Below are positions 1 to 64,000 of a stretch of DNA of 64,000 bases, piece after piece; positions within the stretch are counted from its first letter, which is position 1; each line of letters opens with the position of its first letter. The notes beneath the pieces were generated by a model. The model searched no databases. It was not told the origin of the DNA and saw only the letters and a list, made by a program, of their open reading frames with translations. A program made the position numbers and the translations under genes. Source of the stretch: Chloroflexota bacterium (GTDB lineage Bacteria; Chloroflexota; Limnocylindria; Limnocylindrales; CSP1-4); NCBI GenBank assembly GCA_040752335.1, contig JBFMEV010000014.1, positions 575 to 64,574 of the forward strand, read 5' to 3'.

Positions 1-1188
1 CGGGGTCGCGCTCGGCCGGCTGGCCTTGTAGAGGGCGATCGCGCCGGTCACGTGCGGGGCCGCCATGGACGTCCCCGACGACCAGCCGTAGGTGTTGCCG
101 GGCTTGGTGCTCCAGATGCACTTGCCGGGGGCGATGAGATCGACATCGGGGCCGTAGTTCGAGAAGTCGGCGAAGGTGTCGTCGACGTCGTAGCCGCCCC
201 AGCTCCAGCACTTGTCGCCACCCAGGCCACCGGCCCTCCCGTCCATGTCGGCGAGGGCCGAGACCGTGATCACCTCGTCGTACGCGGCCGGCACGCGCTT
301 GGATGCCGGGCCGGAATCGTTCGCGGCGGCCGCGACCACGGTGACGCCGCTGGCGACGAGCCGGCAGATCGCCGCGTGGAGGATGTCGCCGTTGCCGGCC
401 CCGCAGGCGCCGTCGTCCGAGCCCCACTTGGCGACGCTCATGTTCACGGCCTCGAACAGCGGCTGGGAGGCGTCCGACGCGTCGCGCTGGGCGGCGATCC
501 AGTCGAGGCCGCAGATGTACCAGGACAGGAGGCCGGTGCCGTCAGCCGACAGGATTCGCACGGCCCACAGGCGGGCGCCGGGGGCCACGCCCACGACCCC
601 GATCGTGTTGTCCTTCGCCGCGATCGTGCCGGCGACATGGGTCCCGTGGCCGTTGCCGTCCTGCCAGGCTGACGGATCGGCGGACGTGCAGTTCATTCCG
701 CCGGCAACGTTGAGGTCCGGGTGCGAGGCGTCGATGCCGGTGTCAACCACGGCCACGTCGGCATCGACCCGCTCATCGAGGCCGTCGATCTTCGCCGCCG
801 GCGACGTCCGGCCGCCGACCCGGGCGACACCCGTGGGCATCGACTGCGACGTCAGGGCGATCACCTCGTCGGGAACGACCGAGGCGACCTCGGGGTCGGC
901 CTGGAGTTGCCGGACCTGGCCCGGCGTGAGCTCGGCGGAGAAGCCGGCGAGGAGATGCTCGTAGCGCCGGCCGGCCGAGATCGCGTTGCGGCCGACGACG
1001 TGGTCGATCGCCGCCGCGTTGCGCTTCGCGGCCTCGCCCCCGGCCGCGTCGACGCTGGCCTCGCCGCCGGCGACGAGGGTCACGATGTACGGCTGCGTCG
1101 GAGGCGCGGCATCCGCGCCGAGGGTGGCGACGGGCGCGGCCACGGACAGGGCGAGGAGCAGCGCCAGGGCGGCGACGGGACGGGACAT
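1..1188 (-). CDS. S8 (subtilisin-like) secreted serine peptidase, 3' end beyond window edge
   Basis: Manual translation (absent from the ORF track because it has no stop in the window). ATG at 1188 gives MSRPVAALALLLALSVAAP (signal peptide), then catalytic motifs VAVVDTGID, DGNGHGTHVAGTIAA and SGTSMAAPHVTG. Confidence 0.93.
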   Translation of the reverse strand, partial: MSRPVAALALLLALSVAAPVATLGADAAPPTQPYIVTLVAGGEASVDAAGGEAAKRNAAAIDHVVGRNAISAGRRYEHLLAGFSAELTPGQVRQLQADPEVASVVPDEVIALTSQSMPTGVARVGGRTSPAAKIDGLDERVDADVAVVDTGIDASHPDLNVAGGMNCTSADPSAWQDGNGHGTHVAGTIAAKDNTIGVVGVAPGARLWAVRILSADGTGLLSWYICGLDWIAAQRDASDASQPLFEAVNMSVAKWGSDDGACGAGNGDILHAAICRLVASGVTVVAAAANDSGPASKRVPAAYDEVITVSALADMDGRAGGLGGDKCWSWGGYDVDDTFADFSNYGPDVDLIAPGKCIWSTKPGNTYGWSSGTSMAAPHVTGAIALYKASRPSATP

Positions 1189-1511
1189 CCGAGCTCCACC
1201 GGTTGCGGCTGGACGGCTCCGACCACTCGACCGCTGGGCGAGCGCGGCGCCGGGATCAACCTTCCTCCGATGAGGCCGCGATTCGAAGTGGCCCGATGGT
1301 CAGGGACGGCCCGGTCTTTCGGGCTGGGTCGGGACGGAACGTGCCCGCCGTGCGACCCCGGGCAGCCGTGGGTACTGCCCCCGAATCGAACCGAAGTACG
1401 GCTTGGCGCAACTCCCGCGGACCCGTACGTTCTCGTCAGCAACGAGCCGGACCGCACCCGTCACCACCGGATCGGGCCGCACGGCAACATCAGTTGGATC
1501 GAAAGGCGACC

Positions 1512-1712
1512 ATGGCAATGGCCTCGATGGCTATCAACGAACTCGGGCCCATGCTCACCGCCACCGAAGTCGCGGAGATGCTCCATCTCCACGTCAACAC
1601 GGTGAAACGGCTCGGCGACCGCGGCGAGCTCCCGTTCTACCGGGTCTGCAAGCGCGGCGATCGCCGGTTCCGGCTCGAGGACGTTCTCCGCTTCCTCCAC
1701 CAGAACCGCTAG
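1512..1712 (+). CDS. Small HTH_17/excisionase-like (BldC-like, MerR superfamily) DNA-binding protein, 66 aa
   Basis: MLTATEVAEMLHLHVNTVKRLGDRGELPFYRVCKRGDRRFRLEDV; GAAAGG just upstream of ATG 1512. Confidence 0.88.
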   Translation: MAMASMAINELGPMLTATEVAEMLHLHVNTVKRLGDRGELPFYRVCKRGDRRFRLEDVLRFLHQNR

Positions 1713-1733
1713 GCGCAGGGCGCCGGACGGGGG

Positions 1734-3032
1734 TCAGACCGTCCGGAGCGCCTCCCCGAAGATCTCCAGCGCCTCGGACACCTCCGCGGCGCTGACGTCC
1801 AAGGGCGGGATCCAGCGCACCACCTGGTGCTGCGGCCCGCACGACAGGACGAGCAACCCGAGGTCCGCCGAGCGGGCCACGAGCCCTTCCACGAGCGCGC
1901 CGTCGGGCGCCTTCGTGGCCGGGTCGGCGACGAACTCCACCCCGACCATGAGGCCGGGCCCGCGCACGTTCCCGATCCGTTCGTCCTCGGCGGCCAGGCG
2001 ACCCAGGCCGGCCGAGAGCTCCAGCCCGCGGGCCGCGGCGTTGGCGATGAGCTCCTCGCCCTCGATCGTGTCGAGGACCGCGAGGGCCGCCGCGCAGGCG
2101 ACCGGGTTGCCGCCGTAGGTCGAGCCGTGGGCGCCCCGGCCCCAGCGCTCCTGGAGCTCGCGGCGGGTGGCGATCGCCGCCAGCGGCAGGCCGTTCGCGA
2201 TTGCCTTGGCGATGCAGACGACGTCGGGGACGACGCCGGCGTGCTCGAAGCCCCACATCCGGCCGGTCCGGCCGTAGCCCGTCTGGACCTCGTCGGCGAC
2301 GAGAAGGATCCCGTGCTCGTCGCAGATCGCCCGGAGGCCGCGGAGGAAGGCCGGCGGCGCCGGCAGATATCCGCCCTCGCCCTGGACCGGCTCGATGAAG
2401 ATCGCGGCCACCGAGGCGGCCGGGACAACGCTCGCCAGCATCGTCCGGAGGCGGGCCAGCGAGACCTCGGTCGCGCGCGCCTCGTCGCCATCGAACTCGC
2501 GCCATGCCTGCGGGAACGGCGCGAGATAGACGGACGGGACGAGCGGCTCGTAGCCCAGGCGGTAGTTCGGCGAGGAGCTGGTGATCGAGGTCGCGCCGTA
2601 GGTCCGTCCGTGGAAGGCACCCTGGAAGGCGATGATCGCCGGCCGACCGGTGACCCGCCGGGCCAGCTTCATCGCCCCGTCGATGGCTTCCGAGCCCGAG
2701 TTCAGGAGAAAGATCGAATCGATCGGGTCGGGCAGGGTCGCGGCCAGCCGATTCGCGAGGCGGGAGACGGGCTCGGAGAACCCGATCGCCCCGGTCGGAC
2801 CGATGAGCCGTTCGACCTGGGCGTGGATCGCCGCGGTCACTGCGGGGTGGGCGTGGCCAAGGGCCGTCACGGCGATGCCATTGGCGAAGTCGAGGTAGGC
2901 CTTGCCGCTCGTGTCGTACAGCCGATGGCCGAGGCCGTGACTCCACGACCGCTCGAAGTACCGGCCCAGGACGGGCGTCAGGTGTCCACCGGCAAGCGCG
3001 GCGAGATCGACGTGGTCGGTCGGAGTTGCCAT
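1734..3032 (-). CDS. Class-III PLP aminotransferase (4-aminobutyrate/acetylornithine aminotransferase-like)
   Basis: NSGSEA, FHGRT, EPVQGEGG, DEVQTGYGRTG and PLP lysine in CIAKAIANG; TATACT 8 nt before ATG. Confidence 0.92.
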   Translation of the reverse strand: MATPTDHVDLAALAGGHLTPVLGRYFERSWSHGLGHRLYDTSGKAYLDFANGIAVTALGHAHPAVTAAIHAQVERLIGPTGAIGFSEPVSRLANRLAATLPDPIDSIFLLNSGSEAIDGAMKLARRVTGRPAIIAFQGAFHGRTYGATSITSSSPNYRLGYEPLVPSVYLAPFPQAWREFDGDEARATEVSLARLRTMLASVVPAASVAAIFIEPVQGEGGYLPAPPAFLRGLRAICDEHGILLVADEVQTGYGRTGRMWGFEHAGVVPDVVCIAKAIANGLPLAAIATRRELQERWGRGAHGSTYGGNPVACAAALAVLDTIEGEELIANAAARGLELSAGLGRLAAEDERIGNVRGPGLMVGVEFVADPATKAPDGALVEGLVARSADLGLLVLSCGPQHQVVRWIPPLDVSAAEVSEALEIFGEALRTV

Positions 3033-3088
3033 GGCCCGCGAGTATAGGGCCGGCGCCGATCCGGCCCGGGGCGCGCCGTGATCCGGCC

Positions 3089-3132
3089 GTGGCCATCGAC
3101 CTCCGGCTGACCGACGTGAACCGCACGGTCCA
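3089..3132 (+). repeat. Degenerate copy (40/44 nt) of the first 44 nt of the acyl-CoA dehydrogenase gene at 5437
   Basis: gtggccatcgacctccggctgaccgacgtgaaccgcacggtcca vs gtggccatcgacctccgcctgaccgacgagaaccgcctggtcca (5437-5480). Confidence 0.9.
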
Positions 3133-3186
3133 TCGAGGGGGCCCCCGAGTCGAGGCAGCTCAGCGGAGCGGTTCGCCGGGTATGGC

Positions 3187-4596
3187 TCAGTCGTCCAGGA
3201 CCCGGGCCAGGTCGGCGATCAGGTCGTCGGCGTGTTCGCCGCCGACGGACAGTCGGATCTGGCCGCTCGGGACGGCGGCCAGGGCGCGGCCTTCCTCGCC
3301 CTGCTGCTGGTGAGTCGAGATGGCCGGGATCGTGGCCACGGACTTGACCCGCCCGAGGTCGGTCGCTCGCCAGATGAGCTCGAATCGGTCGAAGATTCGC
3401 CGAGCGGCCAAGGCGCCGCCGCGGACAGTGAAGGCGAGCAGCGAGCCGTAGCGGTTGGCCGGCCGTCCGGTCGCGTCGCCGTCGGCCAGCCACATGTCCC
3501 GGGTCGCGAGGTCGTAGCCGGGCTGGCCGGGCAGGCCGGGGTAGGCGACCGACTCGACCGCCGGGTGGCCGTCCAGGAACCGGGCCACGGCCAGCGTCGT
3601 GGCGCTCCAGGCGTCCATGCGCAGGCGCAGGTCGCGGAGATCGGACAGGATGGCCATGGCAGAGAGCGGAGCCAACCCGCCGCCGTGATCGCGGGCCGGC
3701 AGGAGCTTGACCCACCGCGCGAAGTCGGCCCGCTGCTCGTCGGTCCCGGCGACCCAGACGAGGTCGTGGCGGGCGATGAGGGCCCCACCGATGGCCAGGC
3801 CACTGCCACCGATGGCCTTGGAGAGCGAGTGAACGACGATGTCCGCCCCGAGGCCGAGCGGCCGCAGGAGGGCCGGCGTGGCGACCGTCGAGTCGACGAT
3901 CAGGGGAAGGCCGCGGGCGTGGGCGATCTCGGCCACGGCCGCCGTGTCGAACATGGCCAGGGCCGGGTTGCTGGGCAGCTCGCCGTAGACGAAGCGGGTG
4001 CTCTCGTCGATGACGCAGTCCCAAGCGGCGAGATCCATGGGGTCGGTGACCCAGCGGATGTCGATACCGCGCTCCCGGCCGTAGCGCTCGGAGAAGAGCA
4101 TGAACGTGCCGCCGTAGCACTTCGCCGAGACGACGATGTTCGGGCGCGGCGCACTCGAGCCGCGGTCAGCCAGGAAGGGGCTGGTGGCGATGTGGATCGC
4201 GGCCATGCCCGAGGCCGCCACGTGGGCCGAGGCCGTCAAGCGGGTCCCATACGTCTCGAGCAGAGCAAGCGTCTCTTCCAGGTAGTGGAGGGTCGGGTTC
4301 GCGATCCGGGTGTAGCCCCAGGCCGGCATCCGATAGGCCAGGGCCGTTTCCAGCTGGTCGCTGTCGACGAAGTGCTGGGCCGGGCTCAGGTAGGTCGGCT
4401 CCAGGATGCTGCCCTGGTTGTCGAGGGCGGCGGCCATGTCGTAGACGCCATGGACCGCGATCGTGTCGAAGCGCATCCGGCGCATCCGTGCCCGGCGGGC
4501 CTCCTCGGCCGCGGCGAGATCCTCACCGACCGCGGCCCAGCGGTCGACTCCGGGCGAGGGGTCCAGGGTGGGGGCGGCGAGCGCATCGATAGACAA
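3187..4596 (-). CDS. Cys/Met metabolism PLP-dependent enzyme (O-acylhomoserine sulfhydrylase / gamma-lyase family)
   Basis: YTRIANPT, ASGMAAI, LIVDST, VHSLSKAIGG (PLP Lys), IRLSVGGE; start placed at TTG 4596 behind GGAGG. Confidence 0.88.
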   Translation of the reverse strand: MSIDALAAPTLDPSPGVDRWAAVGEDLAAAEEARRARMRRMRFDTIAVHGVYDMAAALDNQGSILEPTYLSPAQHFVDSDQLETALAYRMPAWGYTRIANPTLHYLEETLALLETYGTRLTASAHVAASGMAAIHIATSPFLADRGSSAPRPNIVVSAKCYGGTFMLFSERYGRERGIDIRWVTDPMDLAAWDCVIDESTRFVYGELPSNPALAMFDTAAVAEIAHARGLPLIVDSTVATPALLRPLGLGADIVVHSLSKAIGGSGLAIGGALIARHDLVWVAGTDEQRADFARWVKLLPARDHGGGLAPLSAMAILSDLRDLRLRMDAWSATTLAVARFLDGHPAVESVAYPGLPGQPGYDLATRDMWLADGDATGRPANRYGSLLAFTVRGGALAARRIFDRFELIWRATDLGRVKSVATIPAISTHQQQGEEGRALAAVPSGQIRLSVGGEHADDLIADLARVLDD

Positions 4597-4610
4597 GGCG
4601 AGCCTCCGGT

Positions 4611-5096
4611 TCAGATGGGAAGGGCGGTCGTGCGCTTGACTTCGGCCAGAACCAGGCTGGTCTGGATCCGGGCGACGCCCGGCAGGGGGGTGAGCTTCTC
4701 GACGACGAACCGCTCGAGCGCGCGGCGATCGGGCAGGGCGACCTTGAGGACGTAGTCGAACGGCCCGGTCACGTGGTGGCACTCGAGCACCTCCGGCATC
4801 CGGCCCAGGAGCTCGCGGGTCCGGTTGACCCGCTCGGCGTCGTGGAGCTGCATGCCGACACTGATGAGGCAGAGCAGGTCGAAGCCCGCCTTCTCGATGT
4901 CGACGATCGCCGCGTAGCCTTGGATGACGCCGGCCGACTCGAGGCGACGGACCCGGGCATGCGTGGCGGCGGGGGACAGGCCAATCCGGCGGGCGAGATC
5001 CAGGTTGGACAGGCGTCCGTCCAGCTGGAGCGTCCGAAGGATCGATCGGTCGAGGTCGTCGAAGGGCTGGGCGTACACGGGCCCACCGTCAGTCAT
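4611..5096 (-). CDS. Lrp/AsnC family transcriptional regulator
   Basis: DDLDRSILRTLQLDGRLSNLDLARRIGLSPAATHARVRRLE; C-terminal ECHHVTGPFDYVLKV. Confidence 0.95.
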   Translation of the reverse strand: MTDGGPVYAQPFDDLDRSILRTLQLDGRLSNLDLARRIGLSPAATHARVRRLESAGVIQGYAAIVDIEKAGFDLLCLISVGMQLHDAERVNRTRELLGRMPEVLECHHVTGPFDYVLKVALPDRRALERFVVEKLTPLPGVARIQTSLVLAEVKRTTALPI

Positions 5097-5320
5097 TGGA
5101 TCGCCTCCGTCAACGGATGTTCGACACTACCAGACTTCTTCCGAATACTAGATGGTGAACAACCACATGTACCGAAGGATATTCTGTCCACAGCGAGTTG
5201 CCGCACGGCTGGCCCGCCCGAAGACACGGCGCGGTCCAGGTCACGTCCGGGACGGTCTTGGCCCGCGACAGGAGGACTGGGCTCGCTGCCGATCCGCGTG
5301 TCGAGGGCGAAGTCCATTCT

Positions 5321-5370
5321 TGATGCCCGTTGTCGCATCACGGCGGTGGTTGATGCTGCAACGGACATCA
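5321..5370. promoter_or_regulatory. Two 20-bp pseudo-palindromes TGATGC-N8-(G/A)CATCA, 30 bp apart; candidate operator
   Basis: tgatgcccgttgtcgcatca (5321-5340) and tgatgctgcaacggacatca (5351-5370), which are also near reverse complements of each other; lies between divergent lrp and acyl-CoA dehydrogenase genes. Confidence 0.55.
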
Positions 5371-5436
5371 GCTGCCGGGCGCGGTTTCGACGGAACCGGC
5401 TGAGCATCGCTCGCGGGACGTGCCATCATCGGGCCC

Positions 5437-6675
5437 GTGGCCATCGACCTCCGCCTGACCGACGAGAACCGCCTGGTCCAGGCGACCGTCCGCGACTTCG
5501 CCGAGCGGGAGATCGACCCCTACATTCGCGAGTGGGACGCGAATGGCGAGGTCCACCGCGAGATCTTCGCGAAGATGGCCGAGATCGGCCTCCTGGGCGC
5601 GCCGATCCACGAGCAATGGGGCGGCGCCGGCATGGACTACACCAGCTTCGCGATCATCTGCGAGGAGCTGGAGCGGGCGGACACCGCCTTCCGGGTCGTC
5701 CAGAGCGTCCACGTCGGGCTGAACTCGCTGACCCTGATGCAGTGGGCCACCGAGGACCAGAAGCAGCGCTGGCTGGTGCCCCAGGCCCGGGGCGAGAAGC
5801 TGGCGACGTTCGGGCTGACCGAGCCGGGTGTCGGGACGGACGCGGCGAACCTCGCCACGACGGCGGGCCGCGACGGCGACGCCTATGTCCTCAACGGCGA
5901 GAAGATCTGGATCAGTCTGGCCGACATCGCCGACCATTTCCTCGTCTTCGCCTCGGTCGATCGATCGCTCAAGCACAAGGGCATCACGGCCTTCGTCCTG
6001 GAGCGGGGGATGCCCGGCCTGACAACGGGCACGCTCCACGGCAAGCTCGGGATCCGGGCCGGCAACACCGGCACGATCCAGATGCAGAACGTCCGGGTCC
6101 CGCTCGAGCACCGGATCGGCGAGGAGGGCGAGGGCTTCCTTATCGCCATGAGCGCCATCGACCAGGGCCGGTTCACCGTTGCGGCCGGGAACGTCGGCCT
6201 GGCCCAGGCGTGCCTCGACGCGTCCCTCCGCTACGCCCACGAGCGCCACACCTTCGGCGAGGAGATCGGGCGCCACCAGCTCGTCAAGCAGATGCTGGCG
6301 AAGATGGTCGCCGGCATCGAGGCCGGCCGGCTCCTCGTCTGGCGGGCGGCGTTCCTGAAGAACCATGGCGTCCGGAACACCCGCGAGACGTCGCTGGCGA
6401 AGTGGCACGCCACCGACCACGCGGTCGCCAGCGCCCTCGACGCGATCCAGATCCACGGCGCCAACGGCTACTCCAACGAGTTTCCGGTGGAGCGCTACCT
6501 CCGCAACTCGAAGGCGGCCGTCATCTACGAGGGCACAAGCCAGCTCCACACCCTCATCCAGGCCGACTATGCCCTGGGCTACCGCGAGGACCGGCCGCTC
6601 CGCTGCGAGCCACTGCCGGCCCAGGGCTACGAGCGGCTGCCGGTGTCAACGGCGGCTGCGGCCGGGCGCGCCTGA
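5437..6675 (+). CDS. Acyl-CoA dehydrogenase
   Basis: FGLTEPGVGTDA, LNGEKIWIS, KLGIRAG, QIHGANGYSNEFPVERYLRNSKAAVIYEGTSQ. Confidence 0.95.
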   Translation: MAIDLRLTDENRLVQATVRDFAEREIDPYIREWDANGEVHREIFAKMAEIGLLGAPIHEQWGGAGMDYTSFAIICEELERADTAFRVVQSVHVGLNSLTLMQWATEDQKQRWLVPQARGEKLATFGLTEPGVGTDAANLATTAGRDGDAYVLNGEKIWISLADIADHFLVFASVDRSLKHKGITAFVLERGMPGLTTGTLHGKLGIRAGNTGTIQMQNVRVPLEHRIGEEGEGFLIAMSAIDQGRFTVAAGNVGLAQACLDASLRYAHERHTFGEEIGRHQLVKQMLAKMVAGIEAGRLLVWRAAFLKNHGVRNTRETSLAKWHATDHAVASALDAIQIHGANGYSNEFPVERYLRNSKAAVIYEGTSQLHTLIQADYALGYREDRPLRCEPLPAQGYERLPVSTAAAAGRA

Positions 6676-6707
6676 CGGACTCCGCGAGGCCCGCGCCGGC
6701 CGTCACC

Positions 6708-8753
6708 GTGGGGCCGTTCAGCCCCGACGAGCTCCGGACGCTTGCCGTCCTCGCCGAGACGTTCGTCCCGACCGCCGACGGGCCGCGGATCGCCGCGCTC
6801 GCGGCCGAAGCGCTCGTCCGGGCGGCCGACCCGGACCAGGTCCGCCAGCTCCGCCTGGTCCTGGGCCTCCTGGAGACGCCCCTCGTCAACCTCCTGACCG
6901 CCGGCCGGTGGCGGGGCCTGTCACGGCTCCCGCCGCGGGAGCGGGAGCGGCTGCTGCTCCGCTGGGCCCACTCGCCGATCGACCTGAAGCGGTCTGGCTT
7001 CCAGGCCTTCCGGAAGCTCCTGTCGTTCCTCGCTTACGCGGTGCCGGCGCCCGATTCGACGGGCCGCGAATCGGGGCCGCTCTCGACCGTCGACTACCGG
7101 CCGGACGGGCCTCCGACGACCGAGGCACCGACGCCGGTGCGGGTCATCGACGTCGATCGGTCAGCCGGCGGCACGACGGTCGAGCTGGAGGCCGACGTCA
7201 TCGTCGTGGGCTCCGGGGCGGGCGGCGGGGTCGTCGCGGCCGAGCTCGCCGCAGCCGGGCGGAGCGTCCTCGTCCTCGAGGCCGGGCCGTTCGTCGACGA
7301 GGCGACGATGCCGCGGACCGAGCTCGACGCCTTTTCCCGGCTGTACCTGAATCACGGGCTGCTGACGACCTGGGACGCGTCGATCAGCCTGCTTGCCGGC
7401 TCGGCCGTCGGCGGCGGGACCGTCGTCAACTGGACGACCTCGGTCGACATCCCGCGCGGCGTCCGCCGAGAGTGGGCCCGCGACCATGGCCTCGACGGTG
7501 TCGACGGCTCGGAGTGGGCCGGCGACCGCGAGGCGATCGAGCGGGAGCTGGGCGTGGCCCCGGCCGCCGCTGCGGCGCCAAAGGACGCGGCGTTGTCCCG
7601 TGGCGCGACGACCCTGGGCTGGGAGGTCGCGCCGACCCGGCGCAACGCGGTCGGCTGCGATGATTGTGGGGCCTGCCCGTTCGGCTGCCCGCGCGGCACC
7701 AAGCAGAGCGGCCTGCGGGTCCACCTCGCCGCGGCCGTCGGGGCGGGGGCTCGCATCGTCGACCGCGTCCGGGTGACCCGGCTGCTGCTCGACGGCGATG
7801 CCGTGGCCGGCGTCGACGCCAACCTCCTCGTGACCGACCCGGCCACCGGGATGCCCGTCCTTGCCCGGCCCGGCGACCCGACGGCAGCTCGGTCACGCCG
7901 GCTCGTCGCCCGGGCGCGACAGGTCGTCCTCGCCGCCGGCGCTCTCCGGAGCCCCCAGGTCCTCCAGCAGACCGGCCCGACCCACCGGGCGGTCGGGCGG
8001 TACCTCCGGCTCCACCCGGTGCCCGTCATCGCCGGGCGATACGCCGAGCCGATCCACATGTGGCGGGGCGTGATGCAGGCGGCTCGCTCGGCGGAGTTCA
8101 CCGAGCCGGCGGCCGGGCGCGAGGGCTACGTCATCGAATCCGCGCCGGGCCATCCCGGGCTCCTGGCCCTGGCCCTGCCATGGGACGGCGCGACCGACCA
8201 CGCGGACTGGCTCGGCGACGGCCACCGGATCGGGCCGCTCATCGCCGTGACCCGCGACGGCGGCTCTGGCCGGGTGTCGGTGACGCCGGCCGGCCGCGTC
8301 CGGATCGACTACGAGCTTGACGACATCGGGGTGGCGACTCTTCGGCACGCCCTGGGCTCGATGGCCCGGATCGCGCGGGCCGCCGGGGCGGTCGAGATCG
8401 CGGCGGCCTCGACGCCGCTCGTCCGACATCGGGTCGACGGCGGCCCCGACGAGGCGCTCCGGTTCGGTGACTTCCTGGAGGACCTCGGACGGCTCGACTT
8501 CGGATCGAACCGCGGCTCGGTCTTCTCGGCTCACCAGATGGGCACGGTCCGGATGGGCGCGGAGCCCGCGGGTCACGCGGCCGACGAGCGTGGCCGCGTT
8601 CGCGGGCCGGACGGCCGCCCGATCCGAGGCCTCTACGTGGCCGACAGCTCGACCTTCCCGACGGGGATCGGGGTCAACCCGATGCTGGCGGTCATGACGA
8701 TGGCGAGGCGGGTCGCCCGGACCGTCAGGGCCGAGGGACGGGCCTCGGGCTGA
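6708..8753 (+). CDS. GMC family FAD oxidoreductase (long-chain alcohol oxidase-like)
   Basis: VIVVGSGAGGG FAD motif, LAGSAVGGGTVVNW, CPFGC, SAHQMGTVRMG, YVADSSTFPTGIGVNPML; start uncertain (GTG 6708). Confidence 0.9.
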   Translation: MGPFSPDELRTLAVLAETFVPTADGPRIAALAAEALVRAADPDQVRQLRLVLGLLETPLVNLLTAGRWRGLSRLPPRERERLLLRWAHSPIDLKRSGFQAFRKLLSFLAYAVPAPDSTGRESGPLSTVDYRPDGPPTTEAPTPVRVIDVDRSAGGTTVELEADVIVVGSGAGGGVVAAELAAAGRSVLVLEAGPFVDEATMPRTELDAFSRLYLNHGLLTTWDASISLLAGSAVGGGTVVNWTTSVDIPRGVRREWARDHGLDGVDGSEWAGDREAIERELGVAPAAAAAPKDAALSRGATTLGWEVAPTRRNAVGCDDCGACPFGCPRGTKQSGLRVHLAAAVGAGARIVDRVRVTRLLLDGDAVAGVDANLLVTDPATGMPVLARPGDPTAARSRRLVARARQVVLAAGALRSPQVLQQTGPTHRAVGRYLRLHPVPVIAGRYAEPIHMWRGVMQAARSAEFTEPAAGREGYVIESAPGHPGLLALALPWDGATDHADWLGDGHRIGPLIAVTRDGGSGRVSVTPAGRVRIDYELDDIGVATLRHALGSMARIARAAGAVEIAAASTPLVRHRVDGGPDEALRFGDFLEDLGRLDFGSNRGSVFSAHQMGTVRMGAEPAGHAADERGRVRGPDGRPIRGLYVADSSTFPTGIGVNPMLAVMTMARRVARTVRAEGRASG

Positions 8754-9834
8754 GGGTCCGGGGGCCGTCGCCGCCGCCCCCGCCCGCGGACGTCGTGGCA
8801 CTCCCGGTCGCCGGGGCCGTGGATCCCGAGGCATTCGCCGATGCGGAGGCGCCCCGGACGAATACCCGCGGCGAGGCGAGTGCCGGCTCCGGAGCCCTGG
8901 CCACCGGTTCCTCCCCGCTCACCCGGGCCGACCGCCCTCGGGCGGTCACGATCATCGCGACGGCGGCCACGATGACCGCCGAGGCAACGAGGGTCCGGGG
9001 CGTGATCGGCTCGGCCAGGACGAGGCTGCCCAGGGCCACGGCCACGACGGGGTTGACGTAGGCGTAGGTGCTCACGAGCGAGAGCGGGGCGTTGCGCAGC
9101 AGCCAGGCGTAGGCGTTGAAGGCCACCAGGCTGCCGATGACGGTCAGGTAGGCGAGGGCCCACAGCGACTCGGCCGAGATGGCGGCGACGTCGAAGCGGG
9201 CGAGCTCCCCGGTCAGCGTGCCCTCGGCGGCAAGCGCCGCCGAGCCGAGGAGCATCTGGAGCCCGGTGGCCATCAGCGGGCGCGCCGGCAGCGTCGCCCG
9301 GCGGGCCGAGAACAGCGAGCCGTGAGCCCAGCCGAGCGGGGCGACGAGGAGGATGAGGACACCGCGGAGGTCGAAGGCGTTGGCACCGCTGCCGAACGGC
9401 CAGACGAGGAGCACGACCCCGACGAGCCCGATCGCGATGCCCGCCACGACGAGGCGGGGCAGGGGATCTCGGAAATACAGCCAGCCAAAGATCGCGAACC
9501 AGGCCGGGATGAGGGCGATGAGGATTGCCGCGATCCCCGACGGCACCGTCTCCTCGGCGAGGCCGACGAAGCCGTTGCCGATCCCCAGCAGCAGCGCCCC
9601 GACGATCGCCGAGTCGCGCCACTCCCGGGCGCTCGGCAGGCGGAAGCCACGGCCGCCGCGGAGCACCTCCCAGCCGACGAGGACGGCCCCCGCGATCGCG
9701 AACCGGATGGCGAGCATCAGGAACGGCGGGATCGTTTCGATCGCGATCGCGATGCCCAGGTAGGTCGAGCCCCACACGACGTAGACCGTCAGGAGGGCCG
9801 CCCAGAGGCCGATCGCCGAGGTTCGCTTTGGCAT
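8725..9834 (-). CDS. EamA/DMT family transporter
   Basis: VYVVWGSTY, about 10 hydrophobic segments, STYAYVNPVVAVALG; start may be TTG 9849. Confidence 0.92.
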   Translation of the reverse strand: MPKRTSAIGLWAALLTVYVVWGSTYLGIAIAIETIPPFLMLAIRFAIAGAVLVGWEVLRGGRGFRLPSAREWRDSAIVGALLLGIGNGFVGLAEETVPSGIAAILIALIPAWFAIFGWLYFRDPLPRLVVAGIAIGLVGVVLLVWPFGSGANAFDLRGVLILLVAPLGWAHGSLFSARRATLPARPLMATGLQMLLGSAALAAEGTLTGELARFDVAAISAESLWALAYLTVIGSLVAFNAYAWLLRNAPLSLVSTYAYVNPVVAVALGSLVLAEPITPRTLVASAVIVAAVAMIVTARGRSARVSGEEPVARAPEPALASPRVFVRGASASANASGSTAPATGSATTSAGGGGGDGPRTLSPRPVPRP

Positions 9835-9929
9835 AGCAGGGTGGTCCAAGATGCGGGGAGTGTAGCGGGCCGCTATGGCCTAGTCCAGTAGTCCAATGTT
9901 GCCGTTCGGTTACGGCCGGGCGAGGCCGG

Positions 9930-10763
9930 TCAGGCCGCCGCCGCGGCGCCGCCCGAGACCGGCCGGCACTCCCGGCAGGCCCGGTAGCCGGCGGCGGTGG
10001 CGGCCGCGAGCGACCGGAACGGGACGCGGTGCCGCTCCGTGATTCGCTTCGCGTTGTGGCACGTCGGCAGGCAGACCACGTGGGTCGTGTCCGAGCCGAG
10101 GAACCGGACCCCGGCCCGGGCCGCGATCTCCAGGGCCTCGGGATCCAGGCCCTCGGCGGCGAGGATCGTCCGCTTGGCAGCCGGGCCGCCGAGCGAGTAC
10201 TGGCCGATGGACCCGTCGCTCCGGACGACACGGTGACACGGGACGATGAGCGGCACGGGATTGTGGGCCAGGGCCGTGCCAACGGCCCGCACTGCCTTCG
10301 GTCGGCCGATCTCCGCCGCGATCCAGCCGTACGGCCGGACCTCGCCCCGCGGGATCTCGAGGGCCTTGGCGAGGACCGCGGCCTCGAACGCGGTCCGGCC
10401 CCTCAGGTCGAGCGGGATCCGGACACGCCGGTCGCCGGCGAGGCGGGCGGCGATCGCCCGGGCCAGCTCCGGCGGGACGGCGGCGGCGCGCCCGAGCGGC
10501 CGCCCGACCTGCGCGCCGAAGCGCGCCTCGAAGCCCGCGACGTCGCCCTCGGCCGCGCGGTCCACGGCCGAGACACCGCGGCCGTTCCAGGCGACGACGA
10601 TCGGCCCGAGCGGCGAGGGCAACTCGGCATAGCGGTCGGCAAGGCCAACCTCGACGAGGACGCTCGCGGCGAACGAGGGTGGTGCGGTCGTGGCAAGGGC
10701 GGTCAAGTCGGTCTCCAGTCGGTCCGTGGGGGCGACGGTCGGGCGGGTCGATCGAGGGCTCAT
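9930..10763 (-). CDS. ogt: Methylated-DNA-protein-cysteine methyltransferase with C-terminal Ada-type Zn-binding domain
   Basis: IPRGEVRPYGWIA, AVRAVGTA, NPVPLIVPCHRVV; C-terminus CLPTC-X26-CRECRP with four Cys. Confidence 0.9.
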   Translation of the reverse strand: MSPRSTRPTVAPTDRLETDLTALATTAPPSFAASVLVEVGLADRYAELPSPLGPIVVAWNGRGVSAVDRAAEGDVAGFEARFGAQVGRPLGRAAAVPPELARAIAARLAGDRRVRIPLDLRGRTAFEAAVLAKALEIPRGEVRPYGWIAAEIGRPKAVRAVGTALAHNPVPLIVPCHRVVRSDGSIGQYSLGGPAAKRTILAAEGLDPEALEIAARAGVRFLGSDTTHVVCLPTCHNAKRITERHRVPFRSLAAATAAGYRACRECRPVSGGAAAAA

Positions 10764-11365
10764 GCGGTCATCTCCCCGTGGTTGATGGCGAGGTCGGGAT
10801 CGCTGGCGAGAACGACTCGCAGCTGGGCCAGGCCGCGGCTGACCTGGGCCTTCACGGTCCCCTCTGGGCGACCGAGCGCGACCGCCGTCTCGGCGACCGA
10901 CAGGCCGTCGACGTGGCGGAGGACGACGGCCGAGCGCGGGCCGGGGGGCAGAGCGAGGAGCGCGGCGGCAAGCCCCCGGATCGTCTCGCGCCGTGCCGCC
11001 CGCTCATGGGGCGAAGGCCCGGCCTCGGGGAAGGTCGCGTCCCCACCGGCTTCCACGATCGGCTCCAGCTGGAGCGGCGGCGTCCGCTCGTCGAGGCGCC
11101 GCCGGCGGTTGCGGGCCAGGTTGACGACGATCGAGGCCAGCCACGGTCGGAGCCGAAGGGCCCGGATCCGGTCCGGTTCGTAGCCGGCGATCGCCCGGTA
11201 GGCCCGGACGAAGGCGTCCTGGGCGACCTCCTCGGCATCCCGGGGGTCGCCCAGCAGGCGCAGGGCGATCGAGTAGCAGCGGTCCTGGTGGGCGCGGAGG
11301 AGCGCCTCGAACGACGCGTCGAGGTCGAGCGCGAGGCGATGGGCGAGCGCGACGTCGGTGTCCAT
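10760..11365 (-). CDS. ECF sigma-70 factor
   Basis: Region 2 DAEEVAQDAFVRAY and LRPWLASIVVNLARNRRR; region 4 GLSVAETAVALGRPEGTVKAQVSRGL; stop overlaps ogt start. Confidence 0.92.
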   Translation of the reverse strand: MDTDVALAHRLALDLDASFEALLRAHQDRCYSIALRLLGDPRDAEEVAQDAFVRAYRAIAGYEPDRIRALRLRPWLASIVVNLARNRRRRLDERTPPLQLEPIVEAGGDATFPEAGPSPHERAARRETIRGLAAALLALPPGPRSAVVLRHVDGLSVAETAVALGRPEGTVKAQVSRGLAQLRVVLASDPDLAINHGEMTA

Positions 11366-11451
11366 CGACGTCTTCAACACGGCGGCCGCGACATTCGTTG
11401 CAGTGTGCTCCGCGCCATCGATCGTAGGCGTGCTCGGCCAGGCGGGCTCGG

Positions 11452-12111
11452 TCAGGCGGGCTCGACGACCTCGACCTCGCCGGTCGGCTGGACCAGGAAG
11501 ATCCAGATGTCCCAGGCGACGTGGCTGACGATGAGGGCACCGAGCGGGGCCCCGGCGGCGTACAGCGCACACCAGTGGGCGCCGGCCACCCCGGCCGCGC
11601 CGAGCAGGGTGAAGTTGCCCGACGTCACGTGGACCCCGCCGTAGGCGCCGGCCGCGATCGCGGCTCCCCGCCAGCGCCCGAACCGGCGCATCAGGGCCGC
11701 CTGGATGAAGCCGCGCCAGAAGAGCTCCTCTGCCGGCCCGACGATCGTCGCCAGGCGGGTCGCGATCTCGCTCTGAGGCAGGAGCATCCGGAGGGCGTAG
11801 ATCTCGCGGATCTCGGCGTCGCCGCCTGGGACGAAGCGTCGGGCGAACCGGTCGCCGACCTGGAAGGTGACGTACAGCACTCCCGCCGAGAGCAACCCAA
11901 GCGGAACGTGCCACCATCGGATCCGGGCCCGGCGGGCCGGGCCCGAGAGAAGCAGCGCGAGGCTGCCCAGGCTCACGCCGGTCCAGGTCATCCGCGTCCA
12001 GAACCGCTCGCGCGGGCCCCGGAAGGTCGCCGTGAAGGCCGCGCTCGCGGCGGCCAGCCCGACGGCTAGGGCGAGGGTGCCCGGCCGGTCGTCGACCTCG
12101 CGCTCAGCCAC
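11452..12111 (-). CDS. CPBP (type II CAAX/Rce1-like) intramembrane metalloprotease
   Basis: PAEELFWRGFIQ, YGGVHV, IVSHVAWD motifs; hydrophobic; GTG start inferred. Confidence 0.88.
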   Translation of the reverse strand: MAEREVDDRPGTLALAVGLAAASAAFTATFRGPRERFWTRMTWTGVSLGSLALLLSGPARRARIRWWHVPLGLLSAGVLYVTFQVGDRFARRFVPGGDAEIREIYALRMLLPQSEIATRLATIVGPAEELFWRGFIQAALMRRFGRWRGAAIAAGAYGGVHVTSGNFTLLGAAGVAGAHWCALYAAGAPLGALIVSHVAWDIWIFLVQPTGEVEVVEPA

Positions 12112-12131
12112 GCTGGCCGGTCCCGGGCGGC

Positions 12132-14186
12132 TCAGCCACGCACGACCCCGGCGAGGAGCAGCCCGATGACGAGGAACCCCCCGAAGGCCAGGTGGAGCCT
12201 GGCGGTCTGGAGGTCGATCATCGCGATCGCCCGGGCCTGGCCCGTCGCCCCGAGCTCGGCCGAGCGGACGACCTGGGCGAGAAACGGCAGCGACACGATC
12301 GCCAGGAGCGTCGGCGGCGGCAGGAGCGAGAAGGCGACCGACAGGCCGAGCGTGATGTAGGCCCCCAGGACGAGGGCGACGTAGCCGTAGTGGGCCCAGT
12401 CCTTGCCGACCCGGGACGACAGCGTCACGATGCCGGCCCGGGTGTCCTCGCTGATGTCGCGCCACTCGTTGCCGTGGAGGATGGCGGCCACGAGGAGTCC
12501 CACCGGCACCGACAGAACGACGGCCACAGGGCTCCAGGCCCCGGTCACGGCGAAATAGCTGCCGACGACCATGAGCGGGCCCATGAGCAGGAACACCAGC
12601 GGCACGCCGAGGGCCCGGTACTTGTACTGGAGCGGCGGCGCCGTGTAGCCCCAGCCGCCGATCAGCCCGGCCAGGCCGAGGGCCACGATCGCCGGGCCGC
12701 GGAGGACCACGAGGTACAGGCCCACCGCGACCGCCAGGAGGAAGGCCAGGCCGGCGACCAGGAACGCGCCGCGCTCGGTCATCCGGCCCTTGACGATGGC
12801 GTGGCTCGCCCGCGGCGAGACGATCGTGTCGATGCCCTGGCGGACGTCGTAGATCTCGTTGACGATGTTTGTCCCGGAGTGCAGGAGGACCGCCCCGGCC
12901 AACGCGGCCAGGAACGGCAGCCAGTCGAACCGGCCGTCGACGGCCGCGAGCGCGGCGCCGGCGCTGACCGGGATGACGGATGCCGTGTAGGCGAACGGCC
13001 GGACGATCTCCCAGGTCGCCCCGAGCCGCCGCCGGACGGTTTCCGCGGCGCCGAGGCGCCGGTCGTCGGCGAGCGCCGAAGCAGGCGCCGCCACGACCTC
13101 GGGCGCCACCGTCTCCTCCGGCGCCGGCGCAACCCACCGGGCGGTCGCCGGCAGCTCGGCATACATCGCCGCCGCCGCGATGAGCTCGTCGATCTGGCGC
13201 TCCTCCTGGAGGACGGGCTGGAGGAGCGGCAGGCCCAGGCCCGTCTCGACGTGGAACGCCAGGGCCTTCGCGGCGACGTCCTCGCGAGTGCCGCAGAGCA
13301 TGAAGGCATCGAGGAGCTCGTCGGGAATAAGATTCCCCGCGAGGGTGTAGTCCTCGGCCCGCCAGGCCACGGCGATCCGGTCTCGCAGCTCGACCTCGAA
13401 GCCGGCCCGCCGCAGGGACACGTCGGACAGGACCGACATCATGTAGATGACGAACGGCTCGCGCTTCGCCCGGTTGAGGGCCTCGCGCCGCGTCCGGTCG
13501 ACGAGCGACAGGAGGTAGCCGGCGGTCTCGATCGAGCCCGGGTCGCGACCTGCCTCGATGGCCGAGGCCCGGAGCCGCTCCAGGATCCCCCGGAGCGAGG
13601 GGATCGACTCGGCCGGCCGGGCCAGGTAGCCGTCGGCCTTCTGACCCGCGAGCTCCACGAACGCCCGGCGGTACGCCGCGATGACGAGCGCGATTCGGTG
13701 GGGCGGCGGGAACATCGGCTGGATCGGCGGCAGACCGGGCGTCGCCGACGGCAGCCGCTCGCCGGCCCACAGGGCCCGGATCTGGTCCATCGCGGTGGAC
13801 ACCCGCTCGACGGCTGCATCGGGCTCGTACGGGATGCCCATCTGCTTCAGCCGCAGCGGCAGGCCCGTGCCCAGGCCCATGACGATCCGGCCGGGCAGGA
13901 TTTCGTCGAGGGCCGAGCCAGTCATCGCCAGGACGACCGGATGCCGGGTGAACGGGTTGACCGCGCCGAGGGCGACCCGGAAGCCGCCGTCCTCGTTCTC
14001 GCCGTCGCGGGCCAGCCCGTCGACGACCGTGGTCGCGAACGAGACCGCGTCCCGCTCGAAGTACGAATCGTGGATCCAGAGCGACTCCAGGCCCGCGTCG
14101 CGGGCGCGCCGGGCCCAGTCGAGGACGTCATCCGGATCGTCCCGGGCGGCCAGGCCGAGGCCGATGGGGCGGGCGAGGGTGCGCAT
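12132..14186 (-). CDS. Fusion: N-terminal luciferase-like (LLM, Mer-like) oxidoreductase plus C-terminal UbiA/MenA-type prenyltransferase
   Basis: N-terminus LWIHDSY, AVNPFTRHPVVLAM, GRIVMGLGTG; C-terminus WEIVRPFAYTAS, NIVNEIYDVRQGID, WGYTAPPLQYKY, NEWRDISEDTRAG; one continuous frame through an Ala/Pro linker. Confidence 0.88.
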   Translation of the reverse strand: MRTLARPIGLGLAARDDPDDVLDWARRARDAGLESLWIHDSYFERDAVSFATTVVDGLARDGENEDGGFRVALGAVNPFTRHPVVLAMTGSALDEILPGRIVMGLGTGLPLRLKQMGIPYEPDAAVERVSTAMDQIRALWAGERLPSATPGLPPIQPMFPPPHRIALVIAAYRRAFVELAGQKADGYLARPAESIPSLRGILERLRASAIEAGRDPGSIETAGYLLSLVDRTRREALNRAKREPFVIYMMSVLSDVSLRRAGFEVELRDRIAVAWRAEDYTLAGNLIPDELLDAFMLCGTREDVAAKALAFHVETGLGLPLLQPVLQEERQIDELIAAAAMYAELPATARWVAPAPEETVAPEVVAAPASALADDRRLGAAETVRRRLGATWEIVRPFAYTASVIPVSAGAALAAVDGRFDWLPFLAALAGAVLLHSGTNIVNEIYDVRQGIDTIVSPRASHAIVKGRMTERGAFLVAGLAFLLAVAVGLYLVVLRGPAIVALGLAGLIGGWGYTAPPLQYKYRALGVPLVFLLMGPLMVVGSYFAVTGAWSPVAVVLSVPVGLLVAAILHGNEWRDISEDTRAGIVTLSSRVGKDWAHYGYVALVLGAYITLGLSVAFSLLPPPTLLAIVSLPFLAQVVRSAELGATGQARAIAMIDLQTARLHLAFGGFLVIGLLLAGVVRG

Positions 14187-14302
14187 GGCTGGCTCCAGGT
14201 CGGCGGCTCCGGGCGACGACACCGCCCGTGGCAAGCGCCCACATGCTACCACGGTGTAGCCGGTTATTCGCCAGCCCGCCGGCCGTGCGACAATCGCCGG
14301 CG

Positions 14303-15313
14303 ATGCGCCTCGACGACCGCTTCGACGACCTGATCGCCGCGCTCGGTGGGTTCTACCGAACGTGGCTCGTGTTCCTGGGCGTGGACCTCGGCTTCTTCCG
14401 TGCCATCCGGGCGGCCGGCGACGGAGGCCTCCGGGTCGAAGACCTGGCGCGCCGGACGTCGACCCACCCGCGGGCGGTGGAGACGTGGGCCTGGGCCGCC
14501 GACGCCCACGGCCTCGTCCGCTCCGAGGCCGGCGCCCTGACGATCGATCCGGAGACCGCCCTCATCCTCCTTGACGAGCAGCGCTCGGAGTTCCTCGGCG
14601 GCCAGTTCGTCCACTCGGTGGTGGCCACCCTGGACTGGGACCGGATGATCGACTTCTTCCGGACCGGCGTGCCGATCCCGTCGCGTCCGGACCGCTACAG
14701 GGCGGCGATAGAGCAGGTGACACGCCAGGACATCGCCGTCTTCTTCAGCGAGGGCCTGGCGGCCCTGCCTAACCTGGTCGCCAGGCTCGTCGCCGGCTGC
14801 CGGGTCCTCGACGTCCACTGCGGCGGCGGCCGCTGGCTCGTGGCCATGGCCCAGCGCTTCCCCGACCTCCGCCTCGTCGGCATCGAGGCCGAGCCGGATT
14901 CCATCGCCAGGGCCCGCGAGCTCATCGAGGAGAGCGGGCTGAGCGATCGGGTCCGGATCGAGCCGGTGGCCCGCGACGAGGTCACCCGGCCCGGCCGCTT
15001 CGACCTCGTGTACTACCAGTACGCGCTCCATTTCCTGCCCGATCCGGCAGCCTCGCTGCGGGCGTCGTGGGAGGCCCTCGACCCGGGTGGCAGTCTCGTG
15101 GTCCTCGACTGGCTCCTGCCCACCGATCCCGCCGACATGCGGACGATCCACGGCGAGCTCATCGCCGGCGTCCACCTCGACGAGGTCTTCATGGGCGCCG
15201 GGCTTCGCGACGCCGCCGCGTATCGGGCCTGGTTCGCCACGGCCGGCATCCCCGAGCCGGCAGTCATCGAGCTGCCGTCGGGCGCCACGCTGATCGCCGT
15301 CGATCAGCCCTGA
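14303..15313 (+). CDS. Class I SAM-dependent methyltransferase with N-terminal winged helix (Rv2258c-like)
   Basis: Variant motif I VLDVHCGGG, FDLVYYQYALH, LDPGGSLVVLD; TGc-GACAAT 8 nt before ATG. Confidence 0.85.
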   Translation: MRLDDRFDDLIAALGGFYRTWLVFLGVDLGFFRAIRAAGDGGLRVEDLARRTSTHPRAVETWAWAADAHGLVRSEAGALTIDPETALILLDEQRSEFLGGQFVHSVVATLDWDRMIDFFRTGVPIPSRPDRYRAAIEQVTRQDIAVFFSEGLAALPNLVARLVAGCRVLDVHCGGGRWLVAMAQRFPDLRLVGIEAEPDSIARARELIEESGLSDRVRIEPVARDEVTRPGRFDLVYYQYALHFLPDPAASLRASWEALDPGGSLVVLDWLLPTDPADMRTIHGELIAGVHLDEVFMGAGLRDAAAYRAWFATAGIPEPAVIELPSGATLIAVDQP

Positions 15314-15321
15314 CGGCCGCG

Positions 15322-16149
15322 GTGCTCGAGCCCGTCGTCCCGGGCGAGGCCCTCGCGCGTCGTCTCGCCCGGCACGAGGCGACGGTTCAGGCCGTCGGGC
15401 GAAGGGAGGCCAGGGACCTCGGCGACGGACTCCTGCTCCACGACCCGGCGGACCGCGAACCGTTCTGGAACCGGCTCGCGGCGCCCGCCTGGCCCGACGA
15501 CGTCCCCGCATTCGAGCGCCGCCTCGACGAGGTCGTGACCCTCTTCGCGACGCTCGACCGCCTGCCCCACATCCGGACCCTGCCGCTCGGCAACCGGCCG
15601 GCGGATCTCCCGGCCCGGCTCGTCGCGGCCGGCTTCCGACCGGCCGGGATCGACCGGTCGATGGTCCTCGTGAACCCGGCGGCGTGCCTGGGCCTGGTGC
15701 GGACCCTCGCGTCGCGGCCGGAGCTCACCCTCGAGCACATCGGCCGTGGGCAGGAGCTCCGGGCGATCGAGGCCGCCCGGCTCCTCGTCCAGGCGTTCGA
15801 TGTCGAATCGGACCGGGTCCCGGCGCTCGGCGCGGAGACCCTCGCCGCCGGCCGTCGCGAGGACGGCGCCGTCCTGCTCCTCCTCGTCGACGACCAGCCG
15901 GCGGCGGTGGCGCGGCGGGTCCAGGTGGGTCCCGGCACGTACCTCTCGTCGATCGCGACGGCCCCGCCGCTCCAGGGCCGCGGCCTCGGCTCGCTCATCA
16001 CCGCCCTCGCCGTCGCGGAGGCGCTCGAGGCCGGGACCGCGTTCATCCACCTCCTCGTCGAGGCCGACAACGGGACGGCGATCGGGGTCTACGAGCGCCT
16101 CGGGTTCGTCCTCATCGGCGACCCGATCCACGACCTCCTCCTCCGCTGA
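15322..16149 (+). CDS. GNAT family N-acetyltransferase
   Basis: IATAPPLQGRGLGS, NGTAIGVYERLGF; start approximate. Confidence 0.85.
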   Translation: MLEPVVPGEALARRLARHEATVQAVGRREARDLGDGLLLHDPADREPFWNRLAAPAWPDDVPAFERRLDEVVTLFATLDRLPHIRTLPLGNRPADLPARLVAAGFRPAGIDRSMVLVNPAACLGLVRTLASRPELTLEHIGRGQELRAIEAARLLVQAFDVESDRVPALGAETLAAGRREDGAVLLLLVDDQPAAVARRVQVGPGTYLSSIATAPPLQGRGLGSLITALAVAEALEAGTAFIHLLVEADNGTAIGVYERLGFVLIGDPIHDLLLR

Positions 16150-16185
16150 GCGGTCCGCGACCCGGCGCCGCGCTACCATCCGGTC

Positions 16186-16626
16186 ATGCTCGAAGCCCCC
16201 GGGATCGTCATGCGCCCCGCCGTGGACGCGGACGCGGAGCGGATCGCCGCGCTCTTCACCGACGAGGGCTACCCCGCCGGCCCGTCGGCGGTCGTGGCGC
16301 GCCTGGAGCGCTTCGCCGGGCCGGATTCGGAGGTCGTCGTCGCGGACCGCGGCGGCGAGGTCATCGGGTTCATCGCCTTCCATGCGCTGCCGCGGTTCGA
16401 GCACGACGACGTCGCCGTCCGGATCCTCGCCCTGGTCGTCGACGCCGGGGCCCGCGAGCGAGGCCTCGGCCACCAGCTGATGGCCGAGGCCGAGCGCTTT
16501 GCCCGGGAGCGCGGCGCCGCGTTCGTCGAGGTGACCGCCGGCCGCCACCGGCCCGAGGCGCGCCACCTCTACGAATCCCTCGGCTACGACGCTTCGGTCA
16601 CGGCCTACCTCCGCAAGCGCCTGTGA
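16186..16626 (+). CDS. GNAT family N-acetyltransferase
   Basis: LVVDAGARERGLGHQLM, ARHLYESLGY; TACCAT 6 nt before ATG. Confidence 0.88.
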   Translation: MLEAPGIVMRPAVDADAERIAALFTDEGYPAGPSAVVARLERFAGPDSEVVVADRGGEVIGFIAFHALPRFEHDDVAVRILALVVDAGARERGLGHQLMAEAERFARERGAAFVEVTAGRHRPEARHLYESLGYDASVTAYLRKRL

Positions 16627-16937
16627 CGGCCGTCCCGCCCGCCATCCCGGAGGCCGGATTCGCGATTCGCGTCCGCGACCTGCGGAAGGCCTACGGCGAG
16701 ACCCGGGCCGTGGACGGGATCTCGTTCGAGGTCCGGGCGGGCGAGGTCTTTGGCCTCCTCGGACCGAACGGCGCGGGCAAGACCACGACCGTCGAGATCC
16801 TCGAGGGCCTTCGGTCGCTCCGTCAGGCCATGGTCGGCGGGACGCCGTTCTCGCCGCTTTGGATCTGCTTCGCGGTGCTCGCCGGCTTCCTGGTCGCCTG
16901 CTTCGCGATCTCGGCCCGCTTCTTCCGCTGGACGTAG
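16623..16937 (+). pseudogene. Chimeric relic: N-terminus of an ABC ATPase fused in frame to the C-terminus of an ABC-2 permease
   Basis: RVRDLRKAYG...GLLGPNGAGKTTTVEILEGLRS joined directly to LRQAMVGG...AVLAGFLVACFAISARFFRWT; only 104 aa; no signature motif or Walker B. Confidence 0.8.
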
Positions 16938-16990
16938 TCGGGGGACCTGCGCCGCCACCACCGCCGCGACTGGTCCGGTGAGGGAGCCGG

Positions 16991-17515
16991 CTACCAGTGC
17001 TCTCGATGCACGACGTCGTCGAGCGGCCGTCGCCCGCCGGGCTTGAGCGGCCGAGTGAGGTCATCGGGCCGGGCCGGGTAGCCGAAGACCAGCAGTTGCT
17101 CACAGGTCCGGTCGGCCGGATAGCCGAGGACTTCGCGGGCGAGATCCGGCTCGTAGACGGTGATCGGGCACGAGCCGACCCCGAGCGACCAGGCCGCGAG
17201 GATCATGTTCTGCGACGCCAGGCCTAGGTCCCAGTGGATGGAGTTCGGGCGCTCCCGGTCGGCCGCCTCCGGGAAGACGAGGGCGACCGCGACGGCGGCG
17301 CTCGGAACGTGTTCGGCATACGGTCCCACGCCGCCCAGGAGCCGAAGCCGATCGCGGTCGGTCACGACCACGAAGTCCCAACGCTGGCGGTTCTTCGACG
17401 AGCTGGCCCGCCGGCCGGCGTTGAGGATCGCTTCGAGGTGGGCCGGCTCGAGCGGCCGGTCGGCGTAGCGCCGCACGACACGGAGATGGCCGATCGCCTC
17501 GAGGATGCCCATCAC
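16991..17515 (-). CDS. Nitroreductase family protein
   Basis: LRVVRRYADRP, RASSSKNRQRWDFVVV, DLGLASQNMILAAWSLGVGSC. Confidence 0.92.
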   Translation of the reverse strand: MMGILEAIGHLRVVRRYADRPLEPAHLEAILNAGRRASSSKNRQRWDFVVVTDRDRLRLLGGVGPYAEHVPSAAVAVALVFPEAADRERPNSIHWDLGLASQNMILAAWSLGVGSCPITVYEPDLAREVLGYPADRTCEQLLVFGYPARPDDLTRPLKPGGRRPLDDVVHREHW

Positions 17516-18600
17516 GGTCGCGCCTCCGCCGTGCCCGGGCCGGGTGCCGCGGCTGGTCCCACAGCGGCCTCGAGGTCGTCGAGGGCCGCGAAGCGCGGCT
17601 CGTCGTCGGGCGGGCGGCGGGCATCCACCGCTGCCGCGACCCGGGCGGCCTCGTCGGGCTCGAGCGGACCGCCCAGGGCAACGGCGAGGAAGCGGCCGAT
17701 CGCGGACCGGTAGGACGCGAACTCGTACAGCCAGGAGTGCTCGCCGCCCTCGATGGTGGCCTCCTCGACGGGCGCCGCGTCCGGCGAGTCGACGCGAGCA
17801 GCCCGGGCCGCGGCCACCAGCCGTCGAAGGTGGCCGATCGGCATGACCCGGTCGTTGGTGCCGTGGATGGCGAGGATCGGCCCTCGATAGCGGCGGACCG
17901 CCGACGTCGCCGACACGTCATCCACGCGATGACCGCGCGGCCGGAGGTAGACCCGGGTCGTCAGCCAGGCCAGGGGATAGGCGATCGGGTCTGGGATCGG
18001 GAGGCGAGCGAGGCGGAACGTGTGGCGGGTCAGGCGATACGGCCCCGCCGGCGTCGCGACGAGGACCGCGGCCGCGACGCGCGGCTCGGCCGCCGCGGCG
18101 ATGATCGCCCCGGCTGCGCCCATCGAGTGGCCCAGGACCGCGACCGCGGTGACGTCCGGCCGATCGAGCGCCGCCCTGACGCCGGCCAGCGCGTCGGAGC
18201 CGAACTCGCCCGCGCTCACCGGCAGCGCCTCCGGCGGATTCGCCCCGTGACCCCGGACATCGACGGTCAGGACGTGGTACCCGATCGCGTTCAGGACCAT
18301 GGCGTTAGGCAGCGTCCGGTGACGCCCCGATTCCCAGCCGTGGACGAGGACGACGGCGGGACCCGGCGCCACGCCCCGGGCCGGGATCCACCAGGCGGGC
18401 AGCCGCAGGCCGTCACCGGCCTGGACCTCGAGTGCCTGGAACGGTAGGCCGAGGCTGCCCGGGTCGAACGTCGGCGGATGCTGCCGCGGGTACCCGGCCC
18501 TCGTCCGGTAGACGTGGGCAAAGCGCCAGGCGAAGGCGAACGGCGCGACGGCGACCGCGGCGGCCACCCCGGCCCGGCGGACGCGACCTCGGGATGTCAT
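17512..18600 (-). CDS. Alpha/beta hydrolase
   Basis: LVHGW, DVRGHG, GHSMG nucleophile elbow, IHGTND, GGEH. Confidence 0.88.
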   Translation of the reverse strand: MTSRGRVRRAGVAAAVAVAPFAFAWRFAHVYRTRAGYPRQHPPTFDPGSLGLPFQALEVQAGDGLRLPAWWIPARGVAPGPAVVLVHGWESGRHRTLPNAMVLNAIGYHVLTVDVRGHGANPPEALPVSAGEFGSDALAGVRAALDRPDVTAVAVLGHSMGAAGAIIAAAAEPRVAAAVLVATPAGPYRLTRHTFRLARLPIPDPIAYPLAWLTTRVYLRPRGHRVDDVSATSAVRRYRGPILAIHGTNDRVMPIGHLRRLVAAARAARVDSPDAAPVEEATIEGGEHSWLYEFASYRSAIGRFLAVALGGPLEPDEAARVAAAVDARRPPDDEPRFAALDDLEAAVGPAAAPGPGTAEARP

Positions 18601-18664
18601 CGCCTACAGGGGACGGCAGCGCCCTCGAACCTGTCAAGCACCGGTCGCCGCGTACACTCGGGGG

Positions 18665-19360
18665 ATGCCGAAACGCGATCCCCACGAGGTCCTCGGCGTG
18701 GCCCCCGGCGCCTCCCAGGCGACGATCAAGGCCGCCTGGCGGAGGCTCGCCCGGGAGCACCACCCGGACGTCGCCGGGAGCGATGCAGCGGCCGCTCGGG
18801 CCGCGACCCGCCGGATGGCAGAGATCAACCGGGCCTACGAGCAGCTCCGGGTGGGGACCCCGGGCGCAGGGGGCCGGGACGGCGCGGGAGGCGCCACGAG
18901 TCGGCGGCGGGCCTGGCCGCCGCGGACGAAGCCGACCCGACCGGTCACCGGCCGACTCGACACGTCCGACACGTTCCGGCCTCGCAATGCCACGACCGGG
19001 CGGGCCGCCGCGGGCCGCGCTGCGACGCTGCCGGGCCAGCCGCCGCTGAAGTCGGAGCGCTTCGATCGCGAACCGCCCCGGGCGTCGGCGCCGAACGGCC
19101 CCCTCGACCGCCGACGGGATCCCGCGTTCCGGCCGGCGCCGGTCCCGCCCGTCGAGGTCGCCTCGGCCACGCCCATCGAGTTCGGCAAGTTCCACGGCCA
19201 CACCCTCGGCCAGATCGCCGCCTTCGAGCCGAGCTACATCGACTGGCTGGCGAGGACGATCTCGCACGACCCGGAGCTCGTCGCCGCGGCCAGAGCCCTG
19301 CAGCTCGACCTCGATCGGCGAGGTGTGGTCCGCCGGCCAAGGCCAGTCCCGACGCGCTGA
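18665..19360 (+). CDS. J-domain (DnaJ-like) protein with C-terminal FGK(F/Y)xG small domain
   Basis: DPHEVLGV...LAREHHPD...MAEINRAYEQL; C-terminal IEFGKFHGHTLGQIAAFEPSYIDWL; TACACT 6 nt before ATG. Confidence 0.85.
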   Translation: MPKRDPHEVLGVAPGASQATIKAAWRRLAREHHPDVAGSDAAAARAATRRMAEINRAYEQLRVGTPGAGGRDGAGGATSRRRAWPPRTKPTRPVTGRLDTSDTFRPRNATTGRAAAGRAATLPGQPPLKSERFDREPPRASAPNGPLDRRRDPAFRPAPVPPVEVASATPIEFGKFHGHTLGQIAAFEPSYIDWLARTISHDPELVAAARALQLDLDRRGVVRRPRPVPTR

Positions 19361-19433
19361 GACCGGCGAGTCCCGGATCCGCCGCGGCCAACCACCTGTT
19401 CGTATTGCGAGCAGGCATCGCTCGAACGAGCTT

Positions 19434-19493
19434 GACCTCCCCCCAGGCTCATGCCGATTCTGTCGAAACTGGGGGTGGGTCACCCTCATTCGT
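19434..19493 (+). repeat. 60-bp REP-like palindromic element, copy 1
   Basis: GACCTCCCCCC...GGGGTGGGTCACCCTCATTCGT; the same ends occur inverted at 20689-20749. Confidence 0.75.
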
Positions 19494-19961
19494 CGCCGTG
19501 GGGGTCCCAACGCGAACCTGCGCCCGTCCACGATCCGTGGGGATGCCCGGGGCGGACCGTTCCCCCCGTCAGCCCGCCCCGGACATGGACGACCGCCTCT
19601 CGCACGACGCGGGAGGCGATCGGTGGATGGCGCGAATGCGGGCGATGAGTCCCGCCGGACGCGTTCCGGCTCGAGGCCGATGGATCATGGTTACTCGGCT
19701 CGTGACCCTCGAGCGGGATCCCCGTTGCCGACCGTCCTCGGCTCCGGCGTCCGTTCGCAGGTCCGTGGCCGACGCCCCGAGTGCCCCCGGTTCGCCGCGT
19801 CCCGGCGTGGCAGAACCGTACGCCGGCGCCCGTCCGCGGGGCAATGGCCCCCTCGTCCGGGCGGCCCAGGGTCGAAGGTCGGTGGCGTCGACGCACCACG
19901 TCCCGGACCTCCGTACCGGTGCGCCGAAGCGCCCCCGGCCGGCCCGCGGTAGGCTCCCCGG

Positions 19962-20624
19962 GTGACCCCATCCGAGCCTGCCTCGCTGGCGCGCGCCTCG
20001 CGCCGGACGCGGCCCCGAAGCGTCGCCGTCGCGGTCCTGCTGGCGCTCGTCGTCAGCGCCTGCGTTCCCGCGGGGGCGACGTTCGACCCGACCGGCCCGT
20101 GCGTCGTCGACGGCCAGACGCCCGGGGCGTACCCGGATCTCGAGGCCCGCCTGCCGGCCGCGCTCAATGGCACCACACCCACCACCGTCGACTCGGGCCG
20201 GACCTGCACCGCCGGTGGTCTCGGCGCGCTTGCCGCCCACGACGTCACGGTCCTGACCTACGCCGGGGCGACCTGGGACCTCGGCAGCGGGACAGGCGTC
20301 ACGAGCGTCGTCTTTGCCGTGCCCGACGGCGACCTGCCGGCGGCGTGGATGGCCGAGTTCTACGAGGCCGGCGCCCGCGCCGGCAAGAAGACCTCGAACG
20401 TCGAGACCAGCCGACCCGCGTACGAGGGCGCCGGCGAGACGTGGCGCCTGGACGCCCTCAACGATCTGTCGTTCCAGTCGGTGGTCACCTGGCAGGACGG
20501 TTCGATCGCGCGGGTCGTCCTGGTCGCCACGCCGGTGGATCCCGGCGCGAGCCTCGACGCCCACGACGAGCTCGTCGCCGCCGCGGTCGGGGCCACGGTC
20601 GCCGCGCAGCGAGCGGGCGGCTGA
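19962..20624 (+). CDS. Putative lipoprotein of unknown function
   Basis: Basic N-region, hydrophobic stretch and lipobox-like LVVSAC; two further Cys. Confidence 0.75.
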   Translation: MTPSEPASLARASRRTRPRSVAVAVLLALVVSACVPAGATFDPTGPCVVDGQTPGAYPDLEARLPAALNGTTPTTVDSGRTCTAGGLGALAAHDVTVLTYAGATWDLGSGTGVTSVVFAVPDGDLPAAWMAEFYEAGARAGKKTSNVETSRPAYEGAGETWRLDALNDLSFQSVVTWQDGSIARVVLVATPVDPGASLDAHDELVAAAVGATVAAQRAGG

Positions 20625-20688
20625 GGCGGCCGCGGGCCACGGAGGGTCATCCGGCCCCGTTCGCGCTCGCCTTCCGAGCACGTTTCAC

Positions 20689-20749
20689 ACGAATGAGCGT
20701 GACCCACCCCTGACTTCGTGCGATTCCTGCAGGAAGTCGGGGGGAGGTC
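20689..20749 (-). repeat. 61-bp REP-like palindromic element, copy 2 (inverted)
   Basis: Reverse complement reads GACCTCCCCCC-gacttc...gaagtc-AGGGGTGGGTCACGCTCATTCGT. Confidence 0.75.
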
Positions 20750-20795
20750 GTGCTCACTCATCGCGATCGTGCTCGCCGGCCAAGCACCGCCCATT

Positions 20796-20853
20796 GCGGA
20801 CCCGCGGCGGCGACGCCAGGCGGACCCGCGGCGGCGACGCCAGGCGGACCCGC
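20796..20853 (+). repeat. 24-bp tandem repeat, about 2.4 copies
   Basis: gcggacccgcggcggcgacgccag twice plus gcggacccgc. Confidence 0.9.
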
Positions 20854-20910
20854 AGGGCTCACCTCCAGTCCTACAGCCGCCCCGGACCCCCATGCTAGAG
20901 TCGGCCCGAG

Positions 20911-22698
20911 ATGAGCGGGCCGTCGGAATCCTGGGCCGGCCGGCGCCGGCGCTGGCGCGTGGAGCGCCTCGACCCGGCCCGGGCCCGCGCACCGGAGCGG
21001 CACCAGCGGTTCGTGACGCTCGGCGACGTCCCACTCGAGGGCCTCTACGGCCCGTGGTCGATGGAGGCGAGCCCGGACGGCGCACCCGCCGGCGCCGGCG
21101 GCCCGACGGCCGTCGACCACCGCGGCGATCCGCTCCGGCCCGCCGCCGGGCCGGGCCGCTGGGACGACTTCGACGCCGCCCGCGACGTCGGCTTTCCCGG
21201 TGAGCCGCCGTTCACTCGCGGGATCCACCCGACGGGCTACCGGTCGCGGCTCTGGACGATGCGGATGTTCGCGGGATTCGGGGCCGCCGAGGACACCAAC
21301 CGGCGCTTCCGCGAGCTCCTGGCCGCCGGCCAGACCGGCCTGTCGATCGCCTACGACATGCCGACCCTCTACGGCTACGACACCGACGACCCCGAGGCGG
21401 AGGGCGAGTTCGGGACCTGCGGCGTCGCCGTCAGCAGCCTGGCCGACATGGAGGTCCTGCTCGGCGGCCTGCCCCTCGACCGGGTCTCGACGTCGATGAC
21501 GATCAACTCTCCGGCCGCCCCGATCTGGGCGATGTACATCGTCGCGGCCGAGAAGGCCGGGGTGCCGCGGGCGGCCCTGGAGGGCACCACCCAGAACGAC
21601 ATCCTCAAGGAGTTCGTCGCCCAGAAGGAGTTCCTGTTCCCGCCCGAGCCGTCGATGCGCCTGGTGACCGACACGATCGAGTTCGGGACGAAGGAGCTCC
21701 CGAGGTGGAACACGATCTCGATCTCGGGCTACCACATTCGGGAGGCCGGCTCGACCGCGGTCCAGGAGCTGGCCTTCACGATCGCCGACGGGATGGCCTA
21801 CGTCGAGGCGGCCCTGGCCCGCGGCCTCCGGGTCGACGACTTCGCCCCGCGGCTCTCGTTCTTCTTCAACTCGCATTCCGACTTCTTCGAGGAGATCGCG
21901 AAGTTCCGGGCGTCGCGGCGGATCTGGTGGAAGCTCATGACCGAGCGCTACCGGGCAGAGAACGAGCGCTCCACCTGGATGCGCTTCCACACCCAGACCG
22001 CCGGGGTGTCCCTGACCCCGCAGCAGCCGCTCAACAACCTGACCCGGGTCGCGATCCAGGCCCTGGCCGGGGTCCTCGGCGGGACCCAGTCGCTCCACAC
22101 CGACGCCTACGACGAGGCCCTGGCCGTGCCCACGGCCGAGGCCGCCCTCCTGGCCCTCCGCCAGCAGCAGATCATCGCCGAGGAAACCGGGGTCGCCTCG
22201 GTCGTCGACCCGCTCGGCGGGTCGTGGTTCGTCGAGGCCCTCACGAACGAGGTCGAGCGCGAGGTCTGGCGCTACCTCGACGAGATCGATCGGCGGGGCG
22301 GCATGGTCGCCGCGATTCGGGAGGGCTACCCGCAGCGCGAGATCGCCGACGCCGCCTACCGCTTCCAGCGCGAGTTCGATGCCGGTGAGCGCCGGATCGT
22401 GGGGGTGAATGCCTACGTCGACGAGGCCGAGGAGATGACGGTGCCGGTCCTGGCCGTGCCACCGGGATCCCTGGAGCGGCACCTCGAGCGACTCGGGCGA
22501 ACCCGGCGCGAGCGCGACGCGGCAGCGGTCGAGGCCGCGTTGGGAGGCCTTCGCGAAGCCGCCTCACGCCCGGAATCGAGCGATACGAACCTCATGCCGC
22601 ACTTCATCCGCTGTGCGGGGGCATACGCCACGCTCGGGGAGCAATGCGACGTCCTGCGCCGGGTCTTCGGCGAGTACCGCGAACCGGTGTCGGTCTGA
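20911..22698 (+). CDS. icmA: B12-dependent acyl-CoA mutase large (substrate-binding) subunit, isobutyryl-CoA mutase-like
   Basis: [58 protein letters not shown]; no B12-binding domain. The symbol rests on the F/Q specificity residues and is tentative. Confidence 0.85.
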
Positions 22699-22708
22699 AG
22701 GAGGAGCG

Positions 22709-23188
22709 ATGTATCTCAACGCCCTGGAGTTCCTCGAGGAGGAGCGAGACGCGTGGCGGCCGTTCGAGGCCCTCGCGTCGATCCCGGACGAGCGACTCGA
22801 CGTCGCGGTCGAGGGTGCTCACGGCTGGTCCGCCCGGGACCTCATCGGCCATCTCGTGGCCTGGCAGGAGTGGGCGCTCGCGATCGCGAAGGACCTCGCT
22901 GTTGGTGAGACCAGTGCCTCGCTCGCCCGGATGGACGCGCTCTGGGATGCGCGGGGTGACGCCGTCAACGACGACATCCAGGCGACCTGGCGGGCGCTGC
23001 CGCTCGAGGAAGTACGACGTCGTCTCGCGGCGGTCCCCGGCGAGCTGCGCGGCTACCTGACCGTCGTGCCCGAGGCGCGCTGGCTCAAGCACCCGACCCA
23101 CCTCCAGACGTTCGTCGACGAGACGATCGACCACTACGCGGACCACGCGACCGACCTGGAGGCGATCCTCGCCGCGGCGGTCGAGTGA
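22709..23188 (+). CDS. DinB/DfsB-like four-helix-bundle protein
   Basis: GWSARDLIGHLVAWQE and DETIDHYADH histidine pattern; AGGAGG before ATG 22709. Confidence 0.8.
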   Translation: MYLNALEFLEEERDAWRPFEALASIPDERLDVAVEGAHGWSARDLIGHLVAWQEWALAIAKDLAVGETSASLARMDALWDARGDAVNDDIQATWRALPLEEVRRRLAAVPGELRGYLTVVPEARWLKHPTHLQTFVDETIDHYADHATDLEAILAAAVE

Positions 23189-23222
23189 CCGACCGAGCGG
23201 CGCTGCTCGCCGCGACCGCCGG

Positions 23223-23558
23223 GTGACGGATCGCGCGGCGCTGCTCGCCGCGGCCGCGGCCGTCATCGCCGAGCTGCCGGACGTCGTGGCCGGCCCCGCC
23301 GACGGCGGCACGGCCTGGTCGCGATCCGGGACGAGGTTCGCAGTCCTCGCCGGGGCCTCGGTCGACATTCGGATCGGTGCGACGATCGCCGCGGCCGCGC
23401 TCCGCACGCCCGACGTCGCGGCCTCGGCCCGGGGATCCGACTGGGTCGCGTTTGCGCCTCGCGAGCTCGACGGCCACGCCCTCGACCGCCTCGGAGCCTG
23501 GCTCGTGGCCGCGCATCGGCGGGCCGTCGGCCGCGGGGATGGCCTCGCCGCCGGCTGA
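23223..23558 (+). CDS. Hypothetical protein
   Basis: Protein-like composition (WSRSGTRFAVL, TPDVAASARGSDWVAF); part of a GTGA-coupled chain; followed by a hairpin. Confidence 0.7.
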   Translation: MTDRAALLAAAAAVIAELPDVVAGPADGGTAWSRSGTRFAVLAGASVDIRIGATIAAAALRTPDVAASARGSDWVAFAPRELDGHALDRLGAWLVAAHRRAVGRGDGLAAG

Positions 23559-23595
23559 GAATCAAACGGCCCCGGCAGGGCCGGGGCCGTGATTC
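23559..23595. terminator. Bidirectional hairpin between convergent genes
   Basis: gaatc..acggccccgg-caggg-ccggggccgt-gattc. Confidence 0.7.
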
Positions 23596-23612
23596 GGTGA
23601 GGCGGCGCGGGG

Positions 23613-23978
23613 TCACGCGCTCGGCTGGGTCGCGGCGGGGGCCTCGGCGGCGTTGGCGTACTCGGCCAGGCCGAACTGCGACTCGAGCTGCTCCATCGGC
23701 CGGAAGCCCACCACGCCCATCGGCTGCTTGCCGGGAGCGAAGAAGGCGATCGTCGGGATGCTCATGATGTTGAACGCCCGCTGGATCTGGGGGTTGGCGT
23801 CGATGTCGACCTTCACGACGTCGACCGAGCCCTCGTACTTCGCGGCGAGCTTCTCCATCTCCGGGGCGACCATTCGACACGGCCCGCACCAGACGGCCCA
23901 GAAGTCGACGACGACGGGCTTGTCCGAATGGAGGACGACTTCCTCGAAGGTGGCGTCCGTGGCGGTCTTGATCGCCAT
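23613..23978 (-). CDS. trxA: Thioredoxin
   Basis: VVVDFWAVWCGPCRMVAP, IMSIPTI. Confidence 0.96.
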   Translation of the reverse strand: MAIKTATDATFEEVVLHSDKPVVVDFWAVWCGPCRMVAPEMEKLAAKYEGSVDVVKVDIDANPQIQRAFNIMSIPTIAFFAPGKQPMGVVGFRPMEQLESQFGLAEYANAAEAPAATQPSA

Positions 23979-24026
23979 CGGTGGTGGTTCCTTTCTCCCG
24001 CGCGGCGGGTGCGTCGTTCGACCGCC

Positions 24027-24326
24027 CTAGCGGGCGATCTGCTGGATGAGGCGGTAGGCCTCGAGGACCCGCGGGTCCGCGAGCCGGTAGTAGACGTTGC
24101 TGCCGTCGCGCCGGGTGGTCACCAGCCCGGCCGCCCGGAGGACGGCGAGGTGCTGGCTCATGTTCGGGACCTGGCATCCCACGACCGACGAGAGATCGCT
24201 GACCGAAACCTCGCCGTTGGCCAGGGATTCGAGGACGCACAGCCGCTTGGGATCCGCCAGGGCCCGGCCAATGACGGCCGTGCGCTGGTACTCGGCTTCG
24301 CGGGTGGGCGGCGCCTCGATTGCCAT
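24027..24326 (-). CDS. ArsR/SmtB family regulator
   Basis: ALADPKRLCVL, SQHLAVLRAAGLVTTRRDGSNVYYRL; dyad attgc-agcgcttgc-gcaat (24339-24357) just upstream. Confidence 0.93.
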   Translation of the reverse strand: MAIEAPPTREAEYQRTAVIGRALADPKRLCVLESLANGEVSVSDLSSVVGCQVPNMSQHLAVLRAAGLVTTRRDGSNVYYRLADPRVLEAYRLIQQIAR

Positions 24327-24364
24327 GTCGCATCGAGTATTGCAGCGCTTGCGCAATCACGCAA

Positions 24365-24625
24365 GTGACCAATGGCACGGTTGGCGGCAGACCGGCCGGA
24401 GGCCGCCGCTGGGTCGTTGTTCCCCAGACACAAGAACCTGCGTAACCACGCCTGGACGGTCCTCGCCAGGGGCATCGCAGGCTCTCAGGTCGCGGTCTGT
24501 AGCGTGCCAGTCACGAATCTCCACCGGGCGAGGTCGGACGAGGGTCCACTCGTGATTTGAAGCAGGCTTCTTTGATCCTTGGACCACGACCTAGCTCGAC
24601 GCGGTTGCCCTGCGACCACCCAGCC
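24365..24625. ncRNA. Candidate structured RNA (6S-like long irregular hairpin); strand unresolved
   Basis: Nested complementary arms 24475-81/24609-15, 24487-97/24582-92 and 24511-16/24550-55, plus an alternative set 24365-79/24503-14. Intergenic and more A/T-rich than flanking CDS. No covariance search was run. Confidence 0.4.
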
Positions 24626-24699
24626 ACCCAAACCCGGCAGGCCCGCGACGTATGAACCGGCGGCCCCTCGCCGGGGTGGGCCGCCTGTATCCTCCGGCG

Positions 24700-25710
24700 A
24701 TGGCGACCCACGAGCTCGTCGAGCTCCCCGCGATCGAGGCTGCCCGCGAGGTCATCGCCGGACGAGTCCACCGGACGCCGCTGCTGTCGTCGGCCGCCGC
24801 GGCCTCGGTCGTCGCGCGGTCCGCCGGGGTCCGCCTCGCCGACGACCGGCTGTACCTCAAGGCCGAGCACCTCCAGAAGACCGGCTCGTTCAAGCCGCGC
24901 GGCATGACCGCCCGGGTCGCCGCGCTCAGCCCGCAGGAACGTGAGCGGGGGATCATCACGGTCTCGGCCGGCAACGCCGCCCAGGGCTATGCCTATGCCG
25001 GCGCGGCATTCGGCGTACCGGTCACGGTCGTCATGCCGGCGGCGGCCGTTCGGGCAAAGACCGAGGCGGCCATCGGCTACGGCGCGCGGGTCGTCCTCGA
25101 GGGCAACACGATGGACGAGACGTTCGCGGCGCTCGCCCGGATTCGCGAGGACGATGGCCTCGTCTATTGCCATCCCTTCGACGACTCGCGCGTCGTCGCC
25201 GGCCACGGCTCGGTGGGCCTCGAGATCCTCGACGACCTGCCCGAGGTCGACGTGGTCGTCGTCGGGATCGGTGGCGGCGGGCTGATCTCCGGCATCGCGG
25301 CCGCGGTCAAAGGACGGCGACCCGAGGTCCGAGTCTATGGCGTCGAGCCGACCGGCTCGGACGCGATCAGCCTGGCCCTCGCGGCCGGGGAGCCGGTCCG
25401 GATCCAGCCGATGAGCGTGGCCGACGGCCTGAACGCCCCGTTCGCCGGCGAGCTGACGCTGGCGATGATCCAGCGCCTCGTCGACGGAGTCGTCGTCATC
25501 GACGACGCGACGATCCTGGCCGGCCTCCGGTTTTCGCTCGCCCGCATGAAGCAGGTCCTCGAGCCCGCCGGCTCGGCGGCCCTCGGCGCGACGCTGGCCG
25601 GTCGGATCCCCATCCGGGACGGCGAGCGGGTCGCGGTCGTCCTCTCGGGCGGCAACGTCGAGGTGACCCGCCTGGGCGAGCTCGTCGAGCGTGCCGGGAC
25701 GCTGCCCTGA
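24700..25710 (+). CDS. Threonine/serine dehydratase (PLP fold II)
   Basis: LYLKAEHLQKTGSFKPRG, SAGNAAQG, GIGGGGLISG, LEPAG, LSGGNV; TATCCT 6 nt before ATG. Confidence 0.93.
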   Translation: MATHELVELPAIEAAREVIAGRVHRTPLLSSAAAASVVARSAGVRLADDRLYLKAEHLQKTGSFKPRGMTARVAALSPQERERGIITVSAGNAAQGYAYAGAAFGVPVTVVMPAAAVRAKTEAAIGYGARVVLEGNTMDETFAALARIREDDGLVYCHPFDDSRVVAGHGSVGLEILDDLPEVDVVVVGIGGGGLISGIAAAVKGRRPEVRVYGVEPTGSDAISLALAAGEPVRIQPMSVADGLNAPFAGELTLAMIQRLVDGVVVIDDATILAGLRFSLARMKQVLEPAGSAALGATLAGRIPIRDGERVAVVLSGGNVEVTRLGELVERAGTLP

Positions 25711-26942
25711 TGACCTCCGCGCCCCTCGCGGCCGCTCGGCCGGTCGGGCCTCGGTCGGTGCTCGGGGACGGTCTCACGGTGGCTGCCTCCTGCTCGCGGT
25801 TGCTGCGGACGGCGTCGATCTACATCGGCCTGCTCATGGTCGGCCTCGCCGGGCCGGGCGTCGTCGCCGGTCTGACGCTGCTCGACTGGGAGGCGTCGTT
25901 CGAGGTCGGCGCGGGGATCGACGACGAGCTGGCTGGGGCCGTCGGGCGGGCGGGGATCCTGATCCTGATGGCCTTCGTGGGGGCGATCATCGTGACCGTC
26001 GAGGGCAGCGCGATCGGTGTCACCCTCGTCGCCGGCCGGGTCCTCGATCGGTCGATCGCCCTTCGCGAGGCGCTCCACCGGTCGCGCAGGGTCTTCTGGC
26101 GACTGGTCCGGGCGGGCGTCATCGTCGGCCTCGTCCAACTCGCGGTGAGTCACGCCTGGCAGGTCGCGATCGGGGTCACGTCGATCGGCAACTTCGAGAC
26201 GCTCACGAGCGAGCCGATCCCGAGCGCGATCGCCACGGCGCCGCTCCTGTACGCGACGGTCGCGATCGTGCTGGCCGATGACGGCGCGCGAGCCGGCCTG
26301 CGGCGCTCGATCCGGATCGCCCGTTCTGCACCGCTGTTGACCGGCGTCCTCATGGGGTTCGGCCTGCTCTCGGGCTTCGTCCAGGCGTTCGCCCTGGGCT
26401 CGGGCCTCGATCTCATCGTCCGCCTGACCGACGCCCTTCACCTCGACATCACGGCCGGTGGATCGAGCTTCCTGGCCGGCGCGGTCCTTGCCCTGGTCAT
26501 CGTGATGGCCGCCGGCAGCCTGCTGTTCACCGTCTCGGCGGTGGTCTCCGCACCGCAGGTGGTCGCCTGGACCCGATTGGGGCTCCCGGTCGACGGGTTG
26601 CTCGTTTCGTCGCCGGCGCCGACCGAACCCGTCGAGCCGCCGGCGGTGGGCGCGTTCGACGCGGTCCTCGGCGCGGCCGACCGTCCGGTCGGGCCGATTG
26701 CGGATGCGGTCGAACCCGCCCCCGAGCCCGTCGTCGAACCCGCCCCCGAGCCCGCCGCCGAACCGCCTCCGACGGCCGATAGCTGGGGGGCTCCCGCACC
26801 TCCCGCCCAGGCTCCCAGCGCCTGGGCGGCGGCGGCAGCAGCGCCGCCCCGATTTCGCTGGGTCACGGTCCCGATGATCCTGACGATCGCGGCGATGTGG
26901 CTGATCGCCGGGGCCTCGTTGATCGGCGGCGCGGCGCGCTGA
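25710..26942 (+). CDS. Multi-pass membrane protein of unknown function with Pro/Glu-rich linker
   Basis: Several hydrophobic segments; EPAPEP repeats near 26712-26765; TGATG coupling to the upstream gene. Confidence 0.75.
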   Translation: MTSAPLAAARPVGPRSVLGDGLTVAASCSRLLRTASIYIGLLMVGLAGPGVVAGLTLLDWEASFEVGAGIDDELAGAVGRAGILILMAFVGAIIVTVEGSAIGVTLVAGRVLDRSIALREALHRSRRVFWRLVRAGVIVGLVQLAVSHAWQVAIGVTSIGNFETLTSEPIPSAIATAPLLYATVAIVLADDGARAGLRRSIRIARSAPLLTGVLMGFGLLSGFVQAFALGSGLDLIVRLTDALHLDITAGGSSFLAGAVLALVIVMAAGSLLFTVSAVVSAPQVVAWTRLGLPVDGLLVSSPAPTEPVEPPAVGAFDAVLGAADRPVGPIADAVEPAPEPVVEPAPEPAAEPPPTADSWGAPAPPAQAPSAWAAAAAAPPRFRWVTVPMILTIAAMWLIAGASLIGGAAR

Positions 26943-26991
26943 CGTCCGCCGGGCGGGGTGCCGATGAGCCCAGCCGTCGGCCCGTCATCGG

Positions 26992-27396
26992 TCAGCCGAC
27001 GCCGAGCTCCTCCAGCCGGTCGTCGTCGATGCCGAGGTGATGGGCGAGCTCGTGGATGACCGTGATCCGCACTTCCTCGGCAAGGTCGCGAGGATCCGGG
27101 TAATCCTCCTCGAGGGGCACCCGGAAGAGCGTGATCCGGTTCGGGACGATCGCCTGGTCGGCTGCCCACTCGGTCCGGGGCACGCCTTCGTACAGCCCGT
27201 ACAGGACGTCCTCCGGCTCGAGGTCGTTGTCCGCGAGCTGGTCGTCGGACGGCCAGTCCTCGATGACGACGGCGACCTCCGCCAGCGACTCGCGAAACGG
27301 CGACGGGATGGTGGCGAGGGCTCGATCGACGAGGCGCTCGAAGGCGCCGGCCCGTGGCGACGGTGAGCGGCGGCGACCGCGAATGCGCTTCGGCAT
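26992..27396 (-). CDS. Zincin-like metallopeptidase family protein
   Basis: LYGLYEGVP, RITLFR, HELAHHLGIDD; start set at ATG 27396, 7 nt after TACGAT. Confidence 0.9.
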   Translation of the reverse strand: MPKRIRGRRRSPSPRAGAFERLVDRALATIPSPFRESLAEVAVVIEDWPSDDQLADNDLEPEDVLYGLYEGVPRTEWAADQAIVPNRITLFRVPLEEDYPDPRDLAEEVRITVIHELAHHLGIDDDRLEELGVG

Positions 27397-27465
27397 CACG
27401 GCCATCGTAGCCTCGCAGCCAGGCTTCGGCGCGCGTCAGCGGGCGGTCCGCGTACGATGCCGCGG

Positions 27466-28587
27466 ATGAAGGTCGTCTACACCCCACGCCACCTCGGCCA
27501 CGACGTCACCCATGAGACGTACCTGGGCCAGCCCGTGCCGGCGAGCGAGGTCGCGGAGCGCGCCGAGCGGATCCGGACGGCCCTCCTGGCTGACGGTGGC
27601 TTCGAGCTCGTCGAGCCGGTCGAGCATGGCCCCGACCCGATCCTGGCCGTGCACGACCCCGGGCTTGTCCGGTTCCTCGAAGCGGCCTGGCCCCAGGCGC
27701 GGCGCGAGGCGATCAACCGGGCGTTCCTGGTTGCCGACACCTACCCGGTCCGCGCGATGTTCGAGGGCATGAGTGAGGCGGCCCTGGGTCGTCTCCGCGA
27801 GCCGCGGGCGATCGGCGGCCGGACCGGCTGGTGGGGCCTCGACTCGAGCAACCCAATCGTCCAGGGCACCTACGACGCTGCCCGCTGGGCCGTCGACGTC
27901 GCGCTCACCACCGTGGACCTCGTCCTCGATCGGGGCGAGACGGCCGCCTACGGCCTGTGCCGGCCGCCCGGCCACCACGCCGCCCGGTCGATGGCCGGTG
28001 GCTACTGCTTCTTCAACAACGCGGCGATCGCCGCGGAGTCGATCACCGGGCGGACCGGGGAGCCGGTCGCGATCCTGGATGTCGACTTCCACCATGGCAA
28101 CGGCACCCAGCAGATCTTCTGGCGCCGCGGCGAGGTCTTGTACGCCTCGATCCACGCCGATCCGGCCGACATCTACCCGTTCTTCCTGGGCCACGCGGAC
28201 GAAGTCGGCGAGGGCCCCGGGGATGGTGCGAACTTCAACCAGCCGCTGGCCGCCGGCACGGGCGACGACGCCTACCTCGATGCCGTCGACCGGGCGCTCG
28301 ACGCCATCGCCGGGACCGGCGGGTCGGTCGTCGTCGTCTCGCTCGGCTTCGACACCTTCGGCCAGGATCCGATCGGGACCTTCGCCCTGACCACGGCGGC
28401 GTACCACGAGATCGGGCGGCGGGTGGCGGCGCTCGGGCGGCGCCTCGTCATCCTTCAGGAGGGCGGCTACCACCGCCCGTCGCTCGGCGAGAACGCCCGG
28501 GCCTGGCTCCGTGGCGCCGAGGGGCGAGACTATGACCCGATCCCCGCCGGGGGCTTCGGGCCGCGAGGTGCGAGGATGCCCGCATGA
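27466..28587 (+). CDS. Histone deacetylase family protein (acetylpolyamine amidohydrolase-like)
   Basis: [39 protein letters not shown]. Confidence 0.93.
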
Positions 28588-29297
28588 CGGATCGCCTGCC
28601 CGAGCTGCCCGAGCACGTGCGGATGCTCGTCGCCGAGATCGAGACCGAGATCGGCGAATCGGAGGAAGCGGCCCTGGCCGCGCCGATCGAGGGCTCGCGC
28701 CTCCGTGGCCCGAACGGCGTTGGGTCTCGCAACGGCCGCGTCGAGGAGGCCGTTCGGGACATCCTCGTCGAGATCGGCGAGGACCCCGACCGCCAGGGCC
28801 TCGTCGGGACGCCCGACCGCGTCCACCGGATGTACGCCGAGCTGACCGCCGGCTACCACGTGGATCCCGAGCGGCTCCTGAACGGCGCGATCTACGACGT
28901 CGCCTACTCGGAGATGGTCCTGGTTCGAGACATCCCGTTCTACTCGCTCTGCGAGCATCACCTCCTGCCGTTCTTCGGCACGGCCTCCGTCGCCTACATC
29001 CCGCGAGGCCGGGTCGTGGGCCTGTCGAAGATCCCCCGGATCGTCGAGATGTACGCCCGGCGGCTCCAGGTCCAGGAGCGGCTGACCCAGCAGATCGCGG
29101 ACTTCCTCAACGAGCGCCTCGAGCCCCAGGGCGTCGGCGTCGTCATCGAGGCCAACCACCTCTGCGCGGTCATGCGCGGCATCCGGAAGCCCGGCACGGT
29201 CATGACGACCTCGGCCGTCCTGGGCCTCTTCCGCACCCGCGACCGCACCCGGGCCGAGTTCCTCAGCCACCTCCAGCGGCCGACCCCGGGCGGTTAG
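28584..29297 (+). CDS. folE: GTP cyclohydrolase I
   Basis: [43 protein letters not shown]. Confidence 0.96.
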
Positions 29298-29361
29298 CTC
29301 CGGCCCGACCCGCTCGTGCCCGCCCGCACCCGTCGCCGTCGGCCCCCGCTACTGCTCCACC

Positions 29362-29509
29362 GGCGCGAATCGCCGCCAAACGTCGAACGAGCCGACCGCG
29401 CGGCGCCGCTCCGCCATCGAATGGCGTCCTGGACCGCCAATCGACGCCGGACCTGACATCTCTGCCTCGAGCGGCGCCCGATCTTCGTCGTTTGGCCGCG
29501 ACCAGCGCC
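29362..29509. repeat. About 150-nt imperfect palindrome upstream of the HTH-nuclease gene
   Basis: Outer arms 29362-29387 / 29484-29509 (21/26 complementary); inner arms 29402-29411 / 29469-29478 (10/10). Confidence 0.75.
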
Positions 29510-29579
29510 AGGTGCCCGGTGAGCCCGCCGGGAAGAGCCAGGTGAGCGGGCGATACGTGGCCGACGCTAGCCTGAGGCC

Positions 29580-30230
29580 ATGCCAGTCCATGATGCGGCG
29601 GCCGACCGCGGTGCTCGGCGCAGCCGCTCCCTGCGCACACGCCTCGCCGCCGACCTCGAGGCAGCGCGCATCGCCGCCGGCCTGAGCTACCGGGAGCTCG
29701 GGCGCGGATCGGGAATCGATCGTGAACGGGTCACCCTCGCACTCCGCGGGGACCCGCATGCTCTCACCATCGATGTCGCGGCGCGGATCGCGCCGGTCGT
29801 GGGCCTGGAACTGGGAGCGTCGCTCCACCCCGATGGCGATCCGGTCCGCGACCGGGCGCACCTCGCCCTGATCCGGCGGTTCCGCGTCAGGCTCGGACCG
29901 GGGCTCGCCTGGATCTCCGAGGTCCCCGTCCCCATCGCCGGGGACCGCCGCAGCGCGGATGGCGTGATCGAGGGCCCGAATGTGGAGATCTACGTCGAGG
30001 CAGAGACCCGCCTCGGCGACGTCCAGGCGCTCGAGCGGTCGATCGCCGGCAAGCAGCGCGACCTCGGGATCGCGCGCGTGATCCTGCTCGGGGCCGACAC
30101 CCGTCACAATCGTGACGTGATCGCCCGCGTGCCAGAGGTCGTGGCGCGGTTTCCGATCGGGACGCGCGCCGCGATGGCCGCGCTATCGCGGGGCCGAGCC
30201 CCGGCTGGCGACGCGCTGGTGGTCATCTGA
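29580..30230 (+). CDS. XRE-like HTH protein with putative PD-(D/E)XK-like C-terminal domain
   Basis: ARIAAGLSYRELGRGSGI (HTH); SEVP..RSADG..IYVEAET..QALER..KQ resembles a restriction-endonuclease fold; TAGCCT 6 nt before ATG. Confidence 0.7.
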   Translation: MPVHDAAADRGARRSRSLRTRLAADLEAARIAAGLSYRELGRGSGIDRERVTLALRGDPHALTIDVAARIAPVVGLELGASLHPDGDPVRDRAHLALIRRFRVRLGPGLAWISEVPVPIAGDRRSADGVIEGPNVEIYVEAETRLGDVQALERSIAGKQRDLGIARVILLGADTRHNRDVIARVPEVVARFPIGTRAAMAALSRGRAPAGDALVVI

Positions 30231-30260
30231 TCGGGAGACGTCCAACGCCGCGGGGTTGGG

Positions 30261-30803
30261 CTACTCAGGGTCCTCCCGGAGCCTGGCGTACAGGACGAGG
30301 TCGTGCCAGGCGCCCGCCCGCCACTGGGCGCTGCGATTGATGCCCTCGCGGGTGAAGCCGGCCTTCTCGAGGGCCCGCTGCTCGGCGACGTTCTCGACGT
30401 CGGTCGAGGCCTCGACCCGGTGGGCGGGCGTGGTCTCGAAGAGGTACCCGGCGATGAGCCGCTGGGCCTCGGTCCCGTACCCCTGGCCGCGAGCCGCGGG
30501 GAGGAGATCGATGCCGAACATCCAGGCGTCCGATTCGGGGTTCGGGCCGTAGCGCACCCGGTGCCAGCCGATCGTGCCGATCACAGCTCCGTCCTCGAGT
30601 CGCTCCACGAGGAGCAGCCCGTTGTGGTCATTCCGGAGGGGGCCGCGGGCGAGGGCCTCCCGGTCGACCGCCTCGAACGGCATTCCGAAATCGTTGAAGC
30701 CACCGTCCGACTTCTGCAGGCGCTGCAGCTCGTCGATCGCGTCGGCGTCGTCGAGGGTCGCGTCGCGGAGCCTGACGCGCGGCCCCGAGAGGGTTTCGTT
30801 CAC
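30261..30803 (-). CDS. RimJ/RimL-type GNAT acetyltransferase
   Basis: [27 protein letters not shown]. Confidence 0.9.
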
Positions 30804-30826
30804 GTCGCGAAGCCTACAATCGCGGG

Positions 30827-31231
30827 ATGACCGATCGTCCGCTCAAGGTCCTCATCGCGAAGCCCGGGCTCGATGGCCACGACCGCGGGGCCAAGGTCCT
30901 CGCCAGGGGCCTCCGCGACGAGGGCTTCGAGGTCGTGTACACGGGCCTTCGCCAGACGCCCGAGATGGTCGCCACGGCGGCGCTCCAGGAGGACGTCGAC
31001 GTCGTGGGACTGTCGATCCTCTCGGGTGCCCACATGACCCTCGTGCCGCGAGTGACGAAGCTCCTCCGGGAGGAGGGCCTGAACGACGTGCTCGTCGTCG
31101 TCGGCGGGATCATCCCCGACGACGACGCCGACGAGCTCCGCGCCGCCGGCGTGGCCGGGATCTTCGGTCCCGGGACGACGATCGCCGAGGTCGCGGACTT
31201 CCTCCGCGCGAACGCGTCGCCGCGCGGCTGA
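30827..31231 (+). CDS. icmB: Cobalamin-binding small subunit of acyl-CoA mutase
   Basis: [13 protein letters not shown] (DxHxxG), [21 protein letters not shown]; could equally be annotated as an MCM C-terminal subunit. Confidence 0.9.
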
Positions 31232-31232
31232 G

Positions 31233-32315
31233 GTGGCGGAGGAATCGCTGCCGCCCGAGGTCGTGGCGCGCGCAGCCGAGCTGACAGGCACCGCCCTGGA
31301 GGGCGACCGCCGCTCATTGGCCCGCCTCCTGACGGCCGTCGAGAACCGCACCCCGCTGGCCGAGGCGGCCCTCCGGACGCTCTATCCGCGTGCCGGCAAG
31401 GCCCATCTCGTCGGGGTTACCGGACCGCCGGGTGCCGGCAAGTCCACCCTCGTGTCGGCGCTCATCGCCGAGCTCCGGTCCCGAGGCCGGTCCGTGGGGG
31501 TCGTGGCCGTGGACCCGTCCAGCCCGATCACCGGCGGGGCCCTCCTCGGCGACCGCGTCCGGATGCAGAGCTACGCCTCGGACCGCGACGTCTTCATCCG
31601 CTCGATGGCGGCCCGTGGCCACGCCGGAGGCCTGGCCTCGACATCGGCGGCCGCCGCCGCGGTCATGGATGCCTGTGGCTTCGATGTCGTCCTGCTCGAG
31701 ACCGTCGGAACCGGCCAGAGCGAGGTCGAGGTCGCGGCCGCGGCCGACACGACCGTCGTCCTCGAAGCGCCAGAGATGGGCGACGAGGTCCAGGCGATCA
31801 AAGCCGGCCTCCTCGAGGTCGCCGACATCGTCGTCGTCAACAAGGGTGATCGACCCGGCGCGCAGCGGACGGCGAGCCAGCTCCGGGCGATGCTCGTCGC
31901 GGTGGCCCGCGTCGGGACCCCGGATCGTGGCCACCACGGGGCAGCGGCCTCCGCCGCCGGCGACCCCGAATCGCAGCCGCCGTCCGCCGCCGGCGCCGGG
32001 GCTCCCGCCGCCCGACCTCGTCCCAAGCAGCCCGAGATCATCGTCACGACGGCGACGACCGGCGAGGGCATCCCCGAGCTCCTTGCCCTGCTCGATCGCC
32101 ACCGCGCGGCCGGTCGGGACGGCGGCGCCACGTCCGCGGCAAGGCTTGCCCGGGCCGAGGCCCAGGTCTGGGCCATCCTCGCCGACCGAACCCGGGCGGA
32201 GCTGGTGGCGCCCGATCGTCGGGCGACCACAGACGCGATTCTGCGGGCCGTCGCCGACCATGACCTCGACCCGTTCACCGCCGTCGACCGTCTGCTCGGG
32301 AGCCTCCAAGGATGA
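31233..32315 (+). CDS. meaB: Mutase-associated G-protein chaperone
   Basis: GVTGPPGAGKST, VDPSSPITGGALLGDRVRM, ETVGTGQSE, QAIKAG, VNKGD. Confidence 0.95.
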   Translation: MAEESLPPEVVARAAELTGTALEGDRRSLARLLTAVENRTPLAEAALRTLYPRAGKAHLVGVTGPPGAGKSTLVSALIAELRSRGRSVGVVAVDPSSPITGGALLGDRVRMQSYASDRDVFIRSMAARGHAGGLASTSAAAAAVMDACGFDVVLLETVGTGQSEVEVAAAADTTVVLEAPEMGDEVQAIKAGLLEVADIVVVNKGDRPGAQRTASQLRAMLVAVARVGTPDRGHHGAAASAAGDPESQPPSAAGAGAPAARPRPKQPEIIVTTATTGEGIPELLALLDRHRAAGRDGGATSAARLARAEAQVWAILADRTRAELVAPDRRATTDAILRAVADHDLDPFTAVDRLLGSLQG

Positions 32316-33505
32316 CCGCCCGGGTGGGGGAGGGCCGCGACCCGCGGCTCCTGACGCCGGCGTTCCTGGGGATCGCGGTCTCCGTCCTGGCGTTCTTCGT
32401 CGCCAGCGGGATGTTCCTGCCGGCAACGCCGCGGTTCACCGCCGGTCCGCTCCGCGGCGACGATCTCGCGGTCGGCCTCGTCGTGGGCTCGTTCAGCGTC
32501 TCGTCGCTGCTGCTCCGGCCATTCGCCGGGCGGTGGGCCGACCAGCGCGGCCGCCGGATCATGCTCATCGTGGGGGCGGCGCTCCAGGTGATCGCCGCGG
32601 CCGGTCACCTCGTCGCCGACACCGTCCCGCTGCTCATCGCGATGCGGCTGCTCCTCGGCGCAGCCGAGGCGGTGTTCTTCGTCGGCGGCATGGCCGCGGC
32701 CACGGACCTCGCCCCCGAGCATCGCCGCGGCGAGGCCATCAGCCTCATCTCGACGTCGCTCTACCTCGGGGTCGCGATCGGGCCGGTGCTCGCCGAGTGG
32801 CTGCTGGGTGCGGCGGGCTACGCCGGAATCTGGATTGGGGCGACCCTGATCAGTGCCGCGGCCGTGGCCATCAGCTGGGTCGCGCCCGAGACCCTCCCGG
32901 CGGCGGAGCGAAGGCCGCCGGACGTGGCCATCAGCCTGCTCCACCGGCGCGGCATCGTGCCGGGGCTCCTGGTCCTGTGCGGGGCCTGGGGGATGGGCGC
33001 CTATTTCGCCTTCCTGCCGCTGCTGGGCGAGGACCTTGGGCTTGATGGGGTCGGCGGCTACCTGGCCGCGTTCGCCCTCGTGGTCATCGGCCTCCGGATC
33101 GTCTTCGCCCGGCTTCCGGACCAGCTCGGCCCGGCGCGGCTCTCCGGGACCGCCCTCGTCCTGAACGCCACGGGCATGGCGATCGCCGGCGTCTTCCCGG
33201 GCGAGCTCGGGCTGTGGCTTGCGACGATCGTGTTCGGGGCGGGCGTGGCCTTCACCTTCCCGGCGATCGTGGCCCTCTCGGTCGTGGGCGTCCCGGCCGA
33301 CGAGCGTGGGGCCGTCGTCGGGACGACGAGCCTGTTCATCGACGTCGCCTTCGGCCTGTCGCCGGCCCTCCTCGGCCTGCTCGCCGGGCCGGCCGGCTAC
33401 CCCGCGACGTTCCTCGTCTCGAGCGTGGTGGCGGCTGCCGGAGCGACGTGGCTGCTCCTCCCGGGCCGAGCGTGGGCCCGCTCGAGGGCGCTGCCGGCGG
33501 GGTAG
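32312..33505 (+). CDS. MFS transporter
   Basis: GRWADQRGRR motif A; about 12 hydrophobic segments. Confidence 0.92.
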   Translation: MTARVGEGRDPRLLTPAFLGIAVSVLAFFVASGMFLPATPRFTAGPLRGDDLAVGLVVGSFSVSSLLLRPFAGRWADQRGRRIMLIVGAALQVIAAAGHLVADTVPLLIAMRLLLGAAEAVFFVGGMAAATDLAPEHRRGEAISLISTSLYLGVAIGPVLAEWLLGAAGYAGIWIGATLISAAAVAISWVAPETLPAAERRPPDVAISLLHRRGIVPGLLVLCGAWGMGAYFAFLPLLGEDLGLDGVGGYLAAFALVVIGLRIVFARLPDQLGPARLSGTALVLNATGMAIAGVFPGELGLWLATIVFGAGVAFTFPAIVALSVVGVPADERGAVVGTTSLFIDVAFGLSPALLGLLAGPAGYPATFLVSSVVAAAGATWLLLPGRAWARSRALPAG

Positions 33506-33525
33506 GGCCGGCGTACCCTGTCGAT

Positions 33526-34389
33526 ATGTCGATCGAGCGCGTCTTCGTCGCCGGCGCCGGGCTCATGGGCCACGGCATCGGCCAGGTCCATGCTGCGATC
33601 GGGAAGCAGGTCACGCTCTACGAACCCGATCTGGCCCGGGCCGAGGCTGGCCGGGCCCGCATCGCCGGCAACCTCGACCGGGCCGTTGCCAAGGGCAGGC
33701 TCGACGAGGCGGCGCGTGACGAGATCCTTGGCCGCATCGCCGTGACGTCGGACCTCGATGCCGTGCACGACGCCGACCTCGTCGTCGAGGCGGTCTTCGA
33801 GGACGTCGACGTCAAGCAGACGCTCTGGCGCGAGCTCGACGTCCGCGCCCCATCGAGCGCGATCTTTGCCTCGAACACAAGCTCGATCTCGATCGATCGC
33901 CTCGCCGCGGCCGTCTCGGGCGCCAGGGACCAGCGATTCGTCGGGATGCACTTCTTCAGCCCCGTGCCGGTCATGCCGCTTGTCGAGCTCATCCGCGGCG
34001 CCGCGACGACCGACGAGACAGAGGCGTCCATCCGCGAGCTCACCACCGCCCTCGGCAAGCAGCTCATCGTGTCGGCCGACCGGCCGGGCTTCATCGTCAA
34101 CCGGATCCTCATGCCCCTGCTGGCCGAGGCGATGCGGACGCTCGAGGAAGGGACCGGCACGGCCGATGACATCGACACGGGGGCGAAGGTGGGCCTGAAC
34201 CACCCGATGGGCCCGCTGGAGCTGGCCGATTTCATCGGGCTCGACGTCTGTCTCAACGTCATGAAGGTCCTCCACGAAGGGCTCGGCGGCGAACACTTCC
34301 GGCCGCCGAAGGTCCTCGAAGACCTCGTCGCCGCCGGTCACCTCGGCCAGAAGACGGGGCGAGGCTTCCACACCTACCCGCGGGGGTGA
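33526..34389 (+). CDS. hbd: 3-hydroxybutyryl-CoA / 3-hydroxyacyl-CoA dehydrogenase
   Basis: GAGLMGHGI, VVEAVFE, ASNTSS, GMHFFSP, GFIVNRIL, HPMGPLELADFIGLD. Confidence 0.93.
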   Translation: MSIERVFVAGAGLMGHGIGQVHAAIGKQVTLYEPDLARAEAGRARIAGNLDRAVAKGRLDEAARDEILGRIAVTSDLDAVHDADLVVEAVFEDVDVKQTLWRELDVRAPSSAIFASNTSSISIDRLAAAVSGARDQRFVGMHFFSPVPVMPLVELIRGAATTDETEASIRELTTALGKQLIVSADRPGFIVNRILMPLLAEAMRTLEEGTGTADDIDTGAKVGLNHPMGPLELADFIGLDVCLNVMKVLHEGLGGEHFRPPKVLEDLVAAGHLGQKTGRGFHTYPRG

Positions 34390-34563
34390 CCAGGCCGCGG
34401 CGTGCTGACCGGCACCGGTGCGTCGCCGGCCGACGCACACCGGTACGGGCCCGCCGCGGGGCGGGCCCGCCGCACCGCCGCCGGTAACGCTCGACCGCTC
34501 CGGGCGTCCTCTCGATCGATGACCGCCGACCCCTGGCGGTCGACGGAAGGGAGCACAGGCTCG

Positions 34564-35019
34564 ATGCGTGCGAAGCGACTTCTCCTGATCGGTGGCGCCG
34601 CGGTCATGGCCCTGGCGATCGTCGCCCCGGCCCTCGCCAGCACCCCCGGTGAGCGGGTCACGACGATCCAGCTGACGTTCGACGTCTCAACCGGGAACGA
34701 GACGTTCACCTCGAGCGGCCCCGGCTTCTGCCGGTCCGGACTGACGGTCGACGCGAACATCCTCTACTTCGAGGCGGACGAGGAGTTCAAGATCCTCATG
34801 ACGAAGGTCTTCCGATGCGACGATGGCTCGGGTGACCTCGCGATCGAGCTCAGCGCCGGCGAGCCGCTCGGCAGCCAGACCCGGTCGGGCGGCTGGATCG
34901 TGACCGGCGGGACCGGCGACTACGCCACCGCCGTCGGCGGCGGCACCCTGAGCGCGAAGGGCCGCTACCCGTTCGATCTCGTCGGTGCCGACACGATGAC
35001 GGGCGTCATCGTTCGCTAG
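34564..35019 (+). CDS. Putative secreted beta-rich protein
   Basis: Signal peptide MRAKRLLLIGGAAVMALAIVAPALA; two Cys; GGTGDYA motif. Confidence 0.7.
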   Translation: MRAKRLLLIGGAAVMALAIVAPALASTPGERVTTIQLTFDVSTGNETFTSSGPGFCRSGLTVDANILYFEADEEFKILMTKVFRCDDGSGDLAIELSAGEPLGSQTRSGGWIVTGGTGDYATAVGGGTLSAKGRYPFDLVGADTMTGVIVR

Positions 35020-35096
35020 TCCCCGGCCGACCGGCGCGGGTCGGGACGGCCGTTCCGACCCGCGTATCCTGCCGTCATGAACTGGACCTTCGGCGC

Positions 35097-36314
35097 GTGA
35101 CGGCCGTCGCCGATCCCGCCGGCGCCGGCGGCCTGACCGCCGAGGAGCGGCTGCTCCGGGACACCGCCCGCGAGTTCGCGGCCCGCGTGCTGGCCCCGAC
35201 GGCGGCCGAGCGCGACGAGGCCGAGCGCTTCGATCGCTCGATCTTCACCAGGATGGGAGAGCTTGGGCTGACCGGGGCGCCGCTCCCGGAATCCGTGGGT
35301 GGCGCCGGATTCAGCTACCTCGGCTGGACGCTGGTCATGGAGGAGCTCGGTGCTGCCGACATGGCCTCCGCGGTCACGCTCTCCGTCCACGTCCTGAGCC
35401 AGTACCCGGTCGTGACGTTCGGGACGGCGGCCCAGCACGAGGACTGGCTGGAACCGATGATCGCGGGCGAGGCGCTCGGGGCGTTCTGCCTGACGGAGCC
35501 CCACGCCGGGTCGGACGCAGCAGCGCTGCGGACCCGGGCGGCCAGGATCGACGAGGCGGGCGAGGAGCTCCCGGCCGACGCGCCGGCCGATGCCGTCGCC
35601 GAGTACCACCTCCACGGCACGAAGATCTGGATCTCGAACGCGCCCGAGGCCGACCGCTACCTCGTCTTCGCGACGATCGATCCTGCGAAGGGGCCCAAGG
35701 GCATCACCGCGTTCCTCGTCGAGAAGGGCACGCCCGGTTTCCGGTTCGGGGCCCACGAGAGGAAGATGGGCATCCGGGCCTGCCCGGCGGCCGAGCTGAT
35801 CTTCGACGGCGCGGTGGTCCCGGCGGCCCGACGCCTTGGCGACGAGGGCGGCGGGTATCGGATCGCGCTCTCGGCCCTGGCCGAGGGCCGGATCTCGATC
35901 GCCGCCGCCTGCGTGGGCATCGCCCGCTCGGCGCTCGAGCAAGCGGCGGCCTACCTCCACCAGCGGACGGCCTTCGGCGCGCCGCTGGCCGAGCTCCAGG
36001 GACTCCGGTTCATGGTCGCCGAGATGGCCCGCGAGGTGGCCGCGGCGCGGGCCCTGACCCAAGAGGCGGCAAGGGCCAGGGATCGCGGCGAGCCGATCGG
36101 GGAGCTGTCGTCGCTGGCCAAGTGGACCGCGTCGGACGCGGCGATGCGGGTCGCCACGGACGCGGTCCAGCTGTTCGGCGGCTCCGGTTACTCGCGCGAG
36201 ACGGGCATCGAGCGCCTCATGCGCGACGCCAAGGGGGCCCAGATCTACGAAGGCACGAACCAGATCCACCGCGAGATCGTGGCCGGCGAGGTGCTGAGGC
36301 GCGCCAAGGGCTGA
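35097..36314 (+). CDS. Acyl-CoA dehydrogenase (butyryl-CoA dehydrogenase-like)
   Basis: FCLTEPHAGSDA, GTKIWISN, KMGIRA, VQLFGGSGYSRE, RDAKGAQIYEGTNQ. Confidence 0.95.
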   Translation: MTAVADPAGAGGLTAEERLLRDTAREFAARVLAPTAAERDEAERFDRSIFTRMGELGLTGAPLPESVGGAGFSYLGWTLVMEELGAADMASAVTLSVHVLSQYPVVTFGTAAQHEDWLEPMIAGEALGAFCLTEPHAGSDAAALRTRAARIDEAGEELPADAPADAVAEYHLHGTKIWISNAPEADRYLVFATIDPAKGPKGITAFLVEKGTPGFRFGAHERKMGIRACPAAELIFDGAVVPAARRLGDEGGGYRIALSALAEGRISIAAACVGIARSALEQAAAYLHQRTAFGAPLAELQGLRFMVAEMAREVAAARALTQEAARARDRGEPIGELSSLAKWTASDAAMRVATDAVQLFGGSGYSRETGIERLMRDAKGAQIYEGTNQIHREIVAGEVLRRAKG

Positions 36315-36488
36315 GGAAACGGCGGCGGCCGGCCCGGCGCCGGCAGAGCCGACACCCTGACGGGCTGAACGGCCCGAACCTACGGGCGGAACGTCCCTCG
36401 GTGGGCGGGCCACGGACCCGCTAGCGTTCGGGCGGGCATGTGGCTGCTTGAGCCAGCGTCCCGTCACGCTCACGGAGGTTTGGATTCC

Positions 36489-37901
36489 ATGGCAACGGTC
36501 TCGGACGCCGTTTCCGCCCCGGCCGCTGCGCCGGCAACTCCCGACCCCATCTCGAACCCGCCGGGCGACCTCGCCGCTCCCGGCCTGACCCCGGCCGGCG
36601 ATCTCGGCGCCCCCTTCACCCCGCCGGCCCTGCCCGAGCTGACCCGGCGCGGCTTCCTGCGCGGCGCCGCGATCACCGGCGGCGGCCTCATGGCCGCGAC
36701 CATCGCGGCCTGTGCGCCGGCGACCCCGACACCGGCCTGGACGTACGGCCCGGTCGCGACATCAGCGCCTGCCGGCTCACCGACGCCCATCCCGGCGACG
36801 CCCGGCCCGTCCGCCTCTGCCGCGGCCTCCGCCACCCCGGCGCCCGGGATCCCGGCCGGGTGGTCCGAGCACGACATCGCCGCCCGGAGGGTGATCCGTC
36901 GCTACGTCGGCAACCTCGCGCCGGCCCTTGAGGGGATCTTCGGCGGCGCGGCCTTCGCGAAGATCGCCGACATGCTCGCGGTCGACGAGGCCTACCCCGA
37001 GCTCCAGCTGAAGCCGGCCTTCGTCCAGGTTCCCCAGCTCGTCCTGAACGACGCCCTCCAGCCAGTGACTCCCGAGATCGACGGCGAGTGGAAGGTCTTC
37101 CGGCTCACCGTCGACGAGATCGAGCAGGCGATCGACGAGATGAAGGCCCCGATCGCGGCCCTCGGCTACAACAAGCAGACCCCCGGGCCCACGATCCGGG
37201 TCACCGAAGGCGACAAGGTCCGGGCGATCTTCACCAACAACCTGAAGGAGACGACCAGCGTCCACTTCCACGGCGTCGAGTTCGAGGACTTCTTCCAGGA
37301 CGGCGTCCCGTTCGTGACCCAGAAGCCCTTCGCCCCCGGCGAGGACTACACCTACGAGTTCACCGCCGGCCGCTCGGGCTCGATGATGTACCACTCCCAC
37401 CACAACGCGACGGACCAGGTCGGTCGGGGCCTCCTCGGCGCGTTCGTCATCGATCCGAAGAACCCGACCGAGGTCGACACGTTCGATCGCGACTACATCT
37501 GGATCTCGAACGACGTCCTCGGCGGCTTCACGATCAACGGCCACGGCTTCCCGGCCGTCGTGCCGATCCTGGCCGCCGTCGGCGAGAAGGTCCGGGTCCG
37601 GTTCATGAACGAGGGGATCATGTATCACCCGTTCCACAGTCACGGCTATCGCCAGCAGGTGGTGGCCCGGGACGGGTATCCGCTGGGTGCGGCCGCCTAC
37701 GGCGCCGACACGATCACCGTCGGACCGGGCGAGCGCTGGGACGTGAACATCGAAACCGACAGGCCCGGCCTGTGGGCCTTCCACTGCCACATCCTGCCCC
37801 ACGTCGAGGGTATCGACGGGATGTTCGGGATGGTCAATGTCCTGCTTGTCGTCCCGGAGAAAGCCCATGTCGACGCCATCGTCGCGGCGCTCCTGGCCTA
37901 G
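36489..37901 (+). CDS. Two-domain multicopper oxidase with twin-arginine (lipo)protein signal
   Basis: LTRRGFLRG...IAAC; HFHG, YHSHH, HPFHSHG, FHCHILPH..M; GGAGG before ATG 36489. Confidence 0.9.
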   Translation: MATVSDAVSAPAAAPATPDPISNPPGDLAAPGLTPAGDLGAPFTPPALPELTRRGFLRGAAITGGGLMAATIAACAPATPTPAWTYGPVATSAPAGSPTPIPATPGPSASAAASATPAPGIPAGWSEHDIAARRVIRRYVGNLAPALEGIFGGAAFAKIADMLAVDEAYPELQLKPAFVQVPQLVLNDALQPVTPEIDGEWKVFRLTVDEIEQAIDEMKAPIAALGYNKQTPGPTIRVTEGDKVRAIFTNNLKETTSVHFHGVEFEDFFQDGVPFVTQKPFAPGEDYTYEFTAGRSGSMMYHSHHNATDQVGRGLLGAFVIDPKNPTEVDTFDRDYIWISNDVLGGFTINGHGFPAVVPILAAVGEKVRVRFMNEGIMYHPFHSHGYRQQVVARDGYPLGAAAYGADTITVGPGERWDVNIETDRPGLWAFHCHILPHVEGIDGMFGMVNVLLVVPEKAHVDAIVAALLA

Positions 37902-38364
37902 GGTCGCCGCCCCCCGCCTGCTCCTCGTCACGATCCTCGCCGCCGGCCTTGGCGGCTGCTCCGGGGGCGCCTCCCCGACGCCGTCGGCCGGTGGCAGCGA
38001 GATCACCGTCACGAACGCGTCGTTCCGAGCGCCGACGGCACCCGGTGCCCCGGCCGCCGTGTACATGACGATCTCGAACGCCGGCGCCCAGGCCGACGCC
38101 CTGCTCGGCGCGTCGAGTCCCGACGCCGCCTCGGTCGAGCTCCACGAGACGTCGATGGACAGCTCGGGAATGATGGGGATGCATCCGATCGAGCGCCTGG
38201 ACATCCCCGCCAGTGGATCGGTCACGCTGGAGCCGGGTGGCTACCACTTCATGCTCATCGACCTGACGACCGAGGCGTTGATTGCCGGCGCGACGATTGA
38301 GCTGCGCCTCGACTTCGAGCGAGCCGGCGCCGTCGTCGTCGAGATCGTCACGCCCCAGGGCTGA
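37867..38364 (+). CDS. PCu(A)C family copper chaperone (lipoprotein)
   Basis: AVYMTISN, ELHET..MMGM, LEPGGYHFML; start approximate. Confidence 0.9.
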   Translation: MSTPSSRRSWPRVAAPRLLLVTILAAGLGGCSGGASPTPSAGGSEITVTNASFRAPTAPGAPAAVYMTISNAGAQADALLGASSPDAASVELHETSMDSSGMMGMHPIERLDIPASGSVTLEPGGYHFMLIDLTTEALIAGATIELRLDFERAGAVVVEIVTPQG

Positions 38365-38365
38365 T

Positions 38366-39943
38366 ATGCGCGCGCGGCCCGCCGTCCCCGGCCCGACCGT
38401 CGACGCCTCACCGTCGATGGATGGGGCGTTCCGGCTCGTCGTCGTGATGACCCTGGTCCTGGCCGTTGTCGTCGGTCTCGGTGTCGTGCGCGGTGCCGTC
38501 CGGCCGGCGGCGACGGCCGAGCCCAGTCCGACGGCCGTGACGCCGGCGTCGTACCTCTACCCGGACCCCCGCCCCGCCCCGGCGCTCGCCCTCGTCGACC
38601 AGGACGGGGAGGCGTTCTCCGCCGGCCGCTTCACCGGCGGCGCGTCCCTCGTGTTCTTCGGCTACACCCACTGCCCGGACGTTTGCCCGACGACGATCGG
38701 CACCCTCACCGAGGTCGCGGCGAGGTACGGCTCCGGGGTCCGGGTCGTCTTCGTCTCGGTCGACCCGGAGCGCGACACGGTCGAGTGGCTCGCGGACTAC
38801 GTTCGCTACCTGCCGGTCGGCTTCAGCGCCCTGACCGGCAGCCCGGCCCAGGTCCGAGCGGCGGCCGACGGCTGGGGCGTCCGCTACGCGAAGGTCGAGA
38901 CCGGGACCCCTGGCGAATACTCGATGTCCCACACTGCCGAGGTCTTCCTCGTGGACGGCGGCGGGATGCTGCGGGCCCATTTCCCATTCGGGACGGGTGC
39001 GGATGCGGTCGTGGCGACGCTCCTGCTCGTGGCCGGTGCGACGCCGCCTCCGGCCACCCCGATCGCCACGCCGGCTGGCGCCACACCTCCGCCGGCGCCC
39101 ACCGCCGATGTCGAGGCGCTCACGGTCGAGGTCGTCAGCTCGTCGATCTGGGCCGGCGGCTCCACCCCGGTCATCCTCGCCCTGTCCGGCCCCGACGGCC
39201 GCATCGACGATCTCGAGGCCACCGTCTCGGTTCGGGTCACCGCCGCCGACGGCGGCATGCTCGGCTCGCCGGGTGCCCCGGTCACGGCCACCGCCGTTCG
39301 TCCGCCGGGGGTCCCGGAGGTGTCATATGTCGCCGTCGTGGACCTGCCCTCTCCCGGCGCGTGGGGGCTGGCCGTGGAGGTGGTGAGCGGCGGCATCGCG
39401 CTCGCGGGCCGGACGTCTGTCGCGGCGCTTGATCCGGGCGCCACCGCCCGGCTCGGTGGCCGGGCGCCGGATGTCCGGACCCCGACCCTCGACGACGTCG
39501 GCGGCGTGGCCCTGCGCGTCACGACCGACCCACTCCCGAACCTCGACTTCTCGCGGACCTCGACGGTGGACGCCCTCGCCGAAAACGAGCCCTTCGTCTT
39601 CGTCGTCGACTCGATCCGGTTCAAGGTCACGCCGGCCTGCGGCAAGGCCCTGACCCTCGCCAAGTACCTGTCGTACCGCTGGCCGGACCTGACGTTCATC
39701 CACCTCGAGCCCTACGCCTACGACGTCGTCACCGACGCGCCCGTCCTCCGCGGCAGCCTGGAGGCGCCGGAGCTCGTCGCGGCGGCCGATGCCTGGGGAT
39801 TCGGGAGCGCGCCGTGGGGCGTGGGCTCGATGCCGTGGGTCTTCATCGTCGACGCCGGCGGCACCGTCGTCGCCAAGTACCAGGGCGTCGTCGGCAGCGA
39901 CGACATCGACGTCGTCGTCTCGATGCTCGCGGCTGGGCGCTGA
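38366..39943 (+). CDS. SCO/SenC protein fused to a long C-terminal extension (beta domain plus thioredoxin-like)
   Basis: [31 protein letters not shown]; extra about 280 aa ending [19 protein letters not shown]. Confidence 0.85.
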
Positions 39944-39968
39944 CCCGTCGCGGTGTAGCATCGAAGCG

Positions 39969-41207
39969 ATGACCTCGATGAACGCCCCGGCCGGCCCCAA
40001 CGGCCACGTCTACATCGTCTCCGCCGCCCGCACCCCGATCGGCAAGTTCGGCGGCGCGCTGTCCGGAACCCCGGCCGTGGAGCTCGGCGCGGTCGCGATC
40101 GGCGCCGCCGTGGAGCGCGGCCTGCCGCCCGACGCCCGGATCGACGAGGTCCTCATGGGCCAGGTCCTCCAGGCCGGCGCCGGCCAGGCACCGGCCCGCC
40201 AGGCGCTCCTCCGGGCTGGCCTCCCGGACACGACCCCGGCGACGACGATCAACCGGGTCTGCGGCTCGGGCCTCAAGGCGATCATGCTGGCCGCGGCCGA
40301 GATCAAGGCCGGCGACGCCGAGATCGTCGTGGCCGGCGGCATGGAATCCATGAACCAGGCCCCGTACCTCGTCCCCGGCGCCCGGTTCGGGCTCCGCCTC
40401 GGCGACGCGGTGCTCGTCGACGCGACCGTCCACGACGGGCTGTGGTGCTCGGTCGAGGCCTGCCACATGGGCACCCACGCCGAGCGCGTGGCGATCTCGA
40501 ACGCGGTCAGTCGCGAGGACCAGGACGCCTTCGCCCTCGAGAGCCATCGCCGGGCCGCTGCCGCCATCGACGCCGGCCGGTTCACCGACGAGATGGCCCC
40601 GGTGACGCTCCGGGCGAAGGGCGGGGAGACCGTCGTCGACGTCGACGAGAGCCCTCGACGGGACACGTCCATGGAGGCGCTCGCCCGCCTGAAGCCTGTC
40701 TTCGACCTGCCGACCGGCGAGGACCGCGGCGAGGCCACGACGGGCACCGTGACCGCCGGCAACGCCCCGGGCATCACCGACGGCGCGGCGGCGACCGTCG
40801 TCGCGACTGAGCGTGCGGTGGAGCGCCACGGCCTCAAGCCCCTCGCCCGGCTCGTGGGCTATGCCCAGGCCGAGGTCGCTCCGAAGTGGCTGTTCCTCGC
40901 CCCGGTCGAGGGTGTCCGGCGGCTCCTCGAGAAGACCGGCCTGGCGATCGAGGACTTCGATCTCATCGAGATCAACGAAGCGTTCGCGGCCCAGACCCTG
41001 GCCGATGGCCGGGAGCTCGGCTTCGACTGGTCGAAGGTCAACGTCAACGGCGGCGCGATCGCCCTGGGCCACCCGATCGGAGCGTCGGGCGCCCGGATCG
41101 TCGCCACGCTCCTCCACGAGCTCCGCCGCCGCGGCGGCCGGTATGGGCTGGCGACGCTGTGCCTCGGCGGCGGCGGCTCGGTCGCTGCGGCCTTCGAGCG
41201 GGTGTAG
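39969..41207 (+). CDS. Acetyl-CoA C-acetyltransferase (thiolase)
   Basis: [49 protein letters not shown]. Confidence 0.96.
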
Positions 41208-41269
41208 GCTGGGCCTCCACCGTGCGGCCCGCTCCCGGGCCCATGCGCCCCAGCCGGCAGGAGGTTCCC

Positions 41270-41665
41270 GTGAACGACGACGAGATGGTCGCTCGGATCA
41301 CCGAGCTGTTCGCCAGTGGCGACATGGAGACGTTCGGCAAGGAGCTGTACGGCCTCACCGCCGACGACGTGGTCCTCGAGTACCCGCAGTCGGGTGAGCG
41401 GTTCCGCGGCCGCGACAGGATCATGCAGATGAACATGTCGTACCAGGGAAGCACCGGGACGGCCCCGACCGCGTCCCTGCGACGGATCCTCAAGCCGGGC
41501 CAGGCATGGGTCATCGAGAGCACCATCGACTACGGCGACGGGACGCCGGTCAGCGCGATCTCGCTCATCGAGTTCGGTTCGGACGGCAAGGTCATCCGCC
41601 AGACCGACTACTTCGCCAACCCGTTCCCGGCCCCGGACTGGCGCAAGCTCTACCGCGAGGCGTAG
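41270..41665 (+). CDS. SnoaL/NTF2-like protein
   Basis: DDVVLEYPQSGERFRGRD; AGGAGG before GTG. Confidence 0.85.
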   Translation: MNDDEMVARITELFASGDMETFGKELYGLTADDVVLEYPQSGERFRGRDRIMQMNMSYQGSTGTAPTASLRRILKPGQAWVIESTIDYGDGTPVSAISLIEFGSDGKVIRQTDYFANPFPAPDWRKLYREA

Positions 41666-41740
41666 GGTCACGTTGTCGCGGCGGCCTCGTGGCCGCGGCA
41701 CGCCCACGCGGCGACGAAGCGTCCCGGGGAGGTCGAACCC

Positions 41741-41923
41741 ATGGATCGCGCTGATAACCAGGTCGACGTGAGCTACCCGGTGACCCTGACCGCGTCCGAG
41801 CTCGATCTCGTTCGAACGGCCCTGGAGATGCTCGAGGACACGCTCGGCCGCGAGGAGGCGGACGAGCTCGAGGAGGTCCAGGGCCTGCTTCGGCGCCTGC
41901 CGCACAGCCGCCCTTCGAGCTGA
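41741..41923 (+). CDS. Small hypothetical protein (60 aa)
   Basis: GGAGG before ATG; acidic helical sequence that fills the operon gap. Confidence 0.65.
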   Translation: MDRADNQVDVSYPVTLTASELDLVRTALEMLEDTLGREEADELEEVQGLLRRLPHSRPSS

Positions 41924-41935
41924 GGATCGGCCAGC

Positions 41936-42895
41936 GTGCGCGTCGCAGTCTTCGGCGCCGGCGCGGTCGGGGCCCATCTCGGGGCCCGCTTTGCCGCGGC
42001 CCGGGCGGACGTCCACCTCATCGCCCGGGGCGCCCATCTGGCGGTCCTCCGGTCGAAGGGCCTGACCCTCATCGCCCCTGACGGCGTTACGACTCACGAC
42101 GTCTGGGCGACCGACGACCCGGCCTCGATCGGACCGGTGGACCTCGTCCTGTTCTGCGTGAAGTCGTACGACACCGAGGCCGCGGCCGCCCGGCTCTCGC
42201 CGCTCATCGGCCCGCGGACGGCCGTGCTGTCGATCCAGAACGGGGTCGACAACGAGCCGAAGATCGCCGCGGCGATCGGGGCCGAGCATGTCCTCGGCGC
42301 CGCGGTCTACGTCATCGCCGCGATCGAATCGCCGGGCGTCGTCCGGACCGGGCCGGCCCGGATGGTCGTCGGCGAGCTGGAGCCAGGACCGCCGAGCCGG
42401 CGGGTGACCGAGATCGTCGAGCTCGCCCGGACCGGCGGCATCGATGCCTCCGCCGCATCCGATGTCCGGGTCGCGAAGTGGGAGAAGTACACGGTCCTCG
42501 TGGCGTTCTCGGCGATGAGCGCCGCGACCCAGCTGACGGTCGGCGACCTTCGCCCCGCCCCGGCCGCAATCGAGATGCTCCGCGCGATCATGACCGAGGC
42601 CTGGACGGTCGGGCGTCGGCTCGGCGTGCCGCTGGCCGACGACCTCGTCGAGCGGCAGGTGACGCTCCTGCTGTCGCAGGCCGATGGCGCCGGGGCATCG
42701 CTCCGTCACGACCTCCAGACCGGCCACCGGATGGAGCTCGAGGCCCTCCAGGGCACCTTGAAGCGGCTCGGCCGCGAAACTGGCGTCCCGACGCCATTCA
42801 CCGACGCCGTCTACGCGATCCTCCAGCCGTGGGCGATCCGCAACGAGCGCGGCGCCTCGGTCGCGCCACCGACTGTGCCCGGCGCCACCAAATAG
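41936..42895 (+). CDS. panE: 2-dehydropantoate 2-reductase
   Basis: FGAGAVG, CVKSYD, IQNG, KWEK, SLRHDL..G..MELEAL. Confidence 0.9.
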   Translation: MRVAVFGAGAVGAHLGARFAAARADVHLIARGAHLAVLRSKGLTLIAPDGVTTHDVWATDDPASIGPVDLVLFCVKSYDTEAAAARLSPLIGPRTAVLSIQNGVDNEPKIAAAIGAEHVLGAAVYVIAAIESPGVVRTGPARMVVGELEPGPPSRRVTEIVELARTGGIDASAASDVRVAKWEKYTVLVAFSAMSAATQLTVGDLRPAPAAIEMLRAIMTEAWTVGRRLGVPLADDLVERQVTLLLSQADGAGASLRHDLQTGHRMELEALQGTLKRLGRETGVPTPFTDAVYAILQPWAIRNERGASVAPPTVPGATK

Positions 42896-43169
42896 CGGCC
42901 CGCGACGCGGGACAACTGGACAGACTTCGGCCCCAGCGGCCGTACGCACGGCGGCAGCCCGCTGAACCGGACTGACGCCGCTCCCAGCGGAGTTGGTCCA
43001 GGTTCGGCCGCGCCCACCACGCTCGGGTGCGCCGCCGGACGCGCGCCGGCACCGCGACATCATCCATAGCGCCGCCGGGGCCGTTGTTGGACAGGAAACC
43101 ACCGGGCGTGACGATGGTGCCGCGGCCGGGGAGACAGCGGCGGCGGACCGGCTGATTACACTGCCCGGC

Positions 43170-44705
43170 ATGAGCGAGACGATGGTTCAGCAGCCGGCCG
43201 GTCCGGCGCCGGCACCGCCCCCGGTGCATCGCCTGTTCATCGCCGGGGAGTGGGTCGAGGGCGTCACCGGCCAGACCTTCGAGAGCGTCAACCCTGCCGA
43301 CCGGCGCGACGTGATCGGGCGGTTCCAGGCGGGCACCAAGGCCGATGCGGCGATGGCGATCAAGGCCGCCGAGATGGCGTTCCCGGCCTGGCGCGCGACC
43401 CCGGCACCGAAGCGCGGCGAGATCCTCTATGCCTTCGCCGAGCTCATGGCCCGCCACAAGGAGCGCCTGGCCCGGGCGATGACCCGTGAGATGGGCAAGG
43501 TCCTCGCCGAGGCTCGGGGCGACGTCCAGGAAGGCATCGACATCGCCTACCTCATGGCCGGCGAGGGCCGCCGGATGTTCGGCGACACGGTGCCCAGTGA
43601 GCTGCCCGACAAGTGGGCGATGTCGATCCGCCAGCCGATCGGCGTCGCCGGGATCATCACCCCCTGGAACTTCCCGATTGCGATCCCGTGCTGGAAGATG
43701 ATGCCGGCCCTCGTGACCGGCAACACCGTCGTCTTCAAGCCGGCCAGCGACACGCCCCACTGCGCGACCCTCCTCGTCGAGCTCATGGCCGAGGCAGGCT
43801 TCCCGCCGGGGACGGTGAACCTCGTGACCGGCGGCGGGGCCGAGGTCGGCGACGCGATCGTCGAGTCGCCCGATGTCGCAGTGATCTCGTTCACCGGCCA
43901 CTCCTCGACCGGCAAGCGGATCGCCGAGCGGGCGGGACGGCGGCTGAAGCGGCTCAGCCTGGAGCTCGGCGGCAAGAACGGCGTCGTCGTCCTGCGCGAC
44001 GCCGACCTCGACCTCGCGACCGACGGGATCCTGTGGTCGGCCTTCGGGACCACCGGCCAACGCTGCACGGCCTGCTCGCGAGTCATCGTCGAGCGTCCGG
44101 TCGCGGAGCCGCTGCTCGAGCGGCTGGAGGCGCGGGCGCGGGCGCTGAAGCTCGGCTCGGGGCTCGACGAGACGGTCGACGTCGGCCCGCTCATCAATCC
44201 CGGCGCGGTCGAGAAGGTTGGCGGCTACATCGACGTCGGTCGAGCGGAGGGCGAGCTCGTCCTCGGCGGCACGCCGGCGACGACCGGCGACCTCGCGCAT
44301 GGGAGCTTCTTCGAGCCCACGATCTTCAGCGGCGTCAGGCCGATGGACCGGATCGGCCAGGAGGAGATCTTCGGCCCGGTCCTGTCCGTCATCCCGGTCG
44401 ACGACCTCGAGGCCGCGATCACGGCCCTCAACCAGACCCGCTACGGCCTGTCGGCCTCGATCTTCACCCGCGACGTGAACCTCGCCTTCCGGGCGATGCG
44501 CGACTTCGAGACCGGGATCGTCTACGTTAACGCCGGCACCACCGGCGCCGAGACGCATCTCCCGTTCGGCGGCTGGAAGGAGACCGGCAACGGCCACCGC
44601 GAGGCCGGCCACGCGGCCCTCGACACGTACACCGAGTGGAAGTCGATCTACGTCGACTTCAGCGGCCGCCTCCAGCGGGCACAGATAGACAACCAGCCGG
44701 ACTGA
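43170..44705 (+). CDS. Aldehyde dehydrogenase
   Basis: ITPWNFP, FKPAS, FTGH, LELGGKN, GQRCT, EEIFGPV; TACACT 7 nt before ATG. Confidence 0.95.
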   Translation: MSETMVQQPAGPAPAPPPVHRLFIAGEWVEGVTGQTFESVNPADRRDVIGRFQAGTKADAAMAIKAAEMAFPAWRATPAPKRGEILYAFAELMARHKERLARAMTREMGKVLAEARGDVQEGIDIAYLMAGEGRRMFGDTVPSELPDKWAMSIRQPIGVAGIITPWNFPIAIPCWKMMPALVTGNTVVFKPASDTPHCATLLVELMAEAGFPPGTVNLVTGGGAEVGDAIVESPDVAVISFTGHSSTGKRIAERAGRRLKRLSLELGGKNGVVVLRDADLDLATDGILWSAFGTTGQRCTACSRVIVERPVAEPLLERLEARARALKLGSGLDETVDVGPLINPGAVEKVGGYIDVGRAEGELVLGGTPATTGDLAHGSFFEPTIFSGVRPMDRIGQEEIFGPVLSVIPVDDLEAAITALNQTRYGLSASIFTRDVNLAFRAMRDFETGIVYVNAGTTGAETHLPFGGWKETGNGHREAGHAALDTYTEWKSIYVDFSGRLQRAQIDNQPD

Positions 44706-44729
44706 CCCGAGGCGCTAACCTCGGCCGCA

Positions 44730-44745
44730 TTCAGAGTCCTTTCAG
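44730..44745 (+). promoter_or_regulatory. OmpR-type direct repeat TTCAG-N6-TTCAG upstream of the response regulator
   Basis: TTCAG at 44730 and 44741; TGc-TACAAC at 44756. Confidence 0.65.
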
Positions 44746-44771
44746 AAACGGGTGCTACAACCCTCGGGCCG

Positions 44772-45488
44772 ATGCACCTCCTCGTGATCGAAGACGACCC
44801 CCGCCTCGGGCGCCAGCTCGTGCGCCTGCTGGCCGGCGATCGCCACGTCGTCGAGCTCGCGCCGACCGGCGGCGAGGGTCTCGATGTCATCGAGGCTGGA
44901 ACGCCGATCGACGTCCTCATCCTCGATCTCGGCCTGCCGGACATGTCCGGCCTGGAGGTCGCCCGGCGGCTGCGCCGGTCCGGGGCGTCGCTGCCGATCC
45001 TGATCCTGACCGCCCGTGACGCCATCGACGAGCGGGTTGCCGGCCTCGACGCCGGGGCCGACGACTACCTCGTGAAGCCGTTCGCCTACGCGGAGCTGGC
45101 GGCGCGGCTCCGGGCCCTGTCGCGCCGCGAGCCGCACCTCCGGCCCAACGGTAACCGCTGGACGTCCGGACCGATCGTCCTCGACGAGGCCCGCCGCGAG
45201 GTGACGGTCGACGGCCGGATCGTGGACCTCACCCGCCGCGAGTTCGGCCTCCTGGAGGCCCTCCTGCGCCATCCCGATCAGGTCCTGACCCGGGGCCAGC
45301 TCCTCGACCATGCCTGGCCGCTCGGGGTGGCGGTCACGCCGAACACGGTCGATGCCTACGTCGCGTTCCTGCGTCGCAAGCTGGGTCCGGTCGGGGGCGC
45401 CCGGATCGAGACCGCACGCGGCACCGGCTACCGCCTGGCCGGTGACGCCCGCCGGCCCGAGCCCACCGAGCCCGTCGCACTGCCATGA
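44772..45488 (+). CDS. OmpR/PhoB family response regulator
   Basis: IEDD, ILDLGLPD, LTARD, GADDYLVKPF, ETARGTGY. Confidence 0.96.
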   Translation: MHLLVIEDDPRLGRQLVRLLAGDRHVVELAPTGGEGLDVIEAGTPIDVLILDLGLPDMSGLEVARRLRRSGASLPILILTARDAIDERVAGLDAGADDYLVKPFAYAELAARLRALSRREPHLRPNGNRWTSGPIVLDEARREVTVDGRIVDLTRREFGLLEALLRHPDQVLTRGQLLDHAWPLGVAVTPNTVDAYVAFLRRKLGPVGGARIETARGTGYRLAGDARRPEPTEPVALP

Positions 45489-46816
45489 CCAGGCCAACCC
45501 GCGAGAGCCGGCTCCTCCGCGACACGCGGATCCGGCTCCTCGCCTGGAGCGGCGGCTCGACCCTCGTCGTCCTCGCCGCCCTCGGCCTGGCCCTCAACGT
45601 CGCCGTGTCGACCTCCCTCTCGACAGCCGCCGAGGCAAAGCTCCGCGAGCGGGCCGCGTTCATGCAGTCGTTCGTCGAGCGTGGCCCGATCACCCTCCCA
45701 CCGGGCGTCCCGTCCGGCGGGCCCATCGCCACGGTCCCCTCGGACGTCGGCTTCGTCATCGGCGGGGCGACGTCCGGGACCGCCGCGGTCATCCTCGGCT
45801 CCAACGTCCCGGCCATCGAGGGCAGCCGAGCCGAGGCCCTCGGCTCGGTCGGGCTGCCGGACCAGGCGGGCTACGAGGCGGCGCTCGCCGGCGAGACGAC
45901 GATCCGCGAGGTCGAGGTCAACGACATCCCAGGCCGGATCCTCAGTGTCCCCCTCGTCCTTGGCGGCGAGACGTTTGTCGTCCAGGTCTTCGCTGACCGG
46001 GTCGCCGAGGAGGAGACCCTCGCAACGCTACGCAGCGTTCTGACGCTCGGCGGGCTCGCCGTCCTTGCCGCCGCCCTCGCCGTCGGCTGGTTCTACGCCG
46101 GGCGGGCGCTCGTTCCGATCCGCCACTCGCTGGCCCGCCAGCGCGAGTTCGCCGCGGATGCCAGCCACGAGCTCCGGACCCCGCTGGCGATCGTCAGGTC
46201 GGGCGTCGAGGAGCTGCGCCAGGCTGCGGTCGGCTCGCCCGACCCGCCGCATCCGGCGATCGACGACATCGAGGCCGGGGCGACCCGGCTGGGCTCCCTC
46301 GTGGACGACCTGCTGTTTCTGGCCCGGGCGGATTCCGGGGCCCTCGTCCTGGAACGGGCCGCGGTCGACCTCGGCGAGGTCGTGGCCGACGCCCTAGCCG
46401 AGCTGGCCGGGATGGCCCAGGCCGCCGGGGTCCGGCTGTCGCTGGCGGCCGCACCGACCCTCGTGACCGGTGACGCCCGACGCCTCGCTCAACTGACGGC
46501 GATCCTCGTCGACAACGCCATCCGCCACGGCCGGCCGGGCGGGACCGTCGAGGTTTCGGTCGGGGCGATCGAGGGCCAGGGCCAGGCTGAGCTGATCGTG
46601 GCCGACAACGGTCCCGGCATCCCGGCAGCCGAGCTGGCACACGTCTTCGATCGCTTCTGGCGAGCCCGGAACGCGCCCTCCGGCGGGACCGGCCTGGGCC
46701 TCGCGATCGCGACCTGGATCGTCGAGGGCCATGGCGGCACGATCGAGGCAGCCAACCGGCCGGAGGGCGGGGCCCGGTTCGTCGCCCGGCTGCCCCTCCG
46801 ACGCGGCGGCGACTGA
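45485..46816 (+). CDS. Membrane sensor histidine kinase
   Basis: Two TM segments, DASHELRTPL, LVDNAIRH, DNGPGI, FDRFWR, GTGLGL; no obvious full HAMP domain. Confidence 0.95.
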   Translation: MTRPTRESRLLRDTRIRLLAWSGGSTLVVLAALGLALNVAVSTSLSTAAEAKLRERAAFMQSFVERGPITLPPGVPSGGPIATVPSDVGFVIGGATSGTAAVILGSNVPAIEGSRAEALGSVGLPDQAGYEAALAGETTIREVEVNDIPGRILSVPLVLGGETFVVQVFADRVAEEETLATLRSVLTLGGLAVLAAALAVGWFYAGRALVPIRHSLARQREFAADASHELRTPLAIVRSGVEELRQAAVGSPDPPHPAIDDIEAGATRLGSLVDDLLFLARADSGALVLERAAVDLGEVVADALAELAGMAQAAGVRLSLAAAPTLVTGDARRLAQLTAILVDNAIRHGRPGGTVEVSVGAIEGQGQAELIVADNGPGIPAAELAHVFDRFWRARNAPSGGTGLGLAIATWIVEGHGGTIEAANRPEGGARFVARLPLRRGGD

Positions 46817-47037
46817 GGTCAGCGCGCGCCTCGCAGTCCAATAAGCCCGTCGGTCCGCTATGAGCGTGGCTCATCGGCTCCCACGCACGCGTGCTCGGCC
46901 GTTCGCCACCGCAGCCGATTTGCCCATGCCTGGCGCACCGGCCGAGCGCGGGACCCTCCCGGTTGATGAACCAGCCTCACAACGCCAGCGCCCGGCGTTG
47001 CGCGGGTCGCGGCGACGAGGGACGGCCTGGCCAGAAC

Positions 47038-47053
47038 TTCAGAAAGCCTTCAG
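47038..47053 (+). promoter_or_regulatory. OmpR-type direct repeat TTCAG-N6-TTCAG upstream of the exporter operon
   Basis: TTCAG at 47038 and 47049; TATCAC at 47065. Confidence 0.65.
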
Positions 47054-47112
47054 GGAGCGGGCGGTATCACCGAGCCGCGCACAGTTCGCGCAGCGCTCTC
47101 GGAGGTTCACCC

Positions 47113-47766
47113 ATGCCGGCCCGCCAGCTCCGCGGCCGCCAGCCGCTGGTCTCGCTGCCGCTCCTCGCCGCCACGCTCGTCGTCGCCCTGGTCGCGATGG
47201 CCTGCGGCGGCTCGGCCGGCCCGGGCGTCGCGACGCTCGAATCCGCCGATCCGGCCGCCAGCGGCGACGCGACCCCGGCCCCCAGCGTCGACCCGGAGGA
47301 GGCGGCCCTCGCCTTCGCCGAGTGCATGCGCGACCACGGCATCGACATGCCCGACCCGCAGATCGATTCGAACGGCAACATGCGGGTCACGATCGGCGCC
47401 GGCGGCAACATCGGCGAGATCGACCGCGAGACGATGGAGGCGGCGCAGGAGGCCTGCCGGGAGCTCCTGCCGGGCGCCGGCCTCGCTAGGCCGGGCGGTC
47501 GCGAGCTCACACCCGAGGACGAGGAGAGGATCCTGGCGTTCGCGGAGTGCATGCGCGAGCATGGCATCGACGTCCCGGATCCACAGTTCGGCGGGGGCGG
47601 CGGCTTCATCCGGGTCGGCCCCGGCGCCGGCGGCGACGACGACGGCCAGGCCGGCGACGGCCCGGCCTTCGACCCCAACGACGAGGACTTCCAGGCCGCC
47701 CAGGAGGCCTGCCGCGAGCTCCTGCCGGGCTTCGGCCCCGATCCCCGGACGGACGACGTCCGATGA
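47113..47766 (+). CDS. Lipoprotein with duplicated AFAECMR.HG module
   Basis: Lipobox AMAC; AFAECMRDHGIDMPDP and AFAECMREHGIDVPDP, each followed by AAQEACRELLPG; GGAGG RBS. Confidence 0.85.
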   Translation: MPARQLRGRQPLVSLPLLAATLVVALVAMACGGSAGPGVATLESADPAASGDATPAPSVDPEEAALAFAECMRDHGIDMPDPQIDSNGNMRVTIGAGGNIGEIDRETMEAAQEACRELLPGAGLARPGGRELTPEDEERILAFAECMREHGIDVPDPQFGGGGGFIRVGPGAGGDDDGQAGDGPAFDPNDEDFQAAQEACRELLPGFGPDPRTDDVR

Positions 47767-48848
47767 GGCGGGCTGCGATCGTCGGAGGCCTCGCCGTCGT
47801 CGCCATCGCGGGGGTGGCGGCGGCTGCGTGGTCGGGCCTCGTCCCGCTCGGCGGACCGGGCACGGTGGGCGCGGCGGACGCGGAGACGAGCCCGCCGCCC
47901 GAGACCGCGACGGTCGAGCGCCGGACCCTTGAGGTCGATGACGAGCTCGACGGGACCCTCGGCTATGACGGCGACTTCCAGGTAGCCGGCGGCCCCGGCG
48001 GTACGGTCACGCTGCTGCCCGATGTCGGGGTAATCCTCGAGCGCGGCGATCGACTCGTCGAGCTCAACGGCGGCGCGATGTCGGCCGTCTTGCTGTACGG
48101 CCTCCGGCCGGCGTGGCGGACCCTCGGTCCGGACATCGACGACGGCCTCGACATCCTTCAGCTCGAGGAGAACCTGGCGACCATGGGCCTGTTCGGGGAC
48201 ATGACGCCGGATAGAACCTGGGACGCCGACACGACCGCCGCGGTGGAGGCCTTCCAGAAGCAGGTCTACCTGCCGATCGACGGCACGCTCGGCCTGGGCG
48301 AGGTCGTCTTCCTGCCCGAGGCGATCCGGGTGACCGGCACGCTCGCCCGGGTCGGCGGCCAGCTCGGTCCCGGCCAGGCGATCCTTCAGGCCTCGTGGAC
48401 CGACCGCGTCGTCGCCGTCGACCTCGGCGTCTCCGACCGCGATCTCCTGCCGACCGGGGCGAGCGTCGAGATCGAGCTGCCCGACGGGACCCGGACCGCG
48501 GGCACGGTCACGAGCGTCGGGCGGGTCGCGACGGCGGGTGGCGGGGCCCCGGGTGGCGGCGGCGAGTCGACCCTCGACGTCACGATCGCGCCGGACGATC
48601 CAACGGCCGTGGCGGACCTCGACGCCGCGCCGGTGACGGTCCATGTCGTGGGCGCGGTCCGGGAGGACGTCCTGACGGTCCCGGTGAGCGCGCTGCTCGC
48701 TCTTCTCGAGGGCGGCTACGCGGTCGAGGTCGTGGAGGACGACGGCTCGACCCACTACCTGGCCGTCGACGCCGGGTTGTTCCAGGATGGCATCGTCGAG
48801 ATCCGGGGCGACGGCCTGGAGGAGGGCATGACGGTGGTCGTCCCATGA
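47763..48848 (+). CDS. Periplasmic adaptor-like subunit with peptidoglycan-binding domain
   Basis: N-terminal TM; DILQLEENL...[10 protein letters not shown] (PG-binding); [20 protein letters not shown]. Confidence 0.85.
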
Positions 48849-49540
48849 GCGCCGTCGTCGAGCTCGCCGGCGTGACCAAGGAGTATCCCGGGGAGCCGCC
48901 CGTCCAGGCGCTCCGCGGGGTCGACCTCCGGATCCACGCCGGCGAGCTCACCACGATCGTCGGGCCGTCGGGCTCCGGCAAGTCGACGATGCTCCACGTC
49001 ATCGGGACCCTCGACCGGCCGACCGGCGGGTCCGTCGTCCTGGGCGGCCACGAGACCGCCCGGCTGTCGGATGGACGCCTCTCGGCCCTGCGGGCCCTGA
49101 TGATCGGCTTCGTCTTCCAACAGTTCCATCTCCAGGCCGGCCGTTCGGCCCTCGACAACGTCGCCGATGCCCTCGTCTACCGCGGCACGCCCGGCCACGA
49201 GCGGCGCCGGGCGGCGGCCGAGGCCCTCGACCGGGTGGGACTGGGGCATCGGCGCGGTCATCGACCCGGTCAGCTCTCGGGCGGCGAACAGCAACGGGTC
49301 GCGATCGCCAGGGCGCTCGTCGGCCGGCCGGCCCTCGTCCTCGCCGACGAGCCGACCGGCAACCTCGACTCGGTGACCGGCGAAGAGATCATCGCCCTGC
49401 TGACGGAGCTCCACGCCCACGACGGGACGACGATCGTCGTCATCACCCACGACACCCATGTCGCCGCGGCCTTCCCGCGGCAGGTGGAGCTGCTCGACGG
49501 CCGGATCGTGGCCGATCAGCCGTCGCGGTGGTCGGCATGA
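48845..49540 (+). CDS. MacB/LolD-type ABC ATPase
   Basis: [37 protein letters not shown]. Confidence 0.96.
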
Positions 49541-50772
49541 CCGGCGCCACCCTGGAGCTGCCCGCACCCGGCCACGCGGTCGAGCTTCGGCCGACCCGGG
49601 TGGGGCTGGCGGACGTCGTCCGGATCGGGCTCGAAGGCCTCGCCGCGCGGCGGCTCCGGTCTGCCCTCACGGCTCTCGGGATCGCGATCGGGATCGGGGC
49701 CATGGTCGCGGTCCTGGCGGTGTCGGAGTCGTCGCGGGCCTCGCTCCTGGCGGTCCTCAATCGGCTGGGGACCAACCTCCTGACGGTCTCGCCGGGCCAG
49801 ACGTTCGGTGGCGAGGCGGCCAGCCTGCCACCTGAATCGATCCCGATGATCGCCCGGATCGGGCCGGTAACGGACGTCTCCGGGGTCGAAGGGCTGTCGA
49901 CGATCGTCCGCCGCACCGACCTGATCTCATCGAACCAGACCGGCGGCATCTCGGTCTACGCCGTCGACCTGTCGCTGCCGGAGACGCTCGATCTCGAGCT
50001 CGCCGACGGACGCTTCCTCGACACCGCGATCGCGGCGTACGCGGCGGTCGTCCTCGGCTCGACGGCGGCGGCCCGACTCGGGCTGTCCGACCTCGACGAC
50101 CCGCGACTGGTCTACATCGGCAGCCACTGGTTCGTGGTCGTCGGGATCCTCGAGCCGGCGCCGCTGACGCCCGAGGTCGATCGGTCGGCCTACATCGGCC
50201 AGGCGATCGCGGCCGAGCTGCTCGCGGCGACCGGCAACCCGACCACGGTCTACGTCCGGGCCGACCCGGCGGCGATCGACGACGTCCGCTCGGTCCTGGC
50301 CGCGACCGCCAACCCCGGCAACCCCGAGGAAGTCGAGGTCTCGAGGCCATCCGAGGCCCTCGAGGCCCAGGCCGCCGCCGCGGTGGCCTTCACTGGGCTG
50401 TTCCTGGGGCTTGGGTCCGTGGCCCTCCTCGTGGGCGGCCTGGGGATTGCCAATGTCATGCTCATGGCGGTGCTGGAACGGCGCCCGGAGATCGGCCTGC
50501 GGCGGGCCCTTGGCGCGACCCGCGGCCACATCGCCGGTCAGTTCCTGACGGAGGCCGCGCTCCTCGCTGGGTTCGGCGGGCTGGTCGGCGTGGCGCTCGG
50601 GGTCGTCACCGCGGCGGTCTACGCCGGCAGCCAGGGCTGGACCCTCGCCGTACCGCTGGTCGCCCTCTTCGGCGGCCCATTGGGGGCGCTGGCAATCGGC
50701 GCGGCGGCAGGGTTGTACCCCGCCCTGCGGGCCTCGGCCACGCCACCGACGGAGGCGCTCCGGGCCGGCTGA
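49537..50772 (+). CDS. MacB/FtsX-type ABC permease
   Basis: [39 protein letters not shown]. Confidence 0.95.
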
Positions 50773-50830
50773 CGTACCCTTCCGGCGTCGGAGCCGGCGG
50801 AGCACAGAGCGAGACGGGAGCGGGCGCGGG

Positions 50831-51508
50831 ATGGCGGAGCGGGTGGTCGTGGTCACCGGGGCGACCGGCAAGCTCGGGCCGACCGTCGCCGCGAGGTTCG
50901 CGGCGGCGGGGGACCGCCTGGCCTTGCTCGCCCGCGACGGCGAGGCGGTCGCGGCCCTCGCCGCGACGCTGCCCGGTGGGCCGGGCCGTCACGCCGGGAT
51001 CGCCGTCGATCTTTCGTCGGAGGCCGGGGCCCAGGTGGCCGCGGCCGCCGTCCGGGAGCGCCTCGGGGCACCAGCGGTGCTACTCCACCTCGTCGGTGGC
51101 TACGCCGGCGGGACCTCGATCGAGGACGCGGACCCGGCCCTCTGGCGGGACCTCTTCGAGCTCAACTTCTGGTCGACGTTCCACACCCTCCGGGCATTCC
51201 TGCCCGACATCCGCGCGGCCGAGCAGGGCCGGATCGTGACCATCTCCACGCCGCTCGCCGGCGCGCCGGTCGCGAACATCGGGCCGTACGCCGCCTCGAA
51301 GGGGGCCGTGGAGACGCTGACCCTGACACTTGCGAAGGAGCTCGCCGGCACGACCGCGACGGCCAACGTCATCCTCGTCCGAACGATCGGCGACGAGAAG
51401 CCGACCCACACCCGGCCCGACGAGATCGCCGCCGCGCTCGCCTGGCTGGCCTCGCCCGAGGCCGCCGCCGTCAGCGGCCAGCGGATCCCGCTCGTCGGGC
51501 GCGCCTGA
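50831..51508 (+). CDS. Short-chain dehydrogenase/reductase
   Basis: VTGATGKLG, YAASK. Confidence 0.92.
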   Translation: MAERVVVVTGATGKLGPTVAARFAAAGDRLALLARDGEAVAALAATLPGGPGRHAGIAVDLSSEAGAQVAAAAVRERLGAPAVLLHLVGGYAGGTSIEDADPALWRDLFELNFWSTFHTLRAFLPDIRAAEQGRIVTISTPLAGAPVANIGPYAASKGAVETLTLTLAKELAGTTATANVILVRTIGDEKPTHTRPDEIAAALAWLASPEAAAVSGQRIPLVGRA

Positions 51509-51557
51509 GCCGACCCAGACCCGATCTCGGCCGGGTTGCGGTATCCTCCCGGGTCGC

Positions 51558-51632
<75 letters not shown>

Positions 51633-51649
51633 CCTGAGACGCCCGATGT

Positions 51650-51676
51650 CGACCCCTCCGGAACGCGGAGGGGTCG
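51650..51676 (+). terminator. GC-rich hairpin after the tRNA
   Basis: cgacccctccg-gaacg-cggaggggtcg, 11-bp perfect stem; weak U-tract. Confidence 0.6.
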
Positions 51677-51988
51677 CTCGCGTTCTGTGAGCAGGCCGAA
51701 CGGCTCTGGCGCGGCCGCCACGGTTGCGTACCCTCGCTCCAGCAGGGCGACGACGCGGAGTGGAGCCGGCGTCGCATCGGTGGCGCGAACGATGGCCCGT
51801 GCGCGACGTGGCGTCCCGGAGGGCGGGGCGAGGTGGATCGGGGCGGGTCGAGCGTCAGCGTTCCGGGGTCAAGAGAATGGTGTCCTCTTGCGACCGAAGA
51901 TTGGGCTGCCGCCCAATCCGTTCCTGGTCGCCTTAGCCAGACCGTGGTCCTCGAGCCGGACAGCCCGGCGCGAGGGAGGAACCACGGG

Positions 51989-52501
51989 ATGCAGCCATCC
52001 AACGGCATCATCGTCGAAGCGGCATACGAGCTCCATCGCGGACCGCTCGTCCGCCGCTTGACGGTCATCACTCGCGACGCCGACGTCGCCGAGGACCTCG
52101 TCCAGGAGGCCTTCCTGCGACTCGCCCGCGAGGTCGAGGCCGGCCGGACCCCGATTGACGCGGGTGCCTGGCTCCACCGCGTCGCCGGTAACCTGGCGAC
52201 GAGCCGCGGCCGGCACCTGTCGGTCGTTGACCGCCGCGCCGGCGAGCTGCCCCATCCGGACGGCCCCACGAGCCCCGAGGCGCAGGTCGTCGAAGCCGAG
52301 CTCAACGAGGCGCTTCGAGCAGTCCTCGCCCAGCTCTCGTCCGACGACCGCGGTGCGCTCATCCTCGCGGCGCAGGGCTATCGCGGCCCCGAGATAGCTG
52401 CCTCCATCGGTCGGACCGCCGGAGCCACCAGGACCCTGCTCTGCCGAGCCCGGACCAAGGTCCGCGACCGGCTCGGGCTCGCGGGCTACAGCCCGGCGTG
52501 A
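51989..52501 (+). CDS. ECF sigma-70 factor
   Basis: VAEDLVQEAFLRL, AWLHRVAGNL, EIAASIGRTAGATRTLLCRAR; GGGAGG RBS. Confidence 0.9.
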   Translation: MQPSNGIIVEAAYELHRGPLVRRLTVITRDADVAEDLVQEAFLRLAREVEAGRTPIDAGAWLHRVAGNLATSRGRHLSVVDRRAGELPHPDGPTSPEAQVVEAELNEALRAVLAQLSSDDRGALILAAQGYRGPEIAASIGRTAGATRTLLCRARTKVRDRLGLAGYSPA

Positions 52502-52505
52502 TGCC

Positions 52506-53876
52506 GTGGCGATCGGCAGGGAGGGCGATCCCGAGCGCCCGGATTCGGAAGTGGCCCGCTGGACCGCGACGACCGCCGGATTCGTAGCCGGCCTCGGGCT
52601 CGGCGCGCTCCAGCCATTGGTCGTGGTCGGGTTCGGCGTCGGCATCTCTGCAGGCCTATCTCCCGTCGGGCTCGTGTTCATCGGCTGCGTCGGCGTCGTC
52701 CTCACGGTCGGCCCGGTTGCGGTGCTGGTCCGTGGCGGCCGGAACGCCACCGTTCCCATCGCCCTGGCGAGCCTGTTCCTGGCGTTCGGGATGCTGGCCG
52801 GAAACCTCGTGGTCGTGCGGCTGCAGATCGGCTTCGCAGCTCCGCGGCCGCCATCGGAGATTCATCCGACAGGGTCGGGCTGGAGCGCCGCCGGGCATCT
52901 GGTCGACGGTCGCTCGGACCACACCGCGACGCTGCTCGCCGATGGCCGCGTCCTCGTGGCAGGTGGTCGGGACCGGTCCGTAGTGCTGGCATCCGCCGAG
53001 CTCTACGACCCACTGACCGAGACGTGGCGCAAAACGGGCCTGATGAGCTCCGGGCGGGCCGACCACGATGCGACGCTGCTCGCCGACGGCCGGGTGCTCG
53101 TCGTCGATGGGTCCGGAGCGGCCGTGCTCTTCGATCCGGTCACGGAGCAGTGGACGGTGACGTCGAGTCTGGCCACAGGTCGCGCGGCCTTCGCGATCGT
53201 GTCCCTGATCGATGGCCGGGCCCTTGTCATCGGCGGTTGGATCAGCGACGCCTCGTCCCTGCCGGAAGGCCCGTCCGGCTCGGCAGAGCTCTACGATTCC
53301 GCCTCGGGCGCGTGGTCGCCCGTCGGGCCGATGACGGTCTCGCGGGCCGAGCACAGCGCGACCCGCCTCGCCGACGGGCGGATCCTGGTGGTCGGAGGAT
53401 GGGGGCGATCGAGCTCGGCGAATGATCCCCGCCCGGCCCTGGCCTCGGCCGAGATCTTCGATCCAGCGACCAATACGTGGACGAATGTGTCGTCGATGCG
53501 AGATGCGCGTTCCGGACACGGGGCGGTCCTCGAGGTCGCCGGCACAGTGGTGGTGGTGGGCGGCCGACCCGAGGCCGTCACCGCCGAGCGCTTCGACCCC
53601 ATGACGGGCACCTGGAGCCAGGCCGCCCCTGTCGAACTTCTTCTGGGGCCGACCGCGCTTCGGGCTCGCGATGACGGTCTCGTCTTCGTCGACGGACTGG
53701 GGGCCGTTGCGAAGCTCGACCCCGGCGATGCTGCAGGACGCGTCGTCGGCAACACGGAACATGGCTTCGGCGCCACGGCCACACGACTCGCCGACGGCCG
53801 GATCCTGGTCGTCGGCGGCTCCCGGTACGGTCGGGCGGATCCGCTGGCCGACGTCCATCTGTTCGACCCGGGATAG
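52506..53876 (+). CDS. Membrane-anchored kelch-repeat (beta-propeller) protein
   Basis: N-terminal hydrophobic helices, then repeated RxxHxATxLxDGRxLVxGG...AExYDP units. Confidence 0.88.
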   Translation: MAIGREGDPERPDSEVARWTATTAGFVAGLGLGALQPLVVVGFGVGISAGLSPVGLVFIGCVGVVLTVGPVAVLVRGGRNATVPIALASLFLAFGMLAGNLVVVRLQIGFAAPRPPSEIHPTGSGWSAAGHLVDGRSDHTATLLADGRVLVAGGRDRSVVLASAELYDPLTETWRKTGLMSSGRADHDATLLADGRVLVVDGSGAAVLFDPVTEQWTVTSSLATGRAAFAIVSLIDGRALVIGGWISDASSLPEGPSGSAELYDSASGAWSPVGPMTVSRAEHSATRLADGRILVVGGWGRSSSANDPRPALASAEIFDPATNTWTNVSSMRDARSGHGAVLEVAGTVVVVGGRPEAVTAERFDPMTGTWSQAAPVELLLGPTALRARDDGLVFVDGLGAVAKLDPGDAAGRVVGNTEHGFGATATRLADGRILVVGGSRYGRADPLADVHLFDPG

Positions 53877-53960
53877 GCCCCGGGACAGGCCCCGATCGTC
53901 GCCTGTCGGCACGAACCGTGGCTTCGTACGACCGCGAGGCGCGGGTATCATGCCCGCGCC

Positions 53961-56900
53961 GTGGTCGAGGCCCTGGGGCGTCGGACATTCGTGGGGCGGG
54001 GGATCGAGCTCGCGCGCCTCCGGCGTCTGCTCGACGACGTCGCGACCGGCCACGGCCGGGCGATCGTGGTCGCCGGCGAGGCCGGGATCGGCAAGAGCCG
54101 CCTCCTCGATCGGTTCGCCGAGATCGCGGTCGGGGACGGCGCGCTCAGCTTCCAGGGAGCCTGCCTTGAGACCGCTGACGGGGCCGTTCCGTACGCGCCG
54201 TTCGTGGAGATCCTCCGAGACCTTGTCCGGACGACATCGGCCGAGCGCCTGCCGGCGCTCCTGGGTCCCGGGCGCTCGGAGCTGACGAGGCTCATCCCCG
54301 AGCTCGCGCTGCGGGCAGCCGACGTGCCCGCACCGGCCGAGCTCGACCGGGCCGCCCAGGCTCGCCTGTTCGAGCTCGTCCTCGGCGTCTTCGAGCGCCT
54401 GTCCGCGTCCCGCCCGCTGGTCATCGAGATCGAGGACGTCCAGTGGGCGGACCGGTCCACGCGCGAGCTGCTCGGCTTCCTGGTCCGGAATCTCCGGGGG
54501 GACGCGGTCCTGATCGCCCTTGCCCTGCGCACCGATGCCCAGGGGGCGGCCGTGGGCAACCTCGCCTTCATCGCCGAGCTCGAGCGCGAGGAGCACGTCG
54601 ATCGGATGGAGCTCGGGCCGTTCGGTCGCGACGAGGTCGAAGCCCAGGTCGCCGCACTCCTCGCAGCAGCCCCGGATCCGACCGCGGTCGACCGGCTGCT
54701 CGCGCGCTCGGACGGCAACCCCTTCTACGTCGAGGAGCTGGTCCTCGCCGGGTCTGGAAACGGTCACGCTCCCGGCGGCGAGCTCGGCGGCGACCTCGAT
54801 GGCGACATGCCGCCGGTCCTGCGCGACGTCCTCGTGGCCCGCGTGGCCTCGCTCTCGGAGCCGGCCCGGGGCGTCCTGCGGGCGGCTGCAGCGGCGGGGC
54901 GCCGGATCGACGATGAGCTGCTCGCCGGCGTCCTGGCGATACCGGTCCGCGACCTCGCCGATGCCCTCCGGGAAGCGGTCGCGAGCGGCATCCTCGTTCG
55001 CCGAGGCAGTCGCGACGGTCGGAGCGATAGGGACCGCCGGCACGATGGCCGCGACGAGGATCGCGATGGTGCTGCCATCGAGTTTCGTCACGGGCTGCTC
55101 CAGGAAGTCGTCCGCGGTGAGCTGATGCCGGCCGAGCGGACGGCGCTCCACGCGCGCTTCGCCGCCGCCCTCGAGGCGCGCCTCGCGGATCCCGCGGCCG
55201 GCGCCGAGCTCGACGTGGCGCCGGTCGAGATCGCCCGCCACTGGGATGCGGCCCGCCGCCCGGATCGAGCCCTGGAGCCCACGATCCGGGCCGCGGAGGC
55301 TGCCGAGCATGTGTACGCCTTCGCCGAAGCCACGCGACTGTGGGCCCGCGCCGGTGAGCTCGCCACGGCCGCGCCGGCAGCGGCTGCCGCGCTCGGGATC
55401 GCTCGCGATGTGCTCCTGGAGCACGCGGCAGACGCCGCGGTCCTGGCGGGCGCCTACCGTGACGCCATCGAGCTCGGGCAGGCTGCAGTCGCCCTCGTCG
55501 ACCCGCAGGCCGATCCGGAGCGCGCCGGCCACCTCCACGACCGGCTGCGCTGGTACCTCTGGGAATCTGGCGATCGCGGCGCAGCGGCGGCGGCGGTCGA
55601 AGTCGCCCTTGGCCTCCTGCCCCGCGAGGTGCCCAGCGTCGGTCGGGCCCGGGCCCTGGCCCAGCACGCCGGGATCCGTCTCTACGCAGGTGACTACGAG
55701 GGGGCCGCCAGCGAGGCCCGGGAAGCCATGGAGGTCGCCCGCGCTGCGGGCGGGCCCGGCGAGGAGGCCCTGGCGCTCGGGGTCCTGGGCTGGTCGCTCG
55801 CGGTCCTGGGCGACCCCGCCACCGGCCTCGAGCGGTTCCGCGAAGCCCAGGCGATCGCCGAGCGGATCGGCTCGGTCGAGGGGATGGCCCTCGCGGCCTT
55901 CAACCTCGCCTCGCTCCTCGACCGGATCGGGCAGTCGGCGGCGTCGCTCGCCGCGGCCGCCGCCGGCTATGCCACGACCGATCGCCTTGGGGTCGCCCGG
56001 ACGTACGGCGGGCTGCTGCTCGGCTTCCGGGCCCGGGCCGAGTTCAACCTCGGGCGCTGGGACGACGCCGACACCTCCACCGCCCTGGGCCTCCGCCGAG
56101 GCGCCACTGACCGAGCGGAGCTGTGGCTGGCCACGAACCGGGCCCGCCTCCTGGCGGCCCGGGGCGAGCTCGCCGAGGCCGGCCGTCTCCTGCGCCGGGC
56201 CCGCGACATCGACGACCGCCTGGGAGGTACCGAATTCCGGAGCCCGCTCCTGGCGGCCGAGGCGGAGCTCGCGATGTGGGAGGGTCGCCTGGCCGAGGTC
56301 CGGGCGATCGGGAGCGAGGGAATCGCCCTGGCCGAGAAGCCGGGGCCACCGGACCCGTCCCTCGCCTGGCTCGCGGCCATCGTCCTGCGGGCCGAGGCGG
56401 ACGCTGCCACGGCGATCGGGACCCGGGCCACGGACGCCGAGCGGGCGGCCCTGGCCGCGCTCGTCGCCCGGATCGAGGGGGCGGCGGACGTGGCGGTCCA
56501 CACCGCCCGCGAGCTGCTCCAGGGCTCGGCCCGCGGCCGGGCGCTCCTCGGGCTGATCACCGCCGAGCGATCACGCCTGGCGGGATCCGACACCCCGGGC
56601 GCGTGGTCCGAGGTCGCGGCTGCCTGGACCGCCGCCGAGCGACCCTACCCGGCCGCCTACGCCACCTACCGCGCCGCCGCCGCGATCCTGGCCGCCGGCG
56701 GCCCGCGACGCGACGCGGCGGCGGCGCTGGCCTCGGCCGCCGATACCGCTCGATCGCTCCGGGCGACGCCGCTCCTCGGCCTGGTTCAGCGGCTCGCGCG
56801 CCAGGCCCGAATCGAGCTCGCGGAGCCGGCCGGGCCGGCCGGCGACGCTGCGGCGACCGGTGCGGCCGTCGGCGCGGACGGCGGCACTGCGGCCGCCCTG

Positions 56901-57119
56901 GGCCTGACCGAGCGTGAGGTCGAGGTTCTCCGGCTCGTCGCCGCCGGCTGGACGAACCAGCAGATCGGCGAGGCCCTGTTCATCACCCGTAAGACGGCCA
57001 GCGTCCACGTCTCGAACATCATGGCCAAGCTCGGGGTGGACCATCGGACCGAGGCGGCGGCGACGGCCCACCGGCTGGGCCTCGCCGGCGACGTGCCGCC
57101 GCCGGGCAGCGCGACGTAG
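53961..57119 (+). CDS. STAND AAA+ ATPase with C-terminal LuxR HTH (MalT-like regulator)
   Basis: GEAGIGKS, EDVQWAD, SDGNPFYVEEL, LTEREVEVLRLVAAGWTNQQIGEALFITRKTASVHVSNI. Confidence 0.93.
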   Translation: MVEALGRRTFVGRGIELARLRRLLDDVATGHGRAIVVAGEAGIGKSRLLDRFAEIAVGDGALSFQGACLETADGAVPYAPFVEILRDLVRTTSAERLPALLGPGRSELTRLIPELALRAADVPAPAELDRAAQARLFELVLGVFERLSASRPLVIEIEDVQWADRSTRELLGFLVRNLRGDAVLIALALRTDAQGAAVGNLAFIAELEREEHVDRMELGPFGRDEVEAQVAALLAAAPDPTAVDRLLARSDGNPFYVEELVLAGSGNGHAPGGELGGDLDGDMPPVLRDVLVARVASLSEPARGVLRAAAAAGRRIDDELLAGVLAIPVRDLADALREAVASGILVRRGSRDGRSDRDRRHDGRDEDRDGAAIEFRHGLLQEVVRGELMPAERTALHARFAAALEARLADPAAGAELDVAPVEIARHWDAARRPDRALEPTIRAAEAAEHVYAFAEATRLWARAGELATAAPAAAAALGIARDVLLEHAADAAVLAGAYRDAIELGQAAVALVDPQADPERAGHLHDRLRWYLWESGDRGAAAAAVEVALGLLPREVPSVGRARALAQHAGIRLYAGDYEGAASEAREAMEVARAAGGPGEEALALGVLGWSLAVLGDPATGLERFREAQAIAERIGSVEGMALAAFNLASLLDRIGQSAASLAAAAAGYATTDRLGVARTYGGLLLGFRARAEFNLGRWDDADTSTALGLRRGATDRAELWLATNRARLLAARGELAEAGRLLRRARDIDDRLGGTEFRSPLLAAEAELAMWEGRLAEVRAIGSEGIALAEKPGPPDPSLAWLAAIVLRAEADAATAIGTRATDAERAALAALVARIEGAADVAVHTARELLQGSARGRALLGLITAERSRLAGSDTPGAWSEVAAAWTAAERPYPAAYATYRAAAAILAAGGPRRDAAAALASAADTARSLRATPLLGLVQRLARQARIELAEPAGPAGDAAATGAAVGADGGTAAALGLTEREVEVLRLVAAGWTNQQIGEALFITRKTASVHVSNIMAKLGVDHRTEAAATAHRLGLAGDVPPPGSAT

Positions 57120-57135
57120 CGGCCGAGCTACCGCC

Positions 57136-58083
57136 TCACAGGCCCAGCAACCCGCCGCCCATCAGCGACTCGACCAGCGACTCGATCGGCAGCTCCACGA
57201 AATCATCGGGCGCGTCCGTCGAGATCGAGCCATCCGGATCGCGGAAGCGCAACGTCAGCTCGCCCGTCTGCGAGCTGTCCGTCTTCGACGCGAACTTGAC
57301 GTCGACCTCGGCGAGGTGGCCCGACGAGGCGTCGAGCCACAGGTCGATCTTGAGCTCGACCTGCTCGAGAGCGCTCCGGGCCGATTCGATCTCGGCCGCG
57401 CCCGCAGCGTCCAGGTAGTCGCTGGCCAGGAGCTTGTCGACGTCGAGGCCGACGCTGATGTGGTTGGCGTCCACGCCATTCCGGTCCTGGCGGCCCTCGT
57501 TCTTGAGGGTGATCCCAAGGCCCTCGAGGGTCGCCTTCAGCTCCCCGGCGTTCGCGGCCGGCGGCATCGTGGCCGTCGGGATCGCGGCGCCGCCGCTCAG
57601 CAGCTCGGCCAGGCTCTCGAGCTCGGCGGTCGTGCCCAGGCGCAGCCAGCCGCCCAGGTCGCCGTCGGGCAGCTCGCCGGTCTGGGCCAGGACGGTCTGG
57701 AGCAGGGCCCCGGCGACGGCGCTCCGGGCGTACACGGCGTCGCCGTCGTAGACGAGGTCGAAGTCGATCGAATCGCCGATGAAGCCGAACACCGCGAGGT
57801 CCGCGGGGTTCATGTCGAGCGACGCCAGGGGGATCGCGACGTGAACCGCGCCCTTGGCGCCGGCTTTGTCGATGACGACGCCGACCTGCGACGGATCGAT
57901 CACGATCGAGGTCGGGCCGTCGGTGATGGCAAAGCCGACGTTGACCTGGACCGGGTCGCGATCCGATTCGATGGCCTTGTAGAGGAGGTCGTAGGGATCG
58001 CCGCCCGACGAGCCGCCGCAGGCGGCGGCGATCGCGGTGACGGCGAGCAGGAGGGAGGCGAACGGAGCGAATCGTCGACGCAT
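57136..58083 (-). CDS. Putative lipoprotein (LppX/LolA-like fold possible)
   Basis: MRRRFAPF...AIAAAC lipobox; beta-rich with KIDLWLD. The fold guess is an inference. Confidence 0.75.
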   Translation of the reverse strand: MRRRFAPFASLLLAVTAIAAACGGSSGGDPYDLLYKAIESDRDPVQVNVGFAITDGPTSIVIDPSQVGVVIDKAGAKGAVHVAIPLASLDMNPADLAVFGFIGDSIDFDLVYDGDAVYARSAVAGALLQTVLAQTGELPDGDLGGWLRLGTTAELESLAELLSGGAAIPTATMPPAANAGELKATLEGLGITLKNEGRQDRNGVDANHISVGLDVDKLLASDYLDAAGAAEIESARSALEQVELKIDLWLDASSGHLAEVDVKFASKTDSSQTGELTLRFRDPDGSISTDAPDDFVELPIESLVESLMGGGLLGL

Positions 58084-58265
58084 GGTGGGCGATGACCTCG
58101 AGCGTGACACGCGTGGTGGCGGCTGATCGACCGGGGGGCCTGGGCACTGTACGACGCGGTGGCACCGCCGTCACGTGACGTTCGGCCCGCCTACGGTGGG
58201 GTTTCGCGGCCTCCCCGGAGCCATCTCGCGGCCGCTCCCGTGCTACCCTTCGACCACCCTTGGAG

Positions 58266-58306
58266 GCCGGTCCCGTGAGGCCGGCGAACCGGTCCCGTGA
58301 GGCCGG
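58266..58306 (+). promoter_or_regulatory. Tandem PyrR-binding-type RNA hairpins in the carAB leader
   Basis: Identical 18-mer CCGGTCCCGTGAGGCCGG at 58267 and 58289, resembling the known PyrR loop consensus ARUCCNGNGAGGYU; TGc-TACCCT at 58244; GAAGGAGG follows directly. Confidence 0.75.
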
Positions 58307-58419
58307 GAAGGAGGCTCGATGGCTGCGCTCAGCTCCATCGGCGGCGGACTTCGCCGCGCCCCGCGACCGGGCGCAACCGCCATCCCTCCGAACCCCGCTC
58401 CGGACCGGCCCATGTCCGC

Positions 58420-59577
58420 GTGATCGCACCGCCGCCGCCCCGGCCGAGCGCCGTCGTGGACCCCCGGATCGGGGATCTCGGGTCGGCGCTGCTGGCCCTC
58501 GAGGACGGCTCGATCTTCCCGGGCGTCGCCTTCGGGGCGCCGGCGGCCGCGGGCGGCGACCTCGTCGTCAACACCAGCCAGACCGGCTACCAGGAGGTCT
58601 GCACGGACCCCTCGTATGCCGGCCAGGTCGTGGTCATGACCTACCCGCTCATCGGCAACTACGGGCGGCTCCTCGCCGAGGACCAATCGCTCCGGCCGTG
58701 GCTCCGCGGGCTCGTGGTCGCCAACGCCACGGCTGCCGTGCTCGACGATGCCCGTCAGCTGGCGGCCCTGCTCCGGGGCCACGGCATCCCGGCCGTCGCC
58801 GGGGTCGACACGCGAGCCCTCGCCCGCCACCTCCGGGCGAACGGCAGCCTCCGCGGGATCATCCTCGAGCCGGGCGCGCTGGACCCGGCGGCCGCCATCG
58901 CGGCGGCCAACGCGGTTCCGCGCTGGGAGGACCAGGATTTCGTCGGCCAGGTGTCGCCGTCGTCGATCGTGGACGTCGGCCGACCCGAGGACGGCGGCCC
59001 GCTCGTCGCGATCGTCGACTATGGCCTCAAGACGAACATCGTCACCGCGATGCGGCGGCGGGGGGTCCGGGTCCGGATCCTGCCCCACACGATCCCGCCA
59101 TCGATCGCGCTGGGCCCGGATATCGATGGCGTGATCCTGTCGCCGGGCCCCGGCGACCCGGCCCGCCTGGACGGCCCGGTCGCCCTCGCCCGGGCGGTCA
59201 TCGACGACGGACGTCCGCTGCTCGGGATCTGCCTCGGCCACCAGGTGGTGGCCCGGGCCGCCGGTGCCGAGACGACCCGTCTCCGGTTCGGCCACCACGG
59301 GGCAAACCATCCGGTCCGCGACGTGGACTCCGGCCTCGTCCAGGTGACGGCCCAGAACCACGAGGTCCAGGTCGTGGGCGACTCGCTACCGGCAGCGTCC
59401 GGCTTCCGCGTCAGCCAGGTCAACCTCAACGACGGTTCCGTCGAGGGGCTTCGCCACCGGGAGCTCCCGATCGAAACCGTCCAGTACCACCCCGAGGGAT
59501 CGCCCGGGCCGCTGGACGCCCTCGCGGTCTTCGACCGCTTCGTCGCGGTGGCCCGCCGGGCCGCCGGGATCGCATGA
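58420..59577 (+). CDS. carA: Carbamoyl-phosphate synthase small subunit
   Basis: LALEDG, NTSQTGYQE..TDPSY, SPGPGDP, GICLGHQ, FGHHGANHP, QYHPE. Confidence 0.96.
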   Translation: MIAPPPPRPSAVVDPRIGDLGSALLALEDGSIFPGVAFGAPAAAGGDLVVNTSQTGYQEVCTDPSYAGQVVVMTYPLIGNYGRLLAEDQSLRPWLRGLVVANATAAVLDDARQLAALLRGHGIPAVAGVDTRALARHLRANGSLRGIILEPGALDPAAAIAAANAVPRWEDQDFVGQVSPSSIVDVGRPEDGGPLVAIVDYGLKTNIVTAMRRRGVRVRILPHTIPPSIALGPDIDGVILSPGPGDPARLDGPVALARAVIDDGRPLLGICLGHQVVARAAGAETTRLRFGHHGANHPVRDVDSGLVQVTAQNHEVQVVGDSLPAASGFRVSQVNLNDGSVEGLRHRELPIETVQYHPEGSPGPLDALAVFDRFVAVARRAAGIA

Positions 59578-62500
59578 CCGAGGCCCGCGCCGGGAAGCCG
59601 GCGTCCGTCCTCATCATCGGCTCCGGGCCGGTCGTCATCGGCCAGGCGGCCGAGTTCGACTACGCCGGGACGCAGGCCTGCCGGGCCCTCCGGGCCGAAG
59701 GCGTCCGGACGGTCCTCGTGAACTCCAACCCGGCCACGATCATGACCGACCCTGGGGTCGCCGACGCGGTCTACCTCGAGCCGCTCACGGTCGAGGCGAT
59801 CGAGGCGGTCATTGCCGCGGAGCGGCCCGAGGGCCTGCTTGCCGGCCTCGGCGGTCAGACCGGCCTGAACCTGGCGATGGACCTGAGCCGTGCTGGCGTA
59901 TTGGCACGCTACAACGTGAAGCTGCTCGGGACGCCGCTCCAGGCGATCGAGATGGCCGAGGACCGCGAGGCCTTCCGCGACCTCCTCGACCGGATCGGCC
60001 AGCCGTACGCCCCGTCGGCGATCGTGGAGGGCGCGACCGCCGCGGCTCGCGACGCGTCCGCCGCCGCCGCCCTCGCCGCCATCGGCCTGCCGGCGATCGT
60101 CCGGCCGGCCTTCACCCTCGGGGGCACCGGCGGCGGGATCGTGGAGACCGAGGACCACTACCGCGAACGCGTCCGCGCCGGCCTCCGGGCCAGCCCCATC
60201 GGCCAGGTCATGGTCGAGAAGTGCCTCGTCGGCTGGCAGGAGATCGAGTACGAGGTCATGCGCGACGCCGGCGACACCTGCATTGCCGTGTGCTCGATGG
60301 AGAACGTCGACCCGCTCGGCATCCACACCGGCGACTCGATCGTCGTGGCGCCGGTCCAGACCCTGACCGACCAGGTCCACCAGCGCCTCCGGAGCGCAGC
60401 CCTCGCGATCATCCGGGCGCTCGGCGTCGAGGGCGGCTGCAACGTCCAGTTCGCCCTCTCACCGGACTCCACCGAGTACGCCGTCATCGAGGTCAACCCG
60501 CGGGTCTCGCGCTCGTCGGCCCTCGCCTCCAAGGCGACCGGCTACCCGATCGCAAGGGTCGCGGCTCAGATCGCGGTCGGGCGACGCCTCGCCGAGATCC
60601 CGAACGTGGTGACCGGGACGACCGTCGCGGCCTTCGAGCCGGCCCTCGACTACCTCGTCGTGAAGCTGCCACGCTTCCCGTTCGACAAGTTCCCGACCGC
60701 CGACCGGAGCCTCGGCAGCCAGATGAAGGCGACGGGCGAGGTCATGGCCATCGACCGGACCTTCGGGAGCGCCCTCAACAAGGCCCTCCGCGGCCTGGAG
60801 CAGGCCGGCGCCGGGCCGCTGGCCGAGGATCCCGGCTGGGCGGGGACGGTCGACTACCTGGCCGCCGTCCTCGGCGGCGACCCCGAGACCTCGACCGAGG
60901 ACGTCGTCGTCCGCTGGATCGACGAGCGTGGCGAGGCCTGCGAATCGACCCGCTTCGCCCAGCGCTCCGCCGCCCCGATCGTCCTGCGACGCTTCCTCGC
61001 CCCGTCCGACGACCGCCTGTGGCGGGTGCTGGCCCTCTTGCGACGGGGCGTGCCAGGGGCCGACATCCAGGTGGCCACCGGGATCCACCCCTGGTTCCTG
61101 TCCGAGCTCGAACGGAACGTCGTCCTGGAAGCCGAGGTCCAGGCGATTGGCACCCGGCTCGGCGATTCCTCCGACGGCGCCGCGGCAGACCTCCTCGCGA
61201 CCGCCAAGCGGGCCGGCTTCGGCGACCGGGAGCTTTCGACGCTGGCGGGCGTGGAGCCGGAGGCCCTCCGCGCCGCGCGCCTCGACCTGGGGCTCGTCCC
61301 CGGCTACGCCATGGTCGACACCTGTGCCGCCGAGTTCGCGGCCGAGACCCCGTACTTCTACGCGACCTACGCCGCTGCGGGCTCGGCGCCCGAGGCCCCG
61401 CCGGTGAACCGGCCGGCAGCCCTCGTCATCGGCTCGGGGCCGGTCCGGATCGGGCAGGGGATCGAGTTCGACTACTGCGCGGTCCAGGCGGCCGACACGC
61501 TCCGCCGCGCCGGCTGGTCGGCGGTCATGATCAACTCGAACCCCGAGACGGTCTCGACCGATTTCGACGCCTCGACGCGGCTGTACTTCGAGCCGCTCGA
61601 TCCAGAGAGCGTCCGGAGCGTCATCGATGCCGAGAGCTCGCCCGCGGGCGAGCTCCTGCCAACGTTTGTCGCGTTCGGCGGCCAGACGCCGCTCAACCTC
61701 GCGGCACCGCTGGCTCGCGGCGGGGTCGCGCTCCTGGGCTCCGACCTCGACGCCATCGACCAGGCCGAGGAGCGAACTCGCTTCTCGGCCCTCCTCGACC
61801 GCCTCGGCATCCCCCAGCCCGAGGGCGGCATGGCCCACTCGGTCGAGGAGGCGCTGACCCTGGCCGAGCGGATCGGCTACCCGGTCATCGTTCGTCCGTC
61901 GTTCGTCATCGGCGGCCTGGCGATCGACTTCTGCTACTCGCCCGAGGACCTCGAACGCCAGCTTGCCATCGCCACCGTCGTCGATCCCGACCGGCCCGTC
62001 CGGATCGACCGCTACCTGGAGGGCATCGAGGTCGACGTCGACGCCGTGTCCGACGGGCGCGAGGTCCTCATCCCCGGTCTCCTCGAGCATGTCGAGCGGG
62101 CCGGCGTCCATTCGGGCGATTCGGTCGGGGTCTTCCCGCCCCAGACCGTCGGCGAGGGCGACCAGGGGCTCATCGTCGCGACGATGGAGCGGATCGTCCT
62201 GGCCCTCGGCGCGCGAGGCCTCGTGAACGCCCAGTTCATCGTCCGCGACGACGGCGTCTACCTCATCGAGGTCAACCCCCGGGCCTCGCGGACGGTGCCA
62301 TTCCTTTCCAAGGTCACCGGCGTCCCGATGGTCGAGCTGGCCGTCCGGATCGCCCTAGGCGCGACGCTCGAAGGGCTCGGCTGGCCGGGCGGGCTGCTGG
62401 CGGAGCCGCCGTTCGTGGCGGTCAAGGCGCCGGCCTTCTCGACGGCCAAGCTGCGGGGCGTCGATCCCTCGGTCGGGCCGGGCATGCAGTCGACCGGCGA

Positions 62501-63089
62501 GGTCATCGGGATCCACGCCGACCCGCGGGTCGCGATGGCCAAGGCCCTCCGCGGTGCGGCCCTGGTGCCGCCGCCGGCCGGAGTGGGGGAGGGCGCGGTG
62601 GTACCGGTCGCCTTGCTCTCGATCGCGGACCGTGACAAGGGGACGCTGACGCGTCTCGCGACGGCGCTCGTGACGGCCGGCTACCGGCTCGCCGCGACGC
62701 CCGGAACGGCGTCAGCTCTCGCCGCGACCGGCTTCCAGGCCGATGTCGTGGCGAAGCTGGGCGACGAGGTCTCCGCCGAGCGCCGCGGCATCCTCGACGT
62801 CATCGCCGATGGCCGGGTCCGGCTCGTCGTCAACACGCCGACGCCGCGCTCCGGGGCGGTCCGCGACGCCGCCGAGATCCGCCACGCCGCGGTCGCCGAG
62901 GGGATCCTCTGCCTGACCGCGATCGAGACCGCGATCGCCGCGGCCGAGGCCCTCGATCCGGCGCTCGCCGGGCGCCTCTCCGAGGTCCGCGCGCTGACCG
63001 ACTGGGTGCCAGCCCGGTCGGGCGGTGATGGCGGCGGGGCGCCGGCGGGGCCGTCTGCCGGGCCAGCGCTCGTCAGGACGCCGGGATGA
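59574..63089 (+). CDS. carB: Carbamoyl-phosphate synthase large subunit
   Basis: IIGSGPVVIGQAAEFDY, two ATP-grasp repeats, IEVNPR twice, C-terminal MGS-like domain. Confidence 0.97.
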   Translation: MTEARAGKPASVLIIGSGPVVIGQAAEFDYAGTQACRALRAEGVRTVLVNSNPATIMTDPGVADAVYLEPLTVEAIEAVIAAERPEGLLAGLGGQTGLNLAMDLSRAGVLARYNVKLLGTPLQAIEMAEDREAFRDLLDRIGQPYAPSAIVEGATAAARDASAAAALAAIGLPAIVRPAFTLGGTGGGIVETEDHYRERVRAGLRASPIGQVMVEKCLVGWQEIEYEVMRDAGDTCIAVCSMENVDPLGIHTGDSIVVAPVQTLTDQVHQRLRSAALAIIRALGVEGGCNVQFALSPDSTEYAVIEVNPRVSRSSALASKATGYPIARVAAQIAVGRRLAEIPNVVTGTTVAAFEPALDYLVVKLPRFPFDKFPTADRSLGSQMKATGEVMAIDRTFGSALNKALRGLEQAGAGPLAEDPGWAGTVDYLAAVLGGDPETSTEDVVVRWIDERGEACESTRFAQRSAAPIVLRRFLAPSDDRLWRVLALLRRGVPGADIQVATGIHPWFLSELERNVVLEAEVQAIGTRLGDSSDGAAADLLATAKRAGFGDRELSTLAGVEPEALRAARLDLGLVPGYAMVDTCAAEFAAETPYFYATYAAAGSAPEAPPVNRPAALVIGSGPVRIGQGIEFDYCAVQAADTLRRAGWSAVMINSNPETVSTDFDASTRLYFEPLDPESVRSVIDAESSPAGELLPTFVAFGGQTPLNLAAPLARGGVALLGSDLDAIDQAEERTRFSALLDRLGIPQPEGGMAHSVEEALTLAERIGYPVIVRPSFVIGGLAIDFCYSPEDLERQLAIATVVDPDRPVRIDRYLEGIEVDVDAVSDGREVLIPGLLEHVERAGVHSGDSVGVFPPQTVGEGDQGLIVATMERIVLALGARGLVNAQFIVRDDGVYLIEVNPRASRTVPFLSKVTGVPMVELAVRIALGATLEGLGWPGGLLAEPPFVAVKAPAFSTAKLRGVDPSVGPGMQSTGEVIGIHADPRVAMAKALRGAALVPPPAGVGEGAVVPVALLSIADRDKGTLTRLATALVTAGYRLAATPGTASALAATGFQADVVAKLGDEVSAERRGILDVIADGRVRLVVNTPTPRSGAVRDAAEIRHAAVAEGILCLTAIETAIAAAEALDPALAGRLSEVRALTDWVPARSGGDGGGAPAGPSAGPALVRTPG

Positions 63090-64000
63090 AGAGGGCCTGA
63101 CCGAGCGACCACAGCGTCAGCGTCGTCAGGCCGACCATGACGACGGCCAGCGGCACCTGGCGGATCCGGATCTCACGGGCAGCGAGGGCGCCCTGGCGTC
63201 CGGCCCGGCCCGCCGCCACCACGTGGCCCGCCCAGGCCCCGATCATGTGGCCGCCGACGACCGCGGCGAGCTGAATCGTCCAGACCAGGCCGGCCGGCAG
63301 GAACGCGTCGGTCGCCTCGTAGAACGCCGTGCCGAACAGGTTGGCGCCCTGCTGGAGCGGGTCGGAGATCGCGATGACGATCCGCTGGCCGTCCTTGACG
63401 AGCCAGGCGAAGTAGTGGGCGACGAGGTAGCCCACGGAGATCGGGAGGAGGCCCGCAGCGGTCGCGTCGACGCCAACGAGGCGGGCCACGACGAGCGCGG
63501 CGGCGACGATGAGTCCCATGAAGACCGCCAGGATGAGGGTCTGGGGCAGCGCCGCCGGGAGCCCCACGGCGTCGACCCAGATCTTGGTCTGGGACAGCCC
63601 GTCGAACAGGATCGAGCCGGTCGCGAGGCCGACGATGACGATGTCGCTGACGCTCCAGCCGCCTTCTCGCAGGCCGGTCGCGAAGTCCCGGCGCCGGACC
63701 GCTCGGTCGTCGCCGGGAATGGCCGCCAGCGGCGCCATTCGGCCGATGAGCCCGAACCAGACGCTGAAGACCTCGCCGTGCTCGAGCCAGGCGCGACGCC
63801 CGTACTGGGCCATCATCGCCAGGGTGAAGATCGTGTAGCCGGTGATGACCTGGGCCAGCGTCTGCGAGCCCCCGCCCGCCACCACGAGCTCCAGCCAGAC
63901 GATCGCGGCGAACGCGATGGCCGCGGGCCAGTGGCCGAGCCGCTCCGGGTAGGGCGCCGGCGCGATCCCGCCGATGCCCGCCGCCCGCATCGCCCGGGCG
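63073..64000 (-). CDS. Multi-pass membrane protein, 5' end probably beyond window edge
   Basis: Frame stays open to the edge; LGHWPAA, LLPISVGYLVAHY, ISDPLQQGANLFGT, GHMIGAWAGH. Confidence 0.75.
   Translation of the reverse strand, partial: ARAMRAAGIGGIAPAPYPERLGHWPAAIAFAAIVWLELVVAGGGSQTLAQVITGYTIFTLAMMAQYGRRAWLEHGEVFSVWFGLIGRMAPLAAIPGDDRAVRRRDFATGLREGGWSVSDIVIVGLATGSILFDGLSQTKIWVDAVGLPAALPQTLILAVFMGLIVAAALVVARLVGVDATAAGLLPISVGYLVAHYFAWLVKDGQRIVIAISDPLQQGANLFGTAFYEATDAFLPAGLVWTIQLAAVVGGHMIGAWAGHVVAAGRAGRQGALAAREIRIRQVPLAVVMVGLTTLTLWSLGQALFIPAS

What the first reader, a model, noticed from the sequence alone, without database searches (positions are those of the whole stretch)
9930..11402. 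ECF sigma coupled to an Ogt-Ada(Zn) fusion: possible sigma-factor-based alkylation response
Seen: the ECF stop overlaps the start of a protein with an extra N-terminal helix (RLETDLTALATTAPPSFAASVL), an intact PCHR alkyltransferase and a C-terminal four-Cys Ada metal site, but no AraC DNA-binding domain. This reverses the E. coli Ada order. GCAAC..CGTGTT on the minus strand at 11376-11402 resembles an ECF promoter. Known: Ada senses methylphosphotriesters through a Zn-bound Cys; ECF genes are usually co-transcribed with their anti-sigma. Inference: the repair protein acts as an anti-sigma that releases the ECF when it is self-methylated.
Basis: partly seen in the sequence, partly recalled or inferred. 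Interest (0 to 1): 0.75.

Follow-up and report, generated by a model that had tools for sequence, protein, structure and literature searches.

The report
Sigma factor paired with alkyl-repair protein

Summary
An ECF sigma gene (11365-10760, minus strand) overlaps by ATGA a 277-aa protein (10763-9930). That protein has a 39-residue N-terminal extension, a complete O6-alkylguanine alkyltransferase (PCHR, Cys176) and a C-terminal Ada Zn(Cys)4 domain, and no AraC HTH.

The proposed promoter is real as a conserved element. GCAAC-N16-G(T/G)GTT lies 36 nt before the ATG in 75 of 75 Limnocylindria relatives, and also in Acidimicrobiia, Dormibacterota and cultured Actinomycetota. This points to a self-driven, leaderless operon.

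The pair is not new. The ECF classification lists 6-O-methylguanine methyltransferases next to group ECF122, with mechanism unknown.

- The N-terminal extension aligns with helices 3-4 of a class I zinc anti-sigma domain that relatives carry in full (zf-HC2, HxxxCxxC).
- The extension, not the Ada-Zn domain, tracks the sigma gene. Every extension-bearing Ogt sits behind a sigma; Ogt-AdaZn proteins without it do not.

Best reading, about 50%: the repair protein is the sigma's consumable inhibitor. Binding and release by alkylation are inferred and untested. The window's version lacks the zinc-finger half of the anti-sigma domain. Verdict: a new member of a known, uncharacterised kind.

The parts
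11376..11401 (-). ECF-type promoter: -35 GCAAC (11401-11397) and -10 G-T-G-T-T (11380-11376), 10 nt before the sigma ATG. Predicted leaderless or near-leaderless start.
   Evidence: Single match in the window against 0.04 expected. GCAAC and GTT are invariant in 75/75 Limnocylindria loci, with GCAAC-to-ATG spacing of 36 nt in 57 and 35-38 nt in the rest. The motif is present in 50/63 sigma-linked loci of other lineages.
10760..11365 (-). ECF sigma factor, 201 aa, sigma2 plus sigma4 only (ECF122-like by gene context).
   Evidence: Pfam Sigma70_r2 and Sigma70_r4_2; NCBIfam sigma70-ECF superfamily at 84.9 bits against a cut-off of 42.9. The promoter-anchored ATG is in frame in 75/75 loci.
10760..10763 (-). 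ATGA overlap of the sigma stop and the Ogt-Ada start (translational coupling).
   Evidence: The same 4-nt overlap occurs in 75/77 Limnocylindria loci and in most loci of other phyla.
9930..10763 (-). Ogt-AdaZn fusion protein, 277 aa.
10650..10730 (-). Residues 12-38: two conserved helices (L23, A27, P28 and L36 invariant or nearly so). They are homologous to helix 3 (C-terminal part) and helix 4 of a class I anti-sigma domain.
   Evidence: AF2 helices 12-22 and 29-38. No gaps in this segment across 76 sequences, against 38% gaps in residues 2-13. Alignment with ZAS-bearing relatives (hhalign P 8e-5).
10149..10646 (-). O6-alkylguanine-DNA alkyltransferase, N- and C-domains (residues 40-205). 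Acceptor Cys176 is at 10236-10238 within PCHR (10230-10241).
   Evidence: PF01035 E 1.8e-29. E. coli Ada-C 1sfe: sequence E 4.5e-20, fold TM 0.80. Y145, R159, N168, C176, H177, R178, Y189, S190 and E204 are invariant.
9960..10112 (-). Ada-type Zn(Cys)4 domain (residues 218-268), with Cys231 (equivalent to Ada Cys38), Cys235, Cys263 and Cys266.
   Evidence: PF02805 at 35 bits against a cut-off of 23. N-Ada 1adn/1wpk by sequence and 1u8b by fold. Cys conservation.

Best explanation
This is one copy of a widespread two-gene unit. An ECF sigma factor is translationally coupled to an N-terminally extended O6-alkylguanine alkyltransferase, which here also carries an Ada-type Zn(Cys)4 methyl-acceptor domain.

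Shown:
- The pair and its ATGA overlap are conserved in many phyla.
- A conserved ECF-type promoter (GCAAC-N16-GTGTT) lies directly before a start codon with no room for a normal leader.
- All catalytic and metal-binding residues are intact.
- The N-terminal extension is the remnant (helices 3-4) of a class I anti-sigma domain that relatives still have in full.
- The extension is found with the sigma gene and is missing where there is no sigma gene.

Inferred:
- The sigma factor transcribes its own leaderless operon.
- The repair protein, made in about equal amounts, binds the sigma2 domain through the helix-4 remnant and keeps it off RNA polymerase.
- Irreversible alkyl transfer from damaged DNA to Cys176 (O6-alkylguanine), and here possibly also to Cys231 (methylphosphotriester), inactivates, destabilises or occupies the inhibitor and frees the sigma factor.
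- Freed sigma raises synthesis of both proteins until fresh repair protein re-captures it.

The unit would thus sense alkylation damage by consumption of the repair protein.
For: - Domains and residues.
- Pair and overlap: 75/77 Limnocylindria loci. A sigma lies directly upstream in Gemmatimonadota and Acidimicrobiia, in 63/69 loci of a second scan and in 69/70 of a third. These include cultured Nonomuraea, Actinomadura, Streptosporangium, Spirillospora, Nocardiopsis and Actinokineospora.
- Promoter footprint.
- Anti-sigma ancestry: zf-HC2 hits above cut-off in relatives P0157, P0159 and P0169, and HxxxCxxC in 13 of the best 150 representatives. P0159 lies directly behind an ECF sigma. The window's residues 11-38 align after the CxxC of these domains.
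- Extension tracks sigma: an extension HMM hits 42/63 sigma-linked loci against 0/6 unlinked. Ogt-AdaZn proteins without the extension have no sigma upstream (also L160 and L247).
- Published work: helix 4 of class I anti-sigma domains binds sigma2 regions 2.1/2.2, the site that contacts RNA polymerase, and carries 12 of the 14 top co-evolving contacts (PMC7406223).
- No other anti-sigma candidate lies next to the pair. The flanking genes vary by lineage.
Against: - The window's protein has only two of the four anti-sigma helices, no HxxxCxxC and no Pfam anti-sigma hit.
- Helix 1, the conserved sigma4 contact in class I domains, is missing.
- The homology of the extension to helices 3-4 is statistically modest on its own (hhalign probability 61%).
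- The AF2 model places the extension confidently (pLDDT 78-92, pTM 0.80). It could therefore be packed on the enzyme rather than free to bind sigma. I could not inspect contacts.
- No complex prediction, expression data or experiment was available.
- The published summary files ECF122 under sigma factors without an anti-sigma factor.
Confidence: 0.5

Rival explanations
1. The repair protein is only cargo. The anti-sigma function has decayed in this short-extension lineage. The sigma factor is controlled in another way (its own transcription, turnover or an unlinked factor) and simply drives expression of a bifunctional alkyl-repair protein.
For: Helices 1-2 and the zinc site of the ancestral anti-sigma domain are gone. 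The literature summary lists the group as lacking an anti-sigma factor. The extension may be docked on the enzyme in the AF2 model.
Against: The two remnant helices are kept without a single indel in 76 sequences, with invariant A27 and P28. They recur in at least eight phyla, and only where a sigma gene lies upstream. The 4-nt overlap, which favours equal synthesis, is kept almost everywhere.
Confidence: 0.22
2. The repair protein is a positive partner, as in E. coli Ada. After methylation of the Zn-bound Cys231, and/or of Cys176, it gains affinity for DNA or for the sigma/RNA polymerase complex and stimulates transcription from the GCAAC..GTGTT promoter, with the sigma factor replacing the missing AraC HTH.
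For: The Ada Zn(Cys)4 site is intact. In E. coli Ada, methylation of the equivalent Cys38 switches on DNA binding (established knowledge; N-Ada structures 1u8b and 1wpk were matched). The domain has lost its HTH partner.
Against: Many sigma-paired relatives have no Ada domain at all: 36 of the best 150 representatives, and for example Actinokineospora. Ogt-AdaZn proteins without the extension have no sigma. The part that tracks sigma descends from an inhibitory domain.
Confidence: 0.13
3. The protein is an anti-sigma factor, but the signal is thiol oxidation or zinc loss at the Cys4 site (or at Cys176), as in zinc anti-sigma factors of the RsrA type, rather than DNA alkylation.
For: Relatives carry a classical ZAS motif. 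The window's protein has a Zn(Cys)4 cluster and a reactive low-pKa cysteine.
Against: The full set of DNA-binding and alkyl-transfer residues is invariant, so the repair activity is under selection. The window's lineage has lost the ZAS zinc site itself.
Confidence: 0.08

Closest known systems
ECF sigma group ECF122 (Casas-Pastor et al. 2021, as summarised in PMC8999054)
   Same: An ECF sigma factor with a conserved 6-O-methylguanine DNA methyltransferase gene next to it, no separate anti-sigma gene and an uncharacterised mechanism. The model protein comes from an actinobacterium, and the pair found here also occurs in Actinomycetota.
   Different: I could not run the group's own HMM or retrieve its model protein, so assignment rests on gene context. 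The summary does not mention the anti-sigma-like N-terminal extension, the zinc-finger forms or the C-terminal Ada-Zn domain seen here.
E. coli Ada (adaptive response regulator)
   Same: One polypeptide carries both a Zn(Cys)4 methylphosphotriester acceptor and a PCHR O6-alkylguanine acceptor. Irreversible self-methylation is plausibly the signal, and the system drives its own synthesis.
   Different: The domain order is reversed and there is no AraC-type HTH. Promoter recognition would come from a separate sigma factor. The likely logic is release of an inhibitor, not activation of a DNA-binding protein.
Class I zinc anti-sigma factors (RsrA, ChrR, RslA; Pfam zf-HC2)
   Same: The gene lies directly behind, and is coupled to, an autoregulated ECF sigma gene. 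Relatives of this protein have the complete domain with HxxxCxxC. The window's helices align with helices 3-4.
   Different: The window's protein keeps only two helices and no zinc ligands. The sensor module is a DNA-repair enzyme rather than a redox-sensitive zinc site or a membrane or periplasmic domain.
Mycobacterium tuberculosis Ogt and stand-alone bacterial Ogt proteins
   Same: The same two-domain alkyltransferase fold and active site.
   Different: Stand-alone Ogt proteins have no N-terminal extension, no Ada-Zn tail and no sigma gene upstream (L093-L095, L158, L162, L165 and L166).

Membership tests
ECF sigma factors, group ECF122 | Sigma2 and sigma4 domains only, ECF-type | tested here: met
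   PF04542 and PF08281 hits; TIGR02937 at 84.9 bits against a cut-off of 42.9; 201 aa.
ECF sigma factors, group ECF122 | Conserved 6-O-methylguanine DNA methyltransferase gene in the neighbourhood, with no separate anti-sigma gene | tested here: met
   Ogt lies directly downstream in 77/77, 63/69 and 69/70 loci. The feature is as stated in PMC8999054.
ECF sigma factors, group ECF122 | Match to the group's own profile, or close relation to its model protein (Cellulomonas sp. Root930) | not testable with these tools
   The paper's supplements are not held. The model protein was not among the loci returned. Whole-genome search was shut.
O6-alkylguanine-DNA alkyltransferase (Ogt/AGT) | PF01035 domain with the PCHR acceptor cysteine, Arg finger, Asn hinge, Tyr and Glu of the active-site network | tested here: met
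   E 1.8e-29. C176, H177, R178, R159, N168, Y145, Y189, S190 and E204 are invariant in 76 sequences.
O6-alkylguanine-DNA alkyltransferase (Ogt/AGT) | Two-domain AGT fold | tested here: met
   Foldseek 1sfe: E 2.7e-11, target TM 0.80; also M. tuberculosis, human and archaeal enzymes.
O6-alkylguanine-DNA alkyltransferase (Ogt/AGT) | Stoichiometric alkyl transfer from DNA | not testable with these tools
   Needs an enzyme assay.
Ada N-terminal Zn(Cys)4 methylphosphotriester domain | PF02805 above cut-off with four Cys ligands in the pattern CxxxC...CxxC | tested here: met
   35 bits against 23. C231, C235, C263 and C266 are conserved. There is a weak match to the N-Ada structures.
Ada/AdaA transcriptional regulators | AraC-type helix-turn-helix following the zinc domain | tested here: not met
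   No HTH_AraC hit. The protein ends 9 residues after the zinc domain.
Class I anti-sigma domain (ASDI / ZAS) | Four-helix N-terminal domain | tested here: not met
   Only two helices (12-22 and 29-38) precede the Ogt fold.
Class I anti-sigma domain (ASDI / ZAS) | HxxxCxxC zinc motif or a zf-HC2 profile match | tested here: not met
   No motif and no Pfam hit even at E up to 1 for residues 1-44. Relatives P0157, P0159 and P0169 do match, at 24-28 bits against a cut-off of 22.2.
Class I anti-sigma domain (ASDI / ZAS) | Encoded directly downstream of, and co-transcribed with, its ECF sigma gene | tested here: met
   ATGA overlap conserved in 75/77 loci.
Class I anti-sigma domain (ASDI / ZAS) | Homology of the extension to part of a bona fide domain | tested here: inconclusive
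   hhalign places residues 11-38 on positions 38-66 of the ZAS domain (P 8e-5, probability 61%). The register is consistent with the adjoining Ogt domain.
Class I anti-sigma domain (ASDI / ZAS) | Binds and inhibits its sigma factor | not testable with these tools
   Structure prediction here takes a single chain only, and no natural fusion was found. P0172 and P0235 are frameshifted gene calls.

The most novel reading that the evidence does not exclude
A suicide DNA-repair enzyme serves as a consumable anti-sigma factor, and a two-helix remnant of the class I anti-sigma domain is enough to hold the sigma2 domain. In this lineage either of two irreversible methyl acceptors, Cys176 for O6-alkylguanine or zinc-bound Cys231 for methylphosphotriesters, would free one sigma molecule per lesion repaired. 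That would give a lesion-counting, self-resetting alkylation response built on a sigma factor instead of an Ada-type activator.
Probability: 0.35. Interest if true: 0.8.

Novelty: new member of a known kind. Interest (0 to 1): 0.55.

Why it matters
If the repair protein really is the sigma factor's inhibitor, this would be a signalling principle not yet demonstrated for ECF sigma factors: the sensor is destroyed stoichiometrically by the damage it repairs. It would also be a second, independent solution to the adaptive response to alkylation, beside Ada.

The unit is present in many soil phyla and in cultured actinomycetes, including Nonomuraea, Actinomadura, Streptosporangium, Spirillospora, Nocardiopsis and Actinokineospora. 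The idea is therefore directly testable.

The range of forms also makes a natural deletion series for asking how little of an anti-sigma domain is needed. These forms are the full zinc-finger domain, the two-helix remnant, and each of these with or without the Ada-Zn tail.

Tried and rejected
1. Natural sigma-Ogt fusions that could have been folded as one chain. The two long candidates, P0172 and P0235, are frameshifted gene calls full of wrong-frame low-complexity sequence. No locus has the two genes in the same frame.
2. Public sequencing runs to map the transcript start: none were listed.
3. Other copies of the promoter, to define a regulon. There are none in the 64-kb window or in the flanks of 80 related loci. 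The only other matches are eight inside the sigma coding sequence of one sub-clade.
4. The CPBP/Rce1-like membrane protease upstream as a partner. It is rejected because it is adjacent in only a minority of loci.
5. EamA as a member of the operon. This is unlikely, because it has its own conserved -10-like TACACT just before its start codon in 48/54 loci, and it is absent from the pair's neighbourhood in other phyla.
6. Repair genes next to the pair in other lineages: none were found. Acidimicrobiia have transketolase and an MFS transporter.
7. Retrieving the ECF122 description or its model protein. The supplements are not held, and Cellulomonas was not among the loci returned.
8. Literature on an experimental test: none in the held library.

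Full report
**What is there**

All features are on the minus strand. A 201-aa ECF sigma factor is encoded at 11365-10760, with Sigma70_r2 (E 1.4e-15) and Sigma70_r4_2 (E 2.4e-14). It matches the NCBIfam ECF superfamily model but reaches no equivalog cut-off.

Its TGA stop overlaps the ATG of a 277-aa protein at 10763-9930. That protein has three parts:
- PF01035 (alkyltransferase) at residues 126-205, E 1.8e-29.
- PF02805 (Ada zinc domain) at residues 218-268, 35 bits against a cut-off of 23.
- No AraC or other HTH.

E. coli Ada-C (1sfe) and M. tuberculosis Ogt align from residue 40-45 onwards. Residues 1-39 therefore match no solved structure and no Pfam family.

AlphaFold2 on an alignment of 76 homologues gives a confident model (pLDDT 88.5, pTM 0.80), with two extra helices at 12-22 and 29-38. 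Foldseek confirms the AGT fold (1sfe, target TM 0.80) and weakly the N-Ada fold (1u8b).

The following residues are invariant in 76 sequences:
- In the alkyltransferase: Y145, R159, N168, C176, H177, R178, Y189, S190 and E204.
- In the zinc domain: C231, C235 and C266. C263 is at least 90% conserved.

Both methyl-acceptor sites therefore look functional.

**Organism and conservation**

Homologue titles place the window in Limnocylindria, phylum Chloroflexota.

- In 80 species-representative loci, a sigma homologue lies directly upstream of the Ogt-Ada gene in all 77 that have upstream DNA.
- The 4-nt ATGA (once GTGA) overlap is kept in 75 of them. The two exceptions look frameshifted.
- The EamA gene downstream is usually syntenic in this class. 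The CPBP protease upstream is adjacent only sometimes.

**Promoter**

- In 75/75 loci there is tGCAAC(C/G)G-N14-G(T/G)GTT, with GCAAC and GTT invariant.
- The distance from GCAAC to the ATG is 36 nt in 57 loci and 35-38 nt in the rest.
- That ATG is always in frame with the sigma ORF.
- The spacing varies by 1-2 nt, so the stretch between the -10 element and the ATG is non-coding.

From general knowledge of ECF promoters, the GT(C/T) of the -10 element lies at about -12 to -10. Transcription would then start at, or 1 nt before, the ATG, giving a leaderless mRNA. This is inferred, not mapped. One caveat is that the 10 nt before the ATG are purine-rich and could act as a weak ribosome-binding site on read-through transcripts.

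The same element, at the same place, precedes the sigma gene in Acidimicrobiia. It is also present in 50/63 sigma-linked loci from several phyla, including Nonomuraea, Actinomadura, Streptosporangium and Dormibacterota. Acidobacteriota pairs lack it.

No second copy occurs in the window or in the flanks of related loci. The only detectable local target is the operon itself.

**Already catalogued**

A 2022 review (PMC8999054) states that the 2021 ECF classification found 6-O-methylguanine DNA methyltransferases conserved next to group ECF122. The group is listed among sigma factors without an anti-sigma factor, with unknown mechanism and a model protein from Cellulomonas sp. Root930. The original paper's text does not mention it, and its supplements are not held. 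No paper in the library reports an experiment. Earlier notes of this scan describe the same unit in about 22 other genomes. I treated them as leads and tested their main claims below.

**What the N-terminal extension is**

A profile search of 1.84 billion representatives found 576 proteins at E <= 1e-30. The best 150 fall into these classes:

| Class | Count |
|---|---|
| Short extension + Ogt + AdaZn (the window's type) | 39 |
| Short extension + Ogt only | 36 |
| HxxxCxxC N-domain + Ogt + AdaZn | 13 |
| Longer non-zinc N-domains | 12 |
| Apparently without extension (many are fragments or frameshifted calls) | 38 |
| No PCHR motif | 12 |

P0157, P0159 and P0169 score above the Pfam cut-off for zf-HC2, the zinc anti-sigma motif. 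P0159 lies directly behind, and overlapping, an ECF sigma gene. P0157 is from a Gemmatimonadales genome and has the same arrangement.

In alignments the window's residues 14-39 (LETDLTALATTAPPSFAASVLVEV) fall just after the CxxC of these domains. That is the end of helix 3 plus helix 4, for example ELNALPRVAAPANLAESVLIRV in P0146.

A profile-profile comparison restricted to the N-terminal parts gives P 8e-5 and probability 61%. This is modest alone, but it is in register with the adjoining homologous enzyme.

Within Limnocylindria the two helices have no indels and a majority-residue fraction of 0.55, with invariant A27 and P28. Residues 2-13 are 38% gaps.

Published co-evolution and crystal data show that helix 4 of class I anti-sigma domains binds sigma2 regions 2.1/2.2, the RNA-polymerase contact. 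Helices 1-3 bind sigma4 (PMC7406223). The window's protein keeps the sigma2-binding part and has lost the sigma4-binding, zinc-holding part.

**The extension, not the Ada domain, goes with sigma**

Two further scans of species genomes gave these counts:

| Scan | Loci with a sigma homologue directly upstream |
|---|---|
| Second scan | 63/69 |
| Third scan | 69/70 |

The loci span Chloroflexota (Limnocylindria and Ktedonobacterales), Actinomycetota (Acidimicrobiia and six cultured genera), Acidobacteriota, Dormibacterota, Eremiobacterota, Binatia and Entotheonella, among others.

- The seven loci without a sigma all have an Ogt that lacks the extension motif.
- An HMM of the Limnocylindria extension hits 42/63 sigma-linked proteins at E < 1e-3 and 0/6 unlinked ones.
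- Ogt-AdaZn fusions without the extension (P0196, P0211, P0205, P0185, L160) have unrelated genes upstream: DeoC, a DinB-type polymerase, a hydrolase and others.
- Sigma-paired forms without any Ada domain are common.

The conserved core is sigma plus extension plus alkyltransferase, and the Ada-Zn tail is an add-on that this lineage has.

**How it most likely works**

The shown facts fit a self-regulated sigma/anti-sigma pair in which the inhibitor is a suicide repair enzyme. Equal synthesis by coupling, sequestration through the helix-4 remnant, release when the enzyme is alkylated or engaged on damaged DNA, and re-capture by newly made protein are all inferred.

I give this about 50%. The main reasons for caution are:
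- The window's form has only half an anti-sigma domain.
- The extension may be packed on the enzyme in the model.
- No complex could be predicted. The structure tool takes single chains, and no natural fusion exists. P0172 and P0235 are frameshift artefacts.

The rivals are:
- A decayed anti-sigma function with the repair protein as mere cargo (about 22%).
- An Ada-like positive role of the methylated protein (about 13%).
- A thiol or zinc redox signal (about 8%).

**Verdict**

The finding is real, accurately described and biologically attractive. It is a further member of a unit that is already catalogued (ECF122-type) and that recurs widely.
- The extension-sigma correlation.
- The mapping of the extension onto helices 3-4 of a zinc anti-sigma domain.
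- The cross-phylum promoter footprint with a leaderless start.
- A list of cultured carriers in which the idea can be tested.

Noticed in passing
window 9859-9864 (-) and 9847-9849 (-): The EamA transporter gene downstream has its own conserved -10-like hexamer, TACACT (or TAGACT/TATGCT), 5-12 nt before its TTG start in 48/54 Limnocylindria loci. It looks like a separate, near-leaderless transcription unit rather than part of the sigma operon.
   Followed up: partly
window 9898-9902 (-) and 9876-9895 (-): A second GCAAC lies about 57 nt before the eamA start in 12/54 loci, including the window (shuffles give a mean of 3.4 and at most 10). In the window and in L010, L017, L035 and L063 it is followed by a near-palindrome, TGGACTACTGGACTAGGCCA, which is unique in the window. 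There is no matching -10 GTT at the right spacing. It could be a vestigial or auxiliary sigma site or an operator. Unexplained.
   Followed up: partly
window 12132-14252 (-): One 706-aa ORF joins a luciferase-like monooxygenase domain (PF00296) to a UbiA prenyltransferase domain (PF01040). A CPBP/Rce1-like protease gene follows at about 11452-12150.
   Followed up: no
window 6900-8753 (+): The C-terminal part of the long ORF 4773-8753 is a GMC oxidoreductase (PF00732 and PF05199). The N-terminal 700 residues of that ORF have no family match and are probably not coding in that frame.
   Followed up: no
L021, L043, L048, L053, L057, L069, L074, L079, about 200-300 nt into the sigma gene: One Limnocylindria sub-clade has a second full match to GCAAC-N16-G(T/G)GTT inside the sigma coding sequence. 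It could be an accident of the codons for a conserved Asn-Arg-rich segment or an internal promoter.
   Followed up: no
L038 and L076: These are the only two Limnocylindria loci without the ATGA overlap. Both show a frame break in the sigma or Ogt gene, from assembly errors or pseudogenes.
   Followed up: no
P0147, P0154, P0171, P0189, P0199 (representative proteins): Some Ogt-AdaZn relatives carry a helical N-terminal domain of about 70 residues with no HxxxCxxC and no Pfam match. This may be a non-zinc anti-sigma domain or a third type of N-terminal module.
   Followed up: no
L104, L111, L116, L122 (Acidobacteriota / Thermoanaerobaculia): Sigma-Ogt pairs of these lineages lack the GCAAC..GTT element upstream of the sigma gene. 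Promoter specificity seems to differ within the family.
   Followed up: no

Follow-up and report, generated by a model that had tools for sequence, protein, structure and literature searches.

The window, meaning here the whole 64-kb stretch of DNA that was analysed, comes from a soil-dwelling member of the Chloroflexota and carries on its minus strand a gene in which an LLM-type, Mer-like oxidoreductase domain and a MenA-like UbiA prenyltransferase domain are joined in one reading frame. The features of the locus are as follows:

12132..14186, minus strand: fusion gene, 684 aa by ORF and translation, with a Mer-like LLM oxidoreductase domain, a linker and a UbiA prenyltransferase domain that is MenA-like
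13152..14186, minus strand: LLM domain, fusion residues 1-345, a complete TIM barrel predicted to be cytoplasmic (PDB sequence match, Foldseek, NCBIfam, model)
13050..13151, minus strand: flexible Ala/Pro-rich linker, fusion residues about 346-379 (pLDDT below 50 at residues 355-375)
12135..13049, minus strand: UbiA/MenA-type prenyltransferase domain, predicted to have 9 membrane helices, fusion residues 380-684 (UBIAD1 alignment, NCBIfam, AF2)
12828..12869, minus strand: Asp-rich motif 1, N440...N443-E444-x-x-D447...D453, at the predicted cytoplasmic end of TM2 (35 homologues; UBIAD1 alignment)
12432..12470, minus strand: Asp-rich motif 2, N573-E-W-R-D577-x3-D581...G585, at the predicted cytoplasmic end of TM6 (35 homologues; UBIAD1 alignment)
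11452..12111, minus strand: CPBP (Rce1-like) glutamic-type intramembrane protease homologue, 219 aa, GTG start (sequence, Pfam PF02517)
10760..11402, minus strand: ECF sigma factor, downstream of CPBP (Pfam)
14228..15313, plus strand: divergent class I SAM methyltransferase, 361 aa, with an N-terminal extension of roughly 180 aa (Pfam, NCBIfam)
about 15337..16149, plus strand: GNAT acetyltransferase 1, start approximate (Pfam PF00583)
16186..16626, plus strand: GNAT acetyltransferase 2 (Pfam PF00583)

The fusion ORF starts with ATG (MRTLARPIG...), and the same Met is conserved as the start across 35 aligned homologues. Pfam assigned its residues 13-312 to Bac_luciferase (PF00296; E 2e-39, with 136 bits where the gathering score is 27.9) and its residues 404-638 to UbiA (PF01040; E 5e-32, with 111.5 bits where it is 34.2). 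The start of the CPBP gene lies exactly 20 bp past the TGA of the fusion, and its product passes the threshold of the Rce1-like family PF02517 (46 bits against 22.4). The original prediction had described a 684-aa ORF with both Asp-rich motifs intact, a CPBP gene at this distance, and a SAM methyltransferase and two GNAT genes divergent from the fusion; the Pfam matches, the spacing and the invariance of the motifs bear out this picture.

Reality and spread of the fusion

The same LLM and UbiA architecture was found in more than 2000 homologues. Among the loci of relatives (Chloroflexota, class Limnocylindria), 74 of 82 displayed both domains in a single open frame; the rest are contig ends or carry the two halves in different frames, the latter probably due to assembly indels. 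As raw reads of the exact assembly were not found, the best public run holding at most 9% of the sampled words, the continuity of the linker is argued from independent assemblies. A stop or mis-join in the linker, or orthologues that are unlinked, had been named as a possible weakness, and the one open frame in these assemblies speaks against both. The fusion is real and no assembly artefact.

In the tree, the UbiA domains of all fused proteins group together in a single clade (support 100/100), which shows one origin of the fused forms. Identity across loci amounts to 58-92% for the LLM half and 61-93% for the UbiA half, with dozens of invariant residues; the LLM half is conserved about as strongly as the UbiA half, and the architecture is under selection. 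Throughout the class Limnocylindria the two domains are kept in one gene, which is strongly conserved. The linker varies in length, and most relatives have a longer one than our sequence, by as much as about 25 residues. No description of an LLM-UbiA fusion was found in the searchable literature, in agreement with the earlier statement that a characterised one was not known. Together with its CPBP partner, the fusion is real, widespread and unstudied.

The two domains of the fusion protein

Sequence comparison places the UbiA domain in the MenA/UBIAD1 clade. Its top NCBIfam matches are all MenA equivalogs, although it stays under their curated cut-offs (TIGR00751, 81.9 against 102.15; NF004749, 152.9 against 277; NF004751, 147.3 against 264); its nearest stand-alone relatives, at 36-50% identity, exceed the TIGR00751 menA cut-off. 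The only solved structure detectable by sequence is UBIAD1 (8djk), which aligned with the domain end to end (E 6e-25). Both Asp-rich motifs, N443-E444-x-x-D447-x5-D453 (TNIVNEIYDVRQGID) and D577-x3-D581 (NEWRDISEDTRAG), do not vary among 35 homologues and match those of UBIAD1 in the alignment; the leading acidic residue of the first is Glu and not Asp, which lies inside the variation of MenA and UBIAD1. The AF2 model displayed 9 long helices at residues 398-682, with a block-mean pLDDT mostly above 85, and placed the N-terminus of the domain and both motifs on one side of the membrane. With a pTM of 0.69, the docking of the two domains is modelled without confidence. MenA itself (TIGR00751 and PRK06080 models) belongs to the same UbiA-superfamily clade and shares both motifs and about 9 membrane helices. 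In comparison, the fusion has an additional 345-aa N-terminal LLM reductase domain, an obligate CPBP neighbour and NExxD as motif 1. UBIAD1, the animal menadiol prenyltransferase (8djk, 8djm), differs in being eukaryotic, in having neither a fused reductase nor a CPBP partner, and in using separate reductases. Its substrate is reduced menadiol and, like it, the fusion enzyme would require a reduced naphthoquinol.

The LLM half is Mer-like, as the original prediction had held. The PDB entry most similar to it in sequence is Mer with bound F420 (1z69; E 2e-26, with about 30% identity along the entire barrel), and the top sequence matches there are F420-dependent LLMs. With Foldseek, Mer took each of the first 8 places (target TM-score 0.81-0.89) and more F420-dependent LLMs came next; the best 24 are all of this kind. 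After Mer, sequence and fold matches are to FGD, Adf and fHMAD, with FMN-dependent LLMs lower in rank, and the stronger NCBIfam matches are all F420-class LLM families. In the AF2 model, strands and helices alternate and the block-mean pLDDT is about 71-96. The invariant residues fall in Mer-like active-site segments (WIHDSYFERD, NPxTRHP, GxGTGLP), signature segments that the domain has in common with Mer (1z69, 8qpl), its best match in both sequence and fold. From its likeness to Mer the LLM half is taken to be F420-type, and it is probably an F420-dependent reductase. It nevertheless stays under every curated F420-family cut-off of NCBIfam, the best being that of Mer itself (NF002619, 116.4 against 276), and a score so far under this equivalog cut-off means that its substrate is surely other than that of Mer. 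Unlike Mer, this is a bacterial domain, linked to a membrane enzyme; its nearest stand-alone relative (P0142, 49% identity) lies in an unrelated gene context. To our knowledge, a quinone reductase of the LLM family has not been described.

The CPBP partner and other neighbours

The catalytic motifs of the CPBP protein are intact (GPAEELFWRG, AYGGVH and SHVAWD, for EExxxR, FxxxH or (F/Y)xxxH, and HxxxN/D of the family). Across 79 orthologues, conservation of GPxEExxWRG, YxxxH and SHxxWD is 90% or higher, and all three are invariant in an alignment of five sequences from different lineages, among them orthologues located next to stand-alone and to PNPOx-fused MenA genes. CPBP is present in all 75 related loci with room for it. 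Searching from the CPBP side, we found the linkage with MenA in 61 of 68 diverse metagenome loci of 27-70% GC, including a gut Bacteroidales-like contig, with MenG often in the same operon. CPBP is the sole constant neighbour, within the class Limnocylindria and far outside it. In passing the threshold and keeping the motifs it resembles the Rce1/CPBP (CAAX protease and bacteriocin-processing) family, from which it differs by the lack of an evident prenylated protein substrate and by a subfamily that travels with a quinone prenyltransferase gene over this GC range. A conserved candidate substrate gene was not seen near CPBP in the related loci, and the linkage of CPBP to a quinone prenyltransferase was not found in the literature searched. 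Of the role first proposed for this gene, the linkage is genuine, while for processing of prenylated proteins in the eukaryotic manner the family name is the only argument.

The divergent methyltransferase, the start of which is about 41 bp from that of the fusion, had been counted as part of the system. It occurs in just 23 of 65 related loci with room; it and the two GNATs, which are variably present among relatives, are local neighbours outside the system. As MenG/UbiE the methyltransferase was rejected (22 bits against 158.35 for TIGR01934; 24.6 against 216 for NF001244); it has 29% identity to a true MenG, confined to the generic SAM-binding core, and weak BchU/O-methyltransferase-like matches in Pfam and NCBIfam. 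The ECF sigma factor was found in 22 of 66 loci, being syntenic in closer relatives only, and the remaining neighbours in related loci are unrelated housekeeping genes. No men, mqn or F420-biosynthesis genes lie within the 64-kb window.

A bona fide MenG/UbiE, scoring over curated cut-offs, adjoins the MenA-CPBP module in 18 related or analogous loci in all, four of them from a genome scan. In a sister fusion lineage (L118) the MenG gene is divergent to the module, and in low-GC lineages (L121) the order is menA-CPBP-menG on one strand. Redox domains are also paired with the module in other forms. PNPOx-like domains are fused to another clade of the same CPBP-linked MenA family, and in two loci (L161, L153) an unfused Mer-like LLM lies directly upstream of CPBP with a MenA-like gene convergent to it; in the first of these, a PPOX-class F420 oxidoreductase adjoins, with 110 bits for TIGR03666, whose cut-off is 84.9. 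The PNPOx-like fusion and the unfused LLM beside the F420-class PPOX are independent cases of the same pairing. Non-redox additions, namely Cupin_2 and HTH_17, are likewise found at the N-terminus of members of the same UbiA clade.

A putative role in menaquinone synthesis

In the reading that we favour, and to which we give about an even chance, the fusion is the menaquinone prenyltransferase of this lineage, a divergent MenA with a built-in Mer-like reductase that is probably F420H2-dependent and acts on the quinone ring, and with CPBP as a helper. We infer that the cofactor is F420, that the quinone ring accepts the hydride and that menaquinone is formed. The cytoplasmic reductase domain would be permanently fused to the N-terminus of MenA through a flexible linker of about 35 residues. 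Since the UbiA N-terminus and both Asp-rich loops are predicted to be cytoplasmic, it would be tethered near the prenyltransferase active site. With F420H2 as the hydride donor, it may reduce the naphthoquinone ring and so hold the head group as a quinol. Reduction could come before prenylation, turning oxidised DHNA or a naphthoquinone into the quinol, or after it, turning demethylmenaquinone into demethylmenaquinol for MenG. CPBP, with its predicted catalytic triad of motifs, would act jointly with the prenyltransferase.

The second option has a precedent in phylloquinone synthesis, where ring reduction of demethylphylloquinone ahead of MenG, between the MenA and MenG steps, is an established task of NdbB/NDC1 for which no enzyme of E. 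coli is listed (PMC5299476). Reduction of menaquinone with F420H2 is known from Ddn/FDOR-A, and F420 is made by Chloroflexi (PMC8498797). Both enzymes are functional analogues which, unlike the LLM domain, are a type II NAD(P)H dehydrogenase (NdbB/NDC1) and a split beta-barrel (Ddn/FDOR-A), occurring as separate proteins unfused to MenA. Of the original proposal, a coupled redox and prenylation step on a quinone is the best-supported reading; ordinary menaquinone is a likelier product than a modified quinone or another prenylated aromatic lipid, given that a bona fide MenG flanks the module in other lineages.

A broader reading, possible but rather doubtful, regards the fusion as one face of an unrecognised, phylum-spanning late menaquinone module, the core of which would be MenA and a catalytically active CPBP membrane hydrolase. 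F420-using lineages would have bolted on a deazaflavin reductase, of LLM or PNPOx type, several times independently.

It is unlikely that the fusion serves a UBIAD1-like salvage, in which oxidised naphthoquinone that the cell imports or recycles (menadione-like or 2-carboxy-naphthoquinone) is reduced to the quinol and then prenylated, independently of de novo men or mqn pathways. The need of UBIAD1, the closest solved structure, for reduced menadiol would fit, as would the UbiA scores under the MenA equivalog cut-offs and the absence of head-group genes from the window. The adjoining MenG genes suit de novo synthesis and salvage equally, yet the module occurs universally in a class of free-living soil bacteria whose genomes measure at least about 3 Mb (e.g., chromosome OY970185.1) and which have less reason to depend on salvage.

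Quite unlikely, too, is a regulatory or structural LLM module, sensing F420 or redox state or anchoring a partner, in a protein that is simply the MenA of the lineage. The domain being under all family cut-offs and the non-redox additions on the same UbiA clade are in line with such a role. The barrel is complete, however, with many invariant residues in its Mer-like active-site segments, and flavin- or deazaflavin-type domains have been recruited independently at least three times, which chemistry explains more easily than scaffolding.

Actinomycetota and some Chloroflexota commonly have hydrogenated menaquinones, and a reductase tethered to a tail-handling enzyme might reduce a polyprenyl double bond during tail attachment, as MenJ would, giving partly hydrogenated menaquinones. 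This we regard as improbable: the known isoprenoid saturases, MenJ and GGR, are FAD enzymes of another fold, and Mer-like LLMs have no known reduction of isolated alkenes. As an obligate hydride carrier, F420 moreover serves to reduce bonds that are polarised, such as those of quinones, enones and imines (PMC8498797). Least plausible is a specialised pathway in which fusion, CPBP, methyltransferase and GNATs would make a modified prenylated aromatic lipid and not a respiratory quinone, since, despite the adjacency, the N-terminal extension and the O-methyltransferase-like matches of the methyltransferase, its occurrence and that of the GNATs is patchy, the other neighbours are housekeeping genes, the fusion is conserved class-wide, and true MenG flanks it elsewhere.

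In the favoured reading, that of a menaquinone prenyltransferase with a built-in reductase, the fusion and CPBP set points to an unrecognised redox step and a helper protein in respiratory quinone synthesis. Should the phylum-spanning module be real, CPBP would be a true pathway or hand-over step, with release or delivery of the head group, or the passing of the prenylated quinol to MenG, as candidates, and F420 would be a physiological reductant for quinone biosynthesis.

Locus and integrity of the fusion

The window has a G+C content of about 74%, and ORF and Pfam analysis bore out the original prediction of an LLM-UbiA ORF followed 20 bp downstream by a CPBP gene, with a divergent methyltransferase and two GNATs. 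Residues 13-312 of the fusion match Bac_luciferase (Pfam, E 2e-39) and residues 404-638 match UbiA (Pfam, E 5e-32), both far over the gathering score.

Features of the fusion locus (window positions)
ATG at 14186 to TGA at 12132-12134, (-): fusion ORF, 684 aa (ORF and translation)
11452-12111, (-): CPBP/Rce1-like gene, 219 aa, GTG start 20 bp past the fusion stop (sequence and Pfam)
Downstream of CPBP: ECF sigma factor, Ogt-Ada fusion, EamA transporter (Pfam)
Divergent from the fusion, (+): class I methyltransferase, 361 aa (Pfam)
Divergent from the fusion, beside the methyltransferase, (+): two GNATs (Pfam)

Both Asp-rich motifs, which had been described as intact, are present, with the nuance that motif 1 reads NEIYD...D and begins with Glu where many MenA enzymes carry the first Asp. 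Pfam scanning of 30 ORFs along the window revealed no quinone or F420 pathway genes, and the window contains no men, mqn or F420-biosynthesis gene. At 16602-16937 (+) we noted an ABC transporter remnant, in which residues 4-65 of an ABC ATPase (67% identical to its counterpart in relatives) join directly to the last ~40 residues of an ABC-2 permease. Since relatives have both full ABC genes there, this genome seems to have lost about 1.9 kb by deletion.

The exact window sequence is in no public sequencing run, and linker continuity was judged from independent assemblies in place of reads of this assembly. A search of 5.8 billion proteins uncovered more than 2000 relatives; the best 120 of these are 79-89% identical, every one with both Pfam domains, and belong to Chloroflexota or Candidatus Limnocylindrales wherever named. 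The database names of the relatives are generic, either "LLM class flavin-dependent oxidoreductase" or "DHNA octaprenyltransferase". When species-representative genomes were scanned with a diverse UbiA alignment, 80 loci came up that were 61-93% identical and with few exceptions belonged to Limnocylindria-type MAGs (class confirmed); distant relatives were reached from the CPBP side instead. One of the Limnocylindria loci, L060, lies on a 3.1-Mb chromosome (OY970185.1). LLM and UbiA share one open frame in 74 of 82 loci, the exceptions being contig ends or halves in different frames, probably assembly indels. By this evidence from independent assemblies, the fusion is no mis-join.

Conservation is about equal in the LLM and UbiA halves, and the LLM half has dozens of invariant residues. 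A maximum-likelihood tree built on the UbiA domains unites all fused forms in one clade (support 100/100); the two "stand-alone" rows within it stem from contigs truncated at their 5' ends. The fusion thus has a single origin and has since been retained. The linker (13050-13151) is up to ~25 residues shorter in this genome than in most relatives; it varies freely in length and sequence, in contrast to the two conserved domains. Protein P0128, a candidate for a distant lineage at "55% identity", was rejected as a frameshift-ridden copy with the same synteny on an error-prone metagenome contig.

Character and arrangement of the two domains

The C-domain can be assigned by sequence to the MenA/UBIAD1 type. 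Its best NCBIfam matches are all MenA equivalogs, below cut-off, and its nearest stand-alone relatives (36-50% identity) exceed the TIGR00751 menA cut-off. UBIAD1 is the only solved structure reached from it by sequence, with an end-to-end alignment.

The N-domain aligns over its full length with Mer, the F420-dependent methylenetetrahydromethanopterin reductase (1z69, complex with F420, E 2e-26), sharing the segments WIxDxY..RD, N.xTRxP and GR.V.GLG.G. The eight best PDB neighbours of its model are Mer structures (target TM-score 0.81-0.89), followed in the fold ranking by other F420-dependent LLMs and then, lower, by FMN-dependent LLMs. The stronger NCBIfam LLM matches are all F420 classes, every one under its curated cut-off. 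On these grounds the domain is best described as Mer-like but not Mer. A pathway clue from free relatives of the fused LLM (Rosetta-stone) was also sought and rejected: the closest stand-alone LLM, P0142 (49% identity), lies beside another LLM and an amidohydrolase and not beside MenA, so the free relatives give no such clue.

The AlphaFold2 model of the fusion (mean pLDDT 83.9) has a disordered linker at residues 355-375 and nine membrane helices in the UbiA domain, with the Asp-rich loops after TM2 and TM6. Given nine helices and an N-terminus inside the cell, both loops would be cytoplasmic, which places the soluble reductase, according to the model, on the active-site side of the prenyltransferase, on a tether of ~35 residues. 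With a pTM of 0.69, the docking of the two domains is not fixed by the model.

Conserved partners of the MenA-like protein

CPBP directly follows the fusion in all 75 genome loci with room downstream (among 80), most often with an 8-nt overlap by a crude start-codon estimate. Clustering of all flanking ORFs gave no further conserved neighbour, only assorted housekeeping genes; the ECF sigma factor occurs in 22/66 loci. The methyltransferase, originally proposed as part of the system, was found in just 23 of the 65 loci with room and has to be set aside; as a MenG replacement it was rejected, showing no homology past the Rossmann core. In 79 orthologues the CPBP motifs GPxEExxWRG, YxxxH and SHxxWD show at least 90% conservation, and they do not vary in a cross-lineage alignment of five sequences. 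Because these catalytic motifs are conserved, a purely structural role of CPBP is not favoured.

In three loci (L049, 1089-1898; L064, 6898-7899; L068, 6851-7648) a further gene seemed to separate UbiA from CPBP; this was rejected, as the stretch is an N-terminal extension of CPBP of 200-300 residues, Ala/Arg-rich and partly repetitive. Such extensions occur in some Limnocylindria (e.g., ARQAVGDARQAVGD...) and are in frame with the first membrane helix.

A metagenome scan anchored on the CPBP subfamily and not on the prenyltransferase provided 80 loci, with G+C contents from 27% to 70%. A MenA-like UbiA gene stands immediately upstream of CPBP on the same strand in 61 of the 68 loci whose contigs reach far enough upstream; in two it lies elsewhere in the locus, and in five there is none. 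The prenyltransferases at these loci are mostly stand-alone. MenA-like protein and CPBP thus form a widespread two-gene unit, to which the LLM fusion is a lineage-specific addition. One such pair, on a Bacteroidales-like human-gut metagenome contig of 48% GC (L137, 3084-4591), has as its only named relative a UbiA family prenyltransferase of uncultured Mediterranea (Bacteroidales). The MenA-like protein of L137 scores 83.5 vs. a MenA cut-off of 102, and could thus be paralogous to a canonical MenA in that organism.

True MenG/UbiE genes adjoin the module in several settings, exceeding TIGR01934 and often the equivalog cut-offs too. They lie divergently in a sister fusion lineage ~56% identical to the window protein (L094, L104, L118, L122), and adjoin the fusion in four species-representative genome-scan loci (L055, L077, L081, L084). 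In lineages of 27-43% GC (L121, L117, L114 and others), menA, CPBP and menG stand on one strand. MenG/UbiE follows CPBP on the same strand in L121 (3038-5397), L117, L107, L110, L111 and L114, in the order menA-like, CPBP, MenG/UbiE where the contig allows.

Redox proteins have been joined to the MenA-like/CPBP module on several occasions. Another clade of this MenA-like family carries fused PNPOx-like domains, and CPBP again follows; ad hoc HMMs for PNPOx-like or cupin N-domains gave no match in the 80 CPBP-anchored loci. Putative fusions of N-terminal Cupin_2 and HTH_17 domains to the same MenA-like clade are each known from a single representative (P0201, P0157). Two metagenome loci carry the parts unfused:

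L161, 2477-5541, and L153 (~50% GC): unfused LLM-CPBP-MenA-like module

Here a Mer-like LLM lies directly upstream of CPBP, the MenA-like gene is convergent, and both loci form a very long separate branch in the tree. The gene divergent to the cluster and beside it in L161 encodes an F420-dependent oxidoreductase of the PPOX class (TIGR03666, over the curated cut-off). The MenA-like protein of these two loci has a degenerate second Asp-rich motif.

Proposed function and significance

Taken together, the observed facts fit a menaquinone prenyltransferase with its own hydride-transfer reductase. MenA/UBIAD1-type enzymes require the quinol form for prenylation. Owing to this need, the hydride chemistry of F420 and the NdbB/NDC1 step of phylloquinone synthesis, reduction of the quinone ring, before or after prenylation, is most likely the job of the LLM domain. 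Chloroflexi make F420, which carries hydride obligately, and its reduced form F420H2 is known to serve menaquinone reduction by Ddn/FDOR-A (PMC8498797). In phylloquinone synthesis, NdbB/NDC1 must reduce the demethylquinone ring ahead of methylation by MenG, a reduction to which the listing in PMC5299476 assigns no enzyme from E. coli; the step is analogous to the one implied for the module. The LLM domain could instead saturate the polyprenyl tail, which is chemically less likely for F420.

Neither an LLM-UbiA fusion nor a MenA-CPBP linkage was described in the literature covered by full-text searches, which likewise yielded nothing pertinent on F420 or quinones in Limnocylindria. Menaquinone biosynthesis, an antibacterial target, is regarded as a solved pathway, a view that the present findings call into question. 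In many phyla MenA has a constant, motif-intact CPBP partner, which implies that a component or step is missing, and the repeated independent attachment of F420-/flavin-type reductases indicates that reducing the ring at the prenylation/methylation stage matters in aerobes. If true, this would mean a new housekeeping role for cofactor F420 in abundant soil and freshwater Chloroflexota, and would give a large bacterial CPBP subfamily its first biochemical context.

Follow-up and report, generated by a model that had tools for sequence, protein, structure and literature searches.

A gene encoding an XRE-type helix-turn-helix (HTH) domain joined to a PD-(D/E)XK-fold domain and the palindromic three-box unit that precedes it appear to form a cognate pair, which would follow a REPIN/RAYT-like logic with a domesticated nuclease that is not of the HUH type; we give this reading a probability of about 60%. 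The pair lies in a stretch of 64,000 nucleotides (the window, i.e. the whole DNA that was analysed) from a soil Chloroflexota bacterium, and consists of an ORF of 216 amino acids at positions 29580-30230 (plus strand) and of a ~150-nt unit at 29361-29510, which repeats, folding and homologous copies identify as the member of a dispersed family that lies closest to the gene.

The gene is preceded by that of GTP cyclohydrolase I (folE) and followed by a convergent gene for a GNAT acetyltransferase and then by those for the methylmalonyl-CoA mutase small subunit and MeaB, in keeping with the initial annotation, which had it standing alone between housekeeping genes. Its product has 367 homologues, mostly of 216 amino acids, and its C-terminal domain recovered 1230 cluster representatives at E <= 1e-3. 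Five close paralogues, 36-44% identical, are encoded in the window genome, where no identical or near-identical copies of the gene were seen, and the number of family matches per genome ranges from 0 to 7 within one genus.

The HTH domain spans residues ~19-80 (29634-29819, plus strand). The Pfam models HTH_31 and HTH_3 matched the window protein at 18-19 bits, under their cut-offs of 23-27, and precomputed PF01381/PF13560 matches are present on most homologues. When the family profile was compared with the PDB, XRE-type regulators were matched at 7e-6, and the AF2 model is helical at residues 7-73 with a pLDDT above 90, showing the five helices of a lambda-repressor-like fold. Foldseek superposed this region on ClgR and HipB at 1.4-2.8 A (rmsd 1.4 A for ClgR 3f51) and matched it to HipB and HigA2 with a probability of 1.00. 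The family-profile match and the superposition agree with the XRE-like HTH that had been proposed from the letters alone.

The C-terminal domain (residues 88-216; 29841-30227, plus strand) gave no match in sequence searches of Pfam, NCBIfam, PDB, PHROGs and PADLOC, and no Pfam model covers it. Because the fold search with the full-length protein was dominated by the HTH, the domain was modelled on its own. The resulting AF2 model (pLDDT 87, pTM 0.83) contains helices at 8-18 and 64-78 and strands at 26-28, 44-48, 51-58 and 82-87 (domain numbering), and has the alpha-beta-beta-beta-alpha-beta core of the PD-(D/E)XK class. The top Foldseek matches were the PD-(D/E)XK nucleases Bax1, EcoT38I, R.BspD6I, Hjc, SfsA, XisH and R2 RLE, and viral homing, VRR-NUC and RecU nucleases were also matched in BFVD; the probabilities reached 0.99-1.00 with best E-values of just 5e-3 (PDB) and 1e-3 (BFVD), and the exceptions among the top matches were a few at probability <=0.21. 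The candidate catalytic residues are E114, D122, D127, E140, E142 and K158, which vary little or not at all in sequences with as little as 36% identity; D127, E140, E142 and K158 were (near-)invariant in an alignment of 36 sequences, which substantiates the D..ExE..K pattern noted in the initial annotation. In the predicted core, D127 is on strand 2 and E140/E142 are on strand 3, E142 holds the position of the canonical (D/E)xK lysine, and the near-invariant candidate K158 is on the helix that follows. A displaced catalytic lysine occurs in some PD-(D/E)XK families. The model and its structural matches therefore agree with the earlier assignment of the C-terminal domain to the PD-(D/E)XK type, and this nuclease fold class is predicted here for the domain.

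The fold class is common to XisH (the fdxN-element excision-controlling factor), Hjc, SfsA, the Bax1 nuclease domain, the small subunit of R.BspD6I and EcoT38I, XisH (2okf) giving the highest query-normalised TM-score (0.50) and Bax1 and EcoT38I the best E-values. However, the protein differs from XisH and the other small stand-alone PD-(D/E)XK proteins in its undetectable sequence relationship to them, its displaced candidate lysine and its fused N-terminal XRE HTH, and we know of none of these proteins that is paired with a dispersed three-box unit. The presence of type II restriction enzymes among the fold matches, together with an HTH that weakly resembles the controller proteins of restriction-modification systems, could suggest a nuclease of restriction-like defence or addiction, fused to a C-protein-like HTH and with the boxes as its control sites. 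This explanation is highly improbable, since the neighbouring genes include neither a methyltransferase nor any other defence gene and the anti-phage defence profiles of PADLOC 2.0 left the nuclease domain unmatched, giving weak HTH matches alone (controller protein, CapH), which were to paralogues; moreover, it would explain neither the synteny among housekeeping genes nor the dispersal of three-box units.

The palindrome upstream of the gene is composed of an outer inverted repeat with 26-nt arms at 29362-29387 and 29484-29509 (21/26 matches, 81%) and an inner one with arms at 29402-29411 and 29469-29478 (10/10), and the nested repeat that had been described at the outset was recovered with the same coordinates and match counts. 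The family consensus retains the outer stem only, the inner 10/10 stem being peculiar to the window copy, and terminal inverted repeats are present in the family. The unit is built of three 18-bp boxes with the pattern TGGxy-N8-y'x'CCA. Unit alignments placed an imperfect left box, CGGCG-N8-CGCCA, at 29361-29378, followed by AACGTCGAACG (29379-29389), which is the window copy's version of the conserved motif CGACGAAGG, and a right box, TGGCC-N8-CGCCA, at 29493-29510, which is preceded by CTTCGTCGTT (29483-29492) and ends 69 nt before the start codon. The middle box, TGGCGTCCTGGACCGCCA (29422-29439), was located by a pattern scan, is a perfect TGGCG-N8-CGCCA and is followed by ATCGACGCCGGA. In G042, whose 19 copies have a median pairwise identity of 57% and a maximum of 82%, the boxes and a CGACGAA motif are conserved at >=80%; given that median, we read the boxes as being under selection.

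The association of the unit with the gene was examined by searching a unit profile against 8.6-kb loci of orthologues. All the matches (21/21) were 17-403 nt from the gene, and the unit was found upstream, downstream or on both sides of it, in either orientation. Units lie on both sides of the gene in L022, L024, L025 and G042, adjacency was also observed in G042, G048, G041, G051, G045, G020 and G006, and in several genomes the downstream unit precedes the mutB/meaB operon. Furthermore, over 601 kb of loci, long inverted repeats were ~15 times denser at <=300 nt from family genes than in the remaining sequence. The palindrome thus belongs with the gene, as had been suggested, with homologous units flanking the orthologues, and the possibility that paralogues might also have a flanking palindrome was borne out by the versions of their own that other clades and the paralogues carry. 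A separate dispersed family for each paralogue was considered but is not supported here, since few solo copies, or none, of the palindromes next to the paralogues on C23, C1a and C1b were present in the window genome. RNA folding in sliding windows around the paralogues gave no useful signal in DNA of 70% GC.

A more specific link between both partners was provided by the start of the recognition helix, GIDRER in the window protein (residues 45-50; 29712-29729, plus strand), which co-varies with the type of box. Eighteen perfect TGGTC-N8-GACCA boxes were found near genes with the helix GVGHD(L/R), and 10 TGGAA-N10-TTCCA boxes near genes with the helix G(I/V)SHTQ; both box types are absent among the commonest ones far from family genes. 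TGGCG boxes pair with the helix G(I/V)DRER, as in the window, L021 and L027. Accordingly, the box dinucleotide is CG with DRER, TC with GHD(L/R) and AA with SHTQ, while the adjoining (C)GACGAAGG motif is constant across most of the box-type clades.

The region between the unit and the gene has its own conserved architecture. A -10-like hexamer, TAGCCT (29568-29573, plus strand), lies 6 nt before the ATG, which points to a leaderless mRNA, and in a register count NANNNT stood at precisely this distance from the start codon in 64/85 family loci, with shifted registers reaching at most 13, whereas a Shine-Dalgarno-like motif was present in just 9/85. These patterns imply that the window gene is probably leaderless, the type it had been given in the initial annotation. 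A search for public sequencing runs that contain the locus listed none. In addition, a start-anchored alignment of the 85 upstream regions revealed a pair of direct repeats with a spacing of 11 bp, GGTGAGC at -39 and GATACGT at -28 (29541-29558, plus strand), which are kept before all the family members whatever their box type, the position histogram of the motif peaking at -39 and -28. Because these 11-bp-phased repeats are constant across helix types, they suggest that another factor or binding mode takes part in the regulation.

The palindrome also has properties that could be expected of a structured RNA, i.e. a leader, a riboswitch or a small RNA unrelated to DNA-level recognition. Its folding z-scores against dinucleotide shuffles are -3.9 on the plus strand and, most markedly, -5.5 on the minus strand, with 0/200 shuffles as stable as the palindrome; in a 17-copy alignment 88% of the cells pair versus 75 +/- 1.3% in shuffles, and helix 4 of the consensus structure, which corresponds to the middle box, shows compensatory changes (UA:8 vs CG:7). 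Nevertheless, we give an RNA role very little credence, because the units are found on either side of the gene and in both orientations, the mRNA is read as leaderless with its promoter downstream of the unit, and the compensatory changes are limited to symmetric half-sites that track the recognition helix. No Rfam family matched the palindrome, the sole Rfam 15 match in the whole window being a tRNA at 51558-51629.

The distribution of the unit across the genus was analysed by a genome-wide search with a covariance model. Units were detected in 11/12 genomes with an intact orthologue (>=51% identity), with 2-38 matches each, and in 6/29 genomes without one, with 1-6 matches each (Fisher p = 3.8e-5; Mann-Whitney p = 7e-7). 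In these 41 genomes, which are incomplete MAGs, the units are therefore found almost only where the gene is intact. The exceptions, i.e. the six unit-only genomes and G049, which has the gene and no units, are hard to weigh because of this incompleteness.

Besides the gene-proximal unit, the window genome contains solo copies at C1:146488-146642, C8:23841-24009, C17:12425-12576 and C38:21455-21609. All of them retain the whole three-box unit, and 2/4 lie between convergent gene ends, away from promoters. The orthologous gap of three relatives, G009, G002 and G010, lacks the C38 copy, which is the one insertion polymorphism documented, the C17 copy being shared with G002; a target-site duplication at C38 was unreadable, since the intergenic DNA of the relatives is too diverged to align. 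That the C17 copy splits an aminotransferase gene was considered and rejected, because the whole of the gene precedes the unit, and its 3' end is duplicated over 122 nt beyond the unit. The number of copies per genome is low (1-19), and those inside one genome are old and diverged, a near-identical, REPIN-like burst being absent; such copies fit sites with a host function as well as they fit mobility. The initial annotation had also proposed that the nuclease may spread the repeats at 19.4 and 20.7 kb. This idea was not sustained, since those repeats constitute a separate ~70-nt hairpin family (GACCTCCCCCC...GGGGGTGGGTC, at least 8 copies in the genome) with no copy adjoining a family gene; in the initial annotation, too, no identity between them and the palindrome had been seen. 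The units on which the protein acts are probably those of its own ~150-nt family.

Some of these features could be accounted for by an autonomous IS-like element, in which a unit-gene-unit block transposes, the nuclease is the transposase and the solo units are MITEs. The loci where units bracket the gene, the five close paralogues and variable family matches per genome, and the differing gene contexts in L017, L018 (beside an IS110 transposase) and L019 are in agreement with such an element. Nevertheless, orthologues share one folE-mutB location in a dozen or more species, where folE is 74-86% identical, each clade has one copy per genome and no near-identical gene copies, the paralogues being only 36-44% identical, and no target-site duplications were found, with flanks too diverged at the one polymorphic site, which makes this explanation improbable. 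The gene evolves faster than its neighbours (62% identity for the protein, 84% for folE and 88% for mutB). It is a decayed remnant at the same site in G009, has an in-frame TGA in G019, where units are absent, and is missing from the streamlined sister family, which indicates that it has no essential role. Of the selfish or domesticated element that had been suggested initially, the domesticated one is the better fit, the gene being largely syntenic (folE-gene-mutB) between species, single-copy per clade and decaying in some lineages.

Conversely, the protein could be an ordinary transcription factor or chromosome-site binder, similar to ParB/parS, MatP/matS or SlmA, the boxes being host-function sites, the C-terminal domain serving for dimerisation or sensing and the units being immobile. 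The boxes do resemble the operators typical of dimeric HTH proteins, their sequence changes with that of the recognition helix, the copies are few and old with conservation limited to the boxes, the gene is syntenic and vertically inherited, and the unit located before the mutB/meaB operon in several genomes would fit a regulatory site. We nevertheless consider this explanation rather unlikely, because it does not account for the (near-)invariance of the six candidate catalytic residues down to 36% identity, for solo copies that maintain all three boxes even between convergent gene ends, for the insertion absent from three relatives, or for a gene that is repeatedly lost or decayed. As regards ParB/parS itself, parS is a palindromic site of ~16-18 bp with few to ~20 copies per chromosome, some beside the gene of its own protein. 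Site size, copy number and copies by the protein's own gene are thus shared; however, the second domain is here of a nuclease fold whereas that of ParB is a CTPase, and the sites here are composite three-box units, gained and lost between relatives, with a dispensable gene.

According to the preferred reading, a cognate gene-palindrome pair, the XRE-type HTH, probably as a dimer, would recognise the 18-bp boxes TGGxy-N8-y'x'CCA, and the gene-adjacent unit, whose end is 69 nt upstream of the start codon, is probably a site of autoregulation. The PD-(D/E)XK domain, in which the catalytic-type residues, acidic as well as basic, are all retained, would act on the units; its likeliest targets are the invariant CGACGAAGG / CCTTCGTCG motif that adjoins the boxes, which it would cut in place or close by, and the cruciform or hairpin that the unit can form. 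This action might sometimes copy units into new intergenic sites or be needed for their upkeep, and the gene itself would be a chromosomal, mostly vertically inherited, dispensable resident of the folE-mutB site with one copy per clade.

The nearest parallel is found in the REP/REPIN sequences and RAYT (TnpA_REP) genes that form the 'REPtrons' of Proteobacteria (PMC3116915, PMC3337134, PMC3479197, PMC8266576). In both systems, a chromosomal gene that is present once and vertically inherited has palindromic repeats of its own on its flanks, further repeat copies without the gene are scattered in intergenic DNA, the repeats occur where the gene occurs (here 11/12 vs 6/29 genomes) and distinct gene clades are paired with distinct repeat sequences. 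In contrast, RAYT is an HUH/Y1 transposase and the protein described here an XRE-HTH + PD-(D/E)XK-fold one; a Y1/HUH transposase (PF01797) was not detected in the 94%-complete window genome, whereas 6 control genomes scored. A REPIN is a doublet of 20-40-nt REP hairpins and the unit here has ~150 nt with three 18-bp dimer-type boxes, and the low-copy (1-19), strongly diverged copies differ from the near-identical populations of REPINs. Literature searches yielded only REP/RAYT work, and a pair of an HTH + PD-(D/E)XK protein and a palindrome was not found in them.

Other palindromic repeats, such as ERIC/IRU, Correia elements, RPEs and MITEs, are non-autonomous, 100-200 nt long, intergenic and polymorphic between relatives, and have terminal inverted repeats. 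The unit resembles them in size, terminal inverted repeats, intergenic sites and polymorphism between relatives, but here adjacency and recognition-helix covariation point to a specific partner protein, and a DDE transposase and target-site duplication were not seen.

Bacterial genomes commonly contain dispersed palindromic repeats, of which, to our knowledge, only one kind has a known partner enzyme, REP with RAYT. Limnocylindria are abundant, uncultured Chloroflexota of soil and freshwater, and we know of no enzyme for many of their palindromic repeat families. The locus names a candidate partner enzyme of a different class for such repeats, and offers experimental handles in a protein of 216 amino acids, a box delimited to 18 bp, a conserved motif as the putative cleavage site and a predicted helix-to-box code that can be swapped. 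A bolder proposal, which we hold tentatively and with more doubt than belief, is that the REPIN/RAYT lifestyle was here invented independently a second time, a chromosomally fixed HTH + PD-(D/E)XK nuclease copying its own unit of three phased boxes into further intergenic sites by cutting CGACGAAGG or the cruciform, with DRER/GHD/SHT versus CG/TC/AA as an evolvable recognition code that would separate paralogous pairs in one genome. Should the nuclease prove to move or maintain the units, 'symbionts' of the palindromic-repeat kind would have originated at least twice, from catalytic machineries that are unrelated; otherwise, the locus would still represent a clear case of protein-DNA co-evolution and a new site-specific binding family.

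The source organism is a high-GC member of the Limnocylindria (Chloroflexota), its assembly comprises 84 contigs and 3.2 Mb at 94% completeness, with the window at C14:575-64574, and all of the named relatives are MAGs of the same class. The 216-aa HTH-nuclease ORF (29580-30230, forward strand) follows folE, encoding GTP cyclohydrolase I and ending at 29297, after a spacer of 282 nt, and it converges on a GNAT acetyltransferase gene (30261-30803, reverse strand) whose end lies 30 nt past the ORF; the methylmalonyl-CoA mutase small subunit and MeaB genes lie beyond. Comparison of the post-folE gap (29298-30260) with loci L102, L104 and L105 revealed a variable spot within the genus, occupied by the HTH-nuclease gene in the window and by a decayed remnant in relative G009. 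In G003 the gap is taken up by an O-methyltransferase-like gene, in G005 by a DinB-like one, and the GNAT gene was found in only 5 of the 41 relatives searched.

An XRE-type HTH makes up the N-terminal third of the protein. Pfam scores of the single sequence were below the cut-offs, a profile built from 36 family members found XRE regulators among PDB entries at 7e-6, and the AlphaFold model superposed on ClgR and HipB. The C-terminal 130 residues matched nothing in Pfam, NCBIfam, PDB sequences, PHROGs or PADLOC. Modelled alone, this domain (pLDDT 87, pTM 0.83) has an alpha-beta-beta-beta-alpha-beta core, and nearly all of its best structural neighbours are PD-(D/E)XK nucleases, namely Bax1, EcoT38I, R.BspD6I, Hjc, SfsA, XisH and the R2 endonuclease domain in the PDB, and homing endonucleases, VRR-NUC, Mrr and RecU among viral models. 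Because match probabilities reached 0.99-1.00 with E-values no better than 1e-3, the modelled domain is assigned to the PD-(D/E)XK fold class and not to a family. Of the candidate catalytic residues, E114, D122, E140, E142 and K158 do not vary in family members as distant as 36% identity, and D127 hardly varies; E142 takes the usual position of the lysine, with K158 placed on the helix that follows. Among 1.84 billion proteins the domain had 1230 cluster representatives at E ≤ 1e-3, nearly all of which share the architecture of about 216 aa.

The nested inverted repeats described upstream of the gene in the initial annotation were correctly placed, with 21/26 and 10/10 matches, and the 161-nt palindrome segment, which matched no Rfam family, folded better on either strand than all 200 of its dinucleotide shuffles (z = -3.9 and -5.5). 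The window unit could be aligned with two copies 5' of the orthologue in locus L021 and one in L025, and a profile search of the source genome gave five copies, the window copy and four solo copies away from the gene (C1:146488-146642, C8:23841-24009, C17:12425-12576 and C38:21455-21609). The alignment defined three 18-bp boxes of the form TGGxy-N8-y'x'CCA, located in the window at 29361-29378 (left), 29422-29439 (middle) and 29493-29510 (right); after the left box comes (A/T)(A/C)CGACGAAGG, the complement of which precedes the right box, and after the middle box comes CGACGCCGGAG. In 17 copies, 88% of the cells of the consensus structure pair, compared with 75 ± 1.3% in column shuffles (0 of 500 reaching the observed value) and at most 53% in slid registers, and compensatory changes occur at 14 of the 25 pairs.

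The proposed link between the gene and the repeats at 19428-19493 and 20689-20755 was not borne out, as these belong to a separate family of hairpins of about 70 nt with at least eight copies in the genome (C19, C32, C31, C46, C6 and C2 included) and no copy beside a family gene. The two window copies are inverted to each other and flank a 1.2-kb segment; their sequence, GACCTCCCCCC...GGGGGTGGGTCAC.CTCATTCGT, is unrelated to the three-box unit. At 20796-20843 a 24-nt segment is perfectly duplicated in tandem (GCGGACCCGCGGCGGCGACGCCAG twice).

To characterize the promoter, the regions upstream of 85 orthologous and paralogous genes were anchored at the start codon. NANNNT stood exactly 6 nt before ATG/GTG in 64 of 85 (shifted registers, at most 13 each), and Shine-Dalgarno-like motifs were rare (9/85), so that the leaderless character ascribed to the window gene, whose hexamer is TAGCCT (29568-29573), holds as a trait of the family. 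Direct repeats G(G/A)T(G/A)AGC, in 2-5 copies with an 11-bp phase at -39 and -28, occur in all clades and precede every family member at the 85 loci, whatever the box type; those of the window gene are at 29541-29558, immediately ahead of its leaderless promoter.

All 21 unit profile matches in the 8.6-kb loci of the orthologues are separated from the gene by 17-403 nt; units may precede it, follow it or bracket it, in either orientation, and the profile found no copies elsewhere in these loci. Within 300 nt of a family gene, the density of long generic inverted repeats is about 15-fold that in the rest of the loci. The box dinucleotide varies in step with the first residues of the HTH recognition helix: TGGCG with G(I/V)DRER (window, L021 and L027), TGGTC with GVGHD(L/R) (eleven loci; 18 perfect boxes lie close to genes, and TGGTC is absent from the commonest box types far from them), and TGGAA-N10-TTCCA with G(I/V)SHTQ (a clade of about 50% identity represented by six loci, five of which have their boxes near -212 and -65). 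The (C)GACGAAGG motif beside the boxes is constant in most of these clades. Box reading by the HTH would be expected to produce this pattern, and recognition or cutting of the constant motif may fall to the nuclease domain, the more conserved of the two. Locus L018 carries a fourth type, TGGAA-N8-TTCCA, with helix SHTK, and on this single metagenome contig an IS110-family transposase gene (3584-4621) lies directly 5' of the orthologue.

A covariance model of the unit was scanned over both strands of 41 genus genomes, which were also scanned with the protein. Of the 12 genomes that keep an orthologue intact (identity 51% or higher), 11 have units, with 2-38 matches each when both strands are counted; of the 29 others only 6 do (1-6 matches each), a significant co-occurrence (Fisher p = 3.8e-5; Mann-Whitney p = 7e-7). 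In G019 the gene copy has an in-frame TGA and units are absent.

The gene is mostly inherited vertically. The order HDAC-folE-(unit)-gene-(unit)-mutB surrounds orthologues in at least 12 species, contexts differing in L017, L018 and L019, and a protein identity of 62% stands against 84% for folE and 88% for mutB. G009 is the closest relative having the GNAT gene, and the remnant in its folE-GNAT gap fuses residues 92-105 to 172-180 (RAQTALRRFRARL joined to ADTQHNREV), lacking catalytic core, HTH and unit. The wider family numbers 0-7 copies per genome in the genus and zero in the streamlined sister family. The source genome has four paralogues (36-44% identity), three of which have their own long palindrome within 100 nt. 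Downstream of one lies a short-hairpin array, CATACGC-N4-GCGTATG (C1:199100-199320; L011 2161-2371), with a second copy on another contig (C26:345-564). A distant superfamily member with an in-frame TGA (C8:16830-17435) is probably a pseudogene; others lie at C1:30289, C13:5219 and C40:16376.

The C38 solo unit sits between convergent genes, and the same gap lacks it in G009, G002 and G010; no target duplication was readable at this site. The C17 solo unit is shared with G002. It lies between the 3' end of an aminotransferase gene and a 122-nt, 81% identical duplicate of it 270 nt downstream (C17:12282-12403 and 12675-12796; L138); beyond, 12850-15000 has low third-position GC and may be an integrated element. 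The 19 copies in G042 are old, with a median identity of 57%, and conservation of 80% or more is seen in their boxes and CGACGAA motif, the spacers being free. The units are thus under selection as sites; they are gained and lost between species, with no recent burst. The age of the copies agrees with the main rival explanation, a pure binding protein whose sites are kept by the host, which nevertheless fits less well with the invariant catalytic-type residues, the units in convergent gaps and the dispensability of the gene.

A literature search retrieved only REP/RAYT work and no description of an HTH-nuclease/palindrome pair. No Y1/HUH transposase was detected in the source genome by a search in which control genomes scored; the logic of REPIN/RAYT is like that of the present pair, but its enzyme is unrelated to the HTH-nuclease. 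With association, covariation, co-occurrence and fold class established, the best reading is that a site-specific HTH-nuclease and the three-box palindromic unit form a cognate pair, in which the protein would bind the unit boxes, control its own synthesis, and may cleave unit DNA and mobilise the units.
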